This document shows, piece by piece, positions 1-64,000 of a DNA stretch of 64,000 nt (positions are counted from its first letter, which is position 1; every line of letters starts with the position of its first letter). Location of the stretch: positions 22,093-86,092 of the forward strand of contig JAVYML010000003.1 in the NCBI GenBank assembly GCA_038736355.1, given 5' to 3'. Position numbers and translations under genes: made by a program. Source of the DNA: Candidatus Hadarchaeales archaeon (lineage in GTDB: Archaea; Hadarchaeota; Hadarchaeia; Hadarchaeales; WYZ-LMO6). The notes beneath the pieces were generated by a model. The model worked only from the letters and a program-made list of their open reading frames with translations. It did not search any database and was not told the DNA's origin.

Positions 1-565
1 AGCCGGTGCTTTGGACGGCATTGCTGCCGCCATACCCCAAAGTTGAGGTAGCAAACCGCGGGGTCGATATGGACTCTCGCCCGCGACCACTCTGTTATCC
101 CCGGGGTACCTTTTCTGTCATCCGGAGCCCTCACCAAGAGGGACATCCGGGTTCGCTAGGCCCGGCTTTCGCCCCTGCGCGCCTTGGTAGTGAGCGCGCA
201 GTCAGGCCGGCTTTTGGCCTTGTCCTTGGCGGCGGAGTTCTGACCCGCCTAAGCCGACCTTTGGACCCCCTCGATATCTTTTCGAGGGGCTGCCGCCCCA
301 GCGAAACTGCCCACCTGCCGTTGTCCCCCTGACGGGGTTAGGGGCACGGTTAGGAGTGGGCGGTGTTACATCGGCGCCTCCGCCGGACCCGAAGATCCGG
401 CTTCCACGGCTCCCGCCTACCCTCTGCACCCGCAACCGCGTCCCAGCGACAGGCTGCAGTAAAGGTCCACGGGGTCTTCGTTTCCCTTCGGGGGACCCCG
501 GCATGTTCGCCGGCAAGCGGGTTCACCGGGTTGCAGGCCGGGACAGTGGGGGGCTCGTTGATTCC

Positions 566-597
<32 letters not shown>

Positions 598-602
598 TTA
601 CG

Positions 603-1304
603 CTACCTTAAGCTCCCTTCCTCACATGTCGGAAGGTGGACCATATCATCGCCCTCCTCGGGCGCCTGGCGTATGGTCTCTGAGGATCCCCCTTCAACGA
701 GCCTTTCCAGTTTTTCCCTCTTTTCGGGATGTCTGAATCCTATGGCATCCCTGAACTTTTTCACTCTCTCCAAGCCTTTTATGACCAGCGAGAACTGCGG
801 ATTTTTCCCCCATGCCCTCGGTTTTTTGACGGAAATCGCACTTTCAATCCCTGCTTCCAGAAGAATTCCATGTAGCTGTCCGATGAGAGGCCTGGCGATC
901 ATGTCGATCCCGACATATGGATAGCTGTAGGTTTTTCCCCCATGCTTTTGTTTGTCGACTCCACAGTAGCCTTCTGCATCGAAGAGCCCCCTTGCCACCT
1001 CCAGCCTTGAGACTTTGTCCTCCGTGAAAGTCTTCGGAATTCTGAGGGTGGTGAGTTTCCTTCCCTTCGGGTACCCGATTTTCACGAAGAACTTATGGAT
1101 ATCCTTGCGGTTGGTACTGACTATCCAACAGTTCGGCGAACCCCTGTTCACCCTCGGCTTGAAGTTGAAGATCCTTTCGACGGTCTTTGCGATGCTTTCC
1201 GCAAATTCCCTGTTCTTATCCCTGCAAAACACCGTGTACGAATTTCCATAGACACCTCCGTCACCGAGCATTACACCAACGAGGTAAGCTAGGGACTCTG
1301 TCAT
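603..1304 (-). CDS. LAGLIDADG homing endonuclease (intron-encoded). The ORF runs 9 nt into the downstream exon.
   Basis: Two LAGLIDADG-type motifs are present (LAYLVGVMLGDGGV and RGLFDAEGYCG). The start is chosen at the Met just before the first motif (MTESLAYLVG). The long ORF-track version (to 1523) extends into exon sequence and is not used. Confidence 0.7.
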   Translation of the reverse strand: MTESLAYLVGVMLGDGGVYGNSYTVFCRDKNREFAESIAKTVERIFNFKPRVNRGSPNCWIVSTNRKDIHKFFVKIGYPKGRKLTTLRIPKTFTEDKVSRLEVARGLFDAEGYCGVDKQKHGGKTYSYPYVGIDMIARPLIGQLHGILLEAGIESAISVKKPRAWGKNPQFSLVIKGLERVKKFRDAIGFRHPEKREKLERLVEGGSSETIRQAPEEGDDMVHLPTCEEGSLR

Positions 1305-1463
1305 CACTGTCGATTTAAGAGGGACTCTGTTATTTCGTTTCCGGCCCTCTGGGGTTTCCTGCGGGTCGACCTCATCGGAGATGGACTTTGTTACCCTTTT
1401 TCGGGTAGCCCATCTCCCCTCACGTCTTCCCCGCATACAGCCAGGTTTTACAACCCCCTTCTC
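612..1463 (-). mobile_element. rRNA intron (archaeal type) encoding a LAGLIDADG homing endonuclease, inserted near E. coli 23S position ~1925-1927
   Basis: Removing 612..1463 restores the conserved 23S sequence ...GGGGGTAACTATAACCCTC/TTAAGGTAGCGTAATACCTTGCCG. The intron interior carries the endonuclease ORF. Boundaries are good to within a few nt. Confidence 0.75.
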
Positions 1464-3599
1464 GAGGGTTATAGTTACCCCCGCCCATTGGCGGCGCTTC
1501 GGCCGGTTGTACCCGGCTTTCACGTACCGCCTGTAGGCAGAATTCAGCTCCCGTACTCACCCTTTCGGGCTAGCGGGAACCTACGTTTTTATTAAACAGT
1601 CGGCCCCCCCTGGTCACTGCGACCTGCCCTCCGCAGGGCAGGCACCCCTTCTCCCGAAGTTACGGGGCCAACTTGCCGAATTCCCTGGCCTGCTGTCTCC
1701 CGTCACACCTTAGGCTTCTCACCTAGGGGCACCTGTGTCGGATCTAGGTACGGTCACCCAGGATCCCATTTCCGGTCCCCCTTTTCACGGGCCCCGGAGA
1801 TGAACCGAACCCGCCTAACGGCAGGCCCATCCCGCCCTCATCCGGTTCTCTCCATTACGGAACTCCCCGGACTTCGACGGTTGGATGGGGCGACGGCCCC
1901 ACTCGGTCTGCCCCGAGGCGTCGGAGGACCGGCCTGCGTTGCCGCCGGTACCTGGGTGGTTCCGGAATATTAACCGGATTCCCTTTCGGCGGCCTCTGGT
2001 TGAGGGCCGCCTCAGGACCGACTAACCCTCGGCTGACGACCATTGCCGAGGAACCCGGGCCCCTTCGGCGGTGGGGATTCTCACCCCACTAGGCTGTTAC
2101 TACCACCAGGATCCTCGTTCCCACGCGGTCCACCCGACCTCACGGCCGGGCTTCTCCCCACGCGGGACGCCCCCCTACCGGATCAGGCTACTGAACTTCG
2201 CCTGCCCCGGGGTCTCGGCAGCTGGCTTAAGCCCCGTTCATCTTCGGTGCCCCCACCCTCGACGGGTCCGCTTTTACGCGTTGTTTAAAGGGTGGCTGCT
2301 TCTGAGCCTACCTCCCCGCTGTCTCAGGGTGGAGACGCCCTTTGGATTTCTGCACTTAGCCAGCATTTGGGGGCCTTAACCCCGGTCTGGGTTGTTCCCC
2401 TCTCGGAGCGGGAGCTTACCCCCCGCACCCCGTCTCCGGCGGTCTACGGCGCCGGTCGCTTCGGAGTTCGACAGCGAGGGCAAGGGTTTCCCCCTGTCAC
2501 CCCGCAATCGGTGCTCTACACGACCGGCTACCTCGCGCCGGGCCTGACTGCGGCCAGCTTCGGGGGGAACCAGCTGTCACCGGGCTTGATGGGTCTTTCG
2601 CCACTAGCCCAGGGTCATCCGACCGAATTGCACGTCAAGACCGGTTCGGCCCTCCACCCCATAGAGGGGCTTCAGCCTGCCCTGGACTAGATCGCCCGGT
2701 TTCGGGTCTCACCGCCGTGACTCCGGGCGCTGTTAACACCCCGTCCCTCGCCCTTTCGGGCTGCGGACCGTCGCTTTCGCTCCGGCTCCGGGGTTTCAAC
2801 CCCTTAACCTCGCCACGACGGTGAACTCCCTGGCCCGTGATTCAAGACGGACGGTACGACCCCGATCCCCCTCCCTCGTACCACCGCCTCACGGCGGCTT
2901 CCTTCGGGAGGGCTCACCTCTTTCGAGCCGTACCTTACTGTCGCCACCTGGTTTCAGGCTCTTTTCACCCCCCTTCCGGGGTACTTTTCAGCTTTCCCTC
3001 GCGGTACTGCGTTCGCTATCGGTCTCGAGACGTATTTAGGGTTGGGAGTTGGTGCCTCCCAGCTTCGGACGCCAATCCCAAGGCGCCCTACTCAGGATCC
3101 CTCCCCTCGTATCCTGCACAGTTACCCCTACGGGGCTTTCACCCTCTACGGCGCGCCATTCCAGGCGACTTCGGGTTCCCGTGCGAGGAATTGGGGGAGG
3201 TCCTACAACTCCACATCCCCGACGACTTTCGCCGCCGGGTTCGGTTTGCCCTGTGCCCTCTTCACTCGCCGTTACTGAGGGCATCGCTTTTGCTTTCTCT
3301 TCCTCCCGGTACTGAGATGTTTCACTTCCCGGGGTTCCCGTTCGCAGCTCCCAAAAGAGCCGCGAACGCAGGGGGTTAACCCCTGCAGGATTCCCATTCG
3401 GTGATCCCGGGTTCTACGGCTGCCTGCGCCTCGCCCGGGCTTTTCGCAGCTTGCCACGACCTTCTTCGGCGCTCGAGCCGAGCCATCCCCCAGGTGGCTT
3501 GGTTCCCCGCTCGACGGCTTCCGGACCTGTGCCTGGCCTCATCAGCTTTTAGCCTGAGCCCTTCGCGCGAGAAGCGCTCTCTCTTCCCGCGCTGCATGC

Positions 3600-3674
3600 T
3601 GGTGGACCCGCCGGGATTCGAACCCGGGGCCTTCGGCTTGCAAAGCCGACGCTCTACCACTGAGCTACGGGCCC
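3600..3674 (-). tRNA. tRNA-Ala (anticodon UGC), CCA encoded, in the 16S-23S spacer
   Basis: Reverse complement folds as GGGCCCG-TA-GCTCAGTGGTAGAGC-G-TCGGC-TTTGCAA-GCCGA-AGGCC-CCGGG-TTCGAAT-CCCGG-CGGGTCC-A-CCA. The G3:U70 alanine identity pair is present and the anticodon is TGC. Confidence 0.9.
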
Positions 3675-3706
3675 AAGAGAAGTCCGGGCCTCCGCCAGAT
3701 ATATAC

Positions 3707-5190
<1,484 letters not shown>

Positions 5191-5458
5191 GGTGGCCGCA
5201 AGACCTTTAGGCGGAGGCCTCGGACCTCTCTCGGACCCGAACTCTCCAGTGGCCTGGGTTTTTCGGGCCCACATACTGATTCCACACCCGGAATTCGACC
5301 CTTCATCGCTGGTTAAACACCCGGCTCCCGGCCGACGCCTTGAGGGTGTGGAGCCAATAGTATGTAAGGGAGAAGCCATACTTAAGGCTTGTCCTGAAAG
5401 GAATCCGCCGGGGGTTCTCTGGGACGGTTCTTTATCCTCTGGGGAAAAAAGAGGGGAA

Positions 5459-6133
5459 ATGGATCAGGAAATAGATGTTTCCGTGGTCGTCCCCACCTAC
5501 AACGAGGCTGGAAATCTCCCTCCCTTGATCAGGCGGTTGGCAAGGGCCTTGAGGGGCAGGAGGTGGGAAGTGGTGGTGGTGGATGATGGTTCCCCAGATG
5601 GTACGGGGAAGGTAGCGGAGATCTTGGCCAGGAAGTATCCTGTCAGGCTGGTTCAGCGTGGGAAGAGGGGTGGTCTCTCCTCTGCAGTGGTGGAAGGATG
5701 GCGGCATGCGGGAGGCAGGGTCCTGGTGGTGATGGATGCCGATCTCCAGCATCCACCCGAGCTGGTTCCAGAGCTGGTGATGAAAGTGGAGGAGGGGAAC
5801 GATTTGGTCCTGGCCTGCAGGACGCGATGGGTGGGATGGAGGGGGGCTGCCTCCAAGTTGATGGGCGAACTGGTGAGGACCCTTTTGCACCTTCCCGTGC
5901 GGGATCCCCATTCGGGCTTCTTCGCCCTACGCCGGGTGGTTGGGAGGATAAAACCGAGGGGGTACAAAATCCTCCTGGAATGTCTGGTGAGGGGGAGGTA
6001 CAGAAGGGTGGCTGAAGTTTTCTACTCCCAAGGGAAAAGGAAATGGGGGAGGAGCAAATGGGGGGTGAGGGAGGGGTGGGAGTACCTGCGGCAGCTTCTG
6101 GATCTCTTAGGGTATTCAAAGGGGGGAAGATGA
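5459..6133 (+). CDS. Family 2 glycosyltransferase (dolichyl-phosphate mannose/glucose synthase-like)
   Basis: VSVVVPTYNEAGNL...VVVVDDGSPDGT...VMDADLQHPPE are GT2 / Dpm1-type motifs. The ATG at 5459 is chosen because the longer ORF (from 5192) would overlap the 16S 5' end. Confidence 0.85.
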   Translation: MDQEIDVSVVVPTYNEAGNLPPLIRRLARALRGRRWEVVVVDDGSPDGTGKVAEILARKYPVRLVQRGKRGGLSSAVVEGWRHAGGRVLVVMDADLQHPPELVPELVMKVEEGNDLVLACRTRWVGWRGAASKLMGELVRTLLHLPVRDPHSGFFALRRVVGRIKPRGYKILLECLVRGRYRRVAEVFYSQGKRKWGRSKWGVREGWEYLRQLLDLLGYSKGGR

Positions 6134-6204
6134 ACCGGGTCCGGAGATAGTGGAGGATATGGACCCACTACCTCAGGTACAAACTGGCCTCTCCCCCCCT
6201 TTCT

Positions 6205-7150
6205 TTTGCCAACTATTTCATCACCGTGAGATGCAATTTGAAGTGTATTTACTGCCCAGTGAGAACGGATACAGGCTCCAAAATCTTTGATTACTGTTCC
6301 TCTTCCAGGCAAGAACTCAGCACGGAGGAGGCTAAGAGGGCAATGGAGGAACTGGGAAAGCTTGGCACCCTCTGGATTTCCTTCAGCGGAGGCGAGCCCC
6401 TCCTACGTCCAGATCTGGAAGAAATAGCCGATAAGGCTAGGAGGGAAGGGATGTTTACCATCTTGGACACCAATGCCACCCTCATAACCAAAAAGGAGGG
6501 CGAGAACCCTCTCCAGAGTTTTCGACAGTGCAGTGGTATCCCGTCAGGGGATGGAAAGGAAGAACGATGAGATGAGGGGGAAGGGCACCTGGGGGAGGAC
6601 AGAGGGGAATAGAGTTTCTGAAGGAGAGCGGGTGTGAGGTGGGGGTGAACTTCATCCTGACCAACCTCAACCTGGGGAAAATAGAGGAAGTAGTGAACTT
6701 TCTGAGGGAAAGGGTGGATCATCTCTTTTTCAACCCCGTTTGTGAGGCCAAGGGTTCATGCCCACCAGGGAACAGGTGAGGTGGTTGGAAGGCAAGCTTT
6801 TTTGAGCTGAAGAGGGAGCACGGGAGTTTCCTTTCCAATTCCCCAGAGCATTTGCGGGCCATCGTGAGGTACCTTCGGGGGGGAGGGTGGTGGAGTGCGA
6901 ACCCTTCACCCTGCATGTTTCCCTCATGCCCAACGGAGATCTCTGCGGATGCTTTTACCCTTTTCCGGTGGGGAAAGTGGGGGGGAAGATTTGGAGGAGG
7001 TCAGACTGAGGGGGAAGGAGAAAAGGGAGGAACTCTGGCGGGAATGCGGTGGATGTGCCAACTCCTCCTATTTCCACGTCACCAGGCTCTTCAGGGGATC
7101 TCCCTTTACCTGCTGGAAAGAAGATTTTCCCCCTAGGCAGAACCATTATG
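6205..7150 (+). pseudogene. Radical SAM/SPASM-domain gene disrupted by at least four frameshifts
   Basis: Frame 1 gives VRCNLKCIYC (CX3CX2C) then SFSGGEPLLRPDLEEI, and stops at 6570. Downstream fragments in other frames read GIEFLKESGCEVGVNFILTNLN..., EPFTLHVSLMPNGDLCGCFYPF, and ELWRECGGCANSSYFHVTRLF (SPASM-like Cys motifs). Homopolymer G/C runs sit at the frame breaks, so sequencing error cannot be excluded. Confidence 0.6.
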
Positions 7151-7329
7151 TTTTCCTAAGGTCAATATCCCACTTCCCCAAGCGGGGCCCCACATCGAGA
7201 CGGAACCTCATCCTATAAGCGGTCCACTGCGCGGAGCAGCATGGGTCATTAAAGATTGGCGACCTGCGATTTAAAAAGGAGGTGCCCTCAGTTTCCCTCA
7301 GTTTTCTTTATGGAAAAGAAGAACAGTGA

Positions 7330-8280
7330 ATGATGAGGTTCCTCCGCCTCAGGGCTTGGAGATTTCCCTTCTTCCACAGGATGATCTGGCTTCTTTCACC
7401 CCTCCTCTACTTCGTCTTCAGCAGGGACCTCTTTTCCTCCTTCCTTCCCACTTTTTTTCTCCTCCTCCCCTTTCTCTTTCTATACGGTGCCTTCTCGGTG
7501 CTGATCAACGACTATTTTGATTTCCCTTTCGATCTCGCGGCGGGCAAGGAGGTTGAACCCCTCTCGCGCACGGAGATCCTCCTCCTCTCCTCCCTTACCC
7601 TTTCGGCCTGCCTGGGGCTCTCCTTCCTATTATCCCCCAGTTTGTCCTTCCTCCCCCTGCTTGGCCTGATCCTGGCCTTCCTTTACTCGGTGAAGGGAAT
7701 AAGACTAAAGGAGAGGGGATGGATGGGAGTGGGAACGGACGTGGGTATAGAGTTCCTCCCCCTCCTCTTCTCCATCCTCCTCCTGCGCCTCCCCCGATGG
7801 GATCCCGATGTGTTTCTCTTCCTCCTTCTCTACATCTCCGTCCAGCTGACCTCCCAAGTGGAGCACCAGCTGAAGGACTTGGAGAGGGACAGGAGGGTGG
7901 GACTGAAAACGCTGGTTACCGAAAGGGGGGAGGAATTCGGCCTGAGGCTCCTTCGCTTCTTTTCTTCCCTCTCCTTCCTCCTCCTCTTTCCACTCCTATT
8001 CTGGTTTTCCTCTCTCCCCTGGTTCAGCCCGCTCTTTCTCTTCTTTCTCCTTTTCTCCCTCTTCCACCCCAAATGGAACCCTGAATTTCCCCAAGCCCAT
8101 AGGGTCTCCCCCCTCTTCGCCGATATCTTCTACCTCTTCCTCTTCCAAATTTTCCCCCTTTATCTCTCCCTTCTCATGGTATGGACCCATCCTTTCTTCC
8201 TTCCCCTCCTCCCCCCCATCCTCCTCCTCGATTGCAGGTTCCTGTTCATGTCCTGGAGGTGGATAAGGAGATGGGTTTGA
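7330..8280 (+). CDS. UbiA-family prenyltransferase-like polytopic membrane protein
   Basis: First Asp-rich motif NDYFDFPFD (NDxxDxxxD) and second motif DLERD (DxxxD), with ~8 hydrophobic helices. Confidence 0.75.
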   Translation: MMRFLRLRAWRFPFFHRMIWLLSPLLYFVFSRDLFSSFLPTFFLLLPFLFLYGAFSVLINDYFDFPFDLAAGKEVEPLSRTEILLLSSLTLSACLGLSFLLSPSLSFLPLLGLILAFLYSVKGIRLKERGWMGVGTDVGIEFLPLLFSILLLRLPRWDPDVFLFLLLYISVQLTSQVEHQLKDLERDRRVGLKTLVTERGEEFGLRLLRFFSSLSFLLLFPLLFWFSSLPWFSPLFLFFLLFSLFHPKWNPEFPQAHRVSPLFADIFYLFLFQIFPLYLSLLMVWTHPFFLPLLPPILLLDCRFLFMSWRWIRRWV

Positions 8281-9383
8281 AACTGGCGGTTTGCCACGAT
8301 CTCCTCAGCGTGAAGGGGGGTGCGGAAAGGGTAGTCCTTACGGTGGCGAGGGCCTTCAGGGCCGAGGTTTTCACTCTCCTCTACGATCCCTCCCAGGCCT
8401 TCGAGGAGGCCAGGGGGCTGAAGATCCACACCCTCGGCGACTGGAAGCTGCCCCAGGATCGGAGGTTCTATCCCTGGATTTATCCCTTCTTCCACGGCTG
8501 GGGAATCCTGAAGTTCCTCGGATTAGACCTGAGGGGATACGATGCCGTTTTCACCAGCGGGAAGCTCGGTATCTTCGCCAAGGGAGAGGTAACCCTCCAC
8601 TACTGCCATTCCCCTCCTCGTTTCCTCTACGACCTTCGCCCCATCGTTTCCCTCTATCTGGGAAGGAGGTACGGATCGCCGGTGAGGGCCCTCGCCGAAC
8701 TCTGGTGGAGGGGGTGGAGGAGGATGGACGAATGGGCGGCAAGGAGACCGAACCTAATTTTGGCCAACTCCTTGGAGGTAAAGAAAAGGATCTGGAGGTA
8801 CTACGGGAGGGAGGCGGAGGTCGTCTATCCTCCCGTAAAAGTGGAGAAGTTCAGGATGAAGGGGGGAGGGGAATACTTCTTGGCGGTCCAGAGGCCAAGC
8901 CCGGAGAAGAGGATAGAGCTCCTCCTCAGGATCTTCAAGAGGCTGCCGGGCGAGAGATTGGTGCTGGTGGGCAGCTACATAGATCCCGACTACACGGCAT
9001 GGCTTGAAGAAAAGATGAGGGGGATGGGGAACGTGAGCTGGCTGAAGGAGGTGAGCGAGAGAGAACTGGTGGAGCTGTATGCTGGATGCAAAGCCCTCGT
9101 GCACACAGCCAGGAGGGAGGATTTTGGCATGGCGCCCGTGGAGGCCATGGCCTCTGGCAAGCCCGTGATAGCCGTGAACGAAGGGGGGGTGAGGGAAACG
9201 GTGGTGCATGGGAAGACGGGCCTGCTGGTTGATCCCCCCTACCTGAAGAACTTCGTGAGGATCCTCAAGGGCTTCGATCCTTCCCTCTTCTCCCCCAGGG
9301 AATGCAGGAGGAGGGCGGAGGAGTTCTCTGAGGAGAGGTTCGTGAGGAGGATGAAAGAACTGCTGGGGAGGATGCTCGGATGA
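8271..9383 (+). CDS. Family 4 (GT-B) glycosyltransferase
   Basis: C-terminal EDFGMAPVEAMASGKPVIAVNEGGVRETV is the retaining GT4 signature (EX7E). The ATG at 8271 overlaps the end of the UbiA-like gene. Confidence 0.85.
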   Translation: MGLKLAVCHDLLSVKGGAERVVLTVARAFRAEVFTLLYDPSQAFEEARGLKIHTLGDWKLPQDRRFYPWIYPFFHGWGILKFLGLDLRGYDAVFTSGKLGIFAKGEVTLHYCHSPPRFLYDLRPIVSLYLGRRYGSPVRALAELWWRGWRRMDEWAARRPNLILANSLEVKKRIWRYYGREAEVVYPPVKVEKFRMKGGGEYFLAVQRPSPEKRIELLLRIFKRLPGERLVLVGSYIDPDYTAWLEEKMRGMGNVSWLKEVSERELVELYAGCKALVHTARREDFGMAPVEAMASGKPVIAVNEGGVRETVVHGKTGLLVDPPYLKNFVRILKGFDPSLFSPRECRRRAEEFSEERFVRRMKELLGRMLG

Positions 9384-10072
9384 GTTTTTCCATAAGAAGG
9401 GAGCTGAGGGAGAGCGTGGAGTTCCTGATCCGTCCTGGGAAGGTGATGGAGGGGATGGGGATGCTCCCCCTTTCCTTCTCCCTTCCCTTCCTCTTCATCC
9501 TGCGTTATTTCCACTTCTACCTCCATGGTCTGCTGGTCCATCTCCCCTTTTACCGCGCCGAGTATCCCAACCTCCTTTCCTTTTTCTGGCATGAGTTCGA
9601 TCTTTGGCAGGGTTTCCTCCTCCCCGCAGCCCTCTTCTCGCTCTCAGCCGTCCTCTGGTGGATCGGGAGAGTGATGGGGAGGGAGGTGGACTACAGGATG
9701 GCGGAGCACGGAGCTTTTCACGTGCTCGTGGCGGGAGTTCTCCTGGTTCCCTTCGACGCCATCCATCTCTGGTTGTCCCCCACCTATTTCTGGGGGCACT
9801 GCATGCACCTTTCCCTGCTCCTTCAGTTGCTTCTCCTCCCCTATTGGATGAGCGTGTGGGCGGAGAAGTCTCTTGGGGTGAAGAAGAGATACTCTTTCCT
9901 CCCTTCTCTCCTTTTTCCCCTCTCCATCAAGTACGCTGACTGGCTAGTCTTCTCCCCGCCCTTCTTCCTCCTGCTCGCCTACCTTGTTCTCACCCTTTTT
10001 TTCCTCACCGGGGAGAGAGAAAGGTTGGGGGTGGCACTTGGTCTTTCCCTCTGTCTCTGGCTGTTTGGCTGA
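9380..10072 (+). CDS. Polytopic integral membrane protein of unknown function
   Basis: ATG at 9380 overlaps the GT4 stop (ATGA). About 6 predicted TM helices and no motif I recognise. Sits between GT4 and the radical SAM gene. Confidence 0.55.
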   Translation: MSFSIRRELRESVEFLIRPGKVMEGMGMLPLSFSLPFLFILRYFHFYLHGLLVHLPFYRAEYPNLLSFFWHEFDLWQGFLLPAALFSLSAVLWWIGRVMGREVDYRMAEHGAFHVLVAGVLLVPFDAIHLWLSPTYFWGHCMHLSLLLQLLLLPYWMSVWAEKSLGVKKRYSFLPSLLFPLSIKYADWLVFSPPFFLLLAYLVLTLFFLTGERERLGVALGLSLCLWLFG

Positions 10073-10088
10073 GCTGCTGTATCGAGTG

Positions 10089-11000
10089 ATGAGCAGACCA
10101 CCCTTCTGCCATCTTTTCCGTCTCTGGTACCTGAAACGCCGGCTTCTCCCCCGTCCCCACTTCATCCTCTTTCCCACCTTCAGATGCAATTATTACGGGA
10201 GATGCCCTTACTGCCACCTCTTGGACATGGGTTTCCCCCGCCTCTACCCGGAGGACCTGTCCGTGGAGAAGGCCGTGGATTCCTTCCTCCGCTTTTCCGA
10301 TTCGGAGCTGGACGTGTCGGGAGGGGAGCCCTTCCTCTGGCGGGGAATCAGGGAATTCGTGGAAGAGGTGGGGAAGGAGAACAGGGTGGGTGTGACCACC
10401 AACCTCTCCTGGGAGGTGGAGAGGGAGAGGGAATGGCTATCCGGTTTCAGCTCCATAACGGCCAGCTATCATCCCGAGGCGGTTGGGTTGGAGGAGTTCT
10501 TGAAAAAAGTGGTGCTGCTCCGCTCCATCCATCCAAAGGTGAAGGTAAACGTGGTGGCCTATCCCCCTCTCCTCCATCGGGTGGGGGAGGCGGTGGAGAG
10601 GTTCAGGAGGGAGGGAATTTTCGTCCACGTGGATCCCTATCTCTCCCCCTACACCAAGGGAGAAAGGGAATGGGTGAGGCTTCTCTTGGTGAGCAAGAGG
10701 AAGGTGGAGTTCCCGCCGGCGGGCCTGAAGAAATGCGATGCGGGCAGAAGACATTTCGTGGTCCTGCCCGATGGGAGCGTCTACACCTGCTGGAACGGAT
10801 GCATGCTGGAACACCTCCTAGGCCCTTCCGTGCTGGGGCGTTCCTACCGGTTAGGGAATTTGCTGGAAGGTACTTTCTCTCCCTTGCGGGAGGAACTCGA
10901 ATGTTGGCTCCCCTGTTCTGCCGGCTGCGATTTGGACTATGTGAAGCAGCGAACCATCACAGAGGTTAAATCCATGGGGAAAGAGAGGATGGATTGGTGA
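10089..11000 (+). CDS. Radical SAM/SPASM-domain protein (putative peptide/protein maturase) with a non-canonical CX5CX2C cluster motif
   Basis: FRCNYYGRCPYC is followed by DVSGGEPFLW (SAM-binding GGE). C-terminal Cys-rich region CWNGC...CWLPCSAGCD is typical of SPASM/twitch auxiliary clusters. The stop TGA 10998-11000 overlaps the start of the next gene. Confidence 0.8.
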   Translation: MSRPPFCHLFRLWYLKRRLLPRPHFILFPTFRCNYYGRCPYCHLLDMGFPRLYPEDLSVEKAVDSFLRFSDSELDVSGGEPFLWRGIREFVEEVGKENRVGVTTNLSWEVEREREWLSGFSSITASYHPEAVGLEEFLKKVVLLRSIHPKVKVNVVAYPPLLHRVGEAVERFRREGIFVHVDPYLSPYTKGEREWVRLLLVSKRKVEFPPAGLKKCDAGRRHFVVLPDGSVYTCWNGCMLEHLLGPSVLGRSYRLGNLLEGTFSPLREELECWLPCSAGCDLDYVKQRTITEVKSMGKERMDW

Positions 11001-13933
11001 GGGCCTTTGCGGAGGTGGCGGCCGGGGCGGCGCTCCTTCTCTCCCTCCTTCTCCTTTCCCCGCTCAGTGCCCTCACTTTCACGGACACCATCAACGCCGA
11101 TTTCGCCCAGGGAATCCACGAGAACACGGAGAACGTGAACGACGACCTCAGGCTCAAGGTAGGCTACCTGCAGGGCAGGTTCACCTCAAGGGTCTTCGAC
11201 GCGGGGCAGTTACAAGTCTGGGATACCCTTTCCTGGAATGCCACCCTTCCCACCCTCATGGTGAGCGTGGAGAACGACAACGTGGGGGCGGAGCCCACCA
11301 CGCTGGTGGACGGGACCGTCAGGATGGGGAGGATTACGGGGGGCTCCCTCTTGGACACCCGTACGGCGAACGGGGTTTACGAAAATATAACGGAGGAGGC
11401 GGGAGCCCCCTACGGGGGGATGGTGAACCTCATTCTCTTCTGGGATGGAGCCTCCATCCCCTCCGGCTGGACCTGCATCTCCGATGATGCGGGGGAACCC
11501 TTTTACTACAGGTTTCCCATGGGGGGATCTACCTACGGGAGCACGGGAGGAACGGAGACCCACACCCACTCCAGCACCTCCTCCTGCGGGGGTCCCTCCG
11601 CCACCCTCCAGAGGAACTCGGGAAGTGCCGTGACCACCGCCACCAGTACCCACACCCACACTCCGACCGTCACCGTTGCCACCGAAAATCATCTCCCCCC
11701 CTACTACGACCTGAAGGTGATCAGGTACAACTCCGGGATTCCCTCCATCCTGCCGGCGGGCGTGATAGCCCTTTTCCCCTCCACCTCCCTCCCCCCGGGC
11801 TGGTCCCTCTACACGGCGGCGGATAACCGCTTCCTCAGGGGGGCCCCTTCGGCAGGGGGTATGGGGGGAAACCCCACCCACACCCATAGCGTGAGCGTGA
11901 GCACTGGGGGCCCCTCCTCTACGGTCGGGCTGGCCACGGACCCCTGTGATGACTCCACCGCTTATCCCACCAGCACCCACACCCACACCGGGTCGGGTAC
12001 CACCTCGTCCGCCACCAACCTTCCACCCTACATAACGGTGGTCCTGGGCAAGGCCGGCTCCGACACCCCTATACCCGGGGGGATGATAGGGATGTTCGAC
12101 GGCATTCCAAGCGGTAACTGGACGGTTCTCCCATCCTTCAACGGGAGGTTCCCGATGGAGAACCTCACCGCCGGATACGGGGTCACGGGAGGGAGCTCCA
12201 CCCACAACCATTCCGACCTGAGTATTACCACCGGGACGGGTGCCACCGCTTCGGCCAACCTGGATGCGGGAACCGCCGTCACCTTCGCCAGCGGTACCCA
12301 CACCCACACCGTCACGGTTTCCTTCACCGAGAGCTCCCACCTTCCCCCTTACGTCACGGTGATCTTCGCCCAGGCCACCTGCGGGCTCCGCTGGCAGCAG
12401 AACATAGAGAATGTTACGACGGGCTACTCCAACTACCAGCTGCAGGTGAAGGGTAAGACGAGCGGTGATTCCGAAAATGTGAGGGTATACGTGTGGAAGA
12501 GCGGCGAAAACTCCTGGGAGTACGTGGGGGACCTCACGGGAACTGAAACGACCCTCACTAAGAACATCCCAGCTTCGGAGCTTTCCTCCTACCTGAGCGG
12601 GACCAGCCTGCTGGTCAAGTACGAGTCGGCAGACAACACAGATCTCTCCCCCACCACCCTTCATGTGGACCTCTGCATACTGGTGGAGGGTGTGCTTTAC
12701 CAGAGCTACGTGAAGTTCAGGGTTAAGGTAAGTGCCGATGGCTCAACATGGAGTGAGGAGCTTGGTCCAGACGGCACCCCCAACACCTTCTTCACTTCCT
12801 CCCCCGCCAACCTGGATACCATTCCGGAAAACCGGTACATCCGCTACGTGGCGTACCTCTCCAGTGAGCATTCCCAGCTCACGGGTGCCAACGGTCCAAA
12901 GGTACACGATGTGACCATCACCTCCCTCACCGCCGGACAGGCCAACGTGTTCACCATGGAGGCCGAGAACGTGGGGTGGGAGAGTGCCACCCTCACCGCC
13001 AGGCTCCTCTACGTGGATCCAACTGCGGTGGTGAGGTTCCAGTACATGCCGGAGGGTGGCACTTGGGTGAGCACCCCCTGGAAAAGCTGGCAGGGAAGCT
13101 GGTACTGGTATCCACTCACGGGCCTGCAGGAGAACAAGAAGTACTACTTCCAGGCGCAGGTGAGATACGGCGGACAGGTCTATGGGGGTGGAATCAGAAC
13201 CTTCAAAACCCTCTCCAGCAAGCCCTATGCCATCACCCTGAAGGCCACGGAGGTGGACAACTCCTCCGCCGTGCTCAACGCCAGGATTTACTACGCCAAC
13301 TACGACAGCGTGAGCATAAGGTTCTGGTACCAGAAGGATGGGGTCTGGACGGCCACCCCTCTCGTTTCCGGCTACAGGGGCACCACCTACAGCTACAGGG
13401 TCACGGGCCTTACCGCGAACACGCTCTACTACTTCAAGGCCGAAATCACCTACGATTCCACGTCCGAGAACGCCAACGTGGAGACCTTCACCACCTTCTC
13501 CTCCAAGACCACCGGCATGGCCTACGATGGTGGTATGGGCTTTGGTTCCTACCCTTCGGGCTGGCATGGGGTAAGGATGACCCCGCCTTCCGGTACGACG
13601 GGTCTGAAACTGGAGCTCCTCACCTCTTCATCCTTCTCCGCCCATCACACCCTTCGGGTGGTGAGGGACAACGGGGAGCTGCTTTACGCGGGCCACGTCC
13701 TCTCCGACAACGGGAGGAGCAAGGTGGTGAGCGTGAGGTTCTGGAAGAGCACGGCTGGGGAGAGCGTGTACGTGGAGCTTTACGATCCCTACGGTTTCGC
13801 CTACAGGACCAAGGGCACCAAGGCCTCCCTAGGAGGGGCCACATACGCCTATTCCTATCTGGACCGTGCCGGAAAGAACCTGAAGTACTACGACAGGGCT
13901 TGCGGCGTGAACGTGCTAGAGATTTACACGTGA
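10994..13933 (+). CDS. Large secreted protein (979 aa) with signal peptide, three tandem phage tail-collar-like repeats carrying six HxH motifs, then FN3-like beta-sandwich domains
   Basis: N-terminus VRAFAEVAAGAALLLSLLLLSPLSALT is a signal peptide. Three ~100-aa repeats run from aa ~143 to ~456. Each has a PxGW core, a first HxH (THTHS / THNHS), a second THTHT about 40 residues later, and a closing (N/H)LPPY(Y/I/V)(D/T)(L/V)(K/V)(V/I)I. The C-terminal half has FN3-like endings (YYFQAQVRYGG...IRTFKT and YYFKAEITYD...VETFTT). The start is TTG/GTG at 10994/10997; no ATG is in frame. Confidence 0.8.
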   Translation: MVRAFAEVAAGAALLLSLLLLSPLSALTFTDTINADFAQGIHENTENVNDDLRLKVGYLQGRFTSRVFDAGQLQVWDTLSWNATLPTLMVSVENDNVGAEPTTLVDGTVRMGRITGGSLLDTRTANGVYENITEEAGAPYGGMVNLILFWDGASIPSGWTCISDDAGEPFYYRFPMGGSTYGSTGGTETHTHSSTSSCGGPSATLQRNSGSAVTTATSTHTHTPTVTVATENHLPPYYDLKVIRYNSGIPSILPAGVIALFPSTSLPPGWSLYTAADNRFLRGAPSAGGMGGNPTHTHSVSVSTGGPSSTVGLATDPCDDSTAYPTSTHTHTGSGTTSSATNLPPYITVVLGKAGSDTPIPGGMIGMFDGIPSGNWTVLPSFNGRFPMENLTAGYGVTGGSSTHNHSDLSITTGTGATASANLDAGTAVTFASGTHTHTVTVSFTESSHLPPYVTVIFAQATCGLRWQQNIENVTTGYSNYQLQVKGKTSGDSENVRVYVWKSGENSWEYVGDLTGTETTLTKNIPASELSSYLSGTSLLVKYESADNTDLSPTTLHVDLCILVEGVLYQSYVKFRVKVSADGSTWSEELGPDGTPNTFFTSSPANLDTIPENRYIRYVAYLSSEHSQLTGANGPKVHDVTITSLTAGQANVFTMEAENVGWESATLTARLLYVDPTAVVRFQYMPEGGTWVSTPWKSWQGSWYWYPLTGLQENKKYYFQAQVRYGGQVYGGGIRTFKTLSSKPYAITLKATEVDNSSAVLNARIYYANYDSVSIRFWYQKDGVWTATPLVSGYRGTTYSYRVTGLTANTLYYFKAEITYDSTSENANVETFTTFSSKTTGMAYDGGMGFGSYPSGWHGVRMTPPSGTTGLKLELLTSSSFSAHHTLRVVRDNGELLYAGHVLSDNGRSKVVSVRFWKSTAGESVYVELYDPYGFAYRTKGTKASLGGATYAYSYLDRAGKNLKYYDRACGVNVLEIYT

Positions 13934-14029
13934 TGGGGCCAGGGCCGGGAGCTCCGCCGGTCTTACCGGATTCGAACCCGGGTCACGGGATCCACAGTCC
14001 CGGATGCTGACCGCTACACCACCCTGGCC
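13934..14029 (-). tRNA. tRNA-His (anticodon GUG) with encoded G-1 and CCA, and a probable ~20-nt non-canonical intron in the T-arm
   Basis: Reverse complement is G-GCCAGGG-TG-GTGTAGCGGTCAGCAT-CGGGA-CTGTGGA-TCCCG-TGAC-CCGGG-TTCGAAT-CC[GGTAAGACCGGCGGAGCTCC]CGG-CCCTGGC-C-CCA. A canonical T-stem forms only if the bracketed ~20 nt are spliced out. Confidence 0.75.
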
Positions 14030-14090
14030 ATTTTTCTGGGAAAAGATGAGGTAAAAAAGGATGGGATTGACGCGGGTTCTAAAAGTGGTG

Positions 14091-16043
14091 TTACCCACTC
14101 CTCTTCCCTTCAACCAGTTTCCGCAGGGTCTCCACGGCTTCCGGATTGAGGAGGGTAGAAGTATCACCCACGGGAGCGTTAACGAGGAGGGCTTTTAAGA
14201 TCCTGCGCATGATCTTTCCGCTCCTTGTCCTTGGGAGGTCGGGAGCGAAGACGATCTCTTCGGGGGTGGCTATGGGCCCTATTTTCTCCCTCACTAGGGC
14301 CCTGAGTTCTTCCTCCAGCTCCTTCGAGGGAGCCCTACCTTCTTTCAAGACCACATAGGCTACGGGAACTTCACCCTTTAGGTCGTGTGGCTTGGGCACC
14401 ACCGCGCTCTCCACCACGAAGGGATGGGTATTGAGCACATCCTCCATCTCCGCGGTGGAGAGACGATGTCCTGCCACCTTCATCACATCGTCCACCCTGC
14501 CCGTCACCCTGATGCATCCGTAAAGGGTTCTGATGGCCCCGTCGGAAGGGAAGTAATAGCGATAGTTGTACTTCAGCCAGTAAGTTTCCCTATACTTTTC
14601 ATCCGCCTTATAAAGACCCCTGAGCATGGCTGGGGCCAGGGGAGGTACTTGCACCAGATATCCCGAGTCCGTCGGATTTCCTTCCTCGTCCACGATTTCC
14701 ATGTGTACGCCGGGGAAGGGTCTTCCCGCCACCGTGGGGATGAAGGGCCCTATTCCTGGGAGGGACATGATCAGGGTTCCACCGGTCTCCGTTTGCCACC
14801 AGGTGTCCGTGATGGGGCATCTCCCTCCCCCTATTTTGTAGAAGTACCAAAGCCAAGTCTCCCTATCTATGGGTTCTCCCACGGTTCCAAGCAACCTGAG
14901 GGAGCTGAGATCGTGCTTCTTCACCCACTCCTCCCCCCACCTAGCGAACATCCTGATGGCGGTGGGGGCGGTATAGAAGATGGTGACCTTGAATTTCTCT
15001 ATGATTTCCCAGAAGCGGTCGGGGGCTGGGTAATCGGGAGCCCCCTCGTAGATGAGAAGGGTGGCACCGTTCAGGAGGGGACCATAGCATGCGTAGGTAT
15101 GTCCCGTTACCCATCCTATGTCAGCAGTGCACCAGAAGAGATCGTCATCGTGGAGGTCGAATACCCACTTGGAGGTCCAGTAAGCTTGGGTGAGGTAACC
15201 ACCCGTGGTATGGATTACACCTTTCGGCCTTCCCGTGGTACCGCTGGTGTAGAGGAGGAAGAGCATGTCTTCGCTGTCCATGTGCTCTGGAGGACACCAG
15301 GGATCGGCTTCTTCCATCAGTTCGTGCCACCACAAGTCCCTCCCCTTTTCCATTTTCACTTCGTTCCCCGCCCTCCTCACCACCACCACCTTCTCCACAC
15401 TGGTTCCCTTGATGGCTTCGTCTGCATTGGCCTTGAGGTCCACCACTTTCCCCCTCCTGTAGTAGCCATCGCAGGTGATCAGTACTTTAGCTTCCGAATC
15501 TTCCAGTCTAACCCTCAGGGCCTCGGGGGCAAAGGCGGAGAAGACTACCGTGTGTGGAGCTCCTATCCTGGAGCAAGCAAGGATGGCCGGATAGAGTTCG
15601 GGAATCATCGGGAGATAGATTCCCACCCTGTCCCCCTTCTTCACCCCCAGACTCTTCAAAACGTTGGCAAACTTATTGACTTGGAGGAAAAGTTCGTTGT
15701 AGGTAAGTACCCTTGGTTTTTCATGGGGTGGCTCGGGAACCCACACCACCGCCCTTTTGTTTCCCTTTCCTGCCTTTACGTGCCTGTCCACCGCGTTGTA
15801 GCTGGCGTTGATCTTTCCTCCTATGAACCACTTCACGTAGGGAGGGTTCCACTCGTGGGCTTTCTCCCAGCGTTTAAACCATTCCAGTCCCTCGGCCGCC
15901 AGTTTTTCCCAGAAGGCTACCCTATCTTTGGCGGCCTCCTCGTAAATGTTGGGATCACTCACCCAGGCCTTCTTCTTCATCTCCTCGGAAGGCCACCAGA
16001 CGTTTTTCTCCTTCGGATCCTCTACTACCCATTGAGTCGGCAT
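14091..16043 (-). CDS. acs: Acetyl-CoA synthetase (AMP-forming)
   Basis: 650 aa with the ACS N-terminal domain (WWPSEEMKKKAWVSDPNIYEEAAKD...), AMP-binding motifs YTSGTTGRPKGV and TGD, and a C-terminal PDLPRTRSGKIMRR. Confidence 0.93.
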   Translation of the reverse strand: MPTQWVVEDPKEKNVWWPSEEMKKKAWVSDPNIYEEAAKDRVAFWEKLAAEGLEWFKRWEKAHEWNPPYVKWFIGGKINASYNAVDRHVKAGKGNKRAVVWVPEPPHEKPRVLTYNELFLQVNKFANVLKSLGVKKGDRVGIYLPMIPELYPAILACSRIGAPHTVVFSAFAPEALRVRLEDSEAKVLITCDGYYRRGKVVDLKANADEAIKGTSVEKVVVVRRAGNEVKMEKGRDLWWHELMEEADPWCPPEHMDSEDMLFLLYTSGTTGRPKGVIHTTGGYLTQAYWTSKWVFDLHDDDLFWCTADIGWVTGHTYACYGPLLNGATLLIYEGAPDYPAPDRFWEIIEKFKVTIFYTAPTAIRMFARWGEEWVKKHDLSSLRLLGTVGEPIDRETWLWYFYKIGGGRCPITDTWWQTETGGTLIMSLPGIGPFIPTVAGRPFPGVHMEIVDEEGNPTDSGYLVQVPPLAPAMLRGLYKADEKYRETYWLKYNYRYYFPSDGAIRTLYGCIRVTGRVDDVMKVAGHRLSTAEMEDVLNTHPFVVESAVVPKPHDLKGEVPVAYVVLKEGRAPSKELEEELRALVREKIGPIATPEEIVFAPDLPRTRSGKIMRRILKALLVNAPVGDTSTLLNPEAVETLRKLVEGKRSG

Positions 16044-16104
16044 TTTATCTTATTCCTCGAGTGAACTCCTTTAAAAGGATTGCTGAGTGCCCGGAGGGAT
16101 ATAT

Positions 16105-16435
16105 GTAAGATATATTACTGCGGGAAGAAAGAAGAATGGTGCCGGCGAGCTGGTGGGCAGCTGCCGGGCGGTAACGCCTGAGGAAATTCCACCCCTCAAG
16201 CGGGTACCGCGAGTCCGTGAGGACTGGGCCGAGAGGCCCGACCCTGGCACAGAAACGATACCCGCCGGCTTCTCGAGGAGGATGAGGCGGAAACGCTGAG
16301 AGGGGGTCGGGGGATGAAACGGCCATTCCGCGGGAGGCAAGGGCAAAAGACCGTCTATGAGCACCCGCTCGAGACGGGTGGTAGCCCGCTAAGCCCAATG
16401 CTGCCTAGAACAGAAGGTGGATTACGGCCAGGACG
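16105..16435 (+). ncRNA. rnpB: Candidate RNase P RNA (archaeal type A-like)
   Basis: A ~430-nt GC-rich gap between acs and rps26e has no credible ORF. It contains motifs resembling conserved RNase P RNA regions: GGGCGGTAACGCCTGAGG (P10/11-like GGUAACGCC), GGCACAGAAACGATACCCGCCGG (like ACAGAAAACAAACCGCCGG), GGCAAGGGCAAAAGACCG (like CAAGGCCAAAUAGGG), and GCCTAGAACAGAAGGTGGATTACGGCC (like CUAGAUAGAUGAUCGCC). A clean CR-I (GGAAAGUCCGGGCUCC) is not obvious and the ends are approximate. Confidence 0.5.
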
Positions 16436-16473
16436 CCGGCACTCCATCACCCTTTTATCCCGTAGACGGGAGG

Positions 16474-16704
16474 ATGAGATGTATGGGAAAGAAGTGGGGT
16501 CATTACGCCATCGGTGGAAGGAGCCAGCCGGTGCCCTGTGTTTACTGCGGGCGTCTAACTCCCAGAATAAAGGCTATCCCCGTGCAAAAGGGTTCTTGGT
16601 TGGATCCCAAAGCCATTCCAGGTCTGGATCGCAGAAAAGTCTTCATCCCCTCTAGAAAGGCTTATGCATGCATTTCCTGTGCCAAGCACAGGGGAATCCT
16701 GTGA
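16474..16704 (+). CDS. rps26e: Ribosomal protein S26e
   Basis: VPCVYCGRLTPRIKAIPV...AYACISCAKH matches the S26e zinc-ribbon pattern (C..C....PKDKAI...Y.CVSCAIH). The start is chosen at the ATG after GGAGG; the ATG at 16483 is an alternative. Confidence 0.75.
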   Translation: MRCMGKKWGHYAIGGRSQPVPCVYCGRLTPRIKAIPVQKGSWLDPKAIPGLDRRKVFIPSRKAYACISCAKHRGIL

Positions 16705-16851
16705 TCAGGCCCTCCTCTCCTTGGCCTTGGGCCTCAGTCCGGTGTAGCCACACTTCCTACACTTGGTAGCTCTCCAAGCATTGTGGGCATTGCATTTCAT
16801 GCAGATCTTCACGTTGAAGAGCCTCCTCTCGGCAACTTCGAACCTCGCCAT
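16705..16851 (-). CDS. rpl40e: Ribosomal protein L40e (48 aa; absent from the ORF track because it is under 60 aa)
   Basis: Reverse complement translates to [48 protein letters not shown], the archaeal L40e C4 zinc-ribbon protein. The start lies 1 nt after the upstream nnr stop. Confidence 0.88.
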
Positions 16852-16852
16852 C

Positions 16853-17725
16853 CTATCCCTCCTTCAGGGTCTTGAATACTAAGGGTAGCTTATCTATTAA
16901 ATCTGAGGCGGTGAAGCCGTAACCCTTTTCCCTAAGGCAGAGATCGCCCGCCGCCCCGTTCACGTAGGCCCCCGCCCAGGCCGCTTCAAAGGGGCTCAGC
17001 CCTTGGGCCATCAGCCCACCCACCACCCCAGAGAGGACATCCCCCGTCCCCCCCACCGTCATGCCAGGATTTCCCGTCCGGTTGAGGAAGACTTTCCCCT
17101 CTGGGGAAGAGATAAAGTCTATCCTTCCCTTGAGCAGGATCACGCAGCCCAGTCTTCTGGCTTCCTCCCCTACCGTCTTCGCTCTCCCTTCCAGATCTTT
17201 TGGTACTTCTCTTTCCGTGACCGCCTTGAACTCTCCAGCGTGGGGGGTGAGCACCACCTTCATTCCCCTCCACTCCTTTCCCCTCACGGCTTTGAGGGCG
17301 TCGGCATCCAAGAGAACGGGGAGATCGGGATGTTCTCTCCGTACCTCCTCCAAGAGGGAGAGGACGGCTTTCCTTGTTTCCTCCAACCCCCCCAATCCCG
17401 GCCCCAAGATGAGGGTATCGCACTTCTCCAGCTCCGGGAAGAGGTGGGGAAGGGCTTCTGGGGTCAAATCCTCGCAGGGGAGTTTCACGGTGATGAGATC
17501 GGGAGAGAAGGTGTTGATGAGTTTGGCCGTTTCCCTTGGAGAGGCCACGGTAGCCAAGTCCACCCCGGATCTGAGGGCGGAAAGGGCGGCTAGGGCCGGA
17601 GCACCCACGTACCTCGAGCTTCCCCCCACCACCAAAACCCTCCCGTTTTCCCCCTTGTGCGAATCGGGTCTTCTGTGGGGGAGTACCTTTCTGACCATGG
17701 CTTTGGTTACGTATTTCAAGACCAT
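16853..17725 (-). CDS. nnr: ADP-dependent NAD(P)H-hydrate dehydratase (YjeF C-terminal / Nnr family)
   Basis: [33 protein letters not shown]...VLTPHAGEF...GGTGDVLSG are carbohydrate-kinase-like Nnr motifs. Confidence 0.85.
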
Positions 17726-17820
17726 CCTTCCTTCTCTCCGTTGGACAGAATATAACTTCGTAAAGGATTAAATACCGCGGAAGGGAAGAAAAGGGGTAAA
17801 AAAGAAAAAGGAGGGATGGA

Positions 17821-19029
17821 ATGGATTTTGAACTGACCGAGGAACAGCGGATGTTCAAGGAAACCCTGAGGGAGTTCTTGAACAAGGAATTTCCTGAGTC
17901 CTATGTGAACAAGAGGGATGCCCAGGGACCGCTCACCAGGGAGGAAGCGATACAGATCATGAAGAAGTTCAAGAGCATAGGAATAGGTCTCGATCCGGAG
18001 AACATCAGAATGATGATGGATCCAATGATTTTCTGTATCTTCGCTGAGGAAGTGGGAAGGGTCTGGCCCAGCCTTCTACCCCTCTTTGGGATGGGGGCCA
18101 TTCCCGCCCTTTTCGCTCCCTTTGCCGATGAGGACGTGAAGGACAGGATCCTGAGGAGGATGGAGAGATGCGAGTTCATAGGATGCTTCGCCGAAACTGA
18201 GCCTGAAGCGGGTTGCGACACCTCCAACATAAAGACCACTGCTAAGCTGGAGGGCGATCATTACGTCATCAACGGAAGGAAGACTTGGATAAGCAATGCA
18301 CCCATCGCCGACACCGCCTGGGTGGGAGCCAAAGACCTGGAGACGGGGGCGGAGACTTTCTTCCTCGTGGAAAAAGAAATTTCGGGCTGGGAGACGAACG
18401 AACTCCACAAGATAGGGTGGAAGGCCTCCCCGACCGGGGAGATGTTCTTCGACAACTGCAAGGTGCCCAAGAACAACGAGATGATGGTGCTGGTGCAGAG
18501 GGCCTTCGAACAGGGAGGACTCCCCGTATCCGAGGGCTACATGAAGCTCTTGACCTCCGTTTCCCCCGTCACGGCCATGCTCACCATGCCCAGAGCGGGG
18601 ATGTGCCTGATGTCGGTGGGGATAGCGGAAGCCGCTTTCGAGAAGGCCGTGGAATATGCCAAGGTGCGTGTACAATTCGGGAAGCCCATCGGTAAGTTCC
18701 AACTGATTCAGGAGATGCTCTACAAGATGAACGTACTGATAGAGACGGCTAGGTTGCTGGGATACAGGGCAGTATACGCCATCACCAAGGGAGATCCGGA
18801 TGCCAGGAGGCTCTCCGCCATGGCGAAAGCATATGGTGGAGAGGCAGCGGTGAAGGTAACCTACATGGCCATGCAGATCTTCGGGGGACTGGGACTTTCT
18901 GAGGAGATGCCCTTGGAGAGGTACTTCCGTGATGCTAGGATGCAGACGGTCCCAGATGGAACCACCGAGATCATGAAGCTGATCACGGGATACTCCATCC
19001 TAGGAAAGGGCTTTTCTGCCTACGCCTGA
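17821..19029 (+). CDS. Acyl-CoA dehydrogenase
   Basis: N-terminal FELTEEQRMFKETLREFL, middle CFAETEPEAGCDTSNIKTTA, C-terminal QIFGGLGLSEEMPLERYFRDARM. Confidence 0.88.
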   Translation: MDFELTEEQRMFKETLREFLNKEFPESYVNKRDAQGPLTREEAIQIMKKFKSIGIGLDPENIRMMMDPMIFCIFAEEVGRVWPSLLPLFGMGAIPALFAPFADEDVKDRILRRMERCEFIGCFAETEPEAGCDTSNIKTTAKLEGDHYVINGRKTWISNAPIADTAWVGAKDLETGAETFFLVEKEISGWETNELHKIGWKASPTGEMFFDNCKVPKNNEMMVLVQRAFEQGGLPVSEGYMKLLTSVSPVTAMLTMPRAGMCLMSVGIAEAAFEKAVEYAKVRVQFGKPIGKFQLIQEMLYKMNVLIETARLLGYRAVYAITKGDPDARRLSAMAKAYGGEAAVKVTYMAMQIFGGLGLSEEMPLERYFRDARMQTVPDGTTEIMKLITGYSILGKGFSAYA

Positions 19030-19035
19030 AACATC

Positions 19036-19052
19036 TTATTTTTTTTCTTCCC
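19036..19052 (+). terminator. Oligo-T tract, candidate archaeal intrinsic terminator after the acyl-CoA dehydrogenase gene
   Basis: CTTATTTTTTTTCTTCCCC lies immediately downstream of the stop at 19029. Archaeal termination commonly occurs at T-runs. Confidence 0.3.
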
Positions 19053-19073
19053 CTGTTTTCCCCCCTCGAGGTA

Positions 19074-19119
19074 GCAAAAGTTAAATAAGCAAAGGGCGGT
19101 ATAAGTTGTAAATTTTTTG
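19074..19119 (+). promoter_or_regulatory. Putative BRE/TATA promoter elements upstream of the por operon
   Basis: AAAAGTTAAATAAGC (19076-19090) and GGTATAAGTTG (19099-19109) are A/T-rich TATA-like boxes 25-55 nt upstream of the porG GTG at 19133. The second would suit a leaderless transcript. Confidence 0.35.
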
Positions 19120-19132
19120 GCCTGGGGAAAAA

Positions 19133-19660
19133 GTGATCGAAATAAGGTTCCACGGGAGGGGTGGACAGGGGGCTGTTACGGCGGCCCGCATGTTAGCGGA
19201 AGCCGCCTTTTTAGAAGGTAAATATGCTCAGGCCTTTCCCTTCTTCGGGGCGGAGAGAAGGGGAGCACCCGTGGTTTCCTTCGCGAGGATCGATACCAAA
19301 CCCGTGAGGATAAGGAGTCAGATCTATGAGCCGGATCACGTGGTGGTGCTCGATAGCACCCTGCTCAAGACCGTCAACGTCACGGAGGGTCTAAAGCCAG
19401 GAGGTCTCTTGGTTGTGAACGCCAAGCAAAATCCGAAGCTGAGTGCTGGGAGGACGGTTTGGGTGGATGCCACCTCCATAGCAGTGGAGGAAATAGGGGC
19501 GCCCATTACCAACATGGCCATGCTGGGAGCCTATGTGAGGGCTTCGGGGGAAGTGAGCTTGGAGTCGGTTCTTACCGTGGTGGGAAGGTACTTCAAGGGA
19601 AAGCTGGGGGAGAGGAACCTGAGGGCCATAAGGAGGGCCTACGAGGAGGCGAGGGAATGA
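19133..19660 (+). CDS. porG: Pyruvate/2-oxoacid:ferredoxin oxidoreductase gamma subunit
   Basis: GTG start. [47 protein letters not shown] is the canonical POR gamma N-terminus. Confidence 0.88.
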
Positions 19661-20808
19661 AGCTACTGCCAGGAATAGTGATAGATAGACCCGGAAGCAG
19701 TGTGGAATATTTGACCTCCGGATGGAGGTACCTACGTCCGGTGAGGGAGAGGAAAACCGCTCCTTGTGTTTCCGCCTGTCCGATAGAAAACGACATCCCT
19801 AGGATCCTTTGGTTGGTTAAAAGGGGAAGACTGGAGGAAGCTTGGAAGACCCTCAAGTCGACCAACCCCTTTCCCTCGATATGCGGGAGGGTGTGTTATC
19901 GTTTTTGTGAAGGGGCTTGCAACAGGAAGGATTTCGATGAGGCCATAGCCGTGAGGAGCGTGGAGCGTTTCCTGGGAGATCTCGGAAGGGAAAAGGGCTG
20001 GAGGGTGGAGCCGGGAAGGGCCACTGGACATTCGGTGGCGATAGTCGGTGGTGGTCCTTCAGGTCTCTCCTGCGCCTACCATTTGAGACTCAGGGGGCAT
20101 GAGGTGAGGATCTTCGAAGCCAAGGAAAAGGAGGGTGGTTTGATGGCCTGGGGTATCTCGGAGGAACTCCTCCCCAGGGAGGTCCTGGAGGAAGAACTCT
20201 CCCTCCTAAGGGGGATGGGGGTGGAGGTGGAGAGGAGGGAGGTGAAGGGGAGGGGAGAGCTCAAGGGCTATGGGGCGTTGGTGTTGGCTACGGGGAGGAG
20301 CCCCCTTCCCGAAGGGTTGGCGGAAGGACTGAAAAGGAAGGGGGAAAAGGTGGAAGGGGACAAATGGGGGAGGACGGAGATAGGAGGACTTTTCGTTACG
20401 GGTGAGCTGGCGGCAGGGGTAAGGAGGGGGGTGGCCTGGGCCATAGGCTCTGGAAGGAGGACGGCCTTAGCAGTGGATGCTTTCCTCAAGGGTAGGGAGG
20501 TGGAGGAAGAAGGGGTGCCGCCCATCCTCGGTCTGGAGGAGATCAGACTGGACTACTTCAACTTTTCTCCTAGGGTGGGAGGGAGGGAAGGTCCCTCTTC
20601 GGAGGAAGAAGTGGAGGCGGAGGCTGGAAGGTGCTTCAGTTGTGGCATGTGCAACGGATGTGATAATTGCTGGATTTTCTGTCCGGAGGGATGTATCGTG
20701 AAGGAGGGGGAAACCGAATACAGGACGGATGAGAACTATTGTAAGGGATGCGGGATCTGTGCCCAAGAATGCCCTAGGGGCGTGATAAGGATGGAGGAGG
20801 AGGGATGA
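19657..20808 (+). CDS. Fusion protein: GltD-like Fe-S flavoprotein module (N-terminal ~290 aa) joined to a POR delta-subunit-like 2x[4Fe-4S] ferredoxin domain (C-terminal ~90 aa)
   Basis: N-terminal [13 protein letters not shown]...[16 protein letters not shown] matches the glutamate synthase small-subunit Fe-S region. [17 protein letters not shown] is an FAD Rossmann motif, and [12 protein letters not shown]...AIGSGRRTA is a GD-type motif. C-terminal [21 protein letters not shown]...[13 protein letters not shown] is PorD-like. The ATG at 19657 overlaps the porG stop (ATGA). Confidence 0.75.
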
Positions 20809-21980
20809 AGCTATTACTCAACGGAAACGAGGCCGCGGCCTTGGCGGCCAAGCTCGCTAGGGTTCAAGTGATTTCCGCCTATCCCATCACCCCCCAGACG
20901 GTGGTGGTGGAAACCCTAGCCAAGTACGTGGCCGATGGGGAGTTGGATGCCGAGTTCGTGAAGGTGGAATCGGAGCATAGTGCCTTGAGCGTTTGCTTGG
21001 GTGCCTCCGCCGCGGGTGCAAGGGCCTTCACCGCCACCTCCTCCCAGGGTCTCATGCTGATGAGTGAAATCCTGTACGTGGTCTCGGGCATGAGGCTTCC
21101 GGTGGTGATGGCCAATGCCAATCGTTCCCTCTCCGCCCCCCTGAGTATCTGGAACGATCAGCAGGATTCCCTCTCGGTCAGAGACAGTGGCTGGATCCAG
21201 CTCTACTGTGAGAACAACCAGGAGATCCTCGATCTCCTTCTCCAGGCCTTCCTCTTGGCGGAGCGCATTTCCCTGCCCGCGATGGTTTGCTACGATGGGT
21301 ACATCCTTTCCCACACGGCCGAGGCCGTGGAGGTACCAGAACAGGCTGAGGTGGATGCCTTCCTTCCCCCCTATTCTCCGGCTTTCAAGTTGGATCCTTC
21401 CCGCCCCCTCACGATGGGTCCCGTGGGAGTACCGGAGGTTTACATGGAGGCAAGGTATCTACAGCATCGTGACATGCGAAGGGCTAAAGAGGAATTCGTG
21501 AGGGTGACGGAAGAATTCCGGAGGAGGTTCGGGAGGAAATACGGAATTCTGGAGGAGTATAGGACGGAAGATGCTGAGCTCCTCCTCTTCACGATGGGAT
21601 CCTTGATGGGAACGGTCAGGGAGGCGGTGGACAGGTGCAGGGAAAAGGGGGAAAAGGTGGGGGCGGTGAAGCTCACCCTCTACCGCCCCTTCCCGGAACA
21701 GGAGGTCGTGAGGGCACTCTCTAGGGGTAAGGTGGTGGGGATACTCGAGAAAGATATCTCCACAGGATGGATGGGTGCCCTCTATACGGATACCGTGGCT
21801 GCCTTCGCGAACGAGTCCAAGAGACCCCTTTTCCAGAACTTCATCTTGGGTTTGGGGAGTAGGGATGTGAGGGTGGAAGATGTGGAAGGGATCGTGGCGA
21901 GGCTCAAGAAGGTGGTGGAGGAAGGAAGGGTGGAAGAAAACCCCTGTTGGATAGGGGTAAAGAAGGAGCTGGTGGAATGA
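20805..21980 (+). CDS. porA: Pyruvate:ferredoxin oxidoreductase alpha subunit
   Basis: [29 protein letters not shown]...[36 protein letters not shown] is the POR alpha signature. Confidence 0.9.
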
Positions 21981-22852
21981 TACCCGAAGAAGAGCTTCTG
22001 GCACCAGGACATCGTGCCTGTCCTGGATGTGGTGAGGTCATGGCCCTCAGGTGGATCCTGAAGGCCTTGGGGAGGGAGATAATCGTGGTGCAGGCCACCG
22101 GTTGTATGGAGGTCACCACCACTCCCTATCCCCAGACTTCTTGGAGGGTCCCCTGGATTCACGGGGCCTTCGAGAACGCGGCTGCCATCGCCTCGGGGGT
22201 GGAGGTGGCCCTCAAGAGGCTGGGGAGGAAGGGGGTGAAGGTGGTGGCCATAGCGGGGGACGGGGGGACGGCAGACATAGGGCTCCAGGCCCTTTCCGGA
22301 ATGATGGAGAGGGGACACAACGTGCTCTATGTGTGCACCGACAATGAGGCCTACATGAACACGGGCATACAGAGGAGCGGGACCACCCCCTTCGGTGCTT
22401 GGACCACCACCACCCCTGCGGGAAAACTCTGGAAGGGAGAGGATAGGCCCAAAAAGGATGTACCTTCCATAGCTTTGGCCCACCGCATTCCCTATGTGGC
22501 CACTGCCTCCGTGGGATATCCCAAGGATCTCTTCTGGAAGGTGAGGAAGGCGGCGAGCGTGGAGGGACCCTCCTATCTCCATGTCCACTGTCCTTGCCCC
22601 ACCGGTTGGAGACACGATTCCTCCCTTACGGTGAGGATAGCGAGGTTGGCCGTAGAGACGGGTTGTTGGATCCTCTGGGAGGCCGAGGGGGGGAGGATCA
22701 AGTTAACCTTCAGACCGAAGCGGAGGAAGCCCGTGAGGGAGTACCTCAGGCTCCAGGGGAGGTTCTCCCATCTGACGGAAGAGGAGGTGGAGAGGATTCA
22801 GAGGGAAGTGGATGAACGCTGCAGGGAGCTGAATTTGGGCTGGTATGGATAA
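21977..22852 (+). CDS. porB: Pyruvate:ferredoxin oxidoreductase beta subunit (TPP-binding)
   Basis: CPGCGE...VVQATGC...[45 protein letters not shown] is the TPP-binding POR beta. The ATG at 21977 overlaps the porA stop. Confidence 0.9.
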
Positions 22853-22853
22853 T

Positions 22854-24698
22854 CTATGAGCCCACGAAGATGGGACGGAGGGAAAGCCTCCTGGGGAGGG
22901 TTAGGGGACGGTGTGGGAAGCCTTCACACTTCTTCCTTATTTCCTCCGCCAGCTCCTCCACCCCATACTCCCTCACTTCCGAACCCCTCACCCTCACGGA
23001 AAGCTTCCCGCTCTCCATTTCCCTGTTCCCCACCACTGCTATGTAGGGAATCCACTCCCTCTCCGCCTCCCTGATCTTTCTCGCCACAGTCCAATCCCTA
23101 TCGTCTACGTCGGCCCTCACCCCTTTCCCTTCTAGGAATTCCGCATCCCCAAGGCAGCGCTCCAAGTGACGGTCCCCCACGGGAATCAGCCTGACCTGTG
23201 TGGGGGAGAGCCAGAGGGGAAGGGAGGGGGGTTTTCCCTCCCTCCTCATCCTCTCCGCGTTCTCGAGTAGGGCATAGATCCAGCGTTCTATGGATCCCAT
23301 GGAGGAATGGAGGATCACGCATCCCTTCTTCTTTCCCTGGTCGTCCGTGTAGAGGATCCCATACCTCTCGGAATCTTCCAGATCGAGCTGGACGGTGGAG
23401 AGCTGGGAGTTCCCTCCCTCCGGATCCAAGAACTGGAGCTCGTGCTTCATCACCCAGTAATGCTTCCTTCCAGGCAGGAGCTCCAAGAGCGCCGGTCTTC
23501 CCTCTTCCCTCACCAACTCCAGAATGAAGTTCCTGTGTTCTAGGTAGAATTCCTCCACCACCCTGAAGACCAACGCGTAGGGAAGACCCATCCTACGGAC
23601 GGGTTCCAAAAAGAGACGGAAGAGGAGCTTGTACTCCTCTAGGGCCTGGGGGAGATCGGAACAGAAGCAATGGAGGTCGGGCATGGTGAAGGAACGGAGG
23701 CGTTTGAGTCCCACGCATTCCCCGCTCTGCTCCAACCTGAAGGAGGGGGAGAGCTCGAAGACCCTGAGGGGAAGCTGTCGGTAGCTGAGCTGGGCTTCCT
23801 TCATCATCCTGAAGAGGCCGAAATCACCTGCAAACCTCAGCAGGAGGGTCTTACCGGGAAGCTTGATCCTGTAATCCTTAGCCAGGAACTTGGCCGCCTG
23901 CGCACCTATATCCTTCTCTTCCAGCCTGTAGAGGAGGGGTGTCTGGATGAAGAGGGCCCCCACGCTTCTAGCCAGTTGGGCGGCATAATCCTCGAGCAGG
24001 GATTTCAATAGTTCACCCTTTGGATAGAAGCGGAAATGCCCCACATCGCTTGCCGGTTCGTAATCCACCAGCTCCAACCTCCGCATGAGGTGCAGGTGAG
24101 CTGGTTCCTCCCCTCTTCCCCCCCTTTCCGCGAGCAGGTATTGTTTTAGGAAGGGATTTCCTTCCAGGAGCTTGCAGGCTTCGAGCCTTTCCGGATCCAC
24201 CCTCTCCTCCCTCCCGTCGGGGGAGAGAACCCTCAGCTCCCCCCCCTCCTCCCTCTCGCTGGAAAGGGGGGCGGGCTCGGGCGAGATGGTTCTCGAGAGT
24301 TCGCTCAAGGGATGTCCTTTACATCGGAGGGTGAAGGCCTTGTACCATCCGAAGGGGACATGGAGGACTTCGAGTCCCTTCTCGGTGAGTTTCTCCCTGA
24401 GTCCCTTCAGGATCCTCAGGGCAATGTCGGGGGAGGAAAGGGAGGGACTGAGGTGGGCATAGGGATAGACCGCCACCCTCCCCACCCCCAGTTTTTTGCA
24501 TAGGTCCAGGATTTCCTCCGAGGCCTTGGAGATAACCACCTCTGGATTCCTACCATCCTCCTCCTCCACCGCTGTGAAGGCCACCAGCACTTCTTCCACC
24601 CTTCCCTCCCCCTTTCCTTCCTCCACCTCCTCCGCCATCGGGGTGGGCTGGAGGGCCTTGAATTCCAGGAAATCGGCGTGGATGAGGAGCAGACGCAT
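22854..24698 (-). CDS. thrS: Threonyl-tRNA synthetase (archaeal type with N-terminal editing domain)
   Basis: 614 aa. Class II motifs are present, including HSSMGSIERWIYALLE, and the N-terminal domain is the archaeal ThrRS editing domain. Confidence 0.9.
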   Translation of the reverse strand: MRLLLIHADFLEFKALQPTPMAEEVEEGKGEGRVEEVLVAFTAVEEEDGRNPEVVISKASEEILDLCKKLGVGRVAVYPYAHLSPSLSSPDIALRILKGLREKLTEKGLEVLHVPFGWYKAFTLRCKGHPLSELSRTISPEPAPLSSEREEGGELRVLSPDGREERVDPERLEACKLLEGNPFLKQYLLAERGGRGEEPAHLHLMRRLELVDYEPASDVGHFRFYPKGELLKSLLEDYAAQLARSVGALFIQTPLLYRLEEKDIGAQAAKFLAKDYRIKLPGKTLLLRFAGDFGLFRMMKEAQLSYRQLPLRVFELSPSFRLEQSGECVGLKRLRSFTMPDLHCFCSDLPQALEEYKLLFRLFLEPVRRMGLPYALVFRVVEEFYLEHRNFILELVREEGRPALLELLPGRKHYWVMKHELQFLDPEGGNSQLSTVQLDLEDSERYGILYTDDQGKKKGCVILHSSMGSIERWIYALLENAERMRREGKPPSLPLWLSPTQVRLIPVGDRHLERCLGDAEFLEGKGVRADVDDRDWTVARKIREAEREWIPYIAVVGNREMESGKLSVRVRGSEVREYGVEELAEEIRKKCEGFPHRPLTLPRRLSLRPIFVGS

Positions 24699-24773
24699 CC
24701 GGCTGGAGTCTTCCGGGAGGGATATTTACTTATCGCTCCAAACCACGGAGGAGGTGGAAGGACGGAAAAAAGG

Positions 24774-25898
24774 GTGATAAGGGCGGAGTGCCTTTCCTGT
24801 GGCTACGAGGACTACCGGATGTCCTCCCTCGGTCTCGGAGAGCTGTTGAAGGACAGGTGTCCCAAATGCGGTGGAGACTTAGCCGTTACGGGGAAGGAAC
24901 TTCCCAGAGAGTGGGAGGAGGTACTCTCCGAGGTGGAGAAGGAGTTCTTGGTGGTGGATTTCGTGTTCGGTAAGGGGGAAGGGGAGCTCGAAGTGGAGGC
25001 TAGACCGAATTCCTCCTTCTCCAGACTCCTGCGTGCCCTGAGGCCCAAGAGGAAGATCTGTGCCCTCAGGAGAAGGGACGGGAGCCTTTACCTCAGGATC
25101 TTTACCCTCCCTCCTCCCAAGAGGGAAAAACCCTACCTCCCCTCCCTCCTCCTCGGGCTGACGCTCCTTTCGGTTTTCGGATCCAGCTACTTCTTTCTTT
25201 TCGGAGAAACGACGAAGGCCATGCTCTTCTCCATAAGTCTGATGGGAATCCTGGCTTCGCATGAACTCGGCCACGGGATCGCCGCTAGGAGAAACGGAGT
25301 GGAGGCTTCCCCCCCATACTTCATCCCAGCACCCACCTATCTGGGCACGTTGGGAGCGGTGGTGAGGGTGAGGAGCCCCATCCCTTCTAGGAATGCCCTG
25401 GTAGAGGTAGGGGCCTATGGGCCCTTGCTTGGTTTCCTGGCGGCCCTCTCCGTCAGTTTGCTGGGACTCCTCTGGGGAGGGAAGGGAGAAACGGGTTTCC
25501 TCACGACTCCGGTTCTCCTCTTCCTGAGGTCACTGGTCGGGAGGGGGTCCGACAATCCCCTCGTTCTCGCGGGTTCGGTAATGATGGTCATCACCTTCCT
25601 CAACCTCCTCCCTGCAGGGCAGCTGGATGGGGGACACGTGGCGAGGGGGCTCATGAATACTAGGAACCACCACACCCTCACGAAGATCGTGGGTCTGGGT
25701 CTTCTTTTCTCGGGCCTCCTTCTACCCTACTATCCCTTCTTTTGGGTCTGGGGCTTCCTCATCCTCCTCTTTTTCGGTCGTCCACATGCTGGGGTGCTGG
25801 ACGATCTTTCCCCCCTCTCCTCCTCCCACCGTTTTCTGGCCTTCGCGACCTTCCTCCTCCTTCCCCTCACCTTTCCCCTGCCCGAGGTATGGGTATGA
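24774..25898 (+). CDS. Site-2 protease family (M50) intramembrane metalloprotease with N-terminal zinc ribbon
   Basis: HELGHGIAARRNG (HExxH) and NLLPAGQLDGGH (LDG motif). N-terminal CLSCG...CPKCGG forms a ribbon. The start is uncertain: GTG at 24774 would keep the ribbon intact, whereas the first ATG at 24819 would split it. Confidence 0.7.
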   Translation: MIRAECLSCGYEDYRMSSLGLGELLKDRCPKCGGDLAVTGKELPREWEEVLSEVEKEFLVVDFVFGKGEGELEVEARPNSSFSRLLRALRPKRKICALRRRDGSLYLRIFTLPPPKREKPYLPSLLLGLTLLSVFGSSYFFLFGETTKAMLFSISLMGILASHELGHGIAARRNGVEASPPYFIPAPTYLGTLGAVVRVRSPIPSRNALVEVGAYGPLLGFLAALSVSLLGLLWGGKGETGFLTTPVLLFLRSLVGRGSDNPLVLAGSVMMVITFLNLLPAGQLDGGHVARGLMNTRNHHTLTKIVGLGLLFSGLLLPYYPFFWVWGFLILLFFGRPHAGVLDDLSPLSSSHRFLAFATFLLLPLTFPLPEVWV

Positions 25899-26485
25899 AG
25901 GGAAAGCTGCTCTGCGTGGAGGGATTGGATGGATGCGGCAAGAGCACGCAGGTGGACCTCTTGGCGAAGTGGTTGCGTTCTTTGGGCTATCCTGTTTTGC
26001 GTACGGCGGAACCGACCAAGGGATCCATAGGAAGACTCATAAGGAAGGGGCTGAGGGAAGGGGGCCTGACCGCCGAGGTGGAGGCCCTCCTCTTCGCCGC
26101 CGATAGGATGGACCATGCCTCCCGTCTGCTTTTCCCCGCCCTGAGGGAGGGAAAGATGGTGGTGAGTGAAAGGGGCCTTTACTCTTCCATAGCCTACCAG
26201 TGCGCAAGGGGTTTGAAGGAGGAATGGATAAGGGAGCTCAACAGGTTTTCCCCCCTTCCAGACCTCACCCTTTTCTTGGACCTCCCCCCAGAGGAATGTT
26301 TGAAGAGGATGGAGGGGAAGAAACTGGATCTCTTTGAGAGGGATTTGGAGTTCCAGAGGAAGGTCAGGGAGAAATACTTGGAGTTGGTCGGGAGGGGGGA
26401 GATGGAGAGGATAGAGGGGAGGGGATCGGTGGGGGAGGTACATGAAAGGATGAAGGAAGCGGTGTTGCGGTGGTTAGGGAGGTGA
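25889..26485 (+). CDS. tmk: Thymidylate kinase
   Basis: CVEGLDGCGKSTQ P-loop and a DRM/DH region (AADRMDHASRL). Confidence 0.85.
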   Translation: MGMKGKLLCVEGLDGCGKSTQVDLLAKWLRSLGYPVLRTAEPTKGSIGRLIRKGLREGGLTAEVEALLFAADRMDHASRLLFPALREGKMVVSERGLYSSIAYQCARGLKEEWIRELNRFSPLPDLTLFLDLPPEECLKRMEGKKLDLFERDLEFQRKVREKYLELVGRGEMERIEGRGSVGEVHERMKEAVLRWLGR

Positions 26486-26489
26486 AGGA

Positions 26490-27839
26490 ATGGTTCTAGA
26501 AAGATTGGGAAAGGCCCTGCATGGAGCCCTTCAAAAGCTCGCCAGGGCCCCGCATTTGGATGAGGAAACGGTGAAGGAGCTCGTGAGGGATCTCCAGAGG
26601 GCCCTTCTACAGGCGGATGTGAACGTTCAGCTGGTCCTCGACCTCACGAAGAGGTTGGAGGAACGCCTCAGGAAGGAGGTCCCCCCGCCGGGGATGAGCA
26701 GAAGGGAACATGCGGTGAAGATAGTTTACGAGGAACTCTCCAGTCTATTGGGGAAACCCTCTTCCTTTGAGCTGAAGAGGGGAGGACCTACCGTGGTCCT
26801 CATGGTGGGTCTTCAGGGGAGCGGTAAAACCACTTCCGTGGCCAAGCTAGCCTACCACTTCAAGAAAAAGGGCTTTAGGGTGGGAATCGTATGTGCCGAT
26901 ACCTTCAGGGCTGGAGCCTATGAGCAACTTTTCCAGCTCGGTCAGAAGGCTGGAGTGGAAGTTTGGGGGGACCCCACGGCAAAGGATTCGGTTGAGCTCG
27001 CCAGGAGGGGGGTGGAGGAACTTAGGAAGAAATGCGACCTGATCCTCGTGGATTCGGCGGGGAGACACAAGGAGGAGAGGGGACTGATGGAGGAGATGAA
27101 GAAGATGGTGGAAGAACTGCAGCCGGATGAGGTGATGCTGGTGGTGGATGGCACCCTGGGACAGCAGGCTAGGGATCAGGCGGAGGCCTTCAGGAAGGTG
27201 GCACCCTTGGGCTCCATCCTCGTGACCAAGCTCGATGGGACGGCGAAGGGTGGAGGAGCCCTTTCGGCCGTGGCGGCCACGGGTGCACCCATCAAGTTCA
27301 TAGGGACGGGGGAACACCTGGAGGACCTAGAACCCTTTTCTCCCCCGAAGTTCATGGCGAGGCTTTTGGGAATGGGGGACTTGGAGACTTTCTTCAGGAG
27401 GATGGAGGAGACGATGGGGGAAAAGGCCGGGGAGGAGATGAAGGAAGCCCTCAGGGGAAAGCTCACCCTCAAAATGGTTTACGAGCAGTTGGAGGCCATG
27501 AGCAAGATGGGTCCCCTGAAAAAGATAGCCAACCTCCTTCCCGGGGTGGGGGTCTCCCTTTCGGAAGAGCAGTTGAGGGTGGGGGAGGAAAAACTGAAAC
27601 GTTTCAAGGTGATCATGCAATCGATGACACCCCAGGAACTGGAAAACCCCGAGATCCTCAACGCTTCCAGGATAAGGAGGATAGCCAAGGGATCTGGTAC
27701 GAGCGAGGCGGAAGTGAGGGAACTTTTGAAGCAATATGAGCTCATGAAGAAGATGCTGAAAATGCTTGGGAAGGGGAGACTGCCCAGGGTGGGGCCTCTG
27801 GGAAAGCTGGTGAAAGAACTGGAAAAGAGGGGGAGATAG
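26490..27839 (+). CDS. srp54: Signal recognition particle protein SRP54
   Basis: N domain, G domain (GLQGSGKTTSVAKLA, DTFRAGA, LVDSAGRH, TKLDG) and an M domain with a Met-rich C-terminus. Confidence 0.93.
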   Translation: MVLERLGKALHGALQKLARAPHLDEETVKELVRDLQRALLQADVNVQLVLDLTKRLEERLRKEVPPPGMSRREHAVKIVYEELSSLLGKPSSFELKRGGPTVVLMVGLQGSGKTTSVAKLAYHFKKKGFRVGIVCADTFRAGAYEQLFQLGQKAGVEVWGDPTAKDSVELARRGVEELRKKCDLILVDSAGRHKEERGLMEEMKKMVEELQPDEVMLVVDGTLGQQARDQAEAFRKVAPLGSILVTKLDGTAKGGGALSAVAATGAPIKFIGTGEHLEDLEPFSPPKFMARLLGMGDLETFFRRMEETMGEKAGEEMKEALRGKLTLKMVYEQLEAMSKMGPLKKIANLLPGVGVSLSEEQLRVGEEKLKRFKVIMQSMTPQELENPEILNASRIRRIAKGSGTSEAEVRELLKQYELMKKMLKMLGKGRLPRVGPLGKLVKELEKRGR

Positions 27840-27873
27840 GTTTTTGAGGCATCCAGTTCCACTTTTTTGCGAT

Positions 27874-28140
27874 ATGACCAAGGCTAGGAAGAAGCTCACC
27901 AAGAAGAGGGGAGAGGCCCTCACGGCTGGGAGGATCATGGGAGGTTTTGAGATGGGGGAAAGGGTGGTGTTGAAGATAGAGCCCAGCGTGCAGAAGGGGA
28001 GGCCCCATCCGAGGTACCAGGGAAGGGTGGGAGTGGTGGTGGGTAGGAGGGGAAGGGCCTACGAGGTGGAGATTACCGATGGAGGGAAAAGGAAAAGGAT
28101 TATTATTTTGCCTGAGCACCTGCAAAGGGTGGGTGAGTGA
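27874..28140 (+). CDS. rpl21e: Ribosomal protein L21e
   Basis: EPSVQKGRPHPRYQGRVGVVVGRRGRAYEVEITDGGKRKRIIILPEHLQRV is the L21e signature. The ATG at 27844 is an alternative start. Confidence 0.8.
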   Translation: MTKARKKLTKKRGEALTAGRIMGGFEMGERVVLKIEPSVQKGRPHPRYQGRVGVVVGRRGRAYEVEITDGGKRKRIIILPEHLQRVGE

Positions 28141-28475
28141 TAGGTTCTGGGATAGTTTCGGAAAGACCGGTTACGCTGGCTGAGGTCCTGCAGCTCCTCG
28201 AGGAGATAAAGAAGGAAAGGGAGCTCAGGTACGAACAGCGCTTGGATTACGATTATGCCCAGAAGTTCGTGAGGGTGAAGCCGGATGGGGCCGCCAAACT
28301 GGTGGAGGAATTGATGAAGAACTTCGAGCTCAGGGAGACGGTGGCGGTCCAGCTGGTGGATCTGATGCCCGAGACCCCTGAGGAAGTGGAAATGCTTCTC
28401 TCGAAGGAGAGGAAAAGACTGAGTCCAGAGGAGACCAAGAAGTTGTTGGAGCTCCTCGACCAATATAGGAAGTGA
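28137..28475 (+). CDS. rpoF: DNA-directed RNA polymerase subunit F (Rpo4, Rpb4-like)
   Basis: GTG start overlapping the L21e stop. It sits in the conserved archaeal L21e-RpoF-DUF655 neighbourhood. Small acidic/helical protein (LAEVLQLLEEIKKE...). Confidence 0.7.
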   Translation: MIGSGIVSERPVTLAEVLQLLEEIKKERELRYEQRLDYDYAQKFVRVKPDGAAKLVEELMKNFELRETVAVQLVDLMPETPEEVEMLLSKERKRLSPEETKKLLELLDQYRK

Positions 28476-28491
28476 AGAAGGGGAGGAGACT

Positions 28492-29082
28492 TTGGCTCAG
28501 AAGAAGTTTGAGGATTACGGGATAGTGTTGGACTTCCTCCCACAGGGCCATCCGAACGATCCCAGACCCATCCATCTCAGGGAGCCTGTGGTCCAGCTTT
28601 TGGGCGAAGACTTCTTCACCCTCTTGGAAGTGGTGCCCAAGAAGGGGATGAAGTTCGAGGTGCAGGAAAGGGTGTTCATAGGTAAGGGGGAGAGGGAAAA
28701 GGTGGAGAGGATCAGGAGGAGAATAGGTTACGAGGATTTGACGGCGGCGGCCAAGGCGGTGCTCCCGGAAGCGGTGAGGAAGCTCGTGGAAAGCCATCCC
28801 GAGAGGTTCTTGGATTTTTTCAACAAGGCAGGTCCTGTGACCACGAGGTTCCACCAGTTAGAGCTCATTCCTGGAATAGGAAAGAAACTCATGTGGAGTA
28901 TCTTGGAGGAGAGGGAGAAGGCCCCCTTTTCCAGCTTGGAGGATCTCAAGAACAGGGTGAAAGGCCTGGGGGACCTGAAGGAGATGGTGGCCAACAGGAT
29001 CCTGAAAGAACTGAAGGGTGAGGACAGGTACAGGATTTTCGTTAGGCCACCCTCGAAGAAGGCTGAGGAAGAGGAGGTCTAG
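28492..29082 (+). CDS. DUF655-family protein (predicted nucleic-acid-binding protein with HhH), conserved partner of rpl21e/rpoF
   Basis: YGIVLDFLPQGHPNDPRP...FFTLLEVVPK...HQLELIPGIGKKLMWSILEERE matches DUF655. TTG start after GGGGAGGAG. Confidence 0.7.
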   Translation: MAQKKFEDYGIVLDFLPQGHPNDPRPIHLREPVVQLLGEDFFTLLEVVPKKGMKFEVQERVFIGKGEREKVERIRRRIGYEDLTAAAKAVLPEAVRKLVESHPERFLDFFNKAGPVTTRFHQLELIPGIGKKLMWSILEEREKAPFSSLEDLKNRVKGLGDLKEMVANRILKELKGEDRYRIFVRPPSKKAEEEEV

Positions 29083-29132
29083 GGGGCCTTAGGGCTCTCC
29101 GGACATGCCTTTCGGCCGGGAAAGGGGGAAGG

Positions 29133-29402
29133 TTACTCACGGATGGTCTCCAGCAGGCTTAGGAGGTTCCAGATGGAGGTCCTAGCGTGCATGGGAATGT
29201 TGGGGTCGTTGCTGGCTTCCTCGAGCATGCTGGCGGCGAAGGCAGCCCTCACGGAAGGTTCTTCACCCTTTTTCAACAGGGTCTCCCTAGCTTGGCTGGC
29301 AAGCCTTCTGATGTTTCTGGGGACCGAGGGATCCCCGGCCAAGTTCAAGAGCAGTTCGCTGGCTTTTTTGAGCTTCGCCTCCGTCTCGGAGGACAAGGAC
29401 AT
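29133..29402 (-). CDS. UPF0147-family small protein
   Basis: MSLSSETEAKLKKASELLLNLAGDPSVPRNIRRLASQARETLLKKGEEPSVRAAFAASMLEEASNDPNIPMHARTSIWNLLSLLETI matches the conserved archaeal UPF0147 pattern (SVPRNIRR...NDPNMP.HTRT.IW). The ORF-track version (164 aa) is over-extended at its N-terminus. Confidence 0.8.
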   Translation of the reverse strand: MSLSSETEAKLKKASELLLNLAGDPSVPRNIRRLASQARETLLKKGEEPSVRAAFAASMLEEASNDPNIPMHARTSIWNLLSLLETIRE

Positions 29403-29448
29403 CACCAGAATAATAAAGGTGGGAGGGTTAAAAGGGAGAGGGGATGAA

Positions 29449-29748
29449 GTGTCGGAGAAGGAACTGAGCAAGGCAGTGGAGGCCCTCTTCTCCGGGGCGA
29501 GGATGCTTTCCATCCATTGTGGGGAATGTAGAGGTCCCCTCTTCGAAAAGGATGGAAAGGTTTTCTGTCCTTCATGTGGGGAGAAAGAAAAAAAGAAGCC
29601 GGAGAGTGATTTGAAGGAGACCCTCAAGAAAAAGCTGGAGGAGCTGAAGAGCAGGCTGGAGACCGAAAAGGATCACGATCAGATGATGAAGATCCTCAAG
29701 GAAATCGAAGCGCTGGTAGAGGTGCTCAAAAAACTTGAGGGTTCATGA
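29449..29748 (+). CDS. UPF0148-family zinc-ribbon protein (Sjogren/scleroderma autoantigen-1-like)
   Basis: MLSIHCGECRGPLFEKDGKVFCPSCG followed by a coiled-coil tail. The long ORF-track version (from 29143) would overlap UPF0147 on the opposite strand, so it is trimmed to the GTG at 29449; the ATG at 29503 is an alternative. Confidence 0.6.
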   Translation: MSEKELSKAVEALFSGARMLSIHCGECRGPLFEKDGKVFCPSCGEKEKKKPESDLKETLKKKLEELKSRLETEKDHDQMMKILKEIEALVEVLKKLEGS

Positions 29749-29750
29749 GG

Positions 29751-30365
29751 TTATTTCTTGAGGAGGGCATCCACCTCCTCGTCCGTGAGTTCCCTGTATC
29801 CCTTCCCATCCACCACGGACACCACCACTTTGTCTCCCGTGGCCGCATCCCTTTCTATGGCCGTTTGGATGGCCTCCACCGCCAGTTTTTCCCCTTCTAG
29901 GAGGCTCAGGCCCTTTCTGTAGTTCCTCTCGAGCACTCCGTAGGCCACTTGGGCCCCCGTTCCCCCGCTGGCGAAATCCTCCTCCTCCACCCTCCCCCCA
30001 GCCGGATCGAGGGTGAGGAGGACACATCCCTCCTCTTCGAAACCACACAGGATACCCTCCAGGAGATAGGGATACCACCTCCTGCTCTGGAGAACATTGG
30101 AGGCGATCTGCGCCAGACCCCTCGTGGAAATGGATCTCCCGTGTTCTATCCTGTAGAGGTTGGCCTCGGCTTGGAGGATGCTCACTAGACTCTGGATGTC
30201 CCCCGGGGCTCCTGAGAAGGCAGCCCCCAATTTCTCCTCCAGCTTGAAGATCTTCCTAGCCCTTTTGCTCAGGACCAGATAATATCCCACTGCCCTGGTA
30301 TCGGAGGCGAGCACTGCCCCCTCCTTGGTCTTCAGCCCCACGATCGTTCCTGCGAAGTATTCCAT
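29751..30365 (-). CDS. psmB: Proteasome beta subunit
   Basis: MEYFAG|TIVGLKTKEGAVLASDTRA has the propeptide followed by the catalytic Thr. The start is set at MEYFAGT; the 242-aa ORF-track version is over-extended. Confidence 0.88.
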   Translation of the reverse strand: MEYFAGTIVGLKTKEGAVLASDTRAVGYYLVLSKRARKIFKLEEKLGAAFSGAPGDIQSLVSILQAEANLYRIEHGRSISTRGLAQIASNVLQSRRWYPYLLEGILCGFEEEGCVLLTLDPAGGRVEEEDFASGGTGAQVAYGVLERNYRKGLSLLEGEKLAVEAIQTAIERDAATGDKVVVSVVDGKGYRELTDEEVDALLKK

Positions 30366-30445
30366 CCCTCTTCCTTTGCACCCCCGCCTTTTAATCCCTA
30401 CAGTGGGCAAAAGAATCAAATCGCCACTTTCCCAGAGAGGGGGGA

Positions 30446-30898
30446 ATGAGGATATATTTGGTCCAGCATGCCGAGGCAAAACCCGAGGAGGAAGATCCTG
30501 CTAGGCCCCTTTCGAAGAAGGGGGAGGAAGAGGCAGTTAAGGTGGCCAAGTTCTTGGCGAAGTTCGTCAGGGTCTCCAAAATCCTTCACAGCGGTAAGTT
30601 GAGGGCCCTCCAAACGGCCAAAATCCTGGCGGAGGAGCTCCTCCCCACGGAGATGCGGGAGGCACTAGGCCTGACCCCCTTGGATGATCCCCTTCCTTGG
30701 GTGGAGGAATTGAAGAGAACGGAAGAGGATCTCATGCTCGTGGGACATATGCCCCATCTGGGTAAGCTGGCCTCCCTCCTCCTTTCGGGGGAAGAGGGAA
30801 GGGTGAAGCTGGGTTTCAAACCTGGAACGGTGGTTTGCCTGGAGAAAGAAGGGGAAAAGTGGGTGCTGAAATGGATGCTCTCTCCAGAAATCCTCTAA
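30446..30898 (+). CDS. sixA: Phosphohistidine phosphatase SixA-like (histidine phosphatase superfamily)
   Basis: MRIYLVQHAEA (RHG-type motif) ... LMLVGHMPHLG. Confidence 0.65.
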   Translation: MRIYLVQHAEAKPEEEDPARPLSKKGEEEAVKVAKFLAKFVRVSKILHSGKLRALQTAKILAEELLPTEMREALGLTPLDDPLPWVEELKRTEEDLMLVGHMPHLGKLASLLLSGEEGRVKLGFKPGTVVCLEKEGEKWVLKWMLSPEIL

Positions 30899-30917
30899 CT
30901 CCAAGGGGGCAGGGAGG

Positions 30918-31859
30918 TTGAGGAAGCTTTTGGCAGGAGTGGACTTGGGTGCCACCAACCTTAGGGTGGCCCTTTCGGACGGGAAAAAACTGCTCGTGGA
31001 GAGGAAGGAGAAAACCCTCCTCGTGGATCCCTTCTCCCCTTCCCGCCAGATCCTCTCCCTCCTTCGTTCGATGCTTTTCAAAGGGGGGAGTTTGGAGGGG
31101 GTGGGTTTGGCATCCGTGGGACCCTTGGACCTCAAGAGGGGAGAAGTGAGGAACTCACCCAACCTTCCCTTCAAGCGGGTCCCCCTCGTCAAACCCTTGG
31201 AGGAGGAGTTGGAGGTTCCCGTGATCCTGCTGAACGACTGTTCGGCCGCTGTCGTGGGGGAAAGGGAATTCGGCGCGGGCAGGGGTGTGGATGATCTCGT
31301 TTATGTGGGGATAGGGACGGGAATAGGGGGTGGGGCTTATGTGGATGGACACCTCCTCTGGGGAAAGGAGGGAAATGCGGTGGAGATAGGTCATCTCGTC
31401 GTGGATTCTTCCGGAAGACTGGAATGCGGATGTGGGAGGAGGGGACATTGGGAGGCTTATTGTTCGGGAACGGGCCTTCCAAAGCTAGTGGATTGGAGAC
31501 TAAAAAGGGGGGAGGGGAAGGGAAGCATGCTAAGGAAACGATGGAAAGATGGTTTGAAGGCTGAGGACTTTTTCGAAGCGGTGAGGGCAGGTGATTCCTT
31601 TGCCCTCAAGGTGCTAGAAGAAGTGGGGAGGTTGAACGGAATAGGTTTCACCTCCTTGGTGGAGGCCTACGATCCTTCCCTCATCACCGTGGGAGGAACC
31701 GTGGCCTTGAAGAATGCGAAATGGCTTCTTCCCCCCGTGAGGAGGTGGATGAGGAGGGAGGCCTACAACCGTCCTCCAACCGTGAGACTCACCCCCCTCG
31801 GTGAAAGGGCTGGTTTATACGGGGCAGTGGGAATCATCCGGCAGGAAGTGAGGAAATGA
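30918..31859 (+). CDS. ROK-family sugar kinase (glucokinase-like)
   Basis: LAGVDLGATNLRVAL...GIGTGIGGG...GHLVVDSSGRLECGCGRRGHWEAYCSG is the ROK Zn motif. Start is TTG at 30918. Confidence 0.8.
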   Translation: MRKLLAGVDLGATNLRVALSDGKKLLVERKEKTLLVDPFSPSRQILSLLRSMLFKGGSLEGVGLASVGPLDLKRGEVRNSPNLPFKRVPLVKPLEEELEVPVILLNDCSAAVVGEREFGAGRGVDDLVYVGIGTGIGGGAYVDGHLLWGKEGNAVEIGHLVVDSSGRLECGCGRRGHWEAYCSGTGLPKLVDWRLKRGEGKGSMLRKRWKDGLKAEDFFEAVRAGDSFALKVLEEVGRLNGIGFTSLVEAYDPSLITVGGTVALKNAKWLLPPVRRWMRREAYNRPPTVRLTPLGERAGLYGAVGIIRQEVRK

Positions 31860-32863
31860 TGGAAGAAATAGGAAAGGTGGATAAGGGGGGGATGCTGGCC
31901 GAGCTCCTGCGCTTCCCGGAGAGGTGCGGGGAGGCCCTTTCGCTGGAAGTGAGGACGGGGAAAAGGAGGGTGGGAAAGGTGGTGCTCGCGGGTATGGGGG
32001 GTTCGGCCATCGCGGGGGATCTCCTGAGGGATTGGTTGGTTCCTCCCTTTCCCTTCGAGGTCTGTAGGGACTACCATCTCCCACGATGGGTGGGGAGGGA
32101 TACCCTCGTCCTGGCCGTGAGCTATTCCGGTAACACGGAGGAGACCCTAAGTTGTCTTTCCGAAGCTCTCGAGAGGGGGGCGGAGGTGGTGGGGATTTCC
32201 TCTGGGGGAAGGTTGGAGGAGAAGTGTTTGGAGGAGGGAATCCCCCATGTGAAGGTACCGGGGGGAATGATGCCCAGGGTGGCCCTCCCCTTCCTCCTCT
32301 TCCCTTCCTTCAGCGTGTTGAGGAAAAAGGGTCTGGTGGAGGTGGGGAGGGAGGAACTGGAGGAGGCCTGGGAAAGGTTGGGAAGGCTGAGGAGGAGGTT
32401 GGCACCGGGGGTGAAGGGAAATCCGGCGGAGGAGGCTGCGGAAAGGCTCAAGGGAACCCTTCCCTTCATTTATGCCCCAGGCGGGATAGCCGGAGTGGCC
32501 CTCAGGCTGAAGACCCAGCTGAACGAGAACAGCAAAGTACCTGCAAAGGTGGAGCTCCTTCCCGAGCTCTGCCACAACGAGATCGTGGGGCTACGTTCTT
32601 CCCCCCCTTTTGTGTCCTTCATCCTCCTGAGGAGCGGGGAGGAGAACCGGAGGATGGAGGTGAGGATGGAGTTCCTCAAGGAGCTCCTGAGGGGAAGGAA
32701 GGTGGTGGAGTTCAGGGGGGAAGGGAGGGGGAGGCTGGCACGCCTCCTCACCCTGGTCTACTTCGGCGACTTCCTTTCCTTCTACCTCGCGGTGAAGAGG
32801 GGGGTGGATCCCACACCCGTCCCGGAAATAGAGGAGCTCAAGAAAAGGCTCTCCTCCCTTTAG
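31856..32863 (+). CDS. pgi: Bifunctional phosphoglucose/phosphomannose isomerase (crenarchaeal-type PGI/PMI, SIS domain)
   Basis: GKVVLAGMGGSAIAGDLL...LAVSYSGNTEETL. Size ~330 aa. The ATG overlaps the ROK kinase stop. Confidence 0.8.
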   Translation: MMEEIGKVDKGGMLAELLRFPERCGEALSLEVRTGKRRVGKVVLAGMGGSAIAGDLLRDWLVPPFPFEVCRDYHLPRWVGRDTLVLAVSYSGNTEETLSCLSEALERGAEVVGISSGGRLEEKCLEEGIPHVKVPGGMMPRVALPFLLFPSFSVLRKKGLVEVGREELEEAWERLGRLRRRLAPGVKGNPAEEAAERLKGTLPFIYAPGGIAGVALRLKTQLNENSKVPAKVELLPELCHNEIVGLRSSPPFVSFILLRSGEENRRMEVRMEFLKELLRGRKVVEFRGEGRGRLARLLTLVYFGDFLSFYLAVKRGVDPTPVPEIEELKKRLSSL

Positions 32864-33381
32864 AGGAGTTCCACCCTTTTCCCCCTCTCGCTCGGTACGA
32901 TCCTCCTCCTTCCCCCCGGGAAGTCCCTCTTGAGTTCCTCCCCATCGAAGAGTCTGTCCAGGAAGACGGCTAGGGCTGCCACTTCCGAGTGGGGCTGGTT
33001 GCCCACCGCCACGTTGTAGTCCGCCAGCTCGAACATCTCCCCCGGAACCTTCTCCGCCCCCACGACCACCAGCAGGTCCCTTCCCTTCACGAGTGGAAGG
33101 ATTTCTTCCAAGGGCCTGCCGTACATCGTCAGGTGTACCACCTTTCCCCCCTCCTTCTTCCACTCTTCCACCGCTTCCTTCCACGGCTTTCCCCCCTTCA
33201 CCCAGAAACTCCCTCCCCATTCCCTCCCCAACTCCTCCATCCTCCTCTCCAGCTCCGGATCCCTCCAGTCGGCGAGGATCATTCCGTCAGCCCCGAAGGC
33301 CCTAGCGGTCAAGGCCACGTGCGTGGTGAGCCTCTGATCCCTGAAGGGGCGATGGCCCATCCTCAGCACCACAACCCTCAT
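32860..33381 (-). CDS. trm56: tRNA (cytidine56-2'-O)-methyltransferase aTrm56 (SPOUT)
   Basis: MRVVVLRMGHRPFRDQRLTTHVALTARAFGADGMILA is the canonical aTrm56 N-terminus. Confidence 0.85.
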   Translation of the reverse strand: MRVVVLRMGHRPFRDQRLTTHVALTARAFGADGMILADWRDPELERRMEELGREWGGSFWVKGGKPWKEAVEEWKKEGGKVVHLTMYGRPLEEILPLVKGRDLLVVVGAEKVPGEMFELADYNVAVGNQPHSEVAALAVFLDRLFDGEELKRDFPGGRRRIVPSERGKRVELL

Positions 33382-33420
33382 CTTCCCAACACTTTTTTTC
33401 CCATTCTTCCGTTAAGGTTG

Positions 33421-34146
33421 ATGCATCCCCTCTCCCGGTATCTCAGGGCCCTCTCCGAGCTTTCCCGCCTCCGTAGGGAGGGGGGGAGGTTGCGCTTCGG
33501 CCTTTCCTCCGTGAGTGCCTCGGATATAGCGGCCCAGTTCTACTGCGAGCGTAAGGTGGAATTCAGGTACACGGTGGGGAGGATCCGGACGCAGGAAATG
33601 ATGGAGGGGGAAAACAGACATGCCAAGCTGGTGGAAAAGGCGGTACGGAAGACACCCGAGGAAATCCTGCGTTCCGCCCTCGAGGGAAAACCCGTTTGGG
33701 CCACGGAACTCTTCTTGGCTTCCAGCTTTGGAGGCGTGTTCGTGACGGGGAAACCCGATGCCCTCGTCTTCGAGGGGGGGAGACCCATCAGGGTGGTGGA
33801 GTACAAGTTCACGGAGGCTAGGACTCCAGCCCATTACCATCATGTCCAGGCAAGGGTTTACTGTCTCCTCCTCCGTTCGTTGGGAATGGACACTTCCCAT
33901 CTGAAGTATGTCATTTTCCTCCTCCCTCCCTCCTCTTCCCCACCCTTCGACAGGATTTCCAAGCTCGTGCTCGAAGGAGGGGGGGAGGAGGGAGTCTTCC
34001 TCTTCGAACCGGATTGGGAAAGGGGGAGGAGAGAACTGATATGGGCCTTACAGTATTGGAAGGGGAGGAGGGAGGCCCAGCCCACCGCCACCAAGATCAG
34101 GTGTGAATCCTGTGAGTACAGGGAAAGGTGTCTTCCGGTGGGGTAA
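33421..34146 (+). CDS. Cas4-like PD-(D/E)XK nuclease (DUF83), stand-alone
   Basis: The N-terminus has a Cys in the FYCERK motif. The C-terminus has CESCEYRERC, i.e. 1+3 Cys as in Cas4 Fe-S nucleases. No cas genes or CRISPR array are nearby. Confidence 0.6.
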   Translation: MHPLSRYLRALSELSRLRREGGRLRFGLSSVSASDIAAQFYCERKVEFRYTVGRIRTQEMMEGENRHAKLVEKAVRKTPEEILRSALEGKPVWATELFLASSFGGVFVTGKPDALVFEGGRPIRVVEYKFTEARTPAHYHHVQARVYCLLLRSLGMDTSHLKYVIFLLPPSSSPPFDRISKLVLEGGGEEGVFLFEPDWERGRRELIWALQYWKGRREAQPTATKIRCESCEYRERCLPVG

Positions 34147-34779
34147 ATGTATGCCCTTCTCCAGCTCCCCATAGGTTTCTTCGTGGGTCTTTCAGGTTCC
34201 CTCCTTCCAGGCCCCATGCTCGTCTACGTGGTGGCCAAGTCTTCCGTGGAGGGAGCGGGGGTGGGACCGAGGGTAGTGGTTGGACATCTCCTCACCGAGG
34301 CCCTCTTCCTCTCGCTCTTCCTGGCAGGCCTGAGGGTCTTCCTGAAGCCCCCCGTTCACACCTCTCTCGGTCTTCTCGGAGGGAGCCTCCTCCTTTTGTT
34401 GGGAGGGATGAGCGCCAAAAGGGCGGCGGGAAAGCTGGGTGCTGAGGGGGTTCCCCTGGTCTCCCTCCCACCCCTCCCCGGAGGGGTACTCTTCAGTAGC
34501 CTCCTGAACCCAAGTGTTCCCCTCTGGTGGGTGACGGTGGGCTTTTCCACCCTCCTCGAGGCCTTTTCCCTCTCCTCCTATCCAGGTGTGGTCCTCTGGC
34601 TGGTGGGTCACGGTCTCTCCGACCTCAGCTGGTTTTCCCTGGTTTCCCGCCTGGCCTCCAGGGGAAGGAGGATCGTGGGGACAAGGGCCCACAGGATCCT
34701 TCTAGCCTCCTGCGGGGCCTTCCTCCTCCTCTTCGGTTCCTTCCTCCTCCTGAAGTACCTACCAGAGCTGATATACTGA
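34147..34779 (+). CDS. LysE/RhtB-family amino-acid exporter
   Basis: About 6 TM helices with a LysE-type N-terminus (LPIGFFVGLSGSLLPGPMLVYVV). Confidence 0.65.
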   Translation: MYALLQLPIGFFVGLSGSLLPGPMLVYVVAKSSVEGAGVGPRVVVGHLLTEALFLSLFLAGLRVFLKPPVHTSLGLLGGSLLLLLGGMSAKRAAGKLGAEGVPLVSLPPLPGGVLFSSLLNPSVPLWWVTVGFSTLLEAFSLSSYPGVVLWLVGHGLSDLSWFSLVSRLASRGRRIVGTRAHRILLASCGAFLLLFGSFLLLKYLPELIY

Positions 34780-34854
34780 AAAAAACCCTGAAAGGGTGTT
34801 CTATTCGGCTACGAACGATAGCGGTTAAGAGGAGGTAGGGAGAAAGGAAAAAGG

Positions 34855-34942
34855 GCGGGGGTGGCCGAGCCAGGTCAAAGGCGCCAGACTCAAGATCTGG
34901 TCCCTTAGGGGTTCGGGGGTTCAAATCCCCTCCCCCGCACCA
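34855..34942 (+). tRNA. tRNA-Leu (anticodon CAA), long variable arm, CCA encoded
   Basis: GCGGGGG-TG-GCCGAGCCAGGTCAAAGGC-G-CCAGA-CTCAAGA-TCTGG-TCCCTTAGGGGTTC-GGGGG-TTCAAAT-CCCCT-CCCCCGC-A-CCA. Confidence 0.9.
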
Positions 34943-35051
34943 AGCCGGTGTGGTCCGATTTCATCTTTTCCAGACTTTGGGACCAGTACTCTGGAGGAAA
35001 CCAGAGGGAAAGAGAAATCGGAGCCGGTGCATTACTGATGCTTTAGAAGAC

Positions 35052-36938
35052 TCATTCCTCCTCCAATTTCCTCGGAGATACTGGGTCCCCAAATCTCTTC
35101 TTGAGCTCCTCCAGCCCCTCACGCGTCTCCTCAAGCACCTCGAAGACTTCCTTGGGCGTGCCTTCTTCCTTCCTCCAGAACTCCTCTACCCTTCCAACCT
35201 TCTTCAGGAGCCACTTCACCCTGATGGAGAACTGCTGTTCGTATTCCTCCCATGTATATTCCTTCCCCCTGATCTCCCTGAAAAGCTCCACGAGGTCCTC
35301 ATGCTTAGGGATGAGACCCGTGGGGGAAACCAACGCACCCATCTCTCCGTGGATCCTCCTCTCCATCCACTTCACCCACACGTGCTTGTCCAGCCTGTGG
35401 TTCAGGTACTCTCCCGTTTTGGGATGGCGCAGGAAGTAGTTCACCCCGAAGACCAAAGGAACCTTTTTCAGCTTCCTTCCGAACTCCAGATAGTTTCGGA
35501 TGTAGTCTCCCAGGGGAATGGAGAGGAAATCCTGTATGCTCATCACGTTGATCTCGAACTTGGGTTCCTCCACGATGGCGAAGGTGGTTTCCGTCTCCAG
35601 TCCTGCCCCGTACAGGATGATGCCGTGTTCCCAGTTGAAACCCTGTTGTACCGGGACGAAAGCCCTGTAGTCCCTTCCCCCGAACATGATTCCTCCCAAC
35701 TCCACCCCCAAAGGATTCTCCAGCTCGGGATCGCAGTTGGGGAGGGAAGTCAGGCTCACGGTATATCTGGCATTGGGATGGGCAGGGGGAACGGGTTTCC
35801 CATCGGGTCCCACCACCCCCTCCCTCCATTCTCCGTAGAAGTTGATCCCCTCCTTGGGAAGTTCACACCCCATTCCCAGCCAGTAGGGCTTCCCGTCCTT
35901 CACCAACACGTTGGAGAAGATGATTTCCCCAGGACTGGTGAGGACTTGATAGATGAGGGGATCGTCCCGGGGGTTGACGTCCTGCAAGATTCCTAGGATT
36001 CCCGCTTCAATGTTTACGGCCCTGCAACTTCCATTCAAGTTCCTGACATAGGCTATATCGTCGGCGAGAATGGTTTCGTCGGGGAGCATGGCGGTGGAAG
36101 TCTTCCCGCAGGCACTGGGGAAGGCTCCGGCCAAATAGGTCTTTCTTCCTCCAGGTCCCTTAACCCCTATGATCATGAAATGTTCCGCCAACCAGCCCTC
36201 CCTGTGGGCCTTCCTTATGGCTAGCCTGAGGGCGAGCTTCTTGAACCCCACCGAGTTCCCCGCGTACTGCGTGTTCACGCTGTAAACGGTGTTGGTGACG
36301 TAGTCGATGTAAATCCTCTTCTTCTCGTGTTCCACGCTTATCATCCGCTCATCCACTTTTCCGGAGGAGTGTAGGGTCTTGAAGAGCTCGGCACTGGGAC
36401 CGAGCTTCAGGAAGGTATCATAGCCCCTGCGGTAGAGGAGGCTGACGGAATGGGCCACGTACCATGAATCCGTGCACTCCATACAGGGAATGGTGAAGGG
36501 GGAGTCCTTTGGTCCCAAGGTGAGAAAGCGCACGATCATGGTCCTTCCCCTCATGGAATTCCTCAGCAGTCCTAGGATCTCGGAGAGGCCCTCTTCCCTC
36601 TCCACCTGATTCAGGCGTGGACTGAGATAATCTCCTTTGGGAACTAGGAATTTCGTAACCTGCCTATCCCTTCCCTGATCGAAGTAGCCGTCGAAGTGGT
36701 AGGTGTGACCAGGAGTGGAAAGGGGCCTCTCCTCCCCGCTCTCTAGGGCCATGCGCCTGATATAGGCAAGATCCTCAGGGGAATCGTCGCAGATGAAAAT
36801 CCTTTCTGGGTCGCAGAGCTCCACCGCCTTAGCGATGAACTCATGTACTTCAGGATGGGGAATGGCTTCGAGCTTTTCCACTCCCCTTTCTCCTGCCCTT
36901 TCTCTCACCTTTACGAGCAGTCTTTCCTTTTTTGACAT
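35052..36938 (-). CDS. pckG: Phosphoenolpyruvate carboxykinase (GTP)
   Basis: 628 aa GTP-type PEPCK (…FPSACGKTS… kinase-1a, ...YHFDGYF...). Confidence 0.9.
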   Translation of the reverse strand: MSKKERLLVKVRERAGERGVEKLEAIPHPEVHEFIAKAVELCDPERIFICDDSPEDLAYIRRMALESGEERPLSTPGHTYHFDGYFDQGRDRQVTKFLVPKGDYLSPRLNQVEREEGLSEILGLLRNSMRGRTMIVRFLTLGPKDSPFTIPCMECTDSWYVAHSVSLLYRRGYDTFLKLGPSAELFKTLHSSGKVDERMISVEHEKKRIYIDYVTNTVYSVNTQYAGNSVGFKKLALRLAIRKAHREGWLAEHFMIIGVKGPGGRKTYLAGAFPSACGKTSTAMLPDETILADDIAYVRNLNGSCRAVNIEAGILGILQDVNPRDDPLIYQVLTSPGEIIFSNVLVKDGKPYWLGMGCELPKEGINFYGEWREGVVGPDGKPVPPAHPNARYTVSLTSLPNCDPELENPLGVELGGIMFGGRDYRAFVPVQQGFNWEHGIILYGAGLETETTFAIVEEPKFEINVMSIQDFLSIPLGDYIRNYLEFGRKLKKVPLVFGVNYFLRHPKTGEYLNHRLDKHVWVKWMERRIHGEMGALVSPTGLIPKHEDLVELFREIRGKEYTWEEYEQQFSIRVKWLLKKVGRVEEFWRKEEGTPKEVFEVLEETREGLEELKKRFGDPVSPRKLEEE

Positions 36939-36982
36939 TTTGTTAATTTTTTGGCTTTTTTCGAGACATTTATTCCATTACT

Positions 36983-38014
36983 TTAAAAACTTTGTCCTCC
37001 GTCTGTAAAGGTCCATTCCTTCGCGTATTCCCCCAATTCCTTCAGCCTTCTCTCCTTCTCCCTCCTTTCCAGGAAGGAGGCCTCGAAGGAGTTCCGGGCG
37101 AGCCCAACGAGTTCCTTCCTCCCCAATCCTAGCGCTTCCTGTACGGCTAGGTAGTTTTCGTTCACGTATCCTCCGAAGTAAGCTGGATCGTCGGAGTTCA
37201 ACGTTACCTTCAGCCCCTTTTCCATCATCTCCTTGAGGGGATACTCCCTCAAGTCCTTCACCACCCCCAGCCTGAGGTTGGAGAGGGGACAGAGGGTGAG
37301 GGGGATCCCTTTCTTGGCCAGTTCCCTCACCAATTCCGGATCCTCCATCGCCCTGTTTCCGTGGTCGATTCTGGCCACACCGAGTTCGAGGGCTTCCCAT
37401 ACGTATTCGGGGGGCCCCTCCTCCCCCGCATGGGCCACGAGCAGGAATCCCTCTTCCCTGGCCCTTTCAAAAACCCTCTTGAATTTGGAGGGTGGATGAC
37501 CCACTTCGGCCGAATCCAGCCCCACTCCTATGATCCACTCCTTGTAAGGAAGGGCCTCCTCCAACGTCTTGACCGCCTCCTCTTCGGGTAAGTCCCTCAA
37601 GAAGCACATGATGAGTCTGGTTGTCATTCCCATTTTCTCCGCCTCCCTCAGGGCCGAATGGATTCCTTCCACCACCTTCTCGAACCTTATCCCCCTACGT
37701 GTGTGGGCCTGGGGATCGAAGAAGACTTCGGCATGCAGGACGGTCTGGGAGCGCGCCTTCTTGAGGTAGGAAAGCGTGAGTTCCCGAAAATCTTCCTCCT
37801 CCCTCAGCACCTCCACCCCCTTGTAGTAAAGGTTGAGGAAATCCTGGAGGTTCCTGAATCTGTAGGCCCTCCTCACCTCTTCCACCGAGCGATATCCCAG
37901 TTCCACCCTTCTCTTCCCTGCCAGTTCGAACATGAGCTCCGGTTCCAGCGTACCCTCGAGGTGCAGGTGGAGCTCCGCTTTGGGTAAACCTTCCACGAAG
38001 GCCCTCTCGGACAT
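36983..38014 (-). CDS. add: Adenosine/adenine deaminase family protein
   Basis: LPKAELHLHLEGTL metal-binding motif, with SDDP-type and HAGE (VAHAGEEG) motifs. Confidence 0.85.
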   Translation of the reverse strand: MSERAFVEGLPKAELHLHLEGTLEPELMFELAGKRRVELGYRSVEEVRRAYRFRNLQDFLNLYYKGVEVLREEEDFRELTLSYLKKARSQTVLHAEVFFDPQAHTRRGIRFEKVVEGIHSALREAEKMGMTTRLIMCFLRDLPEEEAVKTLEEALPYKEWIIGVGLDSAEVGHPPSKFKRVFERAREEGFLLVAHAGEEGPPEYVWEALELGVARIDHGNRAMEDPELVRELAKKGIPLTLCPLSNLRLGVVKDLREYPLKEMMEKGLKVTLNSDDPAYFGGYVNENYLAVQEALGLGRKELVGLARNSFEASFLERREKERRLKELGEYAKEWTFTDGGQSF

Positions 38015-39391
38015 CTACCTATACCACGGAAGGCATTTGGTCAGGTATTCGGAGAGGAAGGAAAGGAAGTCTTCCCCAAGTCCCAAGGTCTCCCTTCCGC
38101 GGTAGATCCTGAAACTCTTAGAAAGGGCTTCCCCCACATGTTTTCCCAACCCTTCACCCCTTTTCACGGTTTCTTCCAGCACCTTTTTTGCTTCCCTCTT
38201 TTTCCTCTCTACCTCGAACACCAGTCTCCCTTCCATGTCCACGTAGGGACCGGCCCAGGTCCCCTTCCTCCCCAAATACTTCCTTAGGAAGTCCTCTTCC
38301 GGGGCAGAGGGGGGAGGTCCCCTCCTCACTTCCAGCGCGGGGAGGGAAGGAGGAAAGACCTCGAGGAGGATGGCGGAAAAGCGCTTCCCCGACCATACTT
38401 CGCTGCCCAGCACTTGGAAGCCCCTTTCACCCAACGTGAAGGTCAGGGCCCTTTCCGCTTTCCTGAGCTGGGGGAAGAGCACATCCTCCACCACGCGGGG
38501 GGTCCTGAAGGTCACGCAGAAAATCTCCGTTCCCCTCCTCTCCATGAGCTTCCGGAGCTCACCCTTACCGAGCACTCTCGGAGGTCTGGGGAAGAAGAAG
38601 CGTTCGGAAGGTTTCCTCAGGAAGTCACGGCAAGCCAGAACGAAGGTGGAGAACTTCTGAAAGGAAACGGCAGCCGCCACGTTCCTGCTCTTGTCCACCG
38701 GGTCCACCACTATCAGAGGCTGTTCGGGAAAGAACAGCCTGAGTTTCGAGGGATCCGGATAGAAACCCTCCAGATCCACCACTTGTCCAGGTTTCCACCC
38801 CCTGGCTTCCCTTATCAGTCCCTCGAAGGACTGGGCATGGAGGATCAGAAGTTCGCACAGGTAACCGGAGAAACCCCCAACCCTCAACTCTGCTCCATAG
38901 CATCCTATCCCCATCATGAACCTCTTGAGGAGCCTGATTTCCCTCTTGAGATCCTCGCTCAGCCTCCTCTTTACATATTCCGTATGGAAGGGTGTTCGAT
39001 CCACCGAAGAGCGTAGCTGGGAGGGATCCTCTACCTTGAAACAGGGCACCACTTCAACCCTGTATCCCTTCATCTGGATTTCCAAGTAGGGATGCTCGGC
39101 ATATCTCTCCCTTTTCTTTCCCTTCAGCGTTTTGGCCACTTCCACCACTTCCCTCAACTTCTCGTCGGGGAAAGAGGGTGGAAGAAGGACAAAAAGGTCC
39201 AAATCGTTCTCCCCTCTAAGCCAAGTATCCTTGGCAAAGGATCCTTCTACCCTCACTTCGGCTTCTATCCCCCTCCGGAGGAGTTCCTCGGAGAGGGAGG
39301 AGAGGAGGCTATTGGAGAGGTTCATCGCTTTCTTCCTCTCCTCCTGCGTGGGTTCGATCTTCTCCAGAATCTTTTTGTAAAGTTCCATCAT
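38015..39391 (-). CDS. cca: CCA-adding tRNA nucleotidyltransferase (archaeal class I)
   Basis: VEGSFAKDTWLRGENDLDLFVLL is the class I polymerase-beta-like catalytic motif. ~458 aa. Confidence 0.88.
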   Translation of the reverse strand: MMELYKKILEKIEPTQEERKKAMNLSNSLLSSLSEELLRRGIEAEVRVEGSFAKDTWLRGENDLDLFVLLPPSFPDEKLREVVEVAKTLKGKKRERYAEHPYLEIQMKGYRVEVVPCFKVEDPSQLRSSVDRTPFHTEYVKRRLSEDLKREIRLLKRFMMGIGCYGAELRVGGFSGYLCELLILHAQSFEGLIREARGWKPGQVVDLEGFYPDPSKLRLFFPEQPLIVVDPVDKSRNVAAAVSFQKFSTFVLACRDFLRKPSERFFFPRPPRVLGKGELRKLMERRGTEIFCVTFRTPRVVEDVLFPQLRKAERALTFTLGERGFQVLGSEVWSGKRFSAILLEVFPPSLPALEVRRGPPPSAPEEDFLRKYLGRKGTWAGPYVDMEGRLVFEVERKKREAKKVLEETVKRGEGLGKHVGEALSKSFRIYRGRETLGLGEDFLSFLSEYLTKCLPWYR

Positions 39392-39441
39392 CCTGCTGGG
39401 AAGAGGGGGGTAAAAGGTTATTATGGGGGGTTCAGAGGAAA

Positions 39442-39843
39442 ATGATGTTCAAGCGTCTCCTCCTTTGTTTGACCGAGGCTACCCCCAAGGAAGTGGTAGA
39501 GGTAGCCCTGAAACTCAGTTCCCCGGATACGGAAGTCCACCTCCTCCATGTGGTACGTCTCCTCACCGAGTTGGGAAAGAAGCAGGCGGAAGAGGGCTTC
39601 GCATGGGTAAAGGAGCTCTTCGAGAAAGAAGGGAAGAAGACCGAATTCCATGTGGTGGAGGCCACGGAGGTGGGAAAGGCCATCATCTCCTTTGCTAAAG
39701 AGAAAAATTGTGACGTGATCGTGCTAGGGACCATTCCGAGAAAGGGAGTGTTGGGCTACTTCACGGAGAGTGTTTCCGATTACGTGGTCAAAAATTCACC
39801 CTGTGTAGCCGTGCTCGTCAGGAAGCCCGGTCAACCCGTGTAG
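39442..39843 (+). CDS. Universal stress protein (UspA family)
   Basis: MFKRLLLCLTEA...CDVIVLGTIPRKGVLGYFTESVSDYVVKNSPCVAVLVRKP. Confidence 0.85.
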   Translation: MMFKRLLLCLTEATPKEVVEVALKLSSPDTEVHLLHVVRLLTELGKKQAEEGFAWVKELFEKEGKKTEFHVVEATEVGKAIISFAKEKNCDVIVLGTIPRKGVLGYFTESVSDYVVKNSPCVAVLVRKPGQPV

Positions 39844-39847
39844 TTGG

Positions 39848-41185
39848 GTGGTAGGGCTGAGCGTTCCTTCCCCCGTTCCCCTGTTCATCTTTGTTTTCAC
39901 CGTTTTCCTCATCTTTAGGCATCCCCTCTTCAGGATTCCCTTCACCTCGAAGTACTTTCACATAGACTACGGATGGGCGCCCCTTCTAGGAGTTCTCTTT
40001 CTCCTTTTCACTGGGTATGCGGATGTGGATACGATCGTGGGAGGAGTCGTGGGAAGGAATGGTTTTCATCCCTATTCCATCCTCCTCTTGATCCTTTCCC
40101 TCTCCTATCTCTGCGTTTCCCTGGACTATCGTGGATTTTTCGAGTATCTCTCCCTCCACATCACCCGCTTCTCGAAGGGATCCGGTAGGAGACTTTTTTT
40201 TCTCTTCTTTCTCCTCACTTCCTTCCTCACCCTTTTTACGGACAACGATATCGTGATCCTCACCATGACCCTCATCATTTTTTACATGACGAAAAAGAGT
40301 GGAGCGGATCCCCTTCCCTTCCTCTTCTGTCAGTTCTTCACCGTGAACACGCTTGGAATGGCCCTCTACATAGGCAATCCCACCAACATCATCGCCGCCG
40401 ATTCCATGGGACTTTCTTTTTTGGAATTCGCTAAGTGGATGTTTCTTCCCTCCTTGGTGGGAGCCTTCGTCGGGTTTGGATTCCTCTACGTCCTTTTCCG
40501 CCGCAGGATACCGGAGAAAGTGGAACTCCTCGATATAGAACCGAGTTCGGTGTTGAGGAAGGGAAAGGGTGTTTGGGTGGGGGTGGCAGGCTTGGCGGGT
40601 GCCATCCTTTTCATGTCCCTTCCTGCAGACCTCAGGAAGGTTCCCATGTGGGTGGGTGTGGCCTCGATGGCCCTCCTCCTCCTGATCTTCGATTTCTTTA
40701 CCTACGGAAAAAAAGTCCCACCCCTCCTTAGGCTCCCTTGGAAACTGGTCCCCTTCTTGGTGGGCCTTTTCATCCAGATGGAAGCCCTTTCCGCCTGTGG
40801 TTGGACGGATCTCCTGGCACCAGTCTTTTCTTCGTTGGGCGGTCTCCTTCCCACCCTCTTCCTCCTCACTCTCTTTTCCTCGCTATTGGCAGGAGTGATG
40901 AACAATCATCCCATGACCCTTTTCATCGTTAGAACCTTTCAAAGCCCAGAATTTTCCCCGCAGGGTGATCTCAAGCTGGCATCCACGCTCGGACTGATTG
41001 CCGGGAGCAACTTGGGAGCTAACCTCTTCCTCACAGGGGCCTTGGCGGGACTCATGTGGGCCAAGCTCCTTTCCGACAAGGGCTATTCCGTGACCTTCTC
41101 CCAGTTCAGCAAGTATGGGTTTGCCCTGACCCTTCCCGTGATGGGTGTGATTTCCCTACTGCTCTGGATAGAACTCCTCTTGTGA
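39848..41185 (+). CDS. ArsB/NhaD-superfamily permease (arsenite/anion transporter-like)
   Basis: GNPTNIIAADSMGLSFLEF core motif with ~11 TM helices. GTG start. Confidence 0.7.
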   Translation: MVGLSVPSPVPLFIFVFTVFLIFRHPLFRIPFTSKYFHIDYGWAPLLGVLFLLFTGYADVDTIVGGVVGRNGFHPYSILLLILSLSYLCVSLDYRGFFEYLSLHITRFSKGSGRRLFFLFFLLTSFLTLFTDNDIVILTMTLIIFYMTKKSGADPLPFLFCQFFTVNTLGMALYIGNPTNIIAADSMGLSFLEFAKWMFLPSLVGAFVGFGFLYVLFRRRIPEKVELLDIEPSSVLRKGKGVWVGVAGLAGAILFMSLPADLRKVPMWVGVASMALLLLIFDFFTYGKKVPPLLRLPWKLVPFLVGLFIQMEALSACGWTDLLAPVFSSLGGLLPTLFLLTLFSSLLAGVMNNHPMTLFIVRTFQSPEFSPQGDLKLASTLGLIAGSNLGANLFLTGALAGLMWAKLLSDKGYSVTFSQFSKYGFALTLPVMGVISLLLWIELLL

Positions 41186-41186
41186 T

Positions 41187-42209
41187 TCAGAGCTTCCAAT
41201 AGTTGCGCAGTAAACTCTTGAGCTCCTCCACAGCCTTTACTTCCTTGGGTGGAGGGGGAGGAGGACCCCTTTCCTCCAGCAGGACCTTCACCACTTCCAC
41301 CACGGCCTTCCCCATGCTCGAGGGGGCATAGCCACCTTCCAGCACCATCACCACCTTCGCCCCACACCTCTTTGCACCTTCCACGATCATCCCCGTCAGC
41401 CAAGCATAGGAGGAGGGGAGAAGCTCCAGTTGGGTGAGGGGATCCTCTTTCAAGGGATCCAACCCAAGGGAAACCGCTACCATTTCTGGTTTGAATTCTT
41501 CCAATAGCGGGAGGAAAATTCCCTCCATCGCGTAGGCATATTCCCCTTCTCCACTTCCAGGAGGGAGAGGGACGTTTACATTGAATCCCTCTCCTTCACC
41601 TTCTCCCAGTTCGTCTACGAAACCACACCAGGGATAGAGGGTACGGGGATCCTGGTGTAGGGAAAGGAAGAGGACTTCAGGATCGCTGTAGAAAATTTCC
41701 TGAGTCCCGTTTCCATGGTGGGCATCCAAATCTAAGATGAGGGTTTTCCTCAACCCCAAATCTTCCCTCATCCTTTCCACCATTATGGCGATGTTGTTGA
41801 AATAGCAGAAACCTCCTCCAGTACCCCTACCCGCGTGATGTCCTGGAGGTCTCAGAAGGGCAAAGGCATTCTTCCACTTACCAGACTTCACACCCTTTCC
41901 TGCCTCAAGAGCTGCCCCTACCGCTAACTTGGCAATTTCCAGTGTCCCCTTCTTCAGGGGGGTGTCCGAATCCAGTTCCATTTCCCTTTCCTCCATCCTC
42001 TCGAGGAGCTGTAGGTAGGAAGGTTCGTGGACCAGCAGTAAGTCCTCCTCCGTGCAGGGGGAGGGATGGATTACCTTTATTTTGGATGAATACCACCATC
42101 CCTCCTTTTTCAGCGTATCCACGATGGCCCTAAGCCTGCGCGGGGATTCGGGATGGTTTCTGCCAGGATGATGTTTCAGGAATTCCTGCGAGTAAAGGAG
42201 GGTGGTCAA
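41187..42209 (-). CDS. Histone deacetylase-family protein (acetoin utilisation / acetylpolyamine amidohydrolase-like)
   Basis: RPPGHHAGRGTGGGFCYFNNIA...ILDLDAHHGNGTQEIF is the HDAC signature. Confidence 0.88.
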   Translation of the reverse strand: MTTLLYSQEFLKHHPGRNHPESPRRLRAIVDTLKKEGWWYSSKIKVIHPSPCTEEDLLLVHEPSYLQLLERMEEREMELDSDTPLKKGTLEIAKLAVGAALEAGKGVKSGKWKNAFALLRPPGHHAGRGTGGGFCYFNNIAIMVERMREDLGLRKTLILDLDAHHGNGTQEIFYSDPEVLFLSLHQDPRTLYPWCGFVDELGEGEGEGFNVNVPLPPGSGEGEYAYAMEGIFLPLLEEFKPEMVAVSLGLDPLKEDPLTQLELLPSSYAWLTGMIVEGAKRCGAKVVMVLEGGYAPSSMGKAVVEVVKVLLEERGPPPPPPKEVKAVEELKSLLRNYWKL

Positions 42210-42874
42210 ATTATCCTAGCCTCCTCTATGAGGAGATAGCCACTGCTCCCCTTCCATATCTTCCTGGCCCTAACGATTTCGATCCTGCGTTTGGAAAAAG
42301 GGGAGGAAAGAACGAAGGTTTCGTATTCTCCCCCCTCCCCCACAGGATCAAAACCGTATCTCGAGCTCTTCTCCAGCAGCTCCTCCACACTCCTTTCATC
42401 CAACTTCCTCCCAAGCCACTCCTCCCCCAATCCCTCGGCCGAAACGGAGGTTATCATCACCTCGAAACCCTCTTCGAGGAGTTCTCTCAGGAGGGAAGGG
42501 CGACTCTCCCCCCAAAGGGGATGGAGGGCCTTGATTCCCAGTCTCCTACAGATTTCGTCCACCCTCTTGCGCTGGTAGTTGGAGGCCACCGCCCCACTCA
42601 CTATTCCCTCCACTTCGAGACCCCTTAATACCTCTTCCAGTTCCTCCATCTCCTTTTCCTTTTCCCCGGAGCTTTCCACCCCTAGGAAGGGAAAACCGGC
42701 ACATTCGGCGAAGAGTCCGGCCAACCTAGCGTTGGGATAGTGGAAGAGCCAAGAATCCTCCCTGCGGGGAAAGAGGGTGACCACCTTCTCTATCCTGTGA
42801 CCTTCCTTTACCACCCTCCACATCGCAAGGGCCGAATCCTTTCCTCCGGAGCAGAGGGCAGCAAGCCTCATCAT
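42206..42874 (-). CDS. dph6: Diphthine--ammonia ligase (Dph6; PP-loop ATPase MJ0570 family)
   Basis: AALCSGGKDSALAM is a PP-loop SGGKDS motif. ~220 aa. Confidence 0.8.
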   Translation of the reverse strand: MMRLAALCSGGKDSALAMWRVVKEGHRIEKVVTLFPRREDSWLFHYPNARLAGLFAECAGFPFLGVESSGEKEKEMEELEEVLRGLEVEGIVSGAVASNYQRKRVDEICRRLGIKALHPLWGESRPSLLRELLEEGFEVMITSVSAEGLGEEWLGRKLDERSVEELLEKSSRYGFDPVGEGGEYETFVLSSPFSKRRIEIVRARKIWKGSSGYLLIEEARII

Positions 42875-42904
42875 TCCTTTTTTATCGGATGGAGTAAATT
42901 CTCT

Positions 42905-43228
42905 GTGTCCCTCAGGCTCCCTCTAGCCCTTTGTCTGGTCTTCGTGGGTTCCTTCCTACTCTTGGAAGCCTCCACCCCCCTTCCCTCCTCCTTTTTGGAT
43001 TTCTCCCTTCTTTGCCTGGCCCTGGCTTCCATCCTCTCAGGCTTTCTCCTGGTGGAGCCTTCCTCTCAACTTTTTCCCTGCCTCCTAGTAGGTTTGGGAT
43101 TTTCCCTCCTCCTCCAAAGGGAAAAGGAAAACTTTTCGGAGGCAAACGAATGGATCTTTTTGATCCTCTCCTTTCTCCTCTTTTTCTTGGCTATCTTCTC
43201 TTACAAACTCCTAAGGCCGAGGAAATAG
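42905..43228 (+). CDS. Small hypothetical membrane protein (3 TM)
   Basis: GTG start. Hydrophobic ORF convergently overlapping the end of tctA. Weak call. Confidence 0.3.
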   Translation: MSLRLPLALCLVFVGSFLLLEASTPLPSSFLDFSLLCLALASILSGFLLVEPSSQLFPCLLVGLGFSLLLQREKENFSEANEWIFLILSFLLFFLAIFSYKLLRPRK

Positions 43229-44391
43229 AGCGTACAGGGAAGGAGGATTACCCCCATTCCGTGGGATCTCCTTACTCCCACCCTTCCAGGGAGAAGGCCT
43301 ATGGCAGTGGCCGTGAAGAGGAGGGGTAAACCGATTGGACCACAGAGGAAAAGGGTGAGGAAAAGGATGAAGAAGAAAATGGAAAGGCAGAGGATCCTGT
43401 AGGGAACTTTTGAGATTTTGGAGAAAACCAGCCTTCCCAGGGGAAGGACCAAGAGGGTGGAGAGAGCACCAGCCAGCAATGCCACGCCTAGAAGGGAGAG
43501 GAGTTCTCCCCTTCCCATCTCTAGGAGCTCCCCCACTGCTATCGCTGCTCCACTCCTAGGTTTGCCTATGGCGTAGAGGGCCACGAAGGAAAAGAGTACC
43601 TTCACCATGTTGACCACGCTCACCGAGAAGAGGAAGTCCTCCACCCTCTTCGAGCGGGTGAGTAGCTGGGAGAGCACCGTTCCCTCGGCGGGCCCTATTC
43701 CTGGAAGGAAGCCCGTGAAGATTCCGGCCCCCACTCCCGAGAGGAGGGGTGGAAGGGAAGGTCTGAATTCCCCTTCTACTTTCTGTTCTGGTAGCTTCTT
43801 TCTCGAGGCAAGACTCTCCAGCATCACGCTAGTTCCGAAGAGTCCGGTTAGGAGGGGCATGAGTACCTTGCCACCCAGGTCGAGCGTGAGCAAACCGAGG
43901 GCTCCGGAGAGAAGAAAAATGAGGAGGGACCAGAGCATGCGGTATAGGCTCCCTTCCGAGAGGATCATCAGGAGGATCACGGCAAGCAAGATCCATCCAA
44001 TGAGCGGATTCAAGAGCGCATAGATTCTTCCAAAGATTTCCGCTAGGAGCAGGGCGAAGAGCACGCCCATGAAGAGACCCCAGAGACAACCGGTAGTTGT
44101 GATTTTCAGGGAGAGATAACCCTTTCCTTCCAGCACCATTCTGTGGGAGGGGAGCACGGAAAGGGCAGTACCCTCTTCAGGAACTCCAAGGAAGGTTGAG
44201 GGAAGGTAACTGATGAAGGTTTGTACTACCGCCATGGTAACGACAACCATGGCCCCAGCGAGGGGTGGAAAGTGAAGGGAAAGGATAAGGAGGGGTATTA
44301 AGGGGGTAAGGTTGTTCACGTGTATACCCGGAAGGAGCCCGGCGAAAATCCCGAGCCCCATCCCCAGCAAGAAGCACAAAAGAAATTCCAT
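43201..44391 (-). CDS. TctA-family (DUF112) tripartite tricarboxylate transporter-like membrane protein
   Basis: Repeated GxxxGxLPGIxxxxG motifs (LGIFAGLLPGIHVNN; GIFTGFLPGIGPAEG). Confidence 0.75.
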   Translation of the reverse strand: MEFLLCFLLGMGLGIFAGLLPGIHVNNLTPLIPLLILSLHFPPLAGAMVVVTMAVVQTFISYLPSTFLGVPEEGTALSVLPSHRMVLEGKGYLSLKITTTGCLWGLFMGVLFALLLAEIFGRIYALLNPLIGWILLAVILLMILSEGSLYRMLWSLLIFLLSGALGLLTLDLGGKVLMPLLTGLFGTSVMLESLASRKKLPEQKVEGEFRPSLPPLLSGVGAGIFTGFLPGIGPAEGTVLSQLLTRSKRVEDFLFSVSVVNMVKVLFSFVALYAIGKPRSGAAIAVGELLEMGRGELLSLLGVALLAGALSTLLVLPLGRLVFSKISKVPYRILCLSIFFFILFLTLFLCGPIGLPLLFTATAIGLLPGRVGVRRSHGMGVILLPCTLYFLGLRSL

Positions 44392-44393
44392 TG

Positions 44394-45023
44394 TTAGTAG
44401 AAGTACAGATGGGTGTTCCTTTTCACCACTACTTCCAGTTTTCCTCGGTAAAGCTGTACCCTTCCAGCCGCCACGATCCTCTCTCCCACCTTCACCCCGA
44501 TGCTGAAGGGAAGGAAGATACTGAGTTCTTCCCCATCCTCTTCTAGGGTTAGGAGGAGGAAGTTCTCTCCCACCTTCGTTACTTCCTTCACCCTACCCTC
44601 TACCTTTACTAGCTTCCCCACTTCTTCCTTCCCTATTTCACCAACCCTGCGTGGAGCTTCCCTTTTGATCCTGATATCTCCAGGCTTGCTTGGGACCACT
44701 TCGAGCTCCCCCTTCCATTCCTTAACCTTTCCCCTCACTTCCACCCAATCCAGCAACTCTATTCTCTTCTCCATTCCTTTCCTCACCCCTGCGAAAAGGG
44801 GAACGGAAACGGTAAGGTTCTCCTCCCCCACTTTCAGGAAGAGATGTCCATCGGGATGCTCACTCAAGTCCATCACCCTTCCGGAGAGGAGGACCGTACT
44901 CCCCAACCTTTCCTTGGTGAGGGAGGAAACCTCAAGCCTTTCCGGTTCGGAGAGCCTGAACCCCAGGTAAATCAGGAGAAGTCCCATGACCGCACAGATC
45001 AAGATCAACTTTTCCGTTTTCAT
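44394..45023 (-). CDS. Membrane-anchored protein with two OB-fold (tRNA-anticodon-like) domains
   Basis: N-terminal TM helix, then two repeats of a ...VLLSGRV.. / ..VKVEGRVKEV.. pattern typical of OB-fold nucleic-acid/ligand-binding domains. Immediately upstream of tctA. Confidence 0.5.
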   Translation of the reverse strand: MKTEKLILICAVMGLLLIYLGFRLSEPERLEVSSLTKERLGSTVLLSGRVMDLSEHPDGHLFLKVGEENLTVSVPLFAGVRKGMEKRIELLDWVEVRGKVKEWKGELEVVPSKPGDIRIKREAPRRVGEIGKEEVGKLVKVEGRVKEVTKVGENFLLLTLEEDGEELSIFLPFSIGVKVGERIVAAGRVQLYRGKLEVVVKRNTHLYFY

Positions 45024-45075
45024 CGGTCGGGATGGGGAGTAAGTTTTTTATAAGGAGAAAAAACGAACGGAAACT

Positions 45076-46395
45076 ATGAACAGGTGGATTTGTCCCCTTC
45101 TCTCCTCCCTCCTTCTTCTTTTCCTCCTTCCTCCCTCCTTCGCCGGTTCTTCTGTCTATTCCTTCCAAGCCACCTACAGGCTCACCAACACCAGTTCCTC
45201 CGAAGTAGAGGGTTGGCTAGAGGTCTTTGCCTTTGACAACGAGAACTTCGGGTGGGATTTCCAAGTGGTACTGGAAGAGAACTTCTCTCCCATGCCGCAA
45301 GAGTTTCGCGGGGAGGATAATAGGATCTTGAAGTTCCTTTTGGGAAAGCTTCCTCCAGGAAGTTGGAAGGAGGTCCGCCTAATCCAGCTCCTGAGGGTGA
45401 AAGGAAGGAAGTGGGAAAGGCTGGAGGGGGAGGGGGAAATCCCACAAGAGCTCCTGAAGTTCACGGTCCCCGTCCCGAACCTCTGGGAGGATGCTCCGGA
45501 GTTGAAGGAGAAGGCGGAGGAGTTGAGGGGGGAAACCCCCTATTTGACCGCCAAGAACCTCTTCGAGTTCGTGAAAAACCATCTGAGTTATGTCAAATGG
45601 GCTCAGGATCAGAGTGCCCTTCAGGCCTATCGAAGCCGTGTGGGAAAGTGTACGGAGTTCACCAACCTCTTCATTGCGCTGGCTAGGCTCTCCGGTCTTC
45701 CCGCCAAGTTCCTAGCTGGATATGGCTACAACTCCAAGCTGGGTGAAAACGCCGAGGAAATGGGGCATGCCTTTGCAATCCTGTACCTCCCGGGTGTGGG
45801 ATGGGTGCCGGTGGACGAGACTTGGATGGGAGGACAGTTTGGGGAACTGGGGGAGGATCATCTCATCCTCTTCTCCAGCGATGGTTCCAATTTGGTAAAG
45901 AACGGAAGGGTGAGCATTCCGGGTGAGAAATGGAGTGGGGGAACGAAGCTGGAAAAATTCCTCTACCTTTACAGGGAGGCAGCGGTGGAAGCGGACCTGA
46001 AGAGAGGGGGACTGGAGAATGGAAAAATAGCAGTGATGGTAACTCTGAGAAATACTGGCAGGAGCATTCTCGAAGATCTAACCGTGCGCTTGGAAGTGGA
46101 GGAGGACTCTTTCCGTCCCGTGGCCCCACAGATGGTGAAGAGGCTGTCTCCCAGGGAGGAGGTGGAGGTGGATTTCTACTTGGAGCCCTTGAGGGGAGCG
46201 GAGAATTCTCCCTTGAGGGCAGAGGTATGGGCCCGCAGCCCCTATGGGGAGGTTTCCTCGGAGAGCACCATGTTCCTTACGGTGGTTATCGAACCCGCAC
46301 CTTCCCCACTCCCTCTGCCCTCCGAGCTCCTTCTATCCGCGGTAGCAGGGTTAGTGGTGGTAGTAGTCCTGATCCTTCTCCTCAAACGCCGCTGA
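45076..46395 (+). CDS. Secreted transglutaminase-like cysteine protease-fold protein with C-terminal TM anchor
   Basis: Signal peptide (LLSSLLLLFLLPPSFAGSS). Cys-His-Asp triad GKCTEFTNLF...GHAFAILYLPGVGWVPVD. C-terminal hydrophobic anchor followed by KRR. Confidence 0.75.
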   Translation: MNRWICPLLSSLLLLFLLPPSFAGSSVYSFQATYRLTNTSSSEVEGWLEVFAFDNENFGWDFQVVLEENFSPMPQEFRGEDNRILKFLLGKLPPGSWKEVRLIQLLRVKGRKWERLEGEGEIPQELLKFTVPVPNLWEDAPELKEKAEELRGETPYLTAKNLFEFVKNHLSYVKWAQDQSALQAYRSRVGKCTEFTNLFIALARLSGLPAKFLAGYGYNSKLGENAEEMGHAFAILYLPGVGWVPVDETWMGGQFGELGEDHLILFSSDGSNLVKNGRVSIPGEKWSGGTKLEKFLYLYREAAVEADLKRGGLENGKIAVMVTLRNTGRSILEDLTVRLEVEEDSFRPVAPQMVKRLSPREEVEVDFYLEPLRGAENSPLRAEVWARSPYGEVSSESTMFLTVVIEPAPSPLPLPSELLLSAVAGLVVVVVLILLLKRR

Positions 46396-46434
46396 TTTCT
46401 CCGTTTTAAAATTCCTCCATCTCAAACAACTCCG

Positions 46435-46590
46435 ATGGGTTCGCTCCCCTTTCTTCTCCTCCTAGCGGTCCTTTGGTATCTTTTCGTCTGGCAGAAGGGA
46501 AAGCTGGTAGAAAGAAGGAACGACCTCTTACAGGCCCTACGAAGGGTGGAGGAGGATCTGCGCAGGGCCTTGGAGGGAGAGCATGCATGA
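46435..46590 (+). CDS. Small (51 aa) membrane-anchored hypothetical protein
   Basis: MGSLPFLLLLAVLWYLFVWQKGK... is an N-terminal TM helix followed by a charged helical tail. Not a class III (pilin) signal. Confidence 0.35.
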   Translation: MGSLPFLLLLAVLWYLFVWQKGKLVERRNDLLQALRRVEEDLRRALEGEHA

Positions 46591-47125
46591 GGAACTTTTG
46601 AGAAGGGTGGAAAAGTTGGCGGGGGAGGAAAGGCTTTCTCCATCTTTCTTTGATGGGATTCTGGAACTGCTTTTGGAAATAAGGTCCAGACCTTCCCTTA
46701 GCTCCGATCCGGAGATAGCATCGGTTCTCCAGTGGATGGAGGAACTGAGCTTCAGGCTGAAGGATTCCGATAGGGGTTGCAGGTCTGGCTTTCTCAGGGA
46801 GGAGTGGAGGAGGATTAGGATTTACGAGTTCAGGAGGTTGAAGGAGGGTCTCTCAGTGTTGGAAAAAAGGTTGAGGGAACGTCTACGAGGAGACCCTCCC
46901 TTGGAGCTGAGAAGGTTGGTGGAAGAAATGAGGGAGGAGGGCGCGATAAGGGAAACCACTTGGGCCCTCCTGCTTTCCTCCCCTTGGGGTAAGAGGGAAA
47001 TGGAAAGGAGGGAAGTGAAGGAAGCCCTCCTCAGGGTCCTGCGCCTCTTCTCGGAGTTTAGGGAGTTGAGGAGGGAAAACCGTGGGATGGAGAAAAAAGA
47101 CTTCGGTGCTGGTGGAGCACGGTAG
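46583..47125 (+). CDS. Hypothetical coiled-coil protein (180 aa, Arg/Glu-rich)
   Basis: ORF with a periodic charged helix pattern. The ATG overlaps the stop of the previous small ORF. Confidence 0.4.
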   Translation: MHEELLRRVEKLAGEERLSPSFFDGILELLLEIRSRPSLSSDPEIASVLQWMEELSFRLKDSDRGCRSGFLREEWRRIRIYEFRRLKEGLSVLEKRLRERLRGDPPLELRRLVEEMREEGAIRETTWALLLSSPWGKREMERREVKEALLRVLRLFSEFRELRRENRGMEKKDFGAGGAR

Positions 47126-47240
47126 ATGGATTTCTCAACTCCTCAACGACTTCAGGGTGTTGGAGCAGCGCTTGGAGCACTTGGAAAAAAGGGTTGGAAT
47201 GCTGGAGGAGTGTCTCCGCCGTCTTTTGGAGGGAAAATGA

Positions 47241-49373
47241 TTGGTTTGTGGTTTCAGGATCCTGAGATTTGGCAGGAAGAGGGTTCTGCGCTTCGAATGC
47301 GAAACCTGTGGGGAGAGTGCAGATCCGGGGCTCTCCAGCAAGTGCATGGAGGGCTTGCTTCGGGGACTGGCTGATTGCCCCGAGGTAGAAGAGGTACAGT
47401 TTCCCGGAGCCTACGAGAAGGAATATGCGGGGGAAGAACTGAAGGGTCTGAAAAAGCTAGCTTTTCTCCTTTTCGACTGGGAACTCAGAGCAATGATGAA
47501 AACTTGTGTGGGATGTGGAAGATGCGAGGGGGAGAGGAAGAACCTCCTCTCTTCTCTTTCCTCCCGTCTTTCCCTTTCTCCCCTTCAGGCCAAGGAGAAA
47601 TTGAGGGGTTTTCTCGGGGAGATGGAGGCCCTATCCAAAGGGGGAAGTGGGAAATGCAGGGAATGCCGTTCCTTCTTCCTAAAGGAGTTCTTGCGCCCCA
47701 TGTGGGAAGAACTGAGAAAAACTTGTGAGGAGGTCTTCAGGGAGGGAAGGCTTGCCGGGCCCAAACTCCGCCCTTCTTTCATGTTCTCCAAGCTGAGGAT
47801 GGATCCTCCACTTGGCTCGGAGCCTGTAGAGGAATACAGCTTGCCAGGAGGAAAGGTGAAAATTTACAGATATCCTCCCACTTCTCAGTTCCTCTACTTC
47901 CTCTTTCCCAACGAGTGTTTTCTTCCTCCGGACTTCGTGAGGCTTCTCCACGAGCTCAGGGAAAACCTCTTCCGGGATCCTCCTTCTTTAGAGGGTGACA
48001 GGGAAGTTCTGGAGGAAAAGATCAGGAGACTGTCGGCGAAGAGGATAGCGGAGGAGATGGGGAGGAGGGGTTGGAGGACTGGAAAGGAAGAGATATACCG
48101 TCTTTCGGAGTCCCTGACCAGGTTTACCGTGGGTTTTGGAGTGCTGGAACTCCTTTTCTCGGACGAGAAGGTCCAAGATATCTATCTGGATGCCCCACCC
48201 GGAGAGACCCCCATTCACCTTTACCATCAGGATTTCGAGGAGTGTCTCACGAACGTTTATCCTTCGGAGGAGGAAGCGGAGCTTTTGGTTTCAAGGTTGA
48301 GGGCCCTAAGCGGCAGACCCTTTTCCGAGGCTGATCCCGTACTGGAGGCAGAGCTTGGGGAAGTGAGGATTACGGCTATAGGACCTCCCCTCAGCCCGGA
48401 AGGAAAGGCCTTTTCCTTCAGGAAACACCGCTCCTCTCCCTGGACCCTCCCCCAGTTTGTGAAAATGGGTTTTCTCGATTCTTCCACGGCTTCTCTCCTT
48501 AGCCTCTTAGTGGATGCACAGGCTTCCCTTCTCCTGACGGGTACGAGGGGCTCGGGCAAGACTTCCCTCCTCACGAGTCTCCTCTTCGAACTTCCTCCCA
48601 AGTTGAGGATTCTCCTGCTCGAGGACACGGCCGAGCTTCCCTCTGCCTTTCTTCGCGCGTTGGGATTCAAGGTACAGACTCTTCGCATACGTTCACCGAT
48701 AGGTAGAACAGAAGTTGAACCCTCTGCGGAGGAGGCCCTGCGGACCGCCCTTAGGCTCGGAGAATCCGTGTTGGTGGTGGGAGAAGTAAGGGGCCCCGAG
48801 GCCAGAACCCTCTTCGAAGCGATGAGGGTGGGGGCGGCGGGGAACTGCGTGATGGGAACCATCCACGGGGCCAATGCGCGGGAAGTCTTCGAGAGGGTGG
48901 TTCATGACTTGGGAGTGCAGCCCTCTTCTTTCATGGCCGTGGATGCCGTGGTGTCAACTGCTCCCATCAGGCCCCTCGGAGGGATGAAGAAGAGGAGGAA
49001 GGTAGTGCAGGTGGCGGAGGTGGTGAAGGGGAAGGAGGGAGAGTTCAGGGAACTGGTGAGGTATGAGGTGGGGAGGGATAGATTCGTAATGAAGGGATGG
49101 AAGGCCTCAGAGCTCCTTCGTTCCGTGGCGAGGAAGTGGGGAATGGATCTCCGTACTCTCCTGTCCTATTGGAGGTTGAAGGAGAAGCTTCTCAGAACGC
49201 TCGTGGAGGCGAGTTCGAGGAAGGGGAGACCGGAGCTTCTGGAGGCTAGGTTCCTCTTCCGCTCCAATCAGAGGTTTAGGCTGCTTTGGGAGGAAGAAGT
49301 GGAGGGGGGAAGGCCCCTTCCCGAGAGAGTGGAAAAGAGGTGGAAGGAATGGTTGAGAAAAGCAGTCGAGTGA
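47241..49373 (+). CDS. Type IV pilus / archaellum-type secretion ATPase (FlaI/ArlI/TadA/VirB11 family) with a Cys-rich N-terminal extension of ~160 aa
   Basis: Walker A LLLTGTRGSGKTSLLTSLL, Walker B / Asp box ILLLEDTAEL, His box VVGEVRGPEARTLFEAMRVGAAGNCVMGTIHGANA. The N-terminal 160 aa carries four Cys pairs (FECETCGE, CMEG...ADCPE, KTCVGCGRCEGE, GKCRECRSF). Start is TTG at 47241. Confidence 0.8.
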   Translation: MVCGFRILRFGRKRVLRFECETCGESADPGLSSKCMEGLLRGLADCPEVEEVQFPGAYEKEYAGEELKGLKKLAFLLFDWELRAMMKTCVGCGRCEGERKNLLSSLSSRLSLSPLQAKEKLRGFLGEMEALSKGGSGKCRECRSFFLKEFLRPMWEELRKTCEEVFREGRLAGPKLRPSFMFSKLRMDPPLGSEPVEEYSLPGGKVKIYRYPPTSQFLYFLFPNECFLPPDFVRLLHELRENLFRDPPSLEGDREVLEEKIRRLSAKRIAEEMGRRGWRTGKEEIYRLSESLTRFTVGFGVLELLFSDEKVQDIYLDAPPGETPIHLYHQDFEECLTNVYPSEEEAELLVSRLRALSGRPFSEADPVLEAELGEVRITAIGPPLSPEGKAFSFRKHRSSPWTLPQFVKMGFLDSSTASLLSLLVDAQASLLLTGTRGSGKTSLLTSLLFELPPKLRILLLEDTAELPSAFLRALGFKVQTLRIRSPIGRTEVEPSAEEALRTALRLGESVLVVGEVRGPEARTLFEAMRVGAAGNCVMGTIHGANAREVFERVVHDLGVQPSSFMAVDAVVSTAPIRPLGGMKKRRKVVQVAEVVKGKEGEFRELVRYEVGRDRFVMKGWKASELLRSVARKWGMDLRTLLSYWRLKEKLLRTLVEASSRKGRPELLEARFLFRSNQRFRLLWEEEVEGGRPLPERVEKRWKEWLRKAVE

Positions 49374-50968
49374 ATTTTTTCATCCGCTCTTGCAGATGGG
49401 CAGGCAAGTGGTTGGGTAAGCGGTGGAAGGAAGATACTGAATTGGAAGAGAGTTTGAGGTTCCTAAGGTGGGAAATAGGGATGGGGGAAGTGAAGGCTTT
49501 TGCCCTCCTTTCCTCCCTCCTTTCCCTGCTTCCCCTTTTCCTTCTCTTACTCCTTTCCCCGAAGTTCCTCCCCCTCCTCCTTCTTCCTCCCTTGGTTTAT
49601 TGGTGGGTTAGGACCCACCCCATTAGGCAGATGGAGAAGGAAAGGGAGAGGGGAAGGGGGGAAGTACCCAGGCTCCTGTGTGCCCTTTCTTCTTCCCTCC
49701 TCTTGAATCCCAACTTGGAAGTAGCCGTGTCCTTTGCAGCGGAAAATGCGGAGGGGAAGATGGGACCAGAACTGAAGAGGGAACTCTCCAATTTTTTTCT
49801 GGGGATTCATAAGGGGGCGGAGGAAGTCCTTAGAAGGTTCTCGGAGAGGTGGGGAAATCCCCCAGAGCTCTCCAAGCCTCTTCCCCTCCTCCTAGCTTCG
49901 GTGAAGATGGGGGAGGAAGACAGGAGAAAGGCCTTGGAGCAGGCGCTGGAAACTTCTCTCGAAGAAGTGAGGGAGAGGTTGAGGAGTTTTCTGGGGTGGG
50001 TGAAGCTTCCCCTTTTCCTCCTCTATTCCTTCGGGGTAGTGCTCCCCCTTTGTCTCCTCACCTTGGTTCCGGTTTTGGGTTCCACGGGTCTCCTTTCCAG
50101 TCCCCTCCCTCTAGTCATGCTCTACGGCTTTCTTCTTCCTTCAACACTCTATCTCCTGAGCTCTTGGATTCTTTCCAAGCGTCCCCTCTTCTCATCTCCA
50201 CACGATTCGCCGTCGGCTGGAATATTCTTCTTCCTTTTACCCCTCCCCCTTCTCTTTCCCCTCTTCCGTTCGCTTCCCCCCTCCGAGCCAGGGGTGTTGG
50301 GTTTTCTTTGGTTGGTAGTCCTCCTCCTTTCCCTCTACTTCCTCTCCAAGCGGGATGGGGGAGAACACCTCCGCTCGCTGGAAATGGAGGAGGATTTTCC
50401 AGGATTCCTACAAGAGCTGGGAAGTAGGTTGAGGGAAGGCAGACCGATGGAGGAAGCATTGAGAAGGGCAAGCGAGAACAGGGGGAAGCTTTGGGAGAGA
50501 TGGGAGGATTCACCTTCTAGGCTAGTAAAGGGTACTCTTTTCCTCCTTCTCGGGTTGGCAGAACGCAGCGAGAGGGCGACTGGAGAGGCAGCCCTGCAGC
50601 TTTCTTCCCATTTGAGAAAGTTGAGGGAGGTAGAGCGTTGGGGGAGGCAGGAACTGGCGGAGATTTCTTCTTCCATGCGTTCTATGGCCCTCTTCTTTTC
50701 ACCCCTGATCATCTCCTTGACCTGTCAGATGTACTCCGTTCTCTGGAAGAGGGGAATGGGTTTCTTACCCAGCTTCCTTCCCCCTCCCCTTCTCCTCTTC
50801 TTACTTGGTAGCTACCAGCTGATCCTTACCCTTTTCCTCCTCCACCTCCTTTCAGAAATGGAAGGAACGGAAAGGGGAACCCTTTTCGCTTCCGGTCTTC
50901 CCCTCTCCCTTTCGATGTTTACCCTGGGTACAATAGGTGGTGGGGCCTTCTTGAGTTTTCTCACCTAA
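49370..50968 (+). CDS. FlaJ/TadC/GspF-like polytopic membrane platform protein (two T2SS-F-like repeats)
   Basis: Two cytoplasmic helical-bundle segments (…ELKRELSNFFLGIHKGAEEVLRRFSERWG… and …FLQELGSRLREGRPMEEALRRASE…), each followed by TM helices. GTG start overlaps the ATPase stop (GTGA). Confidence 0.7.
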   Translation: MNFFIRSCRWAGKWLGKRWKEDTELEESLRFLRWEIGMGEVKAFALLSSLLSLLPLFLLLLLSPKFLPLLLLPPLVYWWVRTHPIRQMEKERERGRGEVPRLLCALSSSLLLNPNLEVAVSFAAENAEGKMGPELKRELSNFFLGIHKGAEEVLRRFSERWGNPPELSKPLPLLLASVKMGEEDRRKALEQALETSLEEVRERLRSFLGWVKLPLFLLYSFGVVLPLCLLTLVPVLGSTGLLSSPLPLVMLYGFLLPSTLYLLSSWILSKRPLFSSPHDSPSAGIFFFLLPLPLLFPLFRSLPPSEPGVLGFLWLVVLLLSLYFLSKRDGGEHLRSLEMEEDFPGFLQELGSRLREGRPMEEALRRASENRGKLWERWEDSPSRLVKGTLFLLLGLAERSERATGEAALQLSSHLRKLREVERWGRQELAEISSSMRSMALFFSPLIISLTCQMYSVLWKRGMGFLPSFLPPPLLLFLLGSYQLILTLFLLHLLSEMEGTERGTLFASGLPLSLSMFTLGTIGGGAFLSFLT

Positions 50969-51674
50969 CTGCCAGAAAGGTATCAAGTCCGCTCTTCCGT
51001 GGGAGATCCGTCACGTAAATTTCTTTCCTAGCGGGAAGGGAAACGTTGACCACAAGCGTCCTGCCCAAAGAAACTTCTAGCACCGAGGACTTGTGTGCAT
51101 GTGCATGGATCCAGAGGTCGGGCTGTCTTTTCTCTATTACCTCCTCCAGTTTTTTGTTCCCCATCTCAGGCCAGGAGTCTTGGTTCTCTCCTTTCAGAGT
51201 GACAAAAGTGGGGGCATAGTGGGTGAGGACCACCTTGATGTCCGTATCGAGCTCCCCCAACAACCTGTCGAGCAACTTCACTCTCTCGGCGTAAATCTTG
51301 GAGATTCCGGAAAGATGAGTGCGTTGCCAGTAAGTGGGACGGGAGAGGGATCCCTGCGAGCCTACTACACCTATTCTGGTCCCCCCCATTTCCAGCACCA
51401 CGGCTTCACTCTCTATCCAGCGAAGATCCAGCGCCAAGTATTTTTGTCTGTCTTGAAGGTATTCCTCGTTCCCAAAACAGGCCAAGACTTCCCCCCGATG
51501 GAACTTCCTTAGGATTTCTAAGAGGGGAGGGAGCTGAGTGTGGTCGTTTTTGTATACGAGGTCTCCTGCCAGCAAAAAGAGATCTACCTTTCCCATCCTC
51601 TTTAGAGCCTCACTGAAGAGGTCGAGGTATTTGGGGGAATGAATGTCTCCGGCAGCAGCAATTCTAATCCCCAA
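50961..51674 (-). CDS. Metallophosphoesterase (calcineurin-like)
   Basis: IAAAGDIHSP...LLAGDLV...GNEE...HAHAH phosphoesterase motifs. Confidence 0.8.
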   Translation of the reverse strand: MGIRIAAAGDIHSPKYLDLFSEALKRMGKVDLFLLAGDLVYKNDHTQLPPLLEILRKFHRGEVLACFGNEEYLQDRQKYLALDLRWIESEAVVLEMGGTRIGVVGSQGSLSRPTYWQRTHLSGISKIYAERVKLLDRLLGELDTDIKVVLTHYAPTFVTLKGENQDSWPEMGNKKLEEVIEKRQPDLWIHAHAHKSSVLEVSLGRTLVVNVSLPARKEIYVTDLPRKSGLDTFLAVR

Positions 51675-51710
51675 GCTCTCCCACCCTTGCTCTCGCGCTT
51701 TTTGATCGAC

Positions 51711-51968
51711 TCACTTTAGCCTGGCTCTAAAAGCCGTGAGGGTCACGGTCCTACGAATATAGGGAATCCTTCTTATTTCGATGACGGTTCTGTCCACATC
51801 CCTCACGGGACCCTCCAGCACGCAGACCACATCGTAATCACCATGTACGAAGTCCACCATGGTTACGTTGGGCATTTTGCGTAGTTGCGGTATCACATAT
51901 TCCTCCTTTCCGGGTTCCACTTCCACCAGCACGTAGGATCTTCCTGCTGGAGAGGAATCGGCGCTCAT
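51711..51968 (-). CDS. Stand-alone Lrp/AsnC C-terminal (RAM) domain protein
   Basis: YVLVEVEPGKEEYVIPQLRKMPNVTMVDFVHGDYDVVCVLEGP matches the AsnC ligand-binding domain fold pattern. No HTH. Confidence 0.65.
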   Translation of the reverse strand: MSADSSPAGRSYVLVEVEPGKEEYVIPQLRKMPNVTMVDFVHGDYDVVCVLEGPVRDVDRTVIEIRRIPYIRRTVTLTAFRARLK

Positions 51969-51994
51969 CTACCTTTCTTTTTTGTAATTTGAGG

Positions 51995-52034
51995 CTTTTA
52001 TAGGGACTCCCTTTCCCAACCTTTTTTTATTTCG
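51995..52034 (+). promoter_or_regulatory. Putative TATA/BRE promoter region upstream of valS
   Basis: GAGGCTTTTATAGGGA (TTTTATAG) and a TTTTTTTATTTCG A/T-rich box 20-55 nt upstream of the ValRS start. Confidence 0.3.
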
Positions 52035-52052
52035 ATGTTTATGCAGGTAAAG

Positions 52053-54710
52053 ATGCAGCAATCAAAAGAGTACGATCCTAGAAGGGTGGAGGAAAAGTGG
52101 CAGAAATGGTGGGAGGAGAAGGGGATCTACAGGTTCGATCCCCAGAGCAAAGCACCCACCTACGTGATAGATACCCCTCCCCCCTATCCAAGTGGAGAAT
52201 TCCATTTGGGTACGGCTTTAAACTGGACCTACATGGATATCGTGGCCAGGTACAAACGCATGAGGGGCTTCAACGTGCTCTTTCCCCAAGGCTGGGATTG
52301 CCATGGTCTTCCCACGGAAGTTCAGGTGGAAAAGAAATATGGGATAAGAAAGGGTGATCTTCCACCAGAGAAGTTCAGGGAACTCTGTGTGAAGCTCACC
52401 GAGGAAAACATAGAGAAGATGAGAAAGGAGATGCGTTCTTTGGGCTTTTCCATAGACTGGACGAGGGAGTACAGGACGATGGATCCCTCCTATTTTTGGA
52501 GGACTCAGCTCTCCTTCGTGAAACTCTACAAACAGGGGAGGATCTATCGGGGTGAACATCCCGTCAACTGGTGCCCTAGATGCGAGACAGCCATAGCCGA
52601 TGCAGAGGTGGAATATGAGGAAAAGGAGGGGAAGTTGAATTACCTGAAGTTTTCGCTGGAGGAGGGTGGAGAGCTGATCATAGCCACCACCCGCCCAGAA
52701 TACTTGCCCGCTTGTGTGGCCGTTGCAGTCCATCCGGATGATGGGAGGTATAGACAATACGTGGGGAAGAGGGTGGAAGTTCCTGCTTGTGGGAGGAAGG
52801 TGGAGGTTATTCAGGACCCAGAGGTGGATCCAAACTTCGGTACCGGTATTGTGATGATCTGTACCTATGGGGATAAGACCGACGTGAAATGGGTGGCAAG
52901 ACACGGCCTTCCAGTGATAAGGTTGTTGGATGAGAGGGGAAGGATGACGGAGGAGGCGGGAAAATATGCAGGGTTGAGCGTGGAGGAGGCGAGGAAGGCC
53001 ATCTTGGAGGACCTCAGGAAGGAGGGAAAGCTGCTCAGGGAGGAAAACCTCCGGCAGAGCGTAGGGGTTTGTTGGAGGTGTAAGACACCCGTGGAGATCC
53101 TGACGAAAAGACAGTGGTTCATGAGGGTTCTGGATTTGAAGGAGAAGGTAGTGGAGGAGGCGAAGAAGGTTAGGTGGGTACCAGAGTACATGGGACAGCG
53201 TTTGGTGGATTGGGCCAATTCGATGGATTGGGATTGGGTGATTTCTAGGCAGAGGATCTTCGCCACCCCCATCCCCGTCTGGTACTGCAAGGGATGTGGT
53301 GAACCCTTGGTGGCGGAGGAGGATCAATTACCCGTGAACCCGCTCAAGGACAAACCTAGGGGGAGATGTCCGAAGTGTGGAGGTGAGGAATTCGAAGGGG
53401 AAAGGGATGTCTTGGATACTTGGATGGACAGCTCCATCACCATCGCCGTTCATGCGGGATGGCCAGAACTCGACCGCAGGCTCTTTCCCGCGGATCTTCA
53501 ACCGAACGGAACGGACATCATAAGGACTTGGGATTATTACCTTTTGGTCAGACATCTCGCTCTACTCGGTGAAACCCCTTACCGAACGGTTCTCATCAAC
53601 GGGATGGTCTTTGGGGAGGATGGCAGAAAGATGTCCAAGTCTTTGGGCAATTTCATCGAGACCTCCTCAGTCTACGGAAAATACGGAGCCGATGCCCTCA
53701 GACAGTGGAGCGTGCTGGCGGCCTCCACCGGGTCCGATGTTCCCTTTTCTTGGAAGGAAGTGATACACGGTTACAGGTTCTTACAAAAGCTTTGGAACGC
53801 CGTCAGGTTTGCGGGTCCTCACCTAAGGGATGTCAGGGGGCCGGAGGGGCTCAACCTGAGGACGGTGGACAGGTGGATCCTGAGTAGGCTTCAGAAACTG
53901 GTGGAGAGGGTTACCTCCTTGCTGGAGGACTTCCAGTTCAATCAGGCCCTCATCTCCCTCCAGTCCTTCGTCTGGCACGAATTCTGCGATCTCTACATAG
54001 AGGAAATCAAGCACCGACTTTACAGCGATCGTTCCGAAGAGGTGAGATATGTGTTGAGAGAAGTGATCTCCAAAGTATGCAGACTCCTCGCCCCCTTCAT
54101 TCCCCATCTCACGGAAGAAATCTACCAGACCTACCTGAGGGACGAGGGTTACGAAAGCGTCCATCTCGCCCCATGGCCTTCCCCAGAAAAGGAGAGGGTG
54201 GACGAGGAGGCGGAGAAGACGGCAGAGCTCCTTCATTCCGTGCTGGGCCTTCTACGCCGGTTCAAATCCTCCCGCGGTATCCCCCTCAACAGGGAACTGG
54301 AAGAGGTGAGGATTTACGCCTCTCCCCCGGTGCTCGAGAGGCTCAAGGAGGTGGAAGAGGATTTGGTGGCCACGGCCCACTTGAAGAGACTCTACCTCTC
54401 CTCCGAGAAACCAGAGCTGGAGGAAAGAGTGGTGTCCGTGGAACCGGACCCCTCTAGGCTGGGACCCAAGCTCCGCTCCAAGATAGGAAGGCTCGTGGAA
54501 TACCTCAGGGAACATGGTAGGGAGGTGGCTAAAAGGCTGGAAAGTGGCCCAGTCACGGTGGAACTCGATGGGGAAAGGATAGAACTCGGTCCCGGGGATG
54601 TGAGGATCAGGAAAGAGGTTTTTTACCGTGGAGAAGGTGTGGAGGTAATCGGGTTACAGGAGCCTGAGCTGTTGATGGTCATCAAGGGCAGGCGTGATTC
54701 GTCCCCCTAG
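52053..54710 (+). CDS. valS: Valyl-tRNA synthetase
   Basis: PYPSGEFHLGTA (HIGH-type), KMSKSLGN, editing domain, WCPRCETAIADAEVEY. Size ~886 aa matches archaeal ValRS. The start is chosen at MQQSKEYDP (the N-terminus of known ValRS begins ~YDP..E.KW). Confidence 0.85.
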   Translation: MQQSKEYDPRRVEEKWQKWWEEKGIYRFDPQSKAPTYVIDTPPPYPSGEFHLGTALNWTYMDIVARYKRMRGFNVLFPQGWDCHGLPTEVQVEKKYGIRKGDLPPEKFRELCVKLTEENIEKMRKEMRSLGFSIDWTREYRTMDPSYFWRTQLSFVKLYKQGRIYRGEHPVNWCPRCETAIADAEVEYEEKEGKLNYLKFSLEEGGELIIATTRPEYLPACVAVAVHPDDGRYRQYVGKRVEVPACGRKVEVIQDPEVDPNFGTGIVMICTYGDKTDVKWVARHGLPVIRLLDERGRMTEEAGKYAGLSVEEARKAILEDLRKEGKLLREENLRQSVGVCWRCKTPVEILTKRQWFMRVLDLKEKVVEEAKKVRWVPEYMGQRLVDWANSMDWDWVISRQRIFATPIPVWYCKGCGEPLVAEEDQLPVNPLKDKPRGRCPKCGGEEFEGERDVLDTWMDSSITIAVHAGWPELDRRLFPADLQPNGTDIIRTWDYYLLVRHLALLGETPYRTVLINGMVFGEDGRKMSKSLGNFIETSSVYGKYGADALRQWSVLAASTGSDVPFSWKEVIHGYRFLQKLWNAVRFAGPHLRDVRGPEGLNLRTVDRWILSRLQKLVERVTSLLEDFQFNQALISLQSFVWHEFCDLYIEEIKHRLYSDRSEEVRYVLREVISKVCRLLAPFIPHLTEEIYQTYLRDEGYESVHLAPWPSPEKERVDEEAEKTAELLHSVLGLLRRFKSSRGIPLNRELEEVRIYASPPVLERLKEVEEDLVATAHLKRLYLSSEKPELEERVVSVEPDPSRLGPKLRSKIGRLVEYLREHGREVAKRLESGPVTVELDGERIELGPGDVRIRKEVFYRGEGVEVIGLQEPELLMVIKGRRDSSP

Positions 54711-54721
54711 TCCCTTTTAAG

Positions 54722-54913
54722 TCATCCGGGGAGGAGGGAAAGAGCCACAAGGAGGAAGAGGAGGAGGAAGAGTAGCAAGAGGGAGAAAGTTCTAGCCTTC
54801 CTCATTCTCTCCTGCTGTTTCTTGAAGAGCTCTTCACAGGAAGATGAACAGAAAAGTTTATCCCTTTCCACCGCCTTTCCACAGGAAAGGCAGTGTCTGT
54901 GGTCTTCCACCAT
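54722..54913 (-). CDS. Small zinc-ribbon protein with C-terminal TM helix (DUF2116-like)
   Basis: HRHCLSCGKAVERDKLFCSSSCEELF is a C4 ribbon, followed by a LLLLFLLLFLLVALSLL TM helix. Confidence 0.55.
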   Translation of the reverse strand: MVEDHRHCLSCGKAVERDKLFCSSSCEELFKKQQERMRKARTFSLLLLFLLLFLLVALSLLPG

Positions 54914-54917
54914 CTTT

Positions 54918-55616
54918 TCACCCCGTTAAGATTTCCGTTCCAGAGTGTTCTCCTCCCTCCACTATGAGGGGTATCCTAGGGATTTCTTTCTTTCCTATTA
55001 CCAAAGTCCTTATCCTTAGCTGCTGGAGGAGCTTCACGGCCACGGGATCCAAAATAGTTCTCATGCCAGGTGATACTTTTGTCCCCACCAGTTCGAGGAG
55101 TTCTTTTGTACCAATCCTATCGAGCTTTTTGGCAGTGGGGTCCAGCTTGGGATCGGAGGTATAAACTCCATCCACATCCGTCACGAAGAGGAGCAAGGAA
55201 GAATTGGTGGCTTTCGCGGCCATGGCGGCAACGGCATCGGTGGTATGTCCTGGTACTGTCCCCCCCATTACGGGAACCTTTCCCCTCAGCATCAGTTGGG
55301 AGGCTTCCCTGAAGGTGGTGGGAGGAGAAGGTTCGGAGAGGTCCCCCAGGGCCATGGCAAGCAGGCGTGCATTGAGGCGCGTGATTTCTATTCCGAGTTC
55401 ATGGAGGAGCACTTCCGTTCCACCCAGTTCCTTCCCAGCCTGTATGTATTTTCTGGCGGGTTCCCCTCCTCCAACCACCACCAGTACTTCATGTTTTCTT
55501 TCCACCAGTTCCCTCACCACCTTCGCTGCAAGCTTCAAATTCTCCACATCTGGCCAGTGGGGAGAGAGCACGGAACCGCCGAAGTTCAGGGTGATTCTCA
55601 CATGCCTTTGCAGCAT
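54918..55616 (-). CDS. pyrH: UMP kinase (archaeal)
   Basis: ITLNFGGSVLSP...VVVGGGEPAR...VMGGTVPGHTTDAVAAMAA amino-acid-kinase-family motifs. The start is set at MLQRHVRIT; the ORF-track version is over-extended. Confidence 0.85.
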   Translation of the reverse strand: MLQRHVRITLNFGGSVLSPHWPDVENLKLAAKVVRELVERKHEVLVVVGGGEPARKYIQAGKELGGTEVLLHELGIEITRLNARLLAMALGDLSEPSPPTTFREASQLMLRGKVPVMGGTVPGHTTDAVAAMAAKATNSSLLLFVTDVDGVYTSDPKLDPTAKKLDRIGTKELLELVGTKVSPGMRTILDPVAVKLLQQLRIRTLVIGKKEIPRIPLIVEGGEHSGTEILTG

Positions 55617-55667
55617 TTTTAAAATAAATAGACATAAGCTGCAACATCTCTGATAGAGATAGTTGAA

Positions 55668-56182
55668 GTGCCAAACAGCCCATATCGGGTTACGTATAAC
55701 ATCGAGCATGGCTACAGAGTTTTAGAGTTTCTGGAAGCGTATGGGCTGATGCTCCGGAGGGCGATAGACGAGATATGGGATAGGATTGGGTGGGTTGAGA
55801 AATTCGGTGGATCTGGGGAACGCAGATCCTTCCGATCATACCCAAAGATGGAGCGTTCAAGAACCATTATCTGAGGGATCCGTTGATGAAGGATTGGACC
55901 TACCCAAAGCACTACGTCGACTCGGCTATTAAGCAGGCATACAGGGCAGAGACTTCATCCATAAGCCAACGACTTTTCTCTCCGGGGAATACGAGCAGAA
56001 GGTGCTCCAGATGTGGGATGATCAATGCTCCGAAGGGAGCGAAATACGAATGCAGGGGATGCGGGTTAAGGATCGATAGGCAGCTCAACGCTGCCATAAA
56101 CCTGTACCTTCAGATGGAGGGAGCTTTCTCCGGGCAGGAAGCTCTTCAACGGGCTGATGAAGGCCTGGAGCGTTCACCCTGA
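55668..56182 (+). pseudogene. tnpB: Remnant of an IS200/IS605-family TnpB (OrfB) gene, C-terminal RuvC-III / zinc-finger part only, split across two frames
   Basis: 55883..56182 translates to ...TYPKHYVDSAIKQAYRA...RRCSRCGMINAPKGAKYECRGCGLRIDRQLNAAINL, the TnpB C-terminal Zn finger plus the final RuvC motif. An upstream 68-aa piece lies in another frame. The N-terminal ~250 aa (RuvC-I/II) are missing. Local GC is lower. Confidence 0.65.
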
Positions 56183-56313
56183 GGGGAGGCCGATGAGGGT
56201 TCCTATGAACTCGTGAGGGGTCCCAGGCTGGTGAACCCCAAGAGCTGCGCAAGTCTATCCAGGACTACGTAGCTCAGAACCCTTCTTAAGCGTGCAAAAA
56301 AGAGTTAAGGGAG

Positions 56314-57564
56314 ATGTCCGAGAAATCCCTCTACCAGTTCAAGCGTTTGCTGGAGGAGTTGGAGGGGAAGTCCGGGAGAGGGACGGAACTCATTTCCGTT
56401 TACATCCCTCCGGGCTATGACTTGAGCAAGGTAATGGCCCAGCTGAGGGAGGAACAGGGAACGGCAGAGAACATCAAGTCCAAAACCACGAGAAAAAACG
56501 TGCTCGGGGCATTGGAAAGGGTAATACAGTTTCTCCGCACCTACATGGAAACCAACAGGGCTACCCCACCGAACGGTATGGTGATTTTCGCCGGAAACGT
56601 GGCGGGAAGGGAGGACAATCCCGACATCCAGCTCTACTGGATAGAGCCTCCGGAACCCGTCCCGATCCGCCTTTACCGCTGTGATCAGCGTTTTGTGCTC
56701 GAGCCCCTCAAACAGATGCTGGAGCCGAAGGAGCTGGTGGGACTCATCACGCTTGACGGAAAAGAGGCTACCATAGCCCTGCTCAAGGGAAAACATTTGG
56801 AAGTGTTGGACCACCTCTACTCTGGGGTTTGGGGGAAGCACTCGAGGGGTGGACAGTCGGCTAGGAGGTTTGAAAGGATAAGGGAGTATGCCATGCACGA
56901 GTACATGAAAAGGGTGGCCGAAGCTGCCACTCAGGCCTTTGGGAAATTCCCTGAGTTAAAGTGCATCATCATAGGGGGACCTGGACCCACCAAGGAAGAA
57001 TTCCTGAAGGCCGAGCTTCTTCCCCCGGATTTGGCCAAAAAGGTGGTGGCTGTTTTGGACACCGGTTACACGGATGAATATGGTGCGAAGGAGCTGTTGG
57101 ATAGGGCGGAGGAGGTGCTGAAGGAGCTTGAGATCGCTAAAGAAAAATCCTTGATGAAGAAGTTCATGATGGGATTGGTCTCTCCAGATGTGCCCATCAC
57201 TTATGGGGAGGAAGAGGTGAGGAAGCAGCTGGAAGCGGGAGCGGTGGAGGTCCTGCTCCTCTCGGAGAAACTCAGGAAGGTGAGGGTTAAAGTGAGATGT
57301 GGGGCCTGCGGAAAAACTTTTCAAGAAACCACGAACAATCTGGATTTCTATCAGAAGCAGCTGCAGGGAAGGAACTGTCCTTTCTGTGGGGAGCTCAGGC
57401 TTTCCGTTCAAGAAGCCCAAGACGTGGTGCGGGAACTCATGGAAATCGCGGAGAAATTCGGTTCGCGGGTGGAGTTCATCTCCACCGAAACGGATGAGGG
57501 AAAGCAGCTCCACGAGAGCTTCGGTGGGATAGGAGCCCTCCTGAGATTCAGAGTACAGGGTTAG
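56314..57564 (+). CDS. prf1: Peptide chain release factor aRF1
   Basis: NIKS motif (TAENIKSKTTR) and GGQ motif (HSRGGQSARRFERIRE). 416 aa. Confidence 0.92.
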   Translation: MSEKSLYQFKRLLEELEGKSGRGTELISVYIPPGYDLSKVMAQLREEQGTAENIKSKTTRKNVLGALERVIQFLRTYMETNRATPPNGMVIFAGNVAGREDNPDIQLYWIEPPEPVPIRLYRCDQRFVLEPLKQMLEPKELVGLITLDGKEATIALLKGKHLEVLDHLYSGVWGKHSRGGQSARRFERIREYAMHEYMKRVAEAATQAFGKFPELKCIIIGGPGPTKEEFLKAELLPPDLAKKVVAVLDTGYTDEYGAKELLDRAEEVLKELEIAKEKSLMKKFMMGLVSPDVPITYGEEEVRKQLEAGAVEVLLLSEKLRKVRVKVRCGACGKTFQETTNNLDFYQKQLQGRNCPFCGELRLSVQEAQDVVRELMEIAEKFGSRVEFISTETDEGKQLHESFGGIGALLRFRVQG

Positions 57565-58000
57565 GAGTCTCTTTGAAGCTTTCGATGGCTACCAAGGTCT
57601 CCATTTCCTTCACCATTTCCGAAGAATTCATTAGATTTTCCAAGAATTTGTTCAGGGAAGGAATGTCCTTGGCCCTTATCTTCACCAAGAGGTTGTGGTT
57701 TCCAGTGATCCTGTGTACCTCACACACTTCCTTGTAATGGGAAAGACGCTGGGTGAGGCTCCTCAGGTCCTTGGGATTCACCTCCAATCTCAGAAAGGCG
57801 GTCAGGCCGAGACCCAGTTTCTTACAATCCACCAACACGGTGTATTTCTTTATCACCTGCAACCTCTCGAGTTTTTCCAGTCTCTTCTTCACGGCAGAAA
57901 TGCTCAGGCCCATCTCTCTGCTCAATTCTTTCAGGGTCTTTTTCGCGTTCTCGTTGAGGAGTTTGATGAGCTTGAGGTCCGTGGCATCTATTCTGTTCAT
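57548..58000 (-). CDS. lrp: Lrp/AsnC-family transcriptional regulator
   Basis: N-terminal HTH (DLKLIKLLNENAKKTLKELSREMGLSISAVKKRLEKLE) plus a C-terminal RAM domain. Confidence 0.85.
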   Translation of the reverse strand: MNRIDATDLKLIKLLNENAKKTLKELSREMGLSISAVKKRLEKLERLQVIKKYTVLVDCKKLGLGLTAFLRLEVNPKDLRSLTQRLSHYKEVCEVHRITGNHNLLVKIRAKDIPSLNKFLENLMNSSEMVKEMETLVAIESFKETPNPVL

Positions 58001-58086
58001 GCGAATTTTCTTTTCTGGAGATTTTATTTATCCGTTGTTTTTCTCTCCACGTTTATCCCAAACCATGGAATATTTCAAAAGATGGA

Positions 58087-59580
58087 TTAGGTCTCCACTA
58101 TTTCCACTTTCAGTCCGGAGTTGAGACATATTTCCTTCAAGCGATCCCCCCACCTTTTCCTGTCGTTGAGGAGGACGATCCTCCGATATTTTCTCCCGTG
58201 TTTTTCGAGATAGCGCGAGAGGGAAAGACACATCCTTTCTATCTCTTCTTTTTCCAGTTTCCTCGGTGCCACCACCTGTCCCAGCGGATAGAGTTCTTCC
58301 AGTTCCTCGGGTACCACTCCGAAGGGTGGAAGGATCCTCACCAGGTGCACTCCTTCCCCCCTCTTCACTTCCTTCCTCTCGAAGCAAGGAAGAAGGAGGA
58401 GTTCTGGGAGGGAAGGCGGCTCGTATTCTTCCATCCTTCTTTCATGCCTTAGAACCTCCGGTCTTTTGAAGCTCTCCATACCCAAATAGAAAAAGGCGGA
58501 GGGTTTGGTGAGGGGATCGAATCTTTCCACAAATTCCACGTAGTCGAGGAATCTCCTGAATCCCTCGAGCAGTCTTGGATGCGACCTGCACCTGAGCTCC
58601 GTGTATTCCCACAACCTTCCATCGACCAGGGCTTGCCTGATCCTTCGAACTTCCCCAAAGAGGACGTAGAGGTTGTGTCTTGCCAGTTCTTTCACCCTTT
58701 CTTCTTCAGGTTTTTCCCTGAGATCTTCCGGGGTTTGGGAAGAACAGATAGGACACTCGCAGGGCAAAAAGGAGAGTTCCTCCAAGTTGAGGGTCCTTTC
58801 CCTCGTCAGGTATCTTCCATCCTTGGCATAGAGAATATAGGAGGCGGAATCAAAGGTATCGCACCCCATGAGAACCAGTAAGGGGAGTACGGAGGGATGC
58901 CCAGCCCCGAAAAGGTGCAAGGGCCTGTCGAGGGGAAGGTTCTGTTTTGCGGTCATTACCAGATCCACTAACTCCGCGTATTCGTAGCCTTCCAAGAATT
59001 CCACGGGGCTCCCCACGGCGTGCATTTGGTAGTCCAAGGAACCCACTGCTTTGGCACACTCCGCCACGAGTTCTAGGTGTTTCCCCCCTTGTACGGGAGC
59101 GCACCAGAGGATCTCAGGATCCGATCTCATCTTTAGGGTCCTCCTGGCTCTTTCCACCGTTATCTTCACGGTTTCCCTCGCCTGTTCCTTGGAAGCCCTG
59201 GCACCGGTGGGAACATCTAAGATGACGGCTATGTCCGAGCCTATCTCCTCCTGATATTTCACGATTTCGTCCGGATCGGCATCTATCTCCCCATACCTCA
59301 GGATTTGGTAGCCCCCCGAATCCGTGGCTATGGGTCCCTCATATCCCAGCATCTCTTGGATCTTTTTACCCCTCCCAAACTTCTTCTTGAGGAAGTAGGC
59401 ATTGGTCATCATCAGGGGTTCCCCGAATTCCTTCCTTATCTCGTTGGGTGTGAGTACCAAGTCGAAGGGATCCAGCACGGGAAGGAGGGTAGGGGTTAAA
59501 ACCGTCCCGTGTCTCGTCCAGAGCCTACCCAGTCTTCCGAGTCCCTCCTTGTGGATGATGGAGAAGGTTTCTTCGGGCAT
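58087..59580 (-). CDS. tgtA: Archaeosine tRNA-guanine transglycosylase (ArcTGT)
   Basis: TIM-barrel TGT catalytic region (…TDSGGYQI…) and Zn site CECPICS. 497 aa. Confidence 0.85.
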   Translation of the reverse strand: MPEETFSIIHKEGLGRLGRLWTRHGTVLTPTLLPVLDPFDLVLTPNEIRKEFGEPLMMTNAYFLKKKFGRGKKIQEMLGYEGPIATDSGGYQILRYGEIDADPDEIVKYQEEIGSDIAVILDVPTGARASKEQARETVKITVERARRTLKMRSDPEILWCAPVQGGKHLELVAECAKAVGSLDYQMHAVGSPVEFLEGYEYAELVDLVMTAKQNLPLDRPLHLFGAGHPSVLPLLVLMGCDTFDSASYILYAKDGRYLTRERTLNLEELSFLPCECPICSSQTPEDLREKPEEERVKELARHNLYVLFGEVRRIRQALVDGRLWEYTELRCRSHPRLLEGFRRFLDYVEFVERFDPLTKPSAFFYLGMESFKRPEVLRHERRMEEYEPPSLPELLLLPCFERKEVKRGEGVHLVRILPPFGVVPEELEELYPLGQVVAPRKLEKEEIERMCLSLSRYLEKHGRKYRRIVLLNDRKRWGDRLKEICLNSGLKVEIVET

Positions 59581-59586
59581 CGGGGA

Positions 59587-60804
59587 TTAGCAGATCCCCA
59601 TTTTACCTTCGGCCAGGGTTTGGCAGAAATCGGAGATATGGTCCAGTGCCCATTCCATTCTCTCCAGAACTTCCTTCCTCACCTCTTCCATCTTCGTCCC
59701 TTTTTCCAAGAGTACCCTGGCCAGCGCTACCGAGGGTTGGTCTATGGGTCTCCCTATTTGACTCACCAACCAAACGTATACTTCGGCTATTCCAGGCACC
59801 TCTTCATGGATTTTTTTGGCTATGACGTGGGTGAGCAGGTTGTAAATCTTTCCCACGTGACTGACCGGATTTTTCCCGGCAGCGGCCTCGGAACCCATCG
59901 GTCTGGTGAGGGGTATTACCCCATTGGACCTGTTTCCCCTACCCACCTGTCCCGAGTCCGCTCCATCCGCGCTAGTTCCCAAAACCGTGAGGTAGACTCC
60001 ACTCTCCCCTCTTCCCCTGACATCGAGGGTGTTTAGATCGACCTTCACCCCCTTGAAGTCAAACCTCTCCTTAACGAAGCGTTCTAGTTCTTCCAGGATT
60101 TCGGCCTTTTTCCTGAAGTAGTCTTCTTCGTCCCTTACGAACCTGTCTACGAAGGCCATTCCTATCGTGAGATGAACATCTTCCCCCCTCCTCACCCCCA
60201 TCACCTTTATGTCCTCTCCGGATTCGGGATAAGTTTTCTTGAAGGAAGGGGAATTTGCGTATTTCTCCAGTTCCAGCACCAACCTTTCGAGCCTAGAGAG
60301 GGGAGCATACCCTACAGCCGCAGAGGTATCGTTGGCGCCCATCACTTTCGTCTTTCTCTTGAAAAGATCCGTGAGGGAAGCGGAACCTGACCTGATCTCT
60401 ACCTGGTATTTTACATGCCTTTCCGGAGAAACGAAGCGGAGGTTTTGGGAGAACCATTCTTTGGCCGTTCTTACCGCTATTTCGGCGACTGGGATCTCCA
60501 CCTCGTCCACCTTGGAGGTGGCCCTGTCCCCGAAGACCAACAGCATGGGCTTTTTGATCTCCCCCCCTCCAAACCTCGTCTGAACTTCTCCTGCTACTAA
60601 GAGGGATTTGTCCACATTGAAGTGTAGGGTTTCCCCTACCCTTTTCCTATACTCCCTGTCCAGCTCTACCGCTACCCTATCGAAGATGAGGTCGCAAATG
60701 GTGTCGGGATGCCCCAAGCCCTTCCTCTCAACGATTTCCAGCCCCTGTTTCTCCACGGGAGTTTGGTTGAGTTCCTCCACGATGAGTTCCCGCGCCAAGT
60801 ACAC
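59587..60804 (-). CDS. mat: S-adenosylmethionine synthetase, archaeal type (MAT)
   Basis: [13 protein letters not shown] is the signature of archaeal MAT. The ORF-track start (TTG at 60924) gives 445 aa. An internal GTG at 60804 gives ~405 aa, matching known archaeal MAT length, so that is chosen; the start remains uncertain. Confidence 0.75.
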
Positions 60805-60885
60805 CGCTGAAGAGGTATCTTTTACATCCTTAAAGCTTTCCCTTCCCCCGATTAGAATTAATTTTAAGCTTACCTTGATGTTAAG

Positions 60886-61614
60886 ATGATAGCGGATCAG
60901 GAAAGGGAAAGAATAGCCAAACAAATAGCGGGGGACATCACCCTTTCGGATAGGCCAGACGAGGCCCTTAAGAGATGGAGGGAGGTTTTTAACCTTAGCC
61001 AGAAGGCATTGGCGGAGGCATTGGGGGTTTCTTCCTCTCAGATAAGTGATTACGAGAGCGGTAGAAGGAAATCTCCAGGGATTTCAACGGTTAAAAAGAT
61101 CGTGGAGGCCCTTTTGAGGTTGGATGAGGAAAGGGGAGGGAAGACGCTTTCAGCCCTGCGCAGGGTCCTCAGCGTCCATTTCCCCTCGGACGTCATCCTT
61201 GGCCTTAAGGAATTCAGGAAACCCGTTGATGGAAGGACCCTGAGCAGAACGGTGAGGGGAAGGACGGTGGCAAATCCGCAACTCCTCTCCAGAAGTCTTT
61301 TCGGCTTCACTGTTATCGATAGCTACAAAGCAGCCCTGAAGCTCTCGGCAGAAGAGTTCAAACAACTGTATGGGCTGACTTCGGAAAGAGCTCTGATCTT
61401 CACGGGTGTGACGACGGGCAGGACTCCCATGGTGGCCATAAAGGTGATAGGCATCACGCCTGGCATGGTGGTCCTGCATGGAAGCCTAAGGAGAGTGGAT
61501 CCTCTAGGGGTGAAGCTCGCGCAGGAGCTGAGGGTTCCCCTCGTTCTCTCCGGACTCCCTTCGGTGGAGGAACTCCTCCTCAGGTTGAACAAGTTGGGGG
61601 AAGACCTCAGATAA
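60886..61614 (+). CDS. XRE-family HTH transcriptional regulator with a C-terminal conserved archaeal domain (COG1395-like)
   Basis: N-terminal [29 protein letters not shown], with a ~170-aa C-terminal domain. Confidence 0.65.
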
Positions 61615-61651
61615 GTTTAATTGGAAACAAGGATTGGGGGAGTTGAGGTCG

Positions 61652-62698
61652 ATGGGAGTAGGGATAGTGGGATACGGGGTCTACATTCCGAGGTATAGGA
61701 TCAAAGTAGAGGAGATAGCCAGGATGTGGGGAGCAGACCCCAAGCAAATGAAGAGGGGTTTGGGAGTGGAGGAGAAGGCGGTGGCTGGACCGGATGAGGA
61801 TACGGTGACCATTTCCGTGGAGGCGGCTAAGAACGCCCTGAAGAGGGGAGGGATAAGTCCTTCCTCCGTGGGGGCAATCTATGTGGGTTCGGAGTCCCAC
61901 CCATATGCCGTGAAACCTACGGCCACCATCGTCGCCGAGGCGATAGGTGCCACTCCGGAAATGACGGCCGCAGACTTCGAGTTTGCTTGCAAGGCCGGAA
62001 CGGCAGGAATACAGACCTGCATGGGCATGGTGGAGGCCGGGATGATAAAATATGGGATGGCCATAGGGGCCGACACCGCCCAGAGCAGCCCAGGTGACCC
62101 ATTGGAATATGCAGCCGCAGCCGGAGGGGCGGCCTTCCTCGTGGGAAAGCTAGATGGGGAGGCTATAGCATCCATCGAGGCCACCTATTCCTATACCACG
62201 GATACCCCCGACTTCTGGAGGAGGGAGATGAGACCTTATCCCAAGCATGGGGGGAGATTCACTGGAAGACCGGGCTATTTCAAGCATACCCTCTCTGCCG
62301 CCCAAGGTTTGCTGAGAAAGCTTGGTCTTACTCCTAGGGATTTCGATCACGCAGTTTTCCATCAGCCCAATGGTAGGTTCCCGGTAGAGGTGGCAAGGGA
62401 GCTTGGGTTTTCCATGAACCAGATAAAAACGGGTCTTCTCTCCCCCAAAATAGGAAACACCTACTCTGGATCCACCATGCTGGGACTGGCGGCCATCTTG
62501 GATGAAGCGAAGGAGGGTGAGAGAATCCTTGCGGTTTCCTATGGTTCGGGGGCGGGTAGCGATGCCTTCAGCCTAATAGTGGAGGAGGGAATAGAGGAGA
62601 AGAGGAACCTGGCCCCTAAGGTCTCAGATTATCTCCAGGAGAAAGTCTACATAGACTATGCCACTTACTGCAAGTTCACGAGGAAATTGGTGAGATGA
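61652..62698 (+). CDS. Hydroxymethylglutaryl-CoA synthase (archaeal, thiolase-fold)
   Basis: [27 protein letters not shown]...CKAGTAGIQ active-site Cys region. Adjacent to a thiolase and a DUF35 protein. Confidence 0.88.
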
Positions 62699-63859
62699 AT
62701 GAGAAGGGTTGCCATTGTGGGTGTGGGGCAAACGAGATTCGGAGAGCTATGGGATACTTCCTTCAGACAGATGATCATAGAGGCAGGTACCAGGGCACTG
62801 GAGGATGCGGGAATCTCAGGTGAGGAGATCGATGCCATATATGTGGGGAACATGTCGGCTGGACAGTTCATACAGCAGGAACATATCGCTTCCCTAATAG
62901 CAGATTATTCCGGATTGGCACCCGTTCCATGTACGAGGGTGGAAGCGGCTTGCGCTTCGGGGGGCTTGGCTCTCAGGGAGGCCATGATAGCGGTGGCCTC
63001 GGGAATCCACGATGTAGTGGTAGCCGCCGGAATAGAGAAGATGACGGATGTGATAACGGAAGCAGGACAGGAGGCCCTGGCGACGGTTTCCGATCAGGAG
63101 TGGGAAGCCTTCATGGGTGCCACTTTTCCCTCCCTTTTTGCCCTGATGGCGAGAAGACACATGTACGAATTCGGGACCACGGAAGAGCAGATGGCCTTGG
63201 TTGCGGTCAAGAACCATCACAACGCCTGTCTCAATGCCTATGCCCAACATCACGTAGAGCTTACGGTTGAAAGGGTTTTACAATCCCCCGTCGTCTCCTC
63301 TCCCCTCAAAATGTTGGAGTGTGCTTCCATTACCGACGGGGCCGCCTGCTTGGTACTCGTTCCCCTGGAAGAAGCCAGGAAATACACGGATACCCCCGTG
63401 GAGATAGCGGGAAGTGGACAGGCAAGTGATACCATTGCCTTGGCAGACAGGGAATCCCTCGTGAGCCTGAAGGCGACTAGGGAAGCTGCCAAGAGAGCTT
63501 ACAGGATGGCGAGGATTGAACCCAAACAGGTGGATTTGGCCGAAGTCCATGACAGCACCACCATCTCCGAAATCATTGCGGTGGAGGATTTGGGCTTCTG
63601 TGAGAAGGGTGAGGGTGGAAAGATCACCGAGGAGGGAATAACGGCCATAGATGGTTCCTTGCCCATTAATCCCGGAGGTGGTTTGGAAGGAAGGGGTCAT
63701 CCAATAGGGGCCACGGGAATTGCCCAGGCGGTGGAGATAGTCCTCCAGCTGAGGGGCGAGGCAGGAAAGAGACAAGTCAAAAAGGCAGAGGTAGGTTTAA
63801 CGCATAACGTGGGTGGGAGCGGGGGAACAGCGGTGGTACATATCTTCAGGAGGAGATGA
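62699..63859 (+). CDS. Acetyl-CoA C-acetyltransferase (archaeal thiolase, SCP-x-like)
   Basis: [16 protein letters not shown]...[11 protein letters not shown] (active-site Cys) ...[17 protein letters not shown]. Confidence 0.88.
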
Positions 63860-63860
63860 G

Positions 63861-64000
63861 ATGCACGTTCCAAGATTCTGGAGGGAGATACCCAACAGGT
63901 ACACGTTGATAGGGACCAAGTGCGGCCATTGTGAAAAGATCTTCTTCCCACCTAGGGCCATCTGTCCGAACTGTAGGAGGGTGGGACATCTGGAGCCTTT
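63861..64000 (+). CDS. DUF35 OB-fold/zinc-ribbon protein (thiolase/HMGCS scaffold partner), truncated at the window end
   Basis: MHVPRFWREIPNRYTLIGTKCGHCEKIFFPPRAICPNCRR is an N-terminal rubredoxin-like zinc ribbon typical of DUF35. The ATG is 2 nt after the thiolase stop. Confidence 0.7.
   Translation, partial: MHVPRFWREIPNRYTLIGTKCGHCEKIFFPPRAICPNCRRVGHLEP

Follow-up and report, generated by a model that had tools for sequence, protein, structure and literature searches.

A conserved five-gene operon in Hadarchaea for the ATPase and platform protein of a probable type IV pilus-like system, most probably of subclade 4F

Hadarchaea, which are uncultured subsurface archaea, contain a conserved operon of five genes, among them those for the ATPase and the platform protein of a machine that resembles those of type IV pili. 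We describe it from a 64-kb stretch of DNA (the window) that belongs to a Candidatus Hadarchaeales MAG. The locus likely encodes the core, at the cytoplasmic membrane, of a machine that assembles pilus-like type IV filaments, most probably one of subclade 4F. What is new here is a trio of small genes (p51, p180, and p52) that lies 5' of the ATPase gene in hadarchaeal loci and that appears, from sequence comparisons, to be specific to Hadarchaea. The features of the locus are as follows:

45076..46395, + strand: surface transglutaminase-like protein (cysteine-protease fold), from Pfam Transglut_core, its triad, and hydropathy
46405..46412, + strand: TATA-box-like element TTTTAAAA, of archaeal type, read straight from the sequence
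46435..46590, + strand: p51, a membrane protein with one TM helix, at the N terminus, and then a charged helix in the cytoplasm
46583..47125, + strand: p180, an all-helical cytoplasmic protein with an L..DW motif, from HMM matches and alignment
47082..47240, + strand: p52, a short cytoplasmic coiled coil, conserved across hadarchaeal loci
47241..49373, + strand: assembly ATPase of the secretion superfamily, 710 aa with a TTG start, from Pfam T2SSE and intact motifs
47241..47735, + strand: N-terminal domain of the ATPase (aa 1-165), with eight conserved Cys in two tetrads
48540-48563, + strand: Walker A, GTRGSGKT (aa 434-441), invariant in the ATPase alignment
48618-48641, + strand: Asp box, LEDTAELP (aa 460-467), invariant in the ATPase alignment
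48768-48794, + strand: Walker B, VLVVGEVRG (aa 510-518), invariant in the ATPase alignment
48855-48869, + strand: His box, GTIHG (aa 539-543), invariant in the ATPase alignment
49370..50968, + strand: polytopic platform of the TadC/FlaJ/T2SSF type, ~532 aa, from the GTGA overlap, hydropathy, and orthologs

The 710-aa protein belongs to the secretion ATPase superfamily (T2SSE/PilB/FlaI/VirB11), which agrees with an earlier, sequence-only reading of this DNA that placed it with FlaI and TadA. It matches Pfam T2SSE at 83.6 bits (the cut-off is 24.9 bits; 1.4e-23; aa 312-577), and every motif of the secretion ATPases is present. It is also 100% identical to an NCBI protein from a Hadarchaeales MAG. 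Full-length homologs with the same N-terminal domain are found in Hadarchaea, Methanocella, Methanosarcinales/ANME-2/Methanoperedens, Thermoplasmata, Micrarchaeota, Iainarchaeota, and Hydrothermarchaeum. Some sources label homologs of this ATPase as "flagellar protein FlaI."

None of the NCBIfam models for TadA, FlaI, or BasE reached its cut-off with this ATPase. The best NCBIfam score was for the TadA family (TIGR03819; 149 bits, with a cut-off of 373), while the FlaI equivalog (NF058587) scored 126.8 bits instead of 550 and BasE (NF053672) scored 84.5 bits instead of 1000. We considered membership in the archaellum, Tad, or Bas systems and rejected it, as all of these curated models are far below their cut-offs. 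Among PDB entries, those nearest in sequence are 2OAP (AfGspE, 5.5e-33), FlaI (9.5e-25), and CpaF (2.6e-24). The GspE of Archaeoglobus fulgidus (AF0659; PDB 2OAP; clade 2, arCOG01817), which is thus the best match of known structure (aa 287-592), is alike in its N-terminal and C-terminal ATPase core and in the hexameric mechanism expected of secretion ATPases. However, it lacks the 165-aa Cys-rich domain, and it belongs to another clade, with clade-2 pilin sets. Bacterial Tad systems (CpaF/TadA and TadB/TadC) are similar in that CpaF structures match the ATPase and the platform shares the T2SSF-repeat architecture. They differ in that the hadarchaeal ATPase scores below the TadA cut-off and is of an archaeal lineage, and there are no genes for TadZ, RcpA, or Flp-type proteins.

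The archaellum motor FlaI/FlaJ is a homologous ATPase-platform pair, and in the archaellum, scaffold proteins that are coiled coils or are anchored in the membrane (for example, FlaX) surround the ATPase. Given that some homologs are named FlaI and that FlaI is among the best PDB matches, could this locus encode a motor for motility? We consider this extremely improbable. The score for the FlaI equivalog is far too low, the scaffold proteins are not homologous, and 4F ATPases cluster apart from archaellum ATPases. Also, genes for FlaH, FlaF/G, FlaCDE/X, or archaellins were absent from the window and from the lists of related loci that we inspected.

The ATPase gene is coupled to the gene for a FlaJ/TadC-like platform protein, as the earlier reading had stated. 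The stop codon of the ATPase (TGA at 49371-49373) and an in-frame GTG at 49370 form a GTGA overlap; the alternative start for the platform is the ATG at 49349. The platform is polytopic, with ~7 segments above the hydropathy threshold. Our estimate of ~9 TM helices, which flank two cytoplasmic domains, counts the first segment of 38 aa as two helices and includes an unscored stretch at the C terminus. Because the protein's own match to Pfam T2SSF is sub-threshold (19.7 bits instead of 25.2; 8.5e-4), we identified it via its orthologs. The ortholog from locus L001 matches T2SSF in repeat 2 (27.4 bits, 3.6e-6), and the ortholog from L002 matches in repeat 1 (3.6e-4). Furthermore, the platform gene is directly 3' of the ATPase gene in 69 loci.

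All four junctions between the five genes are overlaps or abutments (8 nt, 44 nt, 0 nt, and 4 nt), and most of the ~26 related hadarchaeal loci have the identical gene order. The TATA-box-like element TTTTAAAA is 23 nt 5' of the first ATG, so it is a candidate promoter that might give rise to a leaderless transcript for the operon. A scan of the window for bacterial promoters and terminators gave results at background level, with models that are irrelevant to archaea. The conservation of the operon bears on whether it might be decaying, as a functionless leftover of a pilus system that has been lost. Pilin genes are lacking in the neighborhood, and p52 and p51 are shorter in the window than in most of the relatives, but decay is highly improbable: the catalytic motifs are all intact, and the five genes and their coupled junctions are conserved across hadarchaeal lineages whose ATPases are only 42-48% identical.

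According to the sequence-only reading, the ATPase gene is preceded only by genes for a 51-aa and a 180-aa protein. Both of these genes exist and are conserved, but there is a third conserved small gene, p52. Homologs of p51 (48-109 aa) are encoded directly 5' of p180 in 21 of 25 related hadarchaeal loci and share the motif AxAWH...LLxxAExDLLRxLR. We considered p51 as a minimal class III pilin, but it has neither a basic leader nor a G/A cleavage site, and its conserved parts are the TM and the charged helix. An HMM for p180 matches directly 5' of the ATPase gene in all hadarchaeal loci that extend to this point. We view p180 as a putative accessory subunit that is specific to Hadarchaea, from a helical family of ~200 aa. 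It has no match in Pfam or NCBIfam. A single-sequence AF2 model of p180 has an all-alpha fold (pLDDT 68.6), and Foldseek found no match to this model with E<0.5.

The third gene, p52, is present in all of the hadarchaeal loci (motif VLxEHGRWI...LEQRL..LE+RV). It begins at GTG 47082 (52 aa) or at GTG 47106 (44 aa, as in the public annotation). Its 5' end overlaps the end of the p180 gene, and its terminal TGA is immediately before the ATPase start. An ORF of 38 aa had been described here (47127-47240), but 47127 is a TGG codon rather than a start, and the conserved gene begins at 47082 or 47106.

By sequence, the trio is found in Hadarchaea only, apart from marginal positional analogs in Hydrothermarchaeum: in hhalign comparisons to the analogs in locus L034, E was 0.37 for p180 and 8.7e-4 (at 23% probability) for p52. 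For p52, 3 of 21 members hit DUF7310 (best E of 2.7e-6), which is below the cut-off and is amid many generic coiled-coil matches. We found no detectable homologs of the trio in characterized systems.

The in-frame TGA before the ATPase had also been suggested to reflect a stop-codon separation or read-through. In one explanation, the p52 ORF and the ATPase would be one protein, made by read-through or recoding of the TGA, or else the TGA would be a sequencing error. Indeed, the p52 ORF of the window is in frame with the ATPase and abuts its TTG start without a gap. We rejected this explanation because p52 is conserved as a gene of its own and is in another frame in 24 of the 26 hadarchaeal loci (the window is counted among the 26), mostly with a 4-nt overlap. 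Also, all of the orthologous ATPases share one start position, immediately ahead of C3, and the same arrangement is seen in independent assemblies (the gene is on 13 contigs, and we read the sequence at 3 places). A fusion or an error is almost certainly the wrong explanation.

The first ~165 aa of the ATPase are maintained in over 100 full-length homologs from Hadarchaea, Methanocella, Methanosarcinales, Thermoplasmata, and DPANN. The sequence-only reading described four Cys pairs in this region. A Cys-rich extension is indeed present, but the pairing was inexact: there are eight conserved Cys in two tetrads (C3/C20/C23/C35 and C92/C95/C139/C142). Whether the Cys are conserved in orthologs had been set beforehand as a test that could refute the claim, and it did not refute it: these Cys (C3, C20-x2-C23, C35, C92-x2-C95, and C139-x2-C142) are present in 70-102 of 109 homologs. 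The same eight positions are conserved in proteins from Methanocella, Methanococcoides, Methanoperedens, and ANME-2. C46, C89, C162, and C226 are lineage-specific.

An AF2 model of aa 1-280 of the ATPase has a pLDDT of 93.6, and in this model, C20xxC23, C92xxC95, and C139xxC142 are at the starts of helices. With the N-domain portion of the model, Foldseek found no match in the PDB with E<0.4; because the fold has no match there, the domain does not have the fold of a classical zinc ribbon. There is no Pfam model for the domain either. In an exhaustive single-sequence search, it was found only at the N terminus of this family of ATPases. A profile search of a word-indexed protein database was uninformative, as it returned only 2 matches and missed the query's own family.

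The N-domain has a Cys4 sequence pattern with CxxC knuckles that is conserved across the family. Most likely, the domain binds two structural metal ions, probably Zn, via two Cys4 sites. Bacterial GspE and PilB contain a tetracysteine zinc site (CxxC...CxxC), which is structural and is in the C-terminal domain. The hadarchaeal protein resembles them in being a secretion ATPase with Cys4 of the CxxC type, but it has two such sets and they are in the N-terminal domain. Makarova et al. (2016; PMC4858521) instead suggested disulfides for the Cys of this domain. The N-domain is probably a docking surface for lineage-specific accessory proteins; a 2026 preprint proposed that it is through such extra domains that the ATPases contact the accessory proteins specific to each subsystem.

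Makarova et al. (2016; PMC4858521) described subclade 4F, with the ATPase arCOG01818 ("MA1299-like") and the TadC protein arCOG01814. They reported that the 4F ATPases have an additional N-terminal Cys-rich domain, which is prominent in Methanomicrobia, and that 4F has stand-alone pilins, a coiled-coil accessory protein, and nanoarchaeal members. The cognate pilins (arCOG02981 and others) have a "KG" motif and a hydrophobic segment and are often stand-alone. In their tree, the nanoarchaea, the Methanomassiliicoccales-like Thermoplasmata, and the haloarchaea group together. The reference ATPases for 4F are MA1299 (GI 20090163), 344212621 from Haloarcula, and 41615211 from N. equitans.

The hadarchaeal pair most probably belongs to subclade 4F, judging from the matching descriptions, the phyletic spread, and the shared N-domains. 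As in 4F, an ATPase with a Cys-rich N-domain is encoded beside a TadC with ~9 TM, the pilins would largely be encoded elsewhere, and the locus includes a putative cytoplasmic coiled-coil accessory protein. The phyletic spread over Methanomicrobia, Thermoplasmata, haloarchaea, and DPANN/nanoarchaea is also as in 4F. Indirect support comes from the full-length orthologs in Methanocella and Methanosarcinales, where each genome has just one clade-4 ATPase. There are differences as well. Hadarchaea were absent from the 2016 survey. Hadarchaea have p51, p180, and p52 instead of the arCOG07564 coiled coil of the haloarchaeal 4F loci (the similarity to DUF7310 is weak), and the operon in the window does not have pilin, S-layer-like, CetZ, or HerA/DUF87 genes as neighbors. 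Furthermore, the hadarchaeal ATPase retains all eight Cys, which the haloarchaeal and nanoarchaeal members of 4F have lost. "Pilus" is a prediction for all of subclade 4F, because no 4F system has been characterized experimentally.

We scanned the 64-kb window for pilins with class III signals (including the EG|LPxRL type) and for A24 peptidases and found none, nor did the window show any other filament component, so the claim that the locus lacks both pilins and a prepilin peptidase held up. On the other hand, the ATPase and the platform had been described as an orphan pair and as a distinct module, and the relatives argue against this. In DPANN, small, canonical pilin genes with class III signals are directly 3' of the platform gene, in tandem. 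In the Thermoplasmata loci L003/L047, L038, L040, L056, and L063, Peptidase_A24 adjoins the orthologous ATPase. More broadly, there are genes with class III signals beside the platform gene in 22 of 46 non-hadarchaeal loci, and a typical N terminus is [KR]GQA|F..F.LLIAA. Locus L068 carries pilin-like genes, and pilin-like EG|LPVRL proteins are common to a Methanocellaceae locus and a Haloterrigena plasmid locus. Even in Hadarchaea, two loci (L018 and L029) have candidate pilins of the KG|hydrophobic type beside the operon. Having the A24 peptidase away from the ATPase locus is normal for archaea. The earlier reading had named a known system with pilins encoded elsewhere as the finding that would count against a distinct module, and the published description of subclade 4F, which our pair matches, is of such a system. 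We suggest that an archaeal ATPase/platform pair without adjacent pilin genes should not be called "orphan."

The same core machine might instead act on class-III-signal proteins that do not form filaments, such as substrate-binding proteins and carbohydrate-binding adhesins. This would resemble the bindosome (Bas) of Sulfolobus, whose BasE/BasF are also an ATPase-platform pair and which handles class-III-signal proteins beyond the classical pilins. Most hadarchaeal loci lack dedicated pilins, and two of them have suggestive neighbors. Directly 3' of the platform gene in L021, there is a sugar-binding PBP with a class-III-like N terminus, so that one hadarchaeal locus has a binding protein beside the operon, as in Bas. 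In L018, the neighboring KG|hydrophobic protein has a carbohydrate-binding domain of the CBM11/CIA30 type. However, these are single cases among ~26 loci, and there are no small pilins like BasABC. The DPANN relatives, with their tandem pilin genes, and the low score for BasE (84.5 bits against 1000) also point away from a bindosome, which we consider unlikely.

If the machine does assemble a filament, as we favor, then by analogy to the well-studied members of the superfamily, a hexamer of the ATPase would dock on the two cytoplasmic domains of the platform. Domain movements driven by ATP would pull peptidase-processed pilins with class III signals out of the membrane, and the extracted pilins would join the base of a growing surface filament. 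Both the pilins and the A24 prepilin peptidase would be encoded elsewhere in the genome, as is typical of subclade 4F. We propose that p51 (as a membrane-anchored coiled coil), p180, and p52 dock on the N-domain; they probably form a scaffold or stator, through which the ATPase is tethered to the membrane, or else they regulate the ATPase. This role would probably be similar to that of FlaX/FlaH in the archaellum or of PilM/N/O, without homology to them.

These observations suggest that Hadarchaea make adhesive surface filaments. They also extend the range of the 4F-type machines, which are widespread in methanogens, Thermoplasmata, haloarchaea, and DPANN. The hadarchaeal version is a target for biochemistry: it keeps all eight Cys, the operon is compact, and the N-domain has a confidently predicted fold that has no match in the PDB. 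The operon is also well suited to a test of the published proposal that the extra domains of such ATPases serve as adaptors for lineage-specific accessory proteins. A more radical version, in which a 4F-type pair, with a p51/p180/p52 stator on a two-metal Cys8 N-domain, works without classical pilins, is quite unlikely. If true, the machine would be a functionally distinct offshoot of the type IV filament machines that exports or anchors other surface proteins, or that remodels the envelope with the transglutaminase-like enzyme.

That enzyme is encoded just upstream of the operon and matches Transglut_core with 66.6 bits (the cut-off is 23; 2.7e-18). Its triad (Cys192/His231/Asp247) is intact, with the motifs GKCTEF, GHAF, and PVDET. 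Hydropathy segments at 4-24 and 411-439 indicate an N-terminal signal peptide and a C-terminal TM anchor. The earlier reading had also described a secreted transglutaminase-like protein here. Its link to the operon is partly borne out: it is seen in 6 hadarchaeal loci including the window, and is adjacent in 5 of these. (Homologs adjoin the operon in L004, L005, L024, and L028 and lie ~4.3 kb away in L018.) The transglutaminase-like gene is probably an associated gene and not part of the core operon.

This association, along with a trio whose sequences are found in Hadarchaea only, would also fit a hadarchaeal module that has been re-purposed and is independent of pilins, for translocation of protein or DNA or for remodeling of the envelope with the transglutaminase-like enzyme. 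The same possibility has been raised for other clade 4 systems that lack pilins (Makarova et al., PMC4858521). Nevertheless, we consider it very unlikely. The ATPase and the platform are ordinary full-length orthologs of pilin-linked ones (36-48% identity), dispersed pilin genes are the rule in subclade 4F, and a window of 64 kb that lacks them is little guide to a genome of megabase size. Alongside a filament-assembling machine, the membrane-anchored extracellular enzyme may act on the filament or on the envelope, by processing or cross-linking. [quoted passage not shown]

The secretion ATPase gene lies in a tightly packed run of plus-strand genes. The ORF map gives the following features:

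45076-46395, plus strand: transglutaminase-like (TGase-like) gene
between the TGase-like gene and p51, plus strand: spacer of 39 nt, containing TTTTAAAA
46435-46590, plus strand: p51, the first of three small genes upstream of the ATPase gene
46583-47125, plus strand: p180, the second small gene
47082-47240, plus strand: p52, the third, a small ORF in frame with the ATPase gene
47241-49373, plus strand: ATPase gene
49370 (or 49349) to 50968, plus strand: gene for the membrane (platform) protein

From p51 to the platform gene, the junctions are overlaps of 8, 44, 0, and 4 nt. The last of these is a GTGA stop-start overlap, as the sequence-only reading had described it. The overlaps, together with a TATA-like box 23 nt upstream of the first ATG, suggest a single leaderless operon. 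At 100% identity, the ATPase ORF matches a protein of a Candidatus Hadarchaeales MAG that is annotated as "type II/IV secretion system ATPase subunit", and the gene order of the operon region is identical in independent assemblies. MAGs with this operon include GCA_038896995.1 and GCA_038867935.1. The neighboring genes have housekeeping functions (tRNA synthetase, eRF1, TGT, TctA, and diphthine-ammonia ligase). Because of these surroundings, and because an rRNA operon lies at the start of the window, the DNA is chromosomal and not mobile.

That the protein is a secretion ATPase is confirmed: it passes Pfam's threshold for T2SSE, and the Walker A motif, Asp box, Walker B motif, and His box are all there, which speaks against the idea that the locus is a relic. 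By sequence, the nearest solved structures are AfGspE (2OAP), FlaI, and CpaF. FlaI might bring an archaellum to mind; all three align only from about residue 287 on, and the curated models for TadA, FlaI, BasE, TrbB, and VirB11 all score far below their cut-offs. The protein belongs to none of these particular systems. The window's membrane protein has only a weak match to T2SSF by itself. Its orthologs attain the Pfam threshold and jointly span both T2SSF repeats. The protein has about 9 hydrophobic segments (7 above the hydropathy threshold) around two cytoplasmic domains.

Full-length relatives of the ATPase, including its N-terminal domain (residues 1-165), are 690-790 amino acids long. 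They are 42-78% identical in Hadarchaea and 37-38% identical in Methanocella. Others are found in Methanosarcinales, ANME-2, and Methanoperedens; in Thermoplasmata/Thermoplasmatota; in Micrarchaeota, Iainarchaeota, and Diapherotrites; and in Hydrothermarchaeum. When each species was represented by a single genome, a scan detected at least 590 loci of the family. Two hadarchaeal homologs (P0066 and P0070) have 1224-1226 amino acids and contain LAGLIDADG_3 and intein-splicing Pfam domains, so the ATPase hosts an intein in some lineages.

The N-terminus is Cys-rich, as had been noticed, although not as the four Cys pairs proposed: the conserved set is eight cysteines (C3, C20, C23, C35, C92, C95, C139, and C142). 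In a set of 109 homologs, each of them occurs in 70-102. C46, C89, C162, and C226 are not conserved among these 109. Residues 1-280 were modeled by AlphaFold2 from the alignment of the 109 homologs, with very high confidence (pLDDT 93.6). The model has a small beta/alpha unit (residues 5-63) and then four long helices (64-165). The beta-rich region after these helices matches the N-terminus of AfGspE in part. Three CxxC motifs are at helix starts, which is the usual position of metal knuckles. Most simply, the cysteines of this cytoplasmic domain would form two Cys4 sites that hold two structural zinc ions; Makarova et al. (2016) suggested disulfides. Foldseek found no significant match in the PDB for the first 165 residues, and no Pfam or NCBIfam model covers them. 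When 1.8 billion representatives were searched exhaustively with phmmer, the domain turned up at the N-terminus of this family of ATPases and nowhere else.

The Cys pattern is shared with the orthologs from Methanocella and Methanosarcinales. Genomes of Methanocella and Methanosarcina contain exactly one clade-4 ATPase apiece (PMC4858521). On this pattern and the published descriptions, we assign the ATPase/platform pair with considerable confidence to subclade 4F of the archaeal type IV pilus (T4P) systems (Makarova et al. 2016). The cognate TadC of 4F (arCOG01814) has 9 TM helices, and the set includes a cytoplasmic coiled-coil accessory protein (PMC4858521). In the published tree, nanoarchaea fall together with Methanomassiliicoccales-type Thermoplasmata and haloarchaea; the nanoarchaea have 4F members, and pilins were not identifiable there (PMC4858521). 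According to a 2026 preprint, the 4F ATPases are, by structure, a cluster of their own. Our literature search turned up no experimental study of a 4F system. The earlier observation was largely right, and the "distinct module" it proposed is not borne out: the locus represents, in Hadarchaea, an archaeal T4P subclade that is described but uncharacterized, and its accessory trio is lineage-specific.

In every hadarchaeal locus that reaches far enough, the upstream order is constant: a TM protein, a helical protein, a short coiled coil, and then the ATPase. The p51-type protein (48-109 amino acids), which has a TM helix at its N-terminus and also a charged helix, is present in 21 of 25 related hadarchaeal loci. 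The p180-type protein is all-helical and has about 200 amino acids. By sequence, the trio is found in Hadarchaea only. In Hydrothermarchaeum profundi (L034, 8026-9999), the orthologous ATPase is preceded by a MinD/ParA-like ATPase and by proteins of 88 aa (charged), 233 aa, and 84 aa (a coiled coil); this order recalls the trio, and the similarity of the positional analogs is marginal.

The small ORF upstream of the ATPase had been placed at 47127, where the codon is TGG and not a start. p52 is a real gene and is conserved, with its start at GTG 47082 or 47106. Homologs of this short coiled coil (motif VLAEHGRWI...LEQRL..LERRVS) lie ahead of the ATPase in every hadarchaeal locus. The in-frame junction had raised the possibility of read-through from p52 into the ATPase. 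This is ruled out, as the frames differ in 24 of 26 hadarchaeal loci (counting the window), typically with a 4-nt overlap, and the orthologous ATPases all begin at one position, one to a few residues ahead of C3. The abutment in the window is therefore a coincidence, a zero-nucleotide junction.

Six hadarchaeal loci, the window's among them, have a TGase-like gene near the operon, and in five of these it is adjacent. It occurs in two orientations. This points to a loose functional link and not to a core component. Transglutaminase-family surface peptidases have been linked with T4P loci (PMC4858521).

The pair had also been called an orphan, but loci of its relatives carry pilin genes or a prepilin peptidase beside it. 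Genes with class III signals are nearby in 22 of 46 non-hadarchaeal loci. In DPANN archaea, the genes directly downstream of the platform gene are small, lie in tandem, and encode textbook class III signal peptides (for example, MRKAQA|FTVFKLLIAS and MRGQA|FDTFKLMIAAV). Several Thermoplasmata loci have divergent upstream genes for Peptidase_A24 and a DUF87/HerA-like ATPase. The latter gene is conserved in divergent orientation upstream of the ATPase in the Thermoplasmata loci L003, L038, L053, L061, L080, and L082. Peptidase_A24 often accompanies it there, as does a pilin-like protein (..MIPIRLIISI..), and DUF87 also occurs near the Haloterrigena pHTUR04 locus. Pilin-like proteins with N-termini of the form ...E.(L/I)P(I/V)RL... 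are found in Thermoplasmata, Methanocellaceae, and the Haloterrigena plasmid locus. By direct sequence matches, those from Thermoplasmata are related to one protein of locus L068 and the Haloterrigena protein to another.

Hadarchaeal loci normally have no pilin gene. In L018 and L029, though, KG|hydrophobic proteins adjoin the operon. Less likely alternatives to a pilus system are a re-purposed machine that works without pilins and a bindosome-like function. In the hadarchaeal locus L021 (14208-15464, minus strand), a homolog of sugar-binding periplasmic binding proteins lies directly downstream of the platform gene; its N-terminus is class-III-like (MEIDSRG|IARSQILLIVVV), and it recalls the substrates of the Sulfolobus bindosome.

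By homology with well-studied type IV filament machines, the locus most probably encodes a pilus-like system: the hexameric ATPase would drive the platform protein, and processed pilins would be lifted from the membrane into the growing filament. The eight-cysteine domain is probably a metal-stabilized docking module for p180 and p52, linked via p51 to the membrane. The scaffold formed in this way would play a part like that of FlaX/FlaH or PilMNO. The 2026 preprint proposes that extra N- or C-terminal ATPase domains are interfaces for subsystem-specific accessory proteins.

Elsewhere in the window, the rRNA operon (1-5188, minus strand) comprises 23S rRNA (1-3514, cut by the window edge), a tRNA (3603-3674), and 16S rRNA (3709-5188). 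The match to model positions 1-2647 of the 23S rRNA extends over 3514 nt, so that an insertion of about 870 nt is implied. An ORF at 603-1523 (minus strand) encodes a LAGLIDADG_3 protein (2.6e-14), and the insertion is probably an rRNA intron with a homing endonuclease. A 99-aa ORF at 55883-56182 (plus strand) contains solely the Cas12f1-like/TnpB TNB zinc-ribbon domain (PF07282, 2.7e-12) and is likely what remains of a TnpB of the IS200/IS605 type. At 10994-13933 (plus strand), downstream of glycosyltransferase, UbiA, and radical-SAM genes, is a gene whose product has 979 aa and is predicted to be secreted (N-terminus MVRAFAEVAAGAALLLSLLLL). This product matches no Pfam model and could be an S-layer or surface protein. 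The archaeal RNase P RNA is at 16145-16436 (plus strand; 202.8 bits), and spurious ORFs of the mechanical ORF list overlap it.
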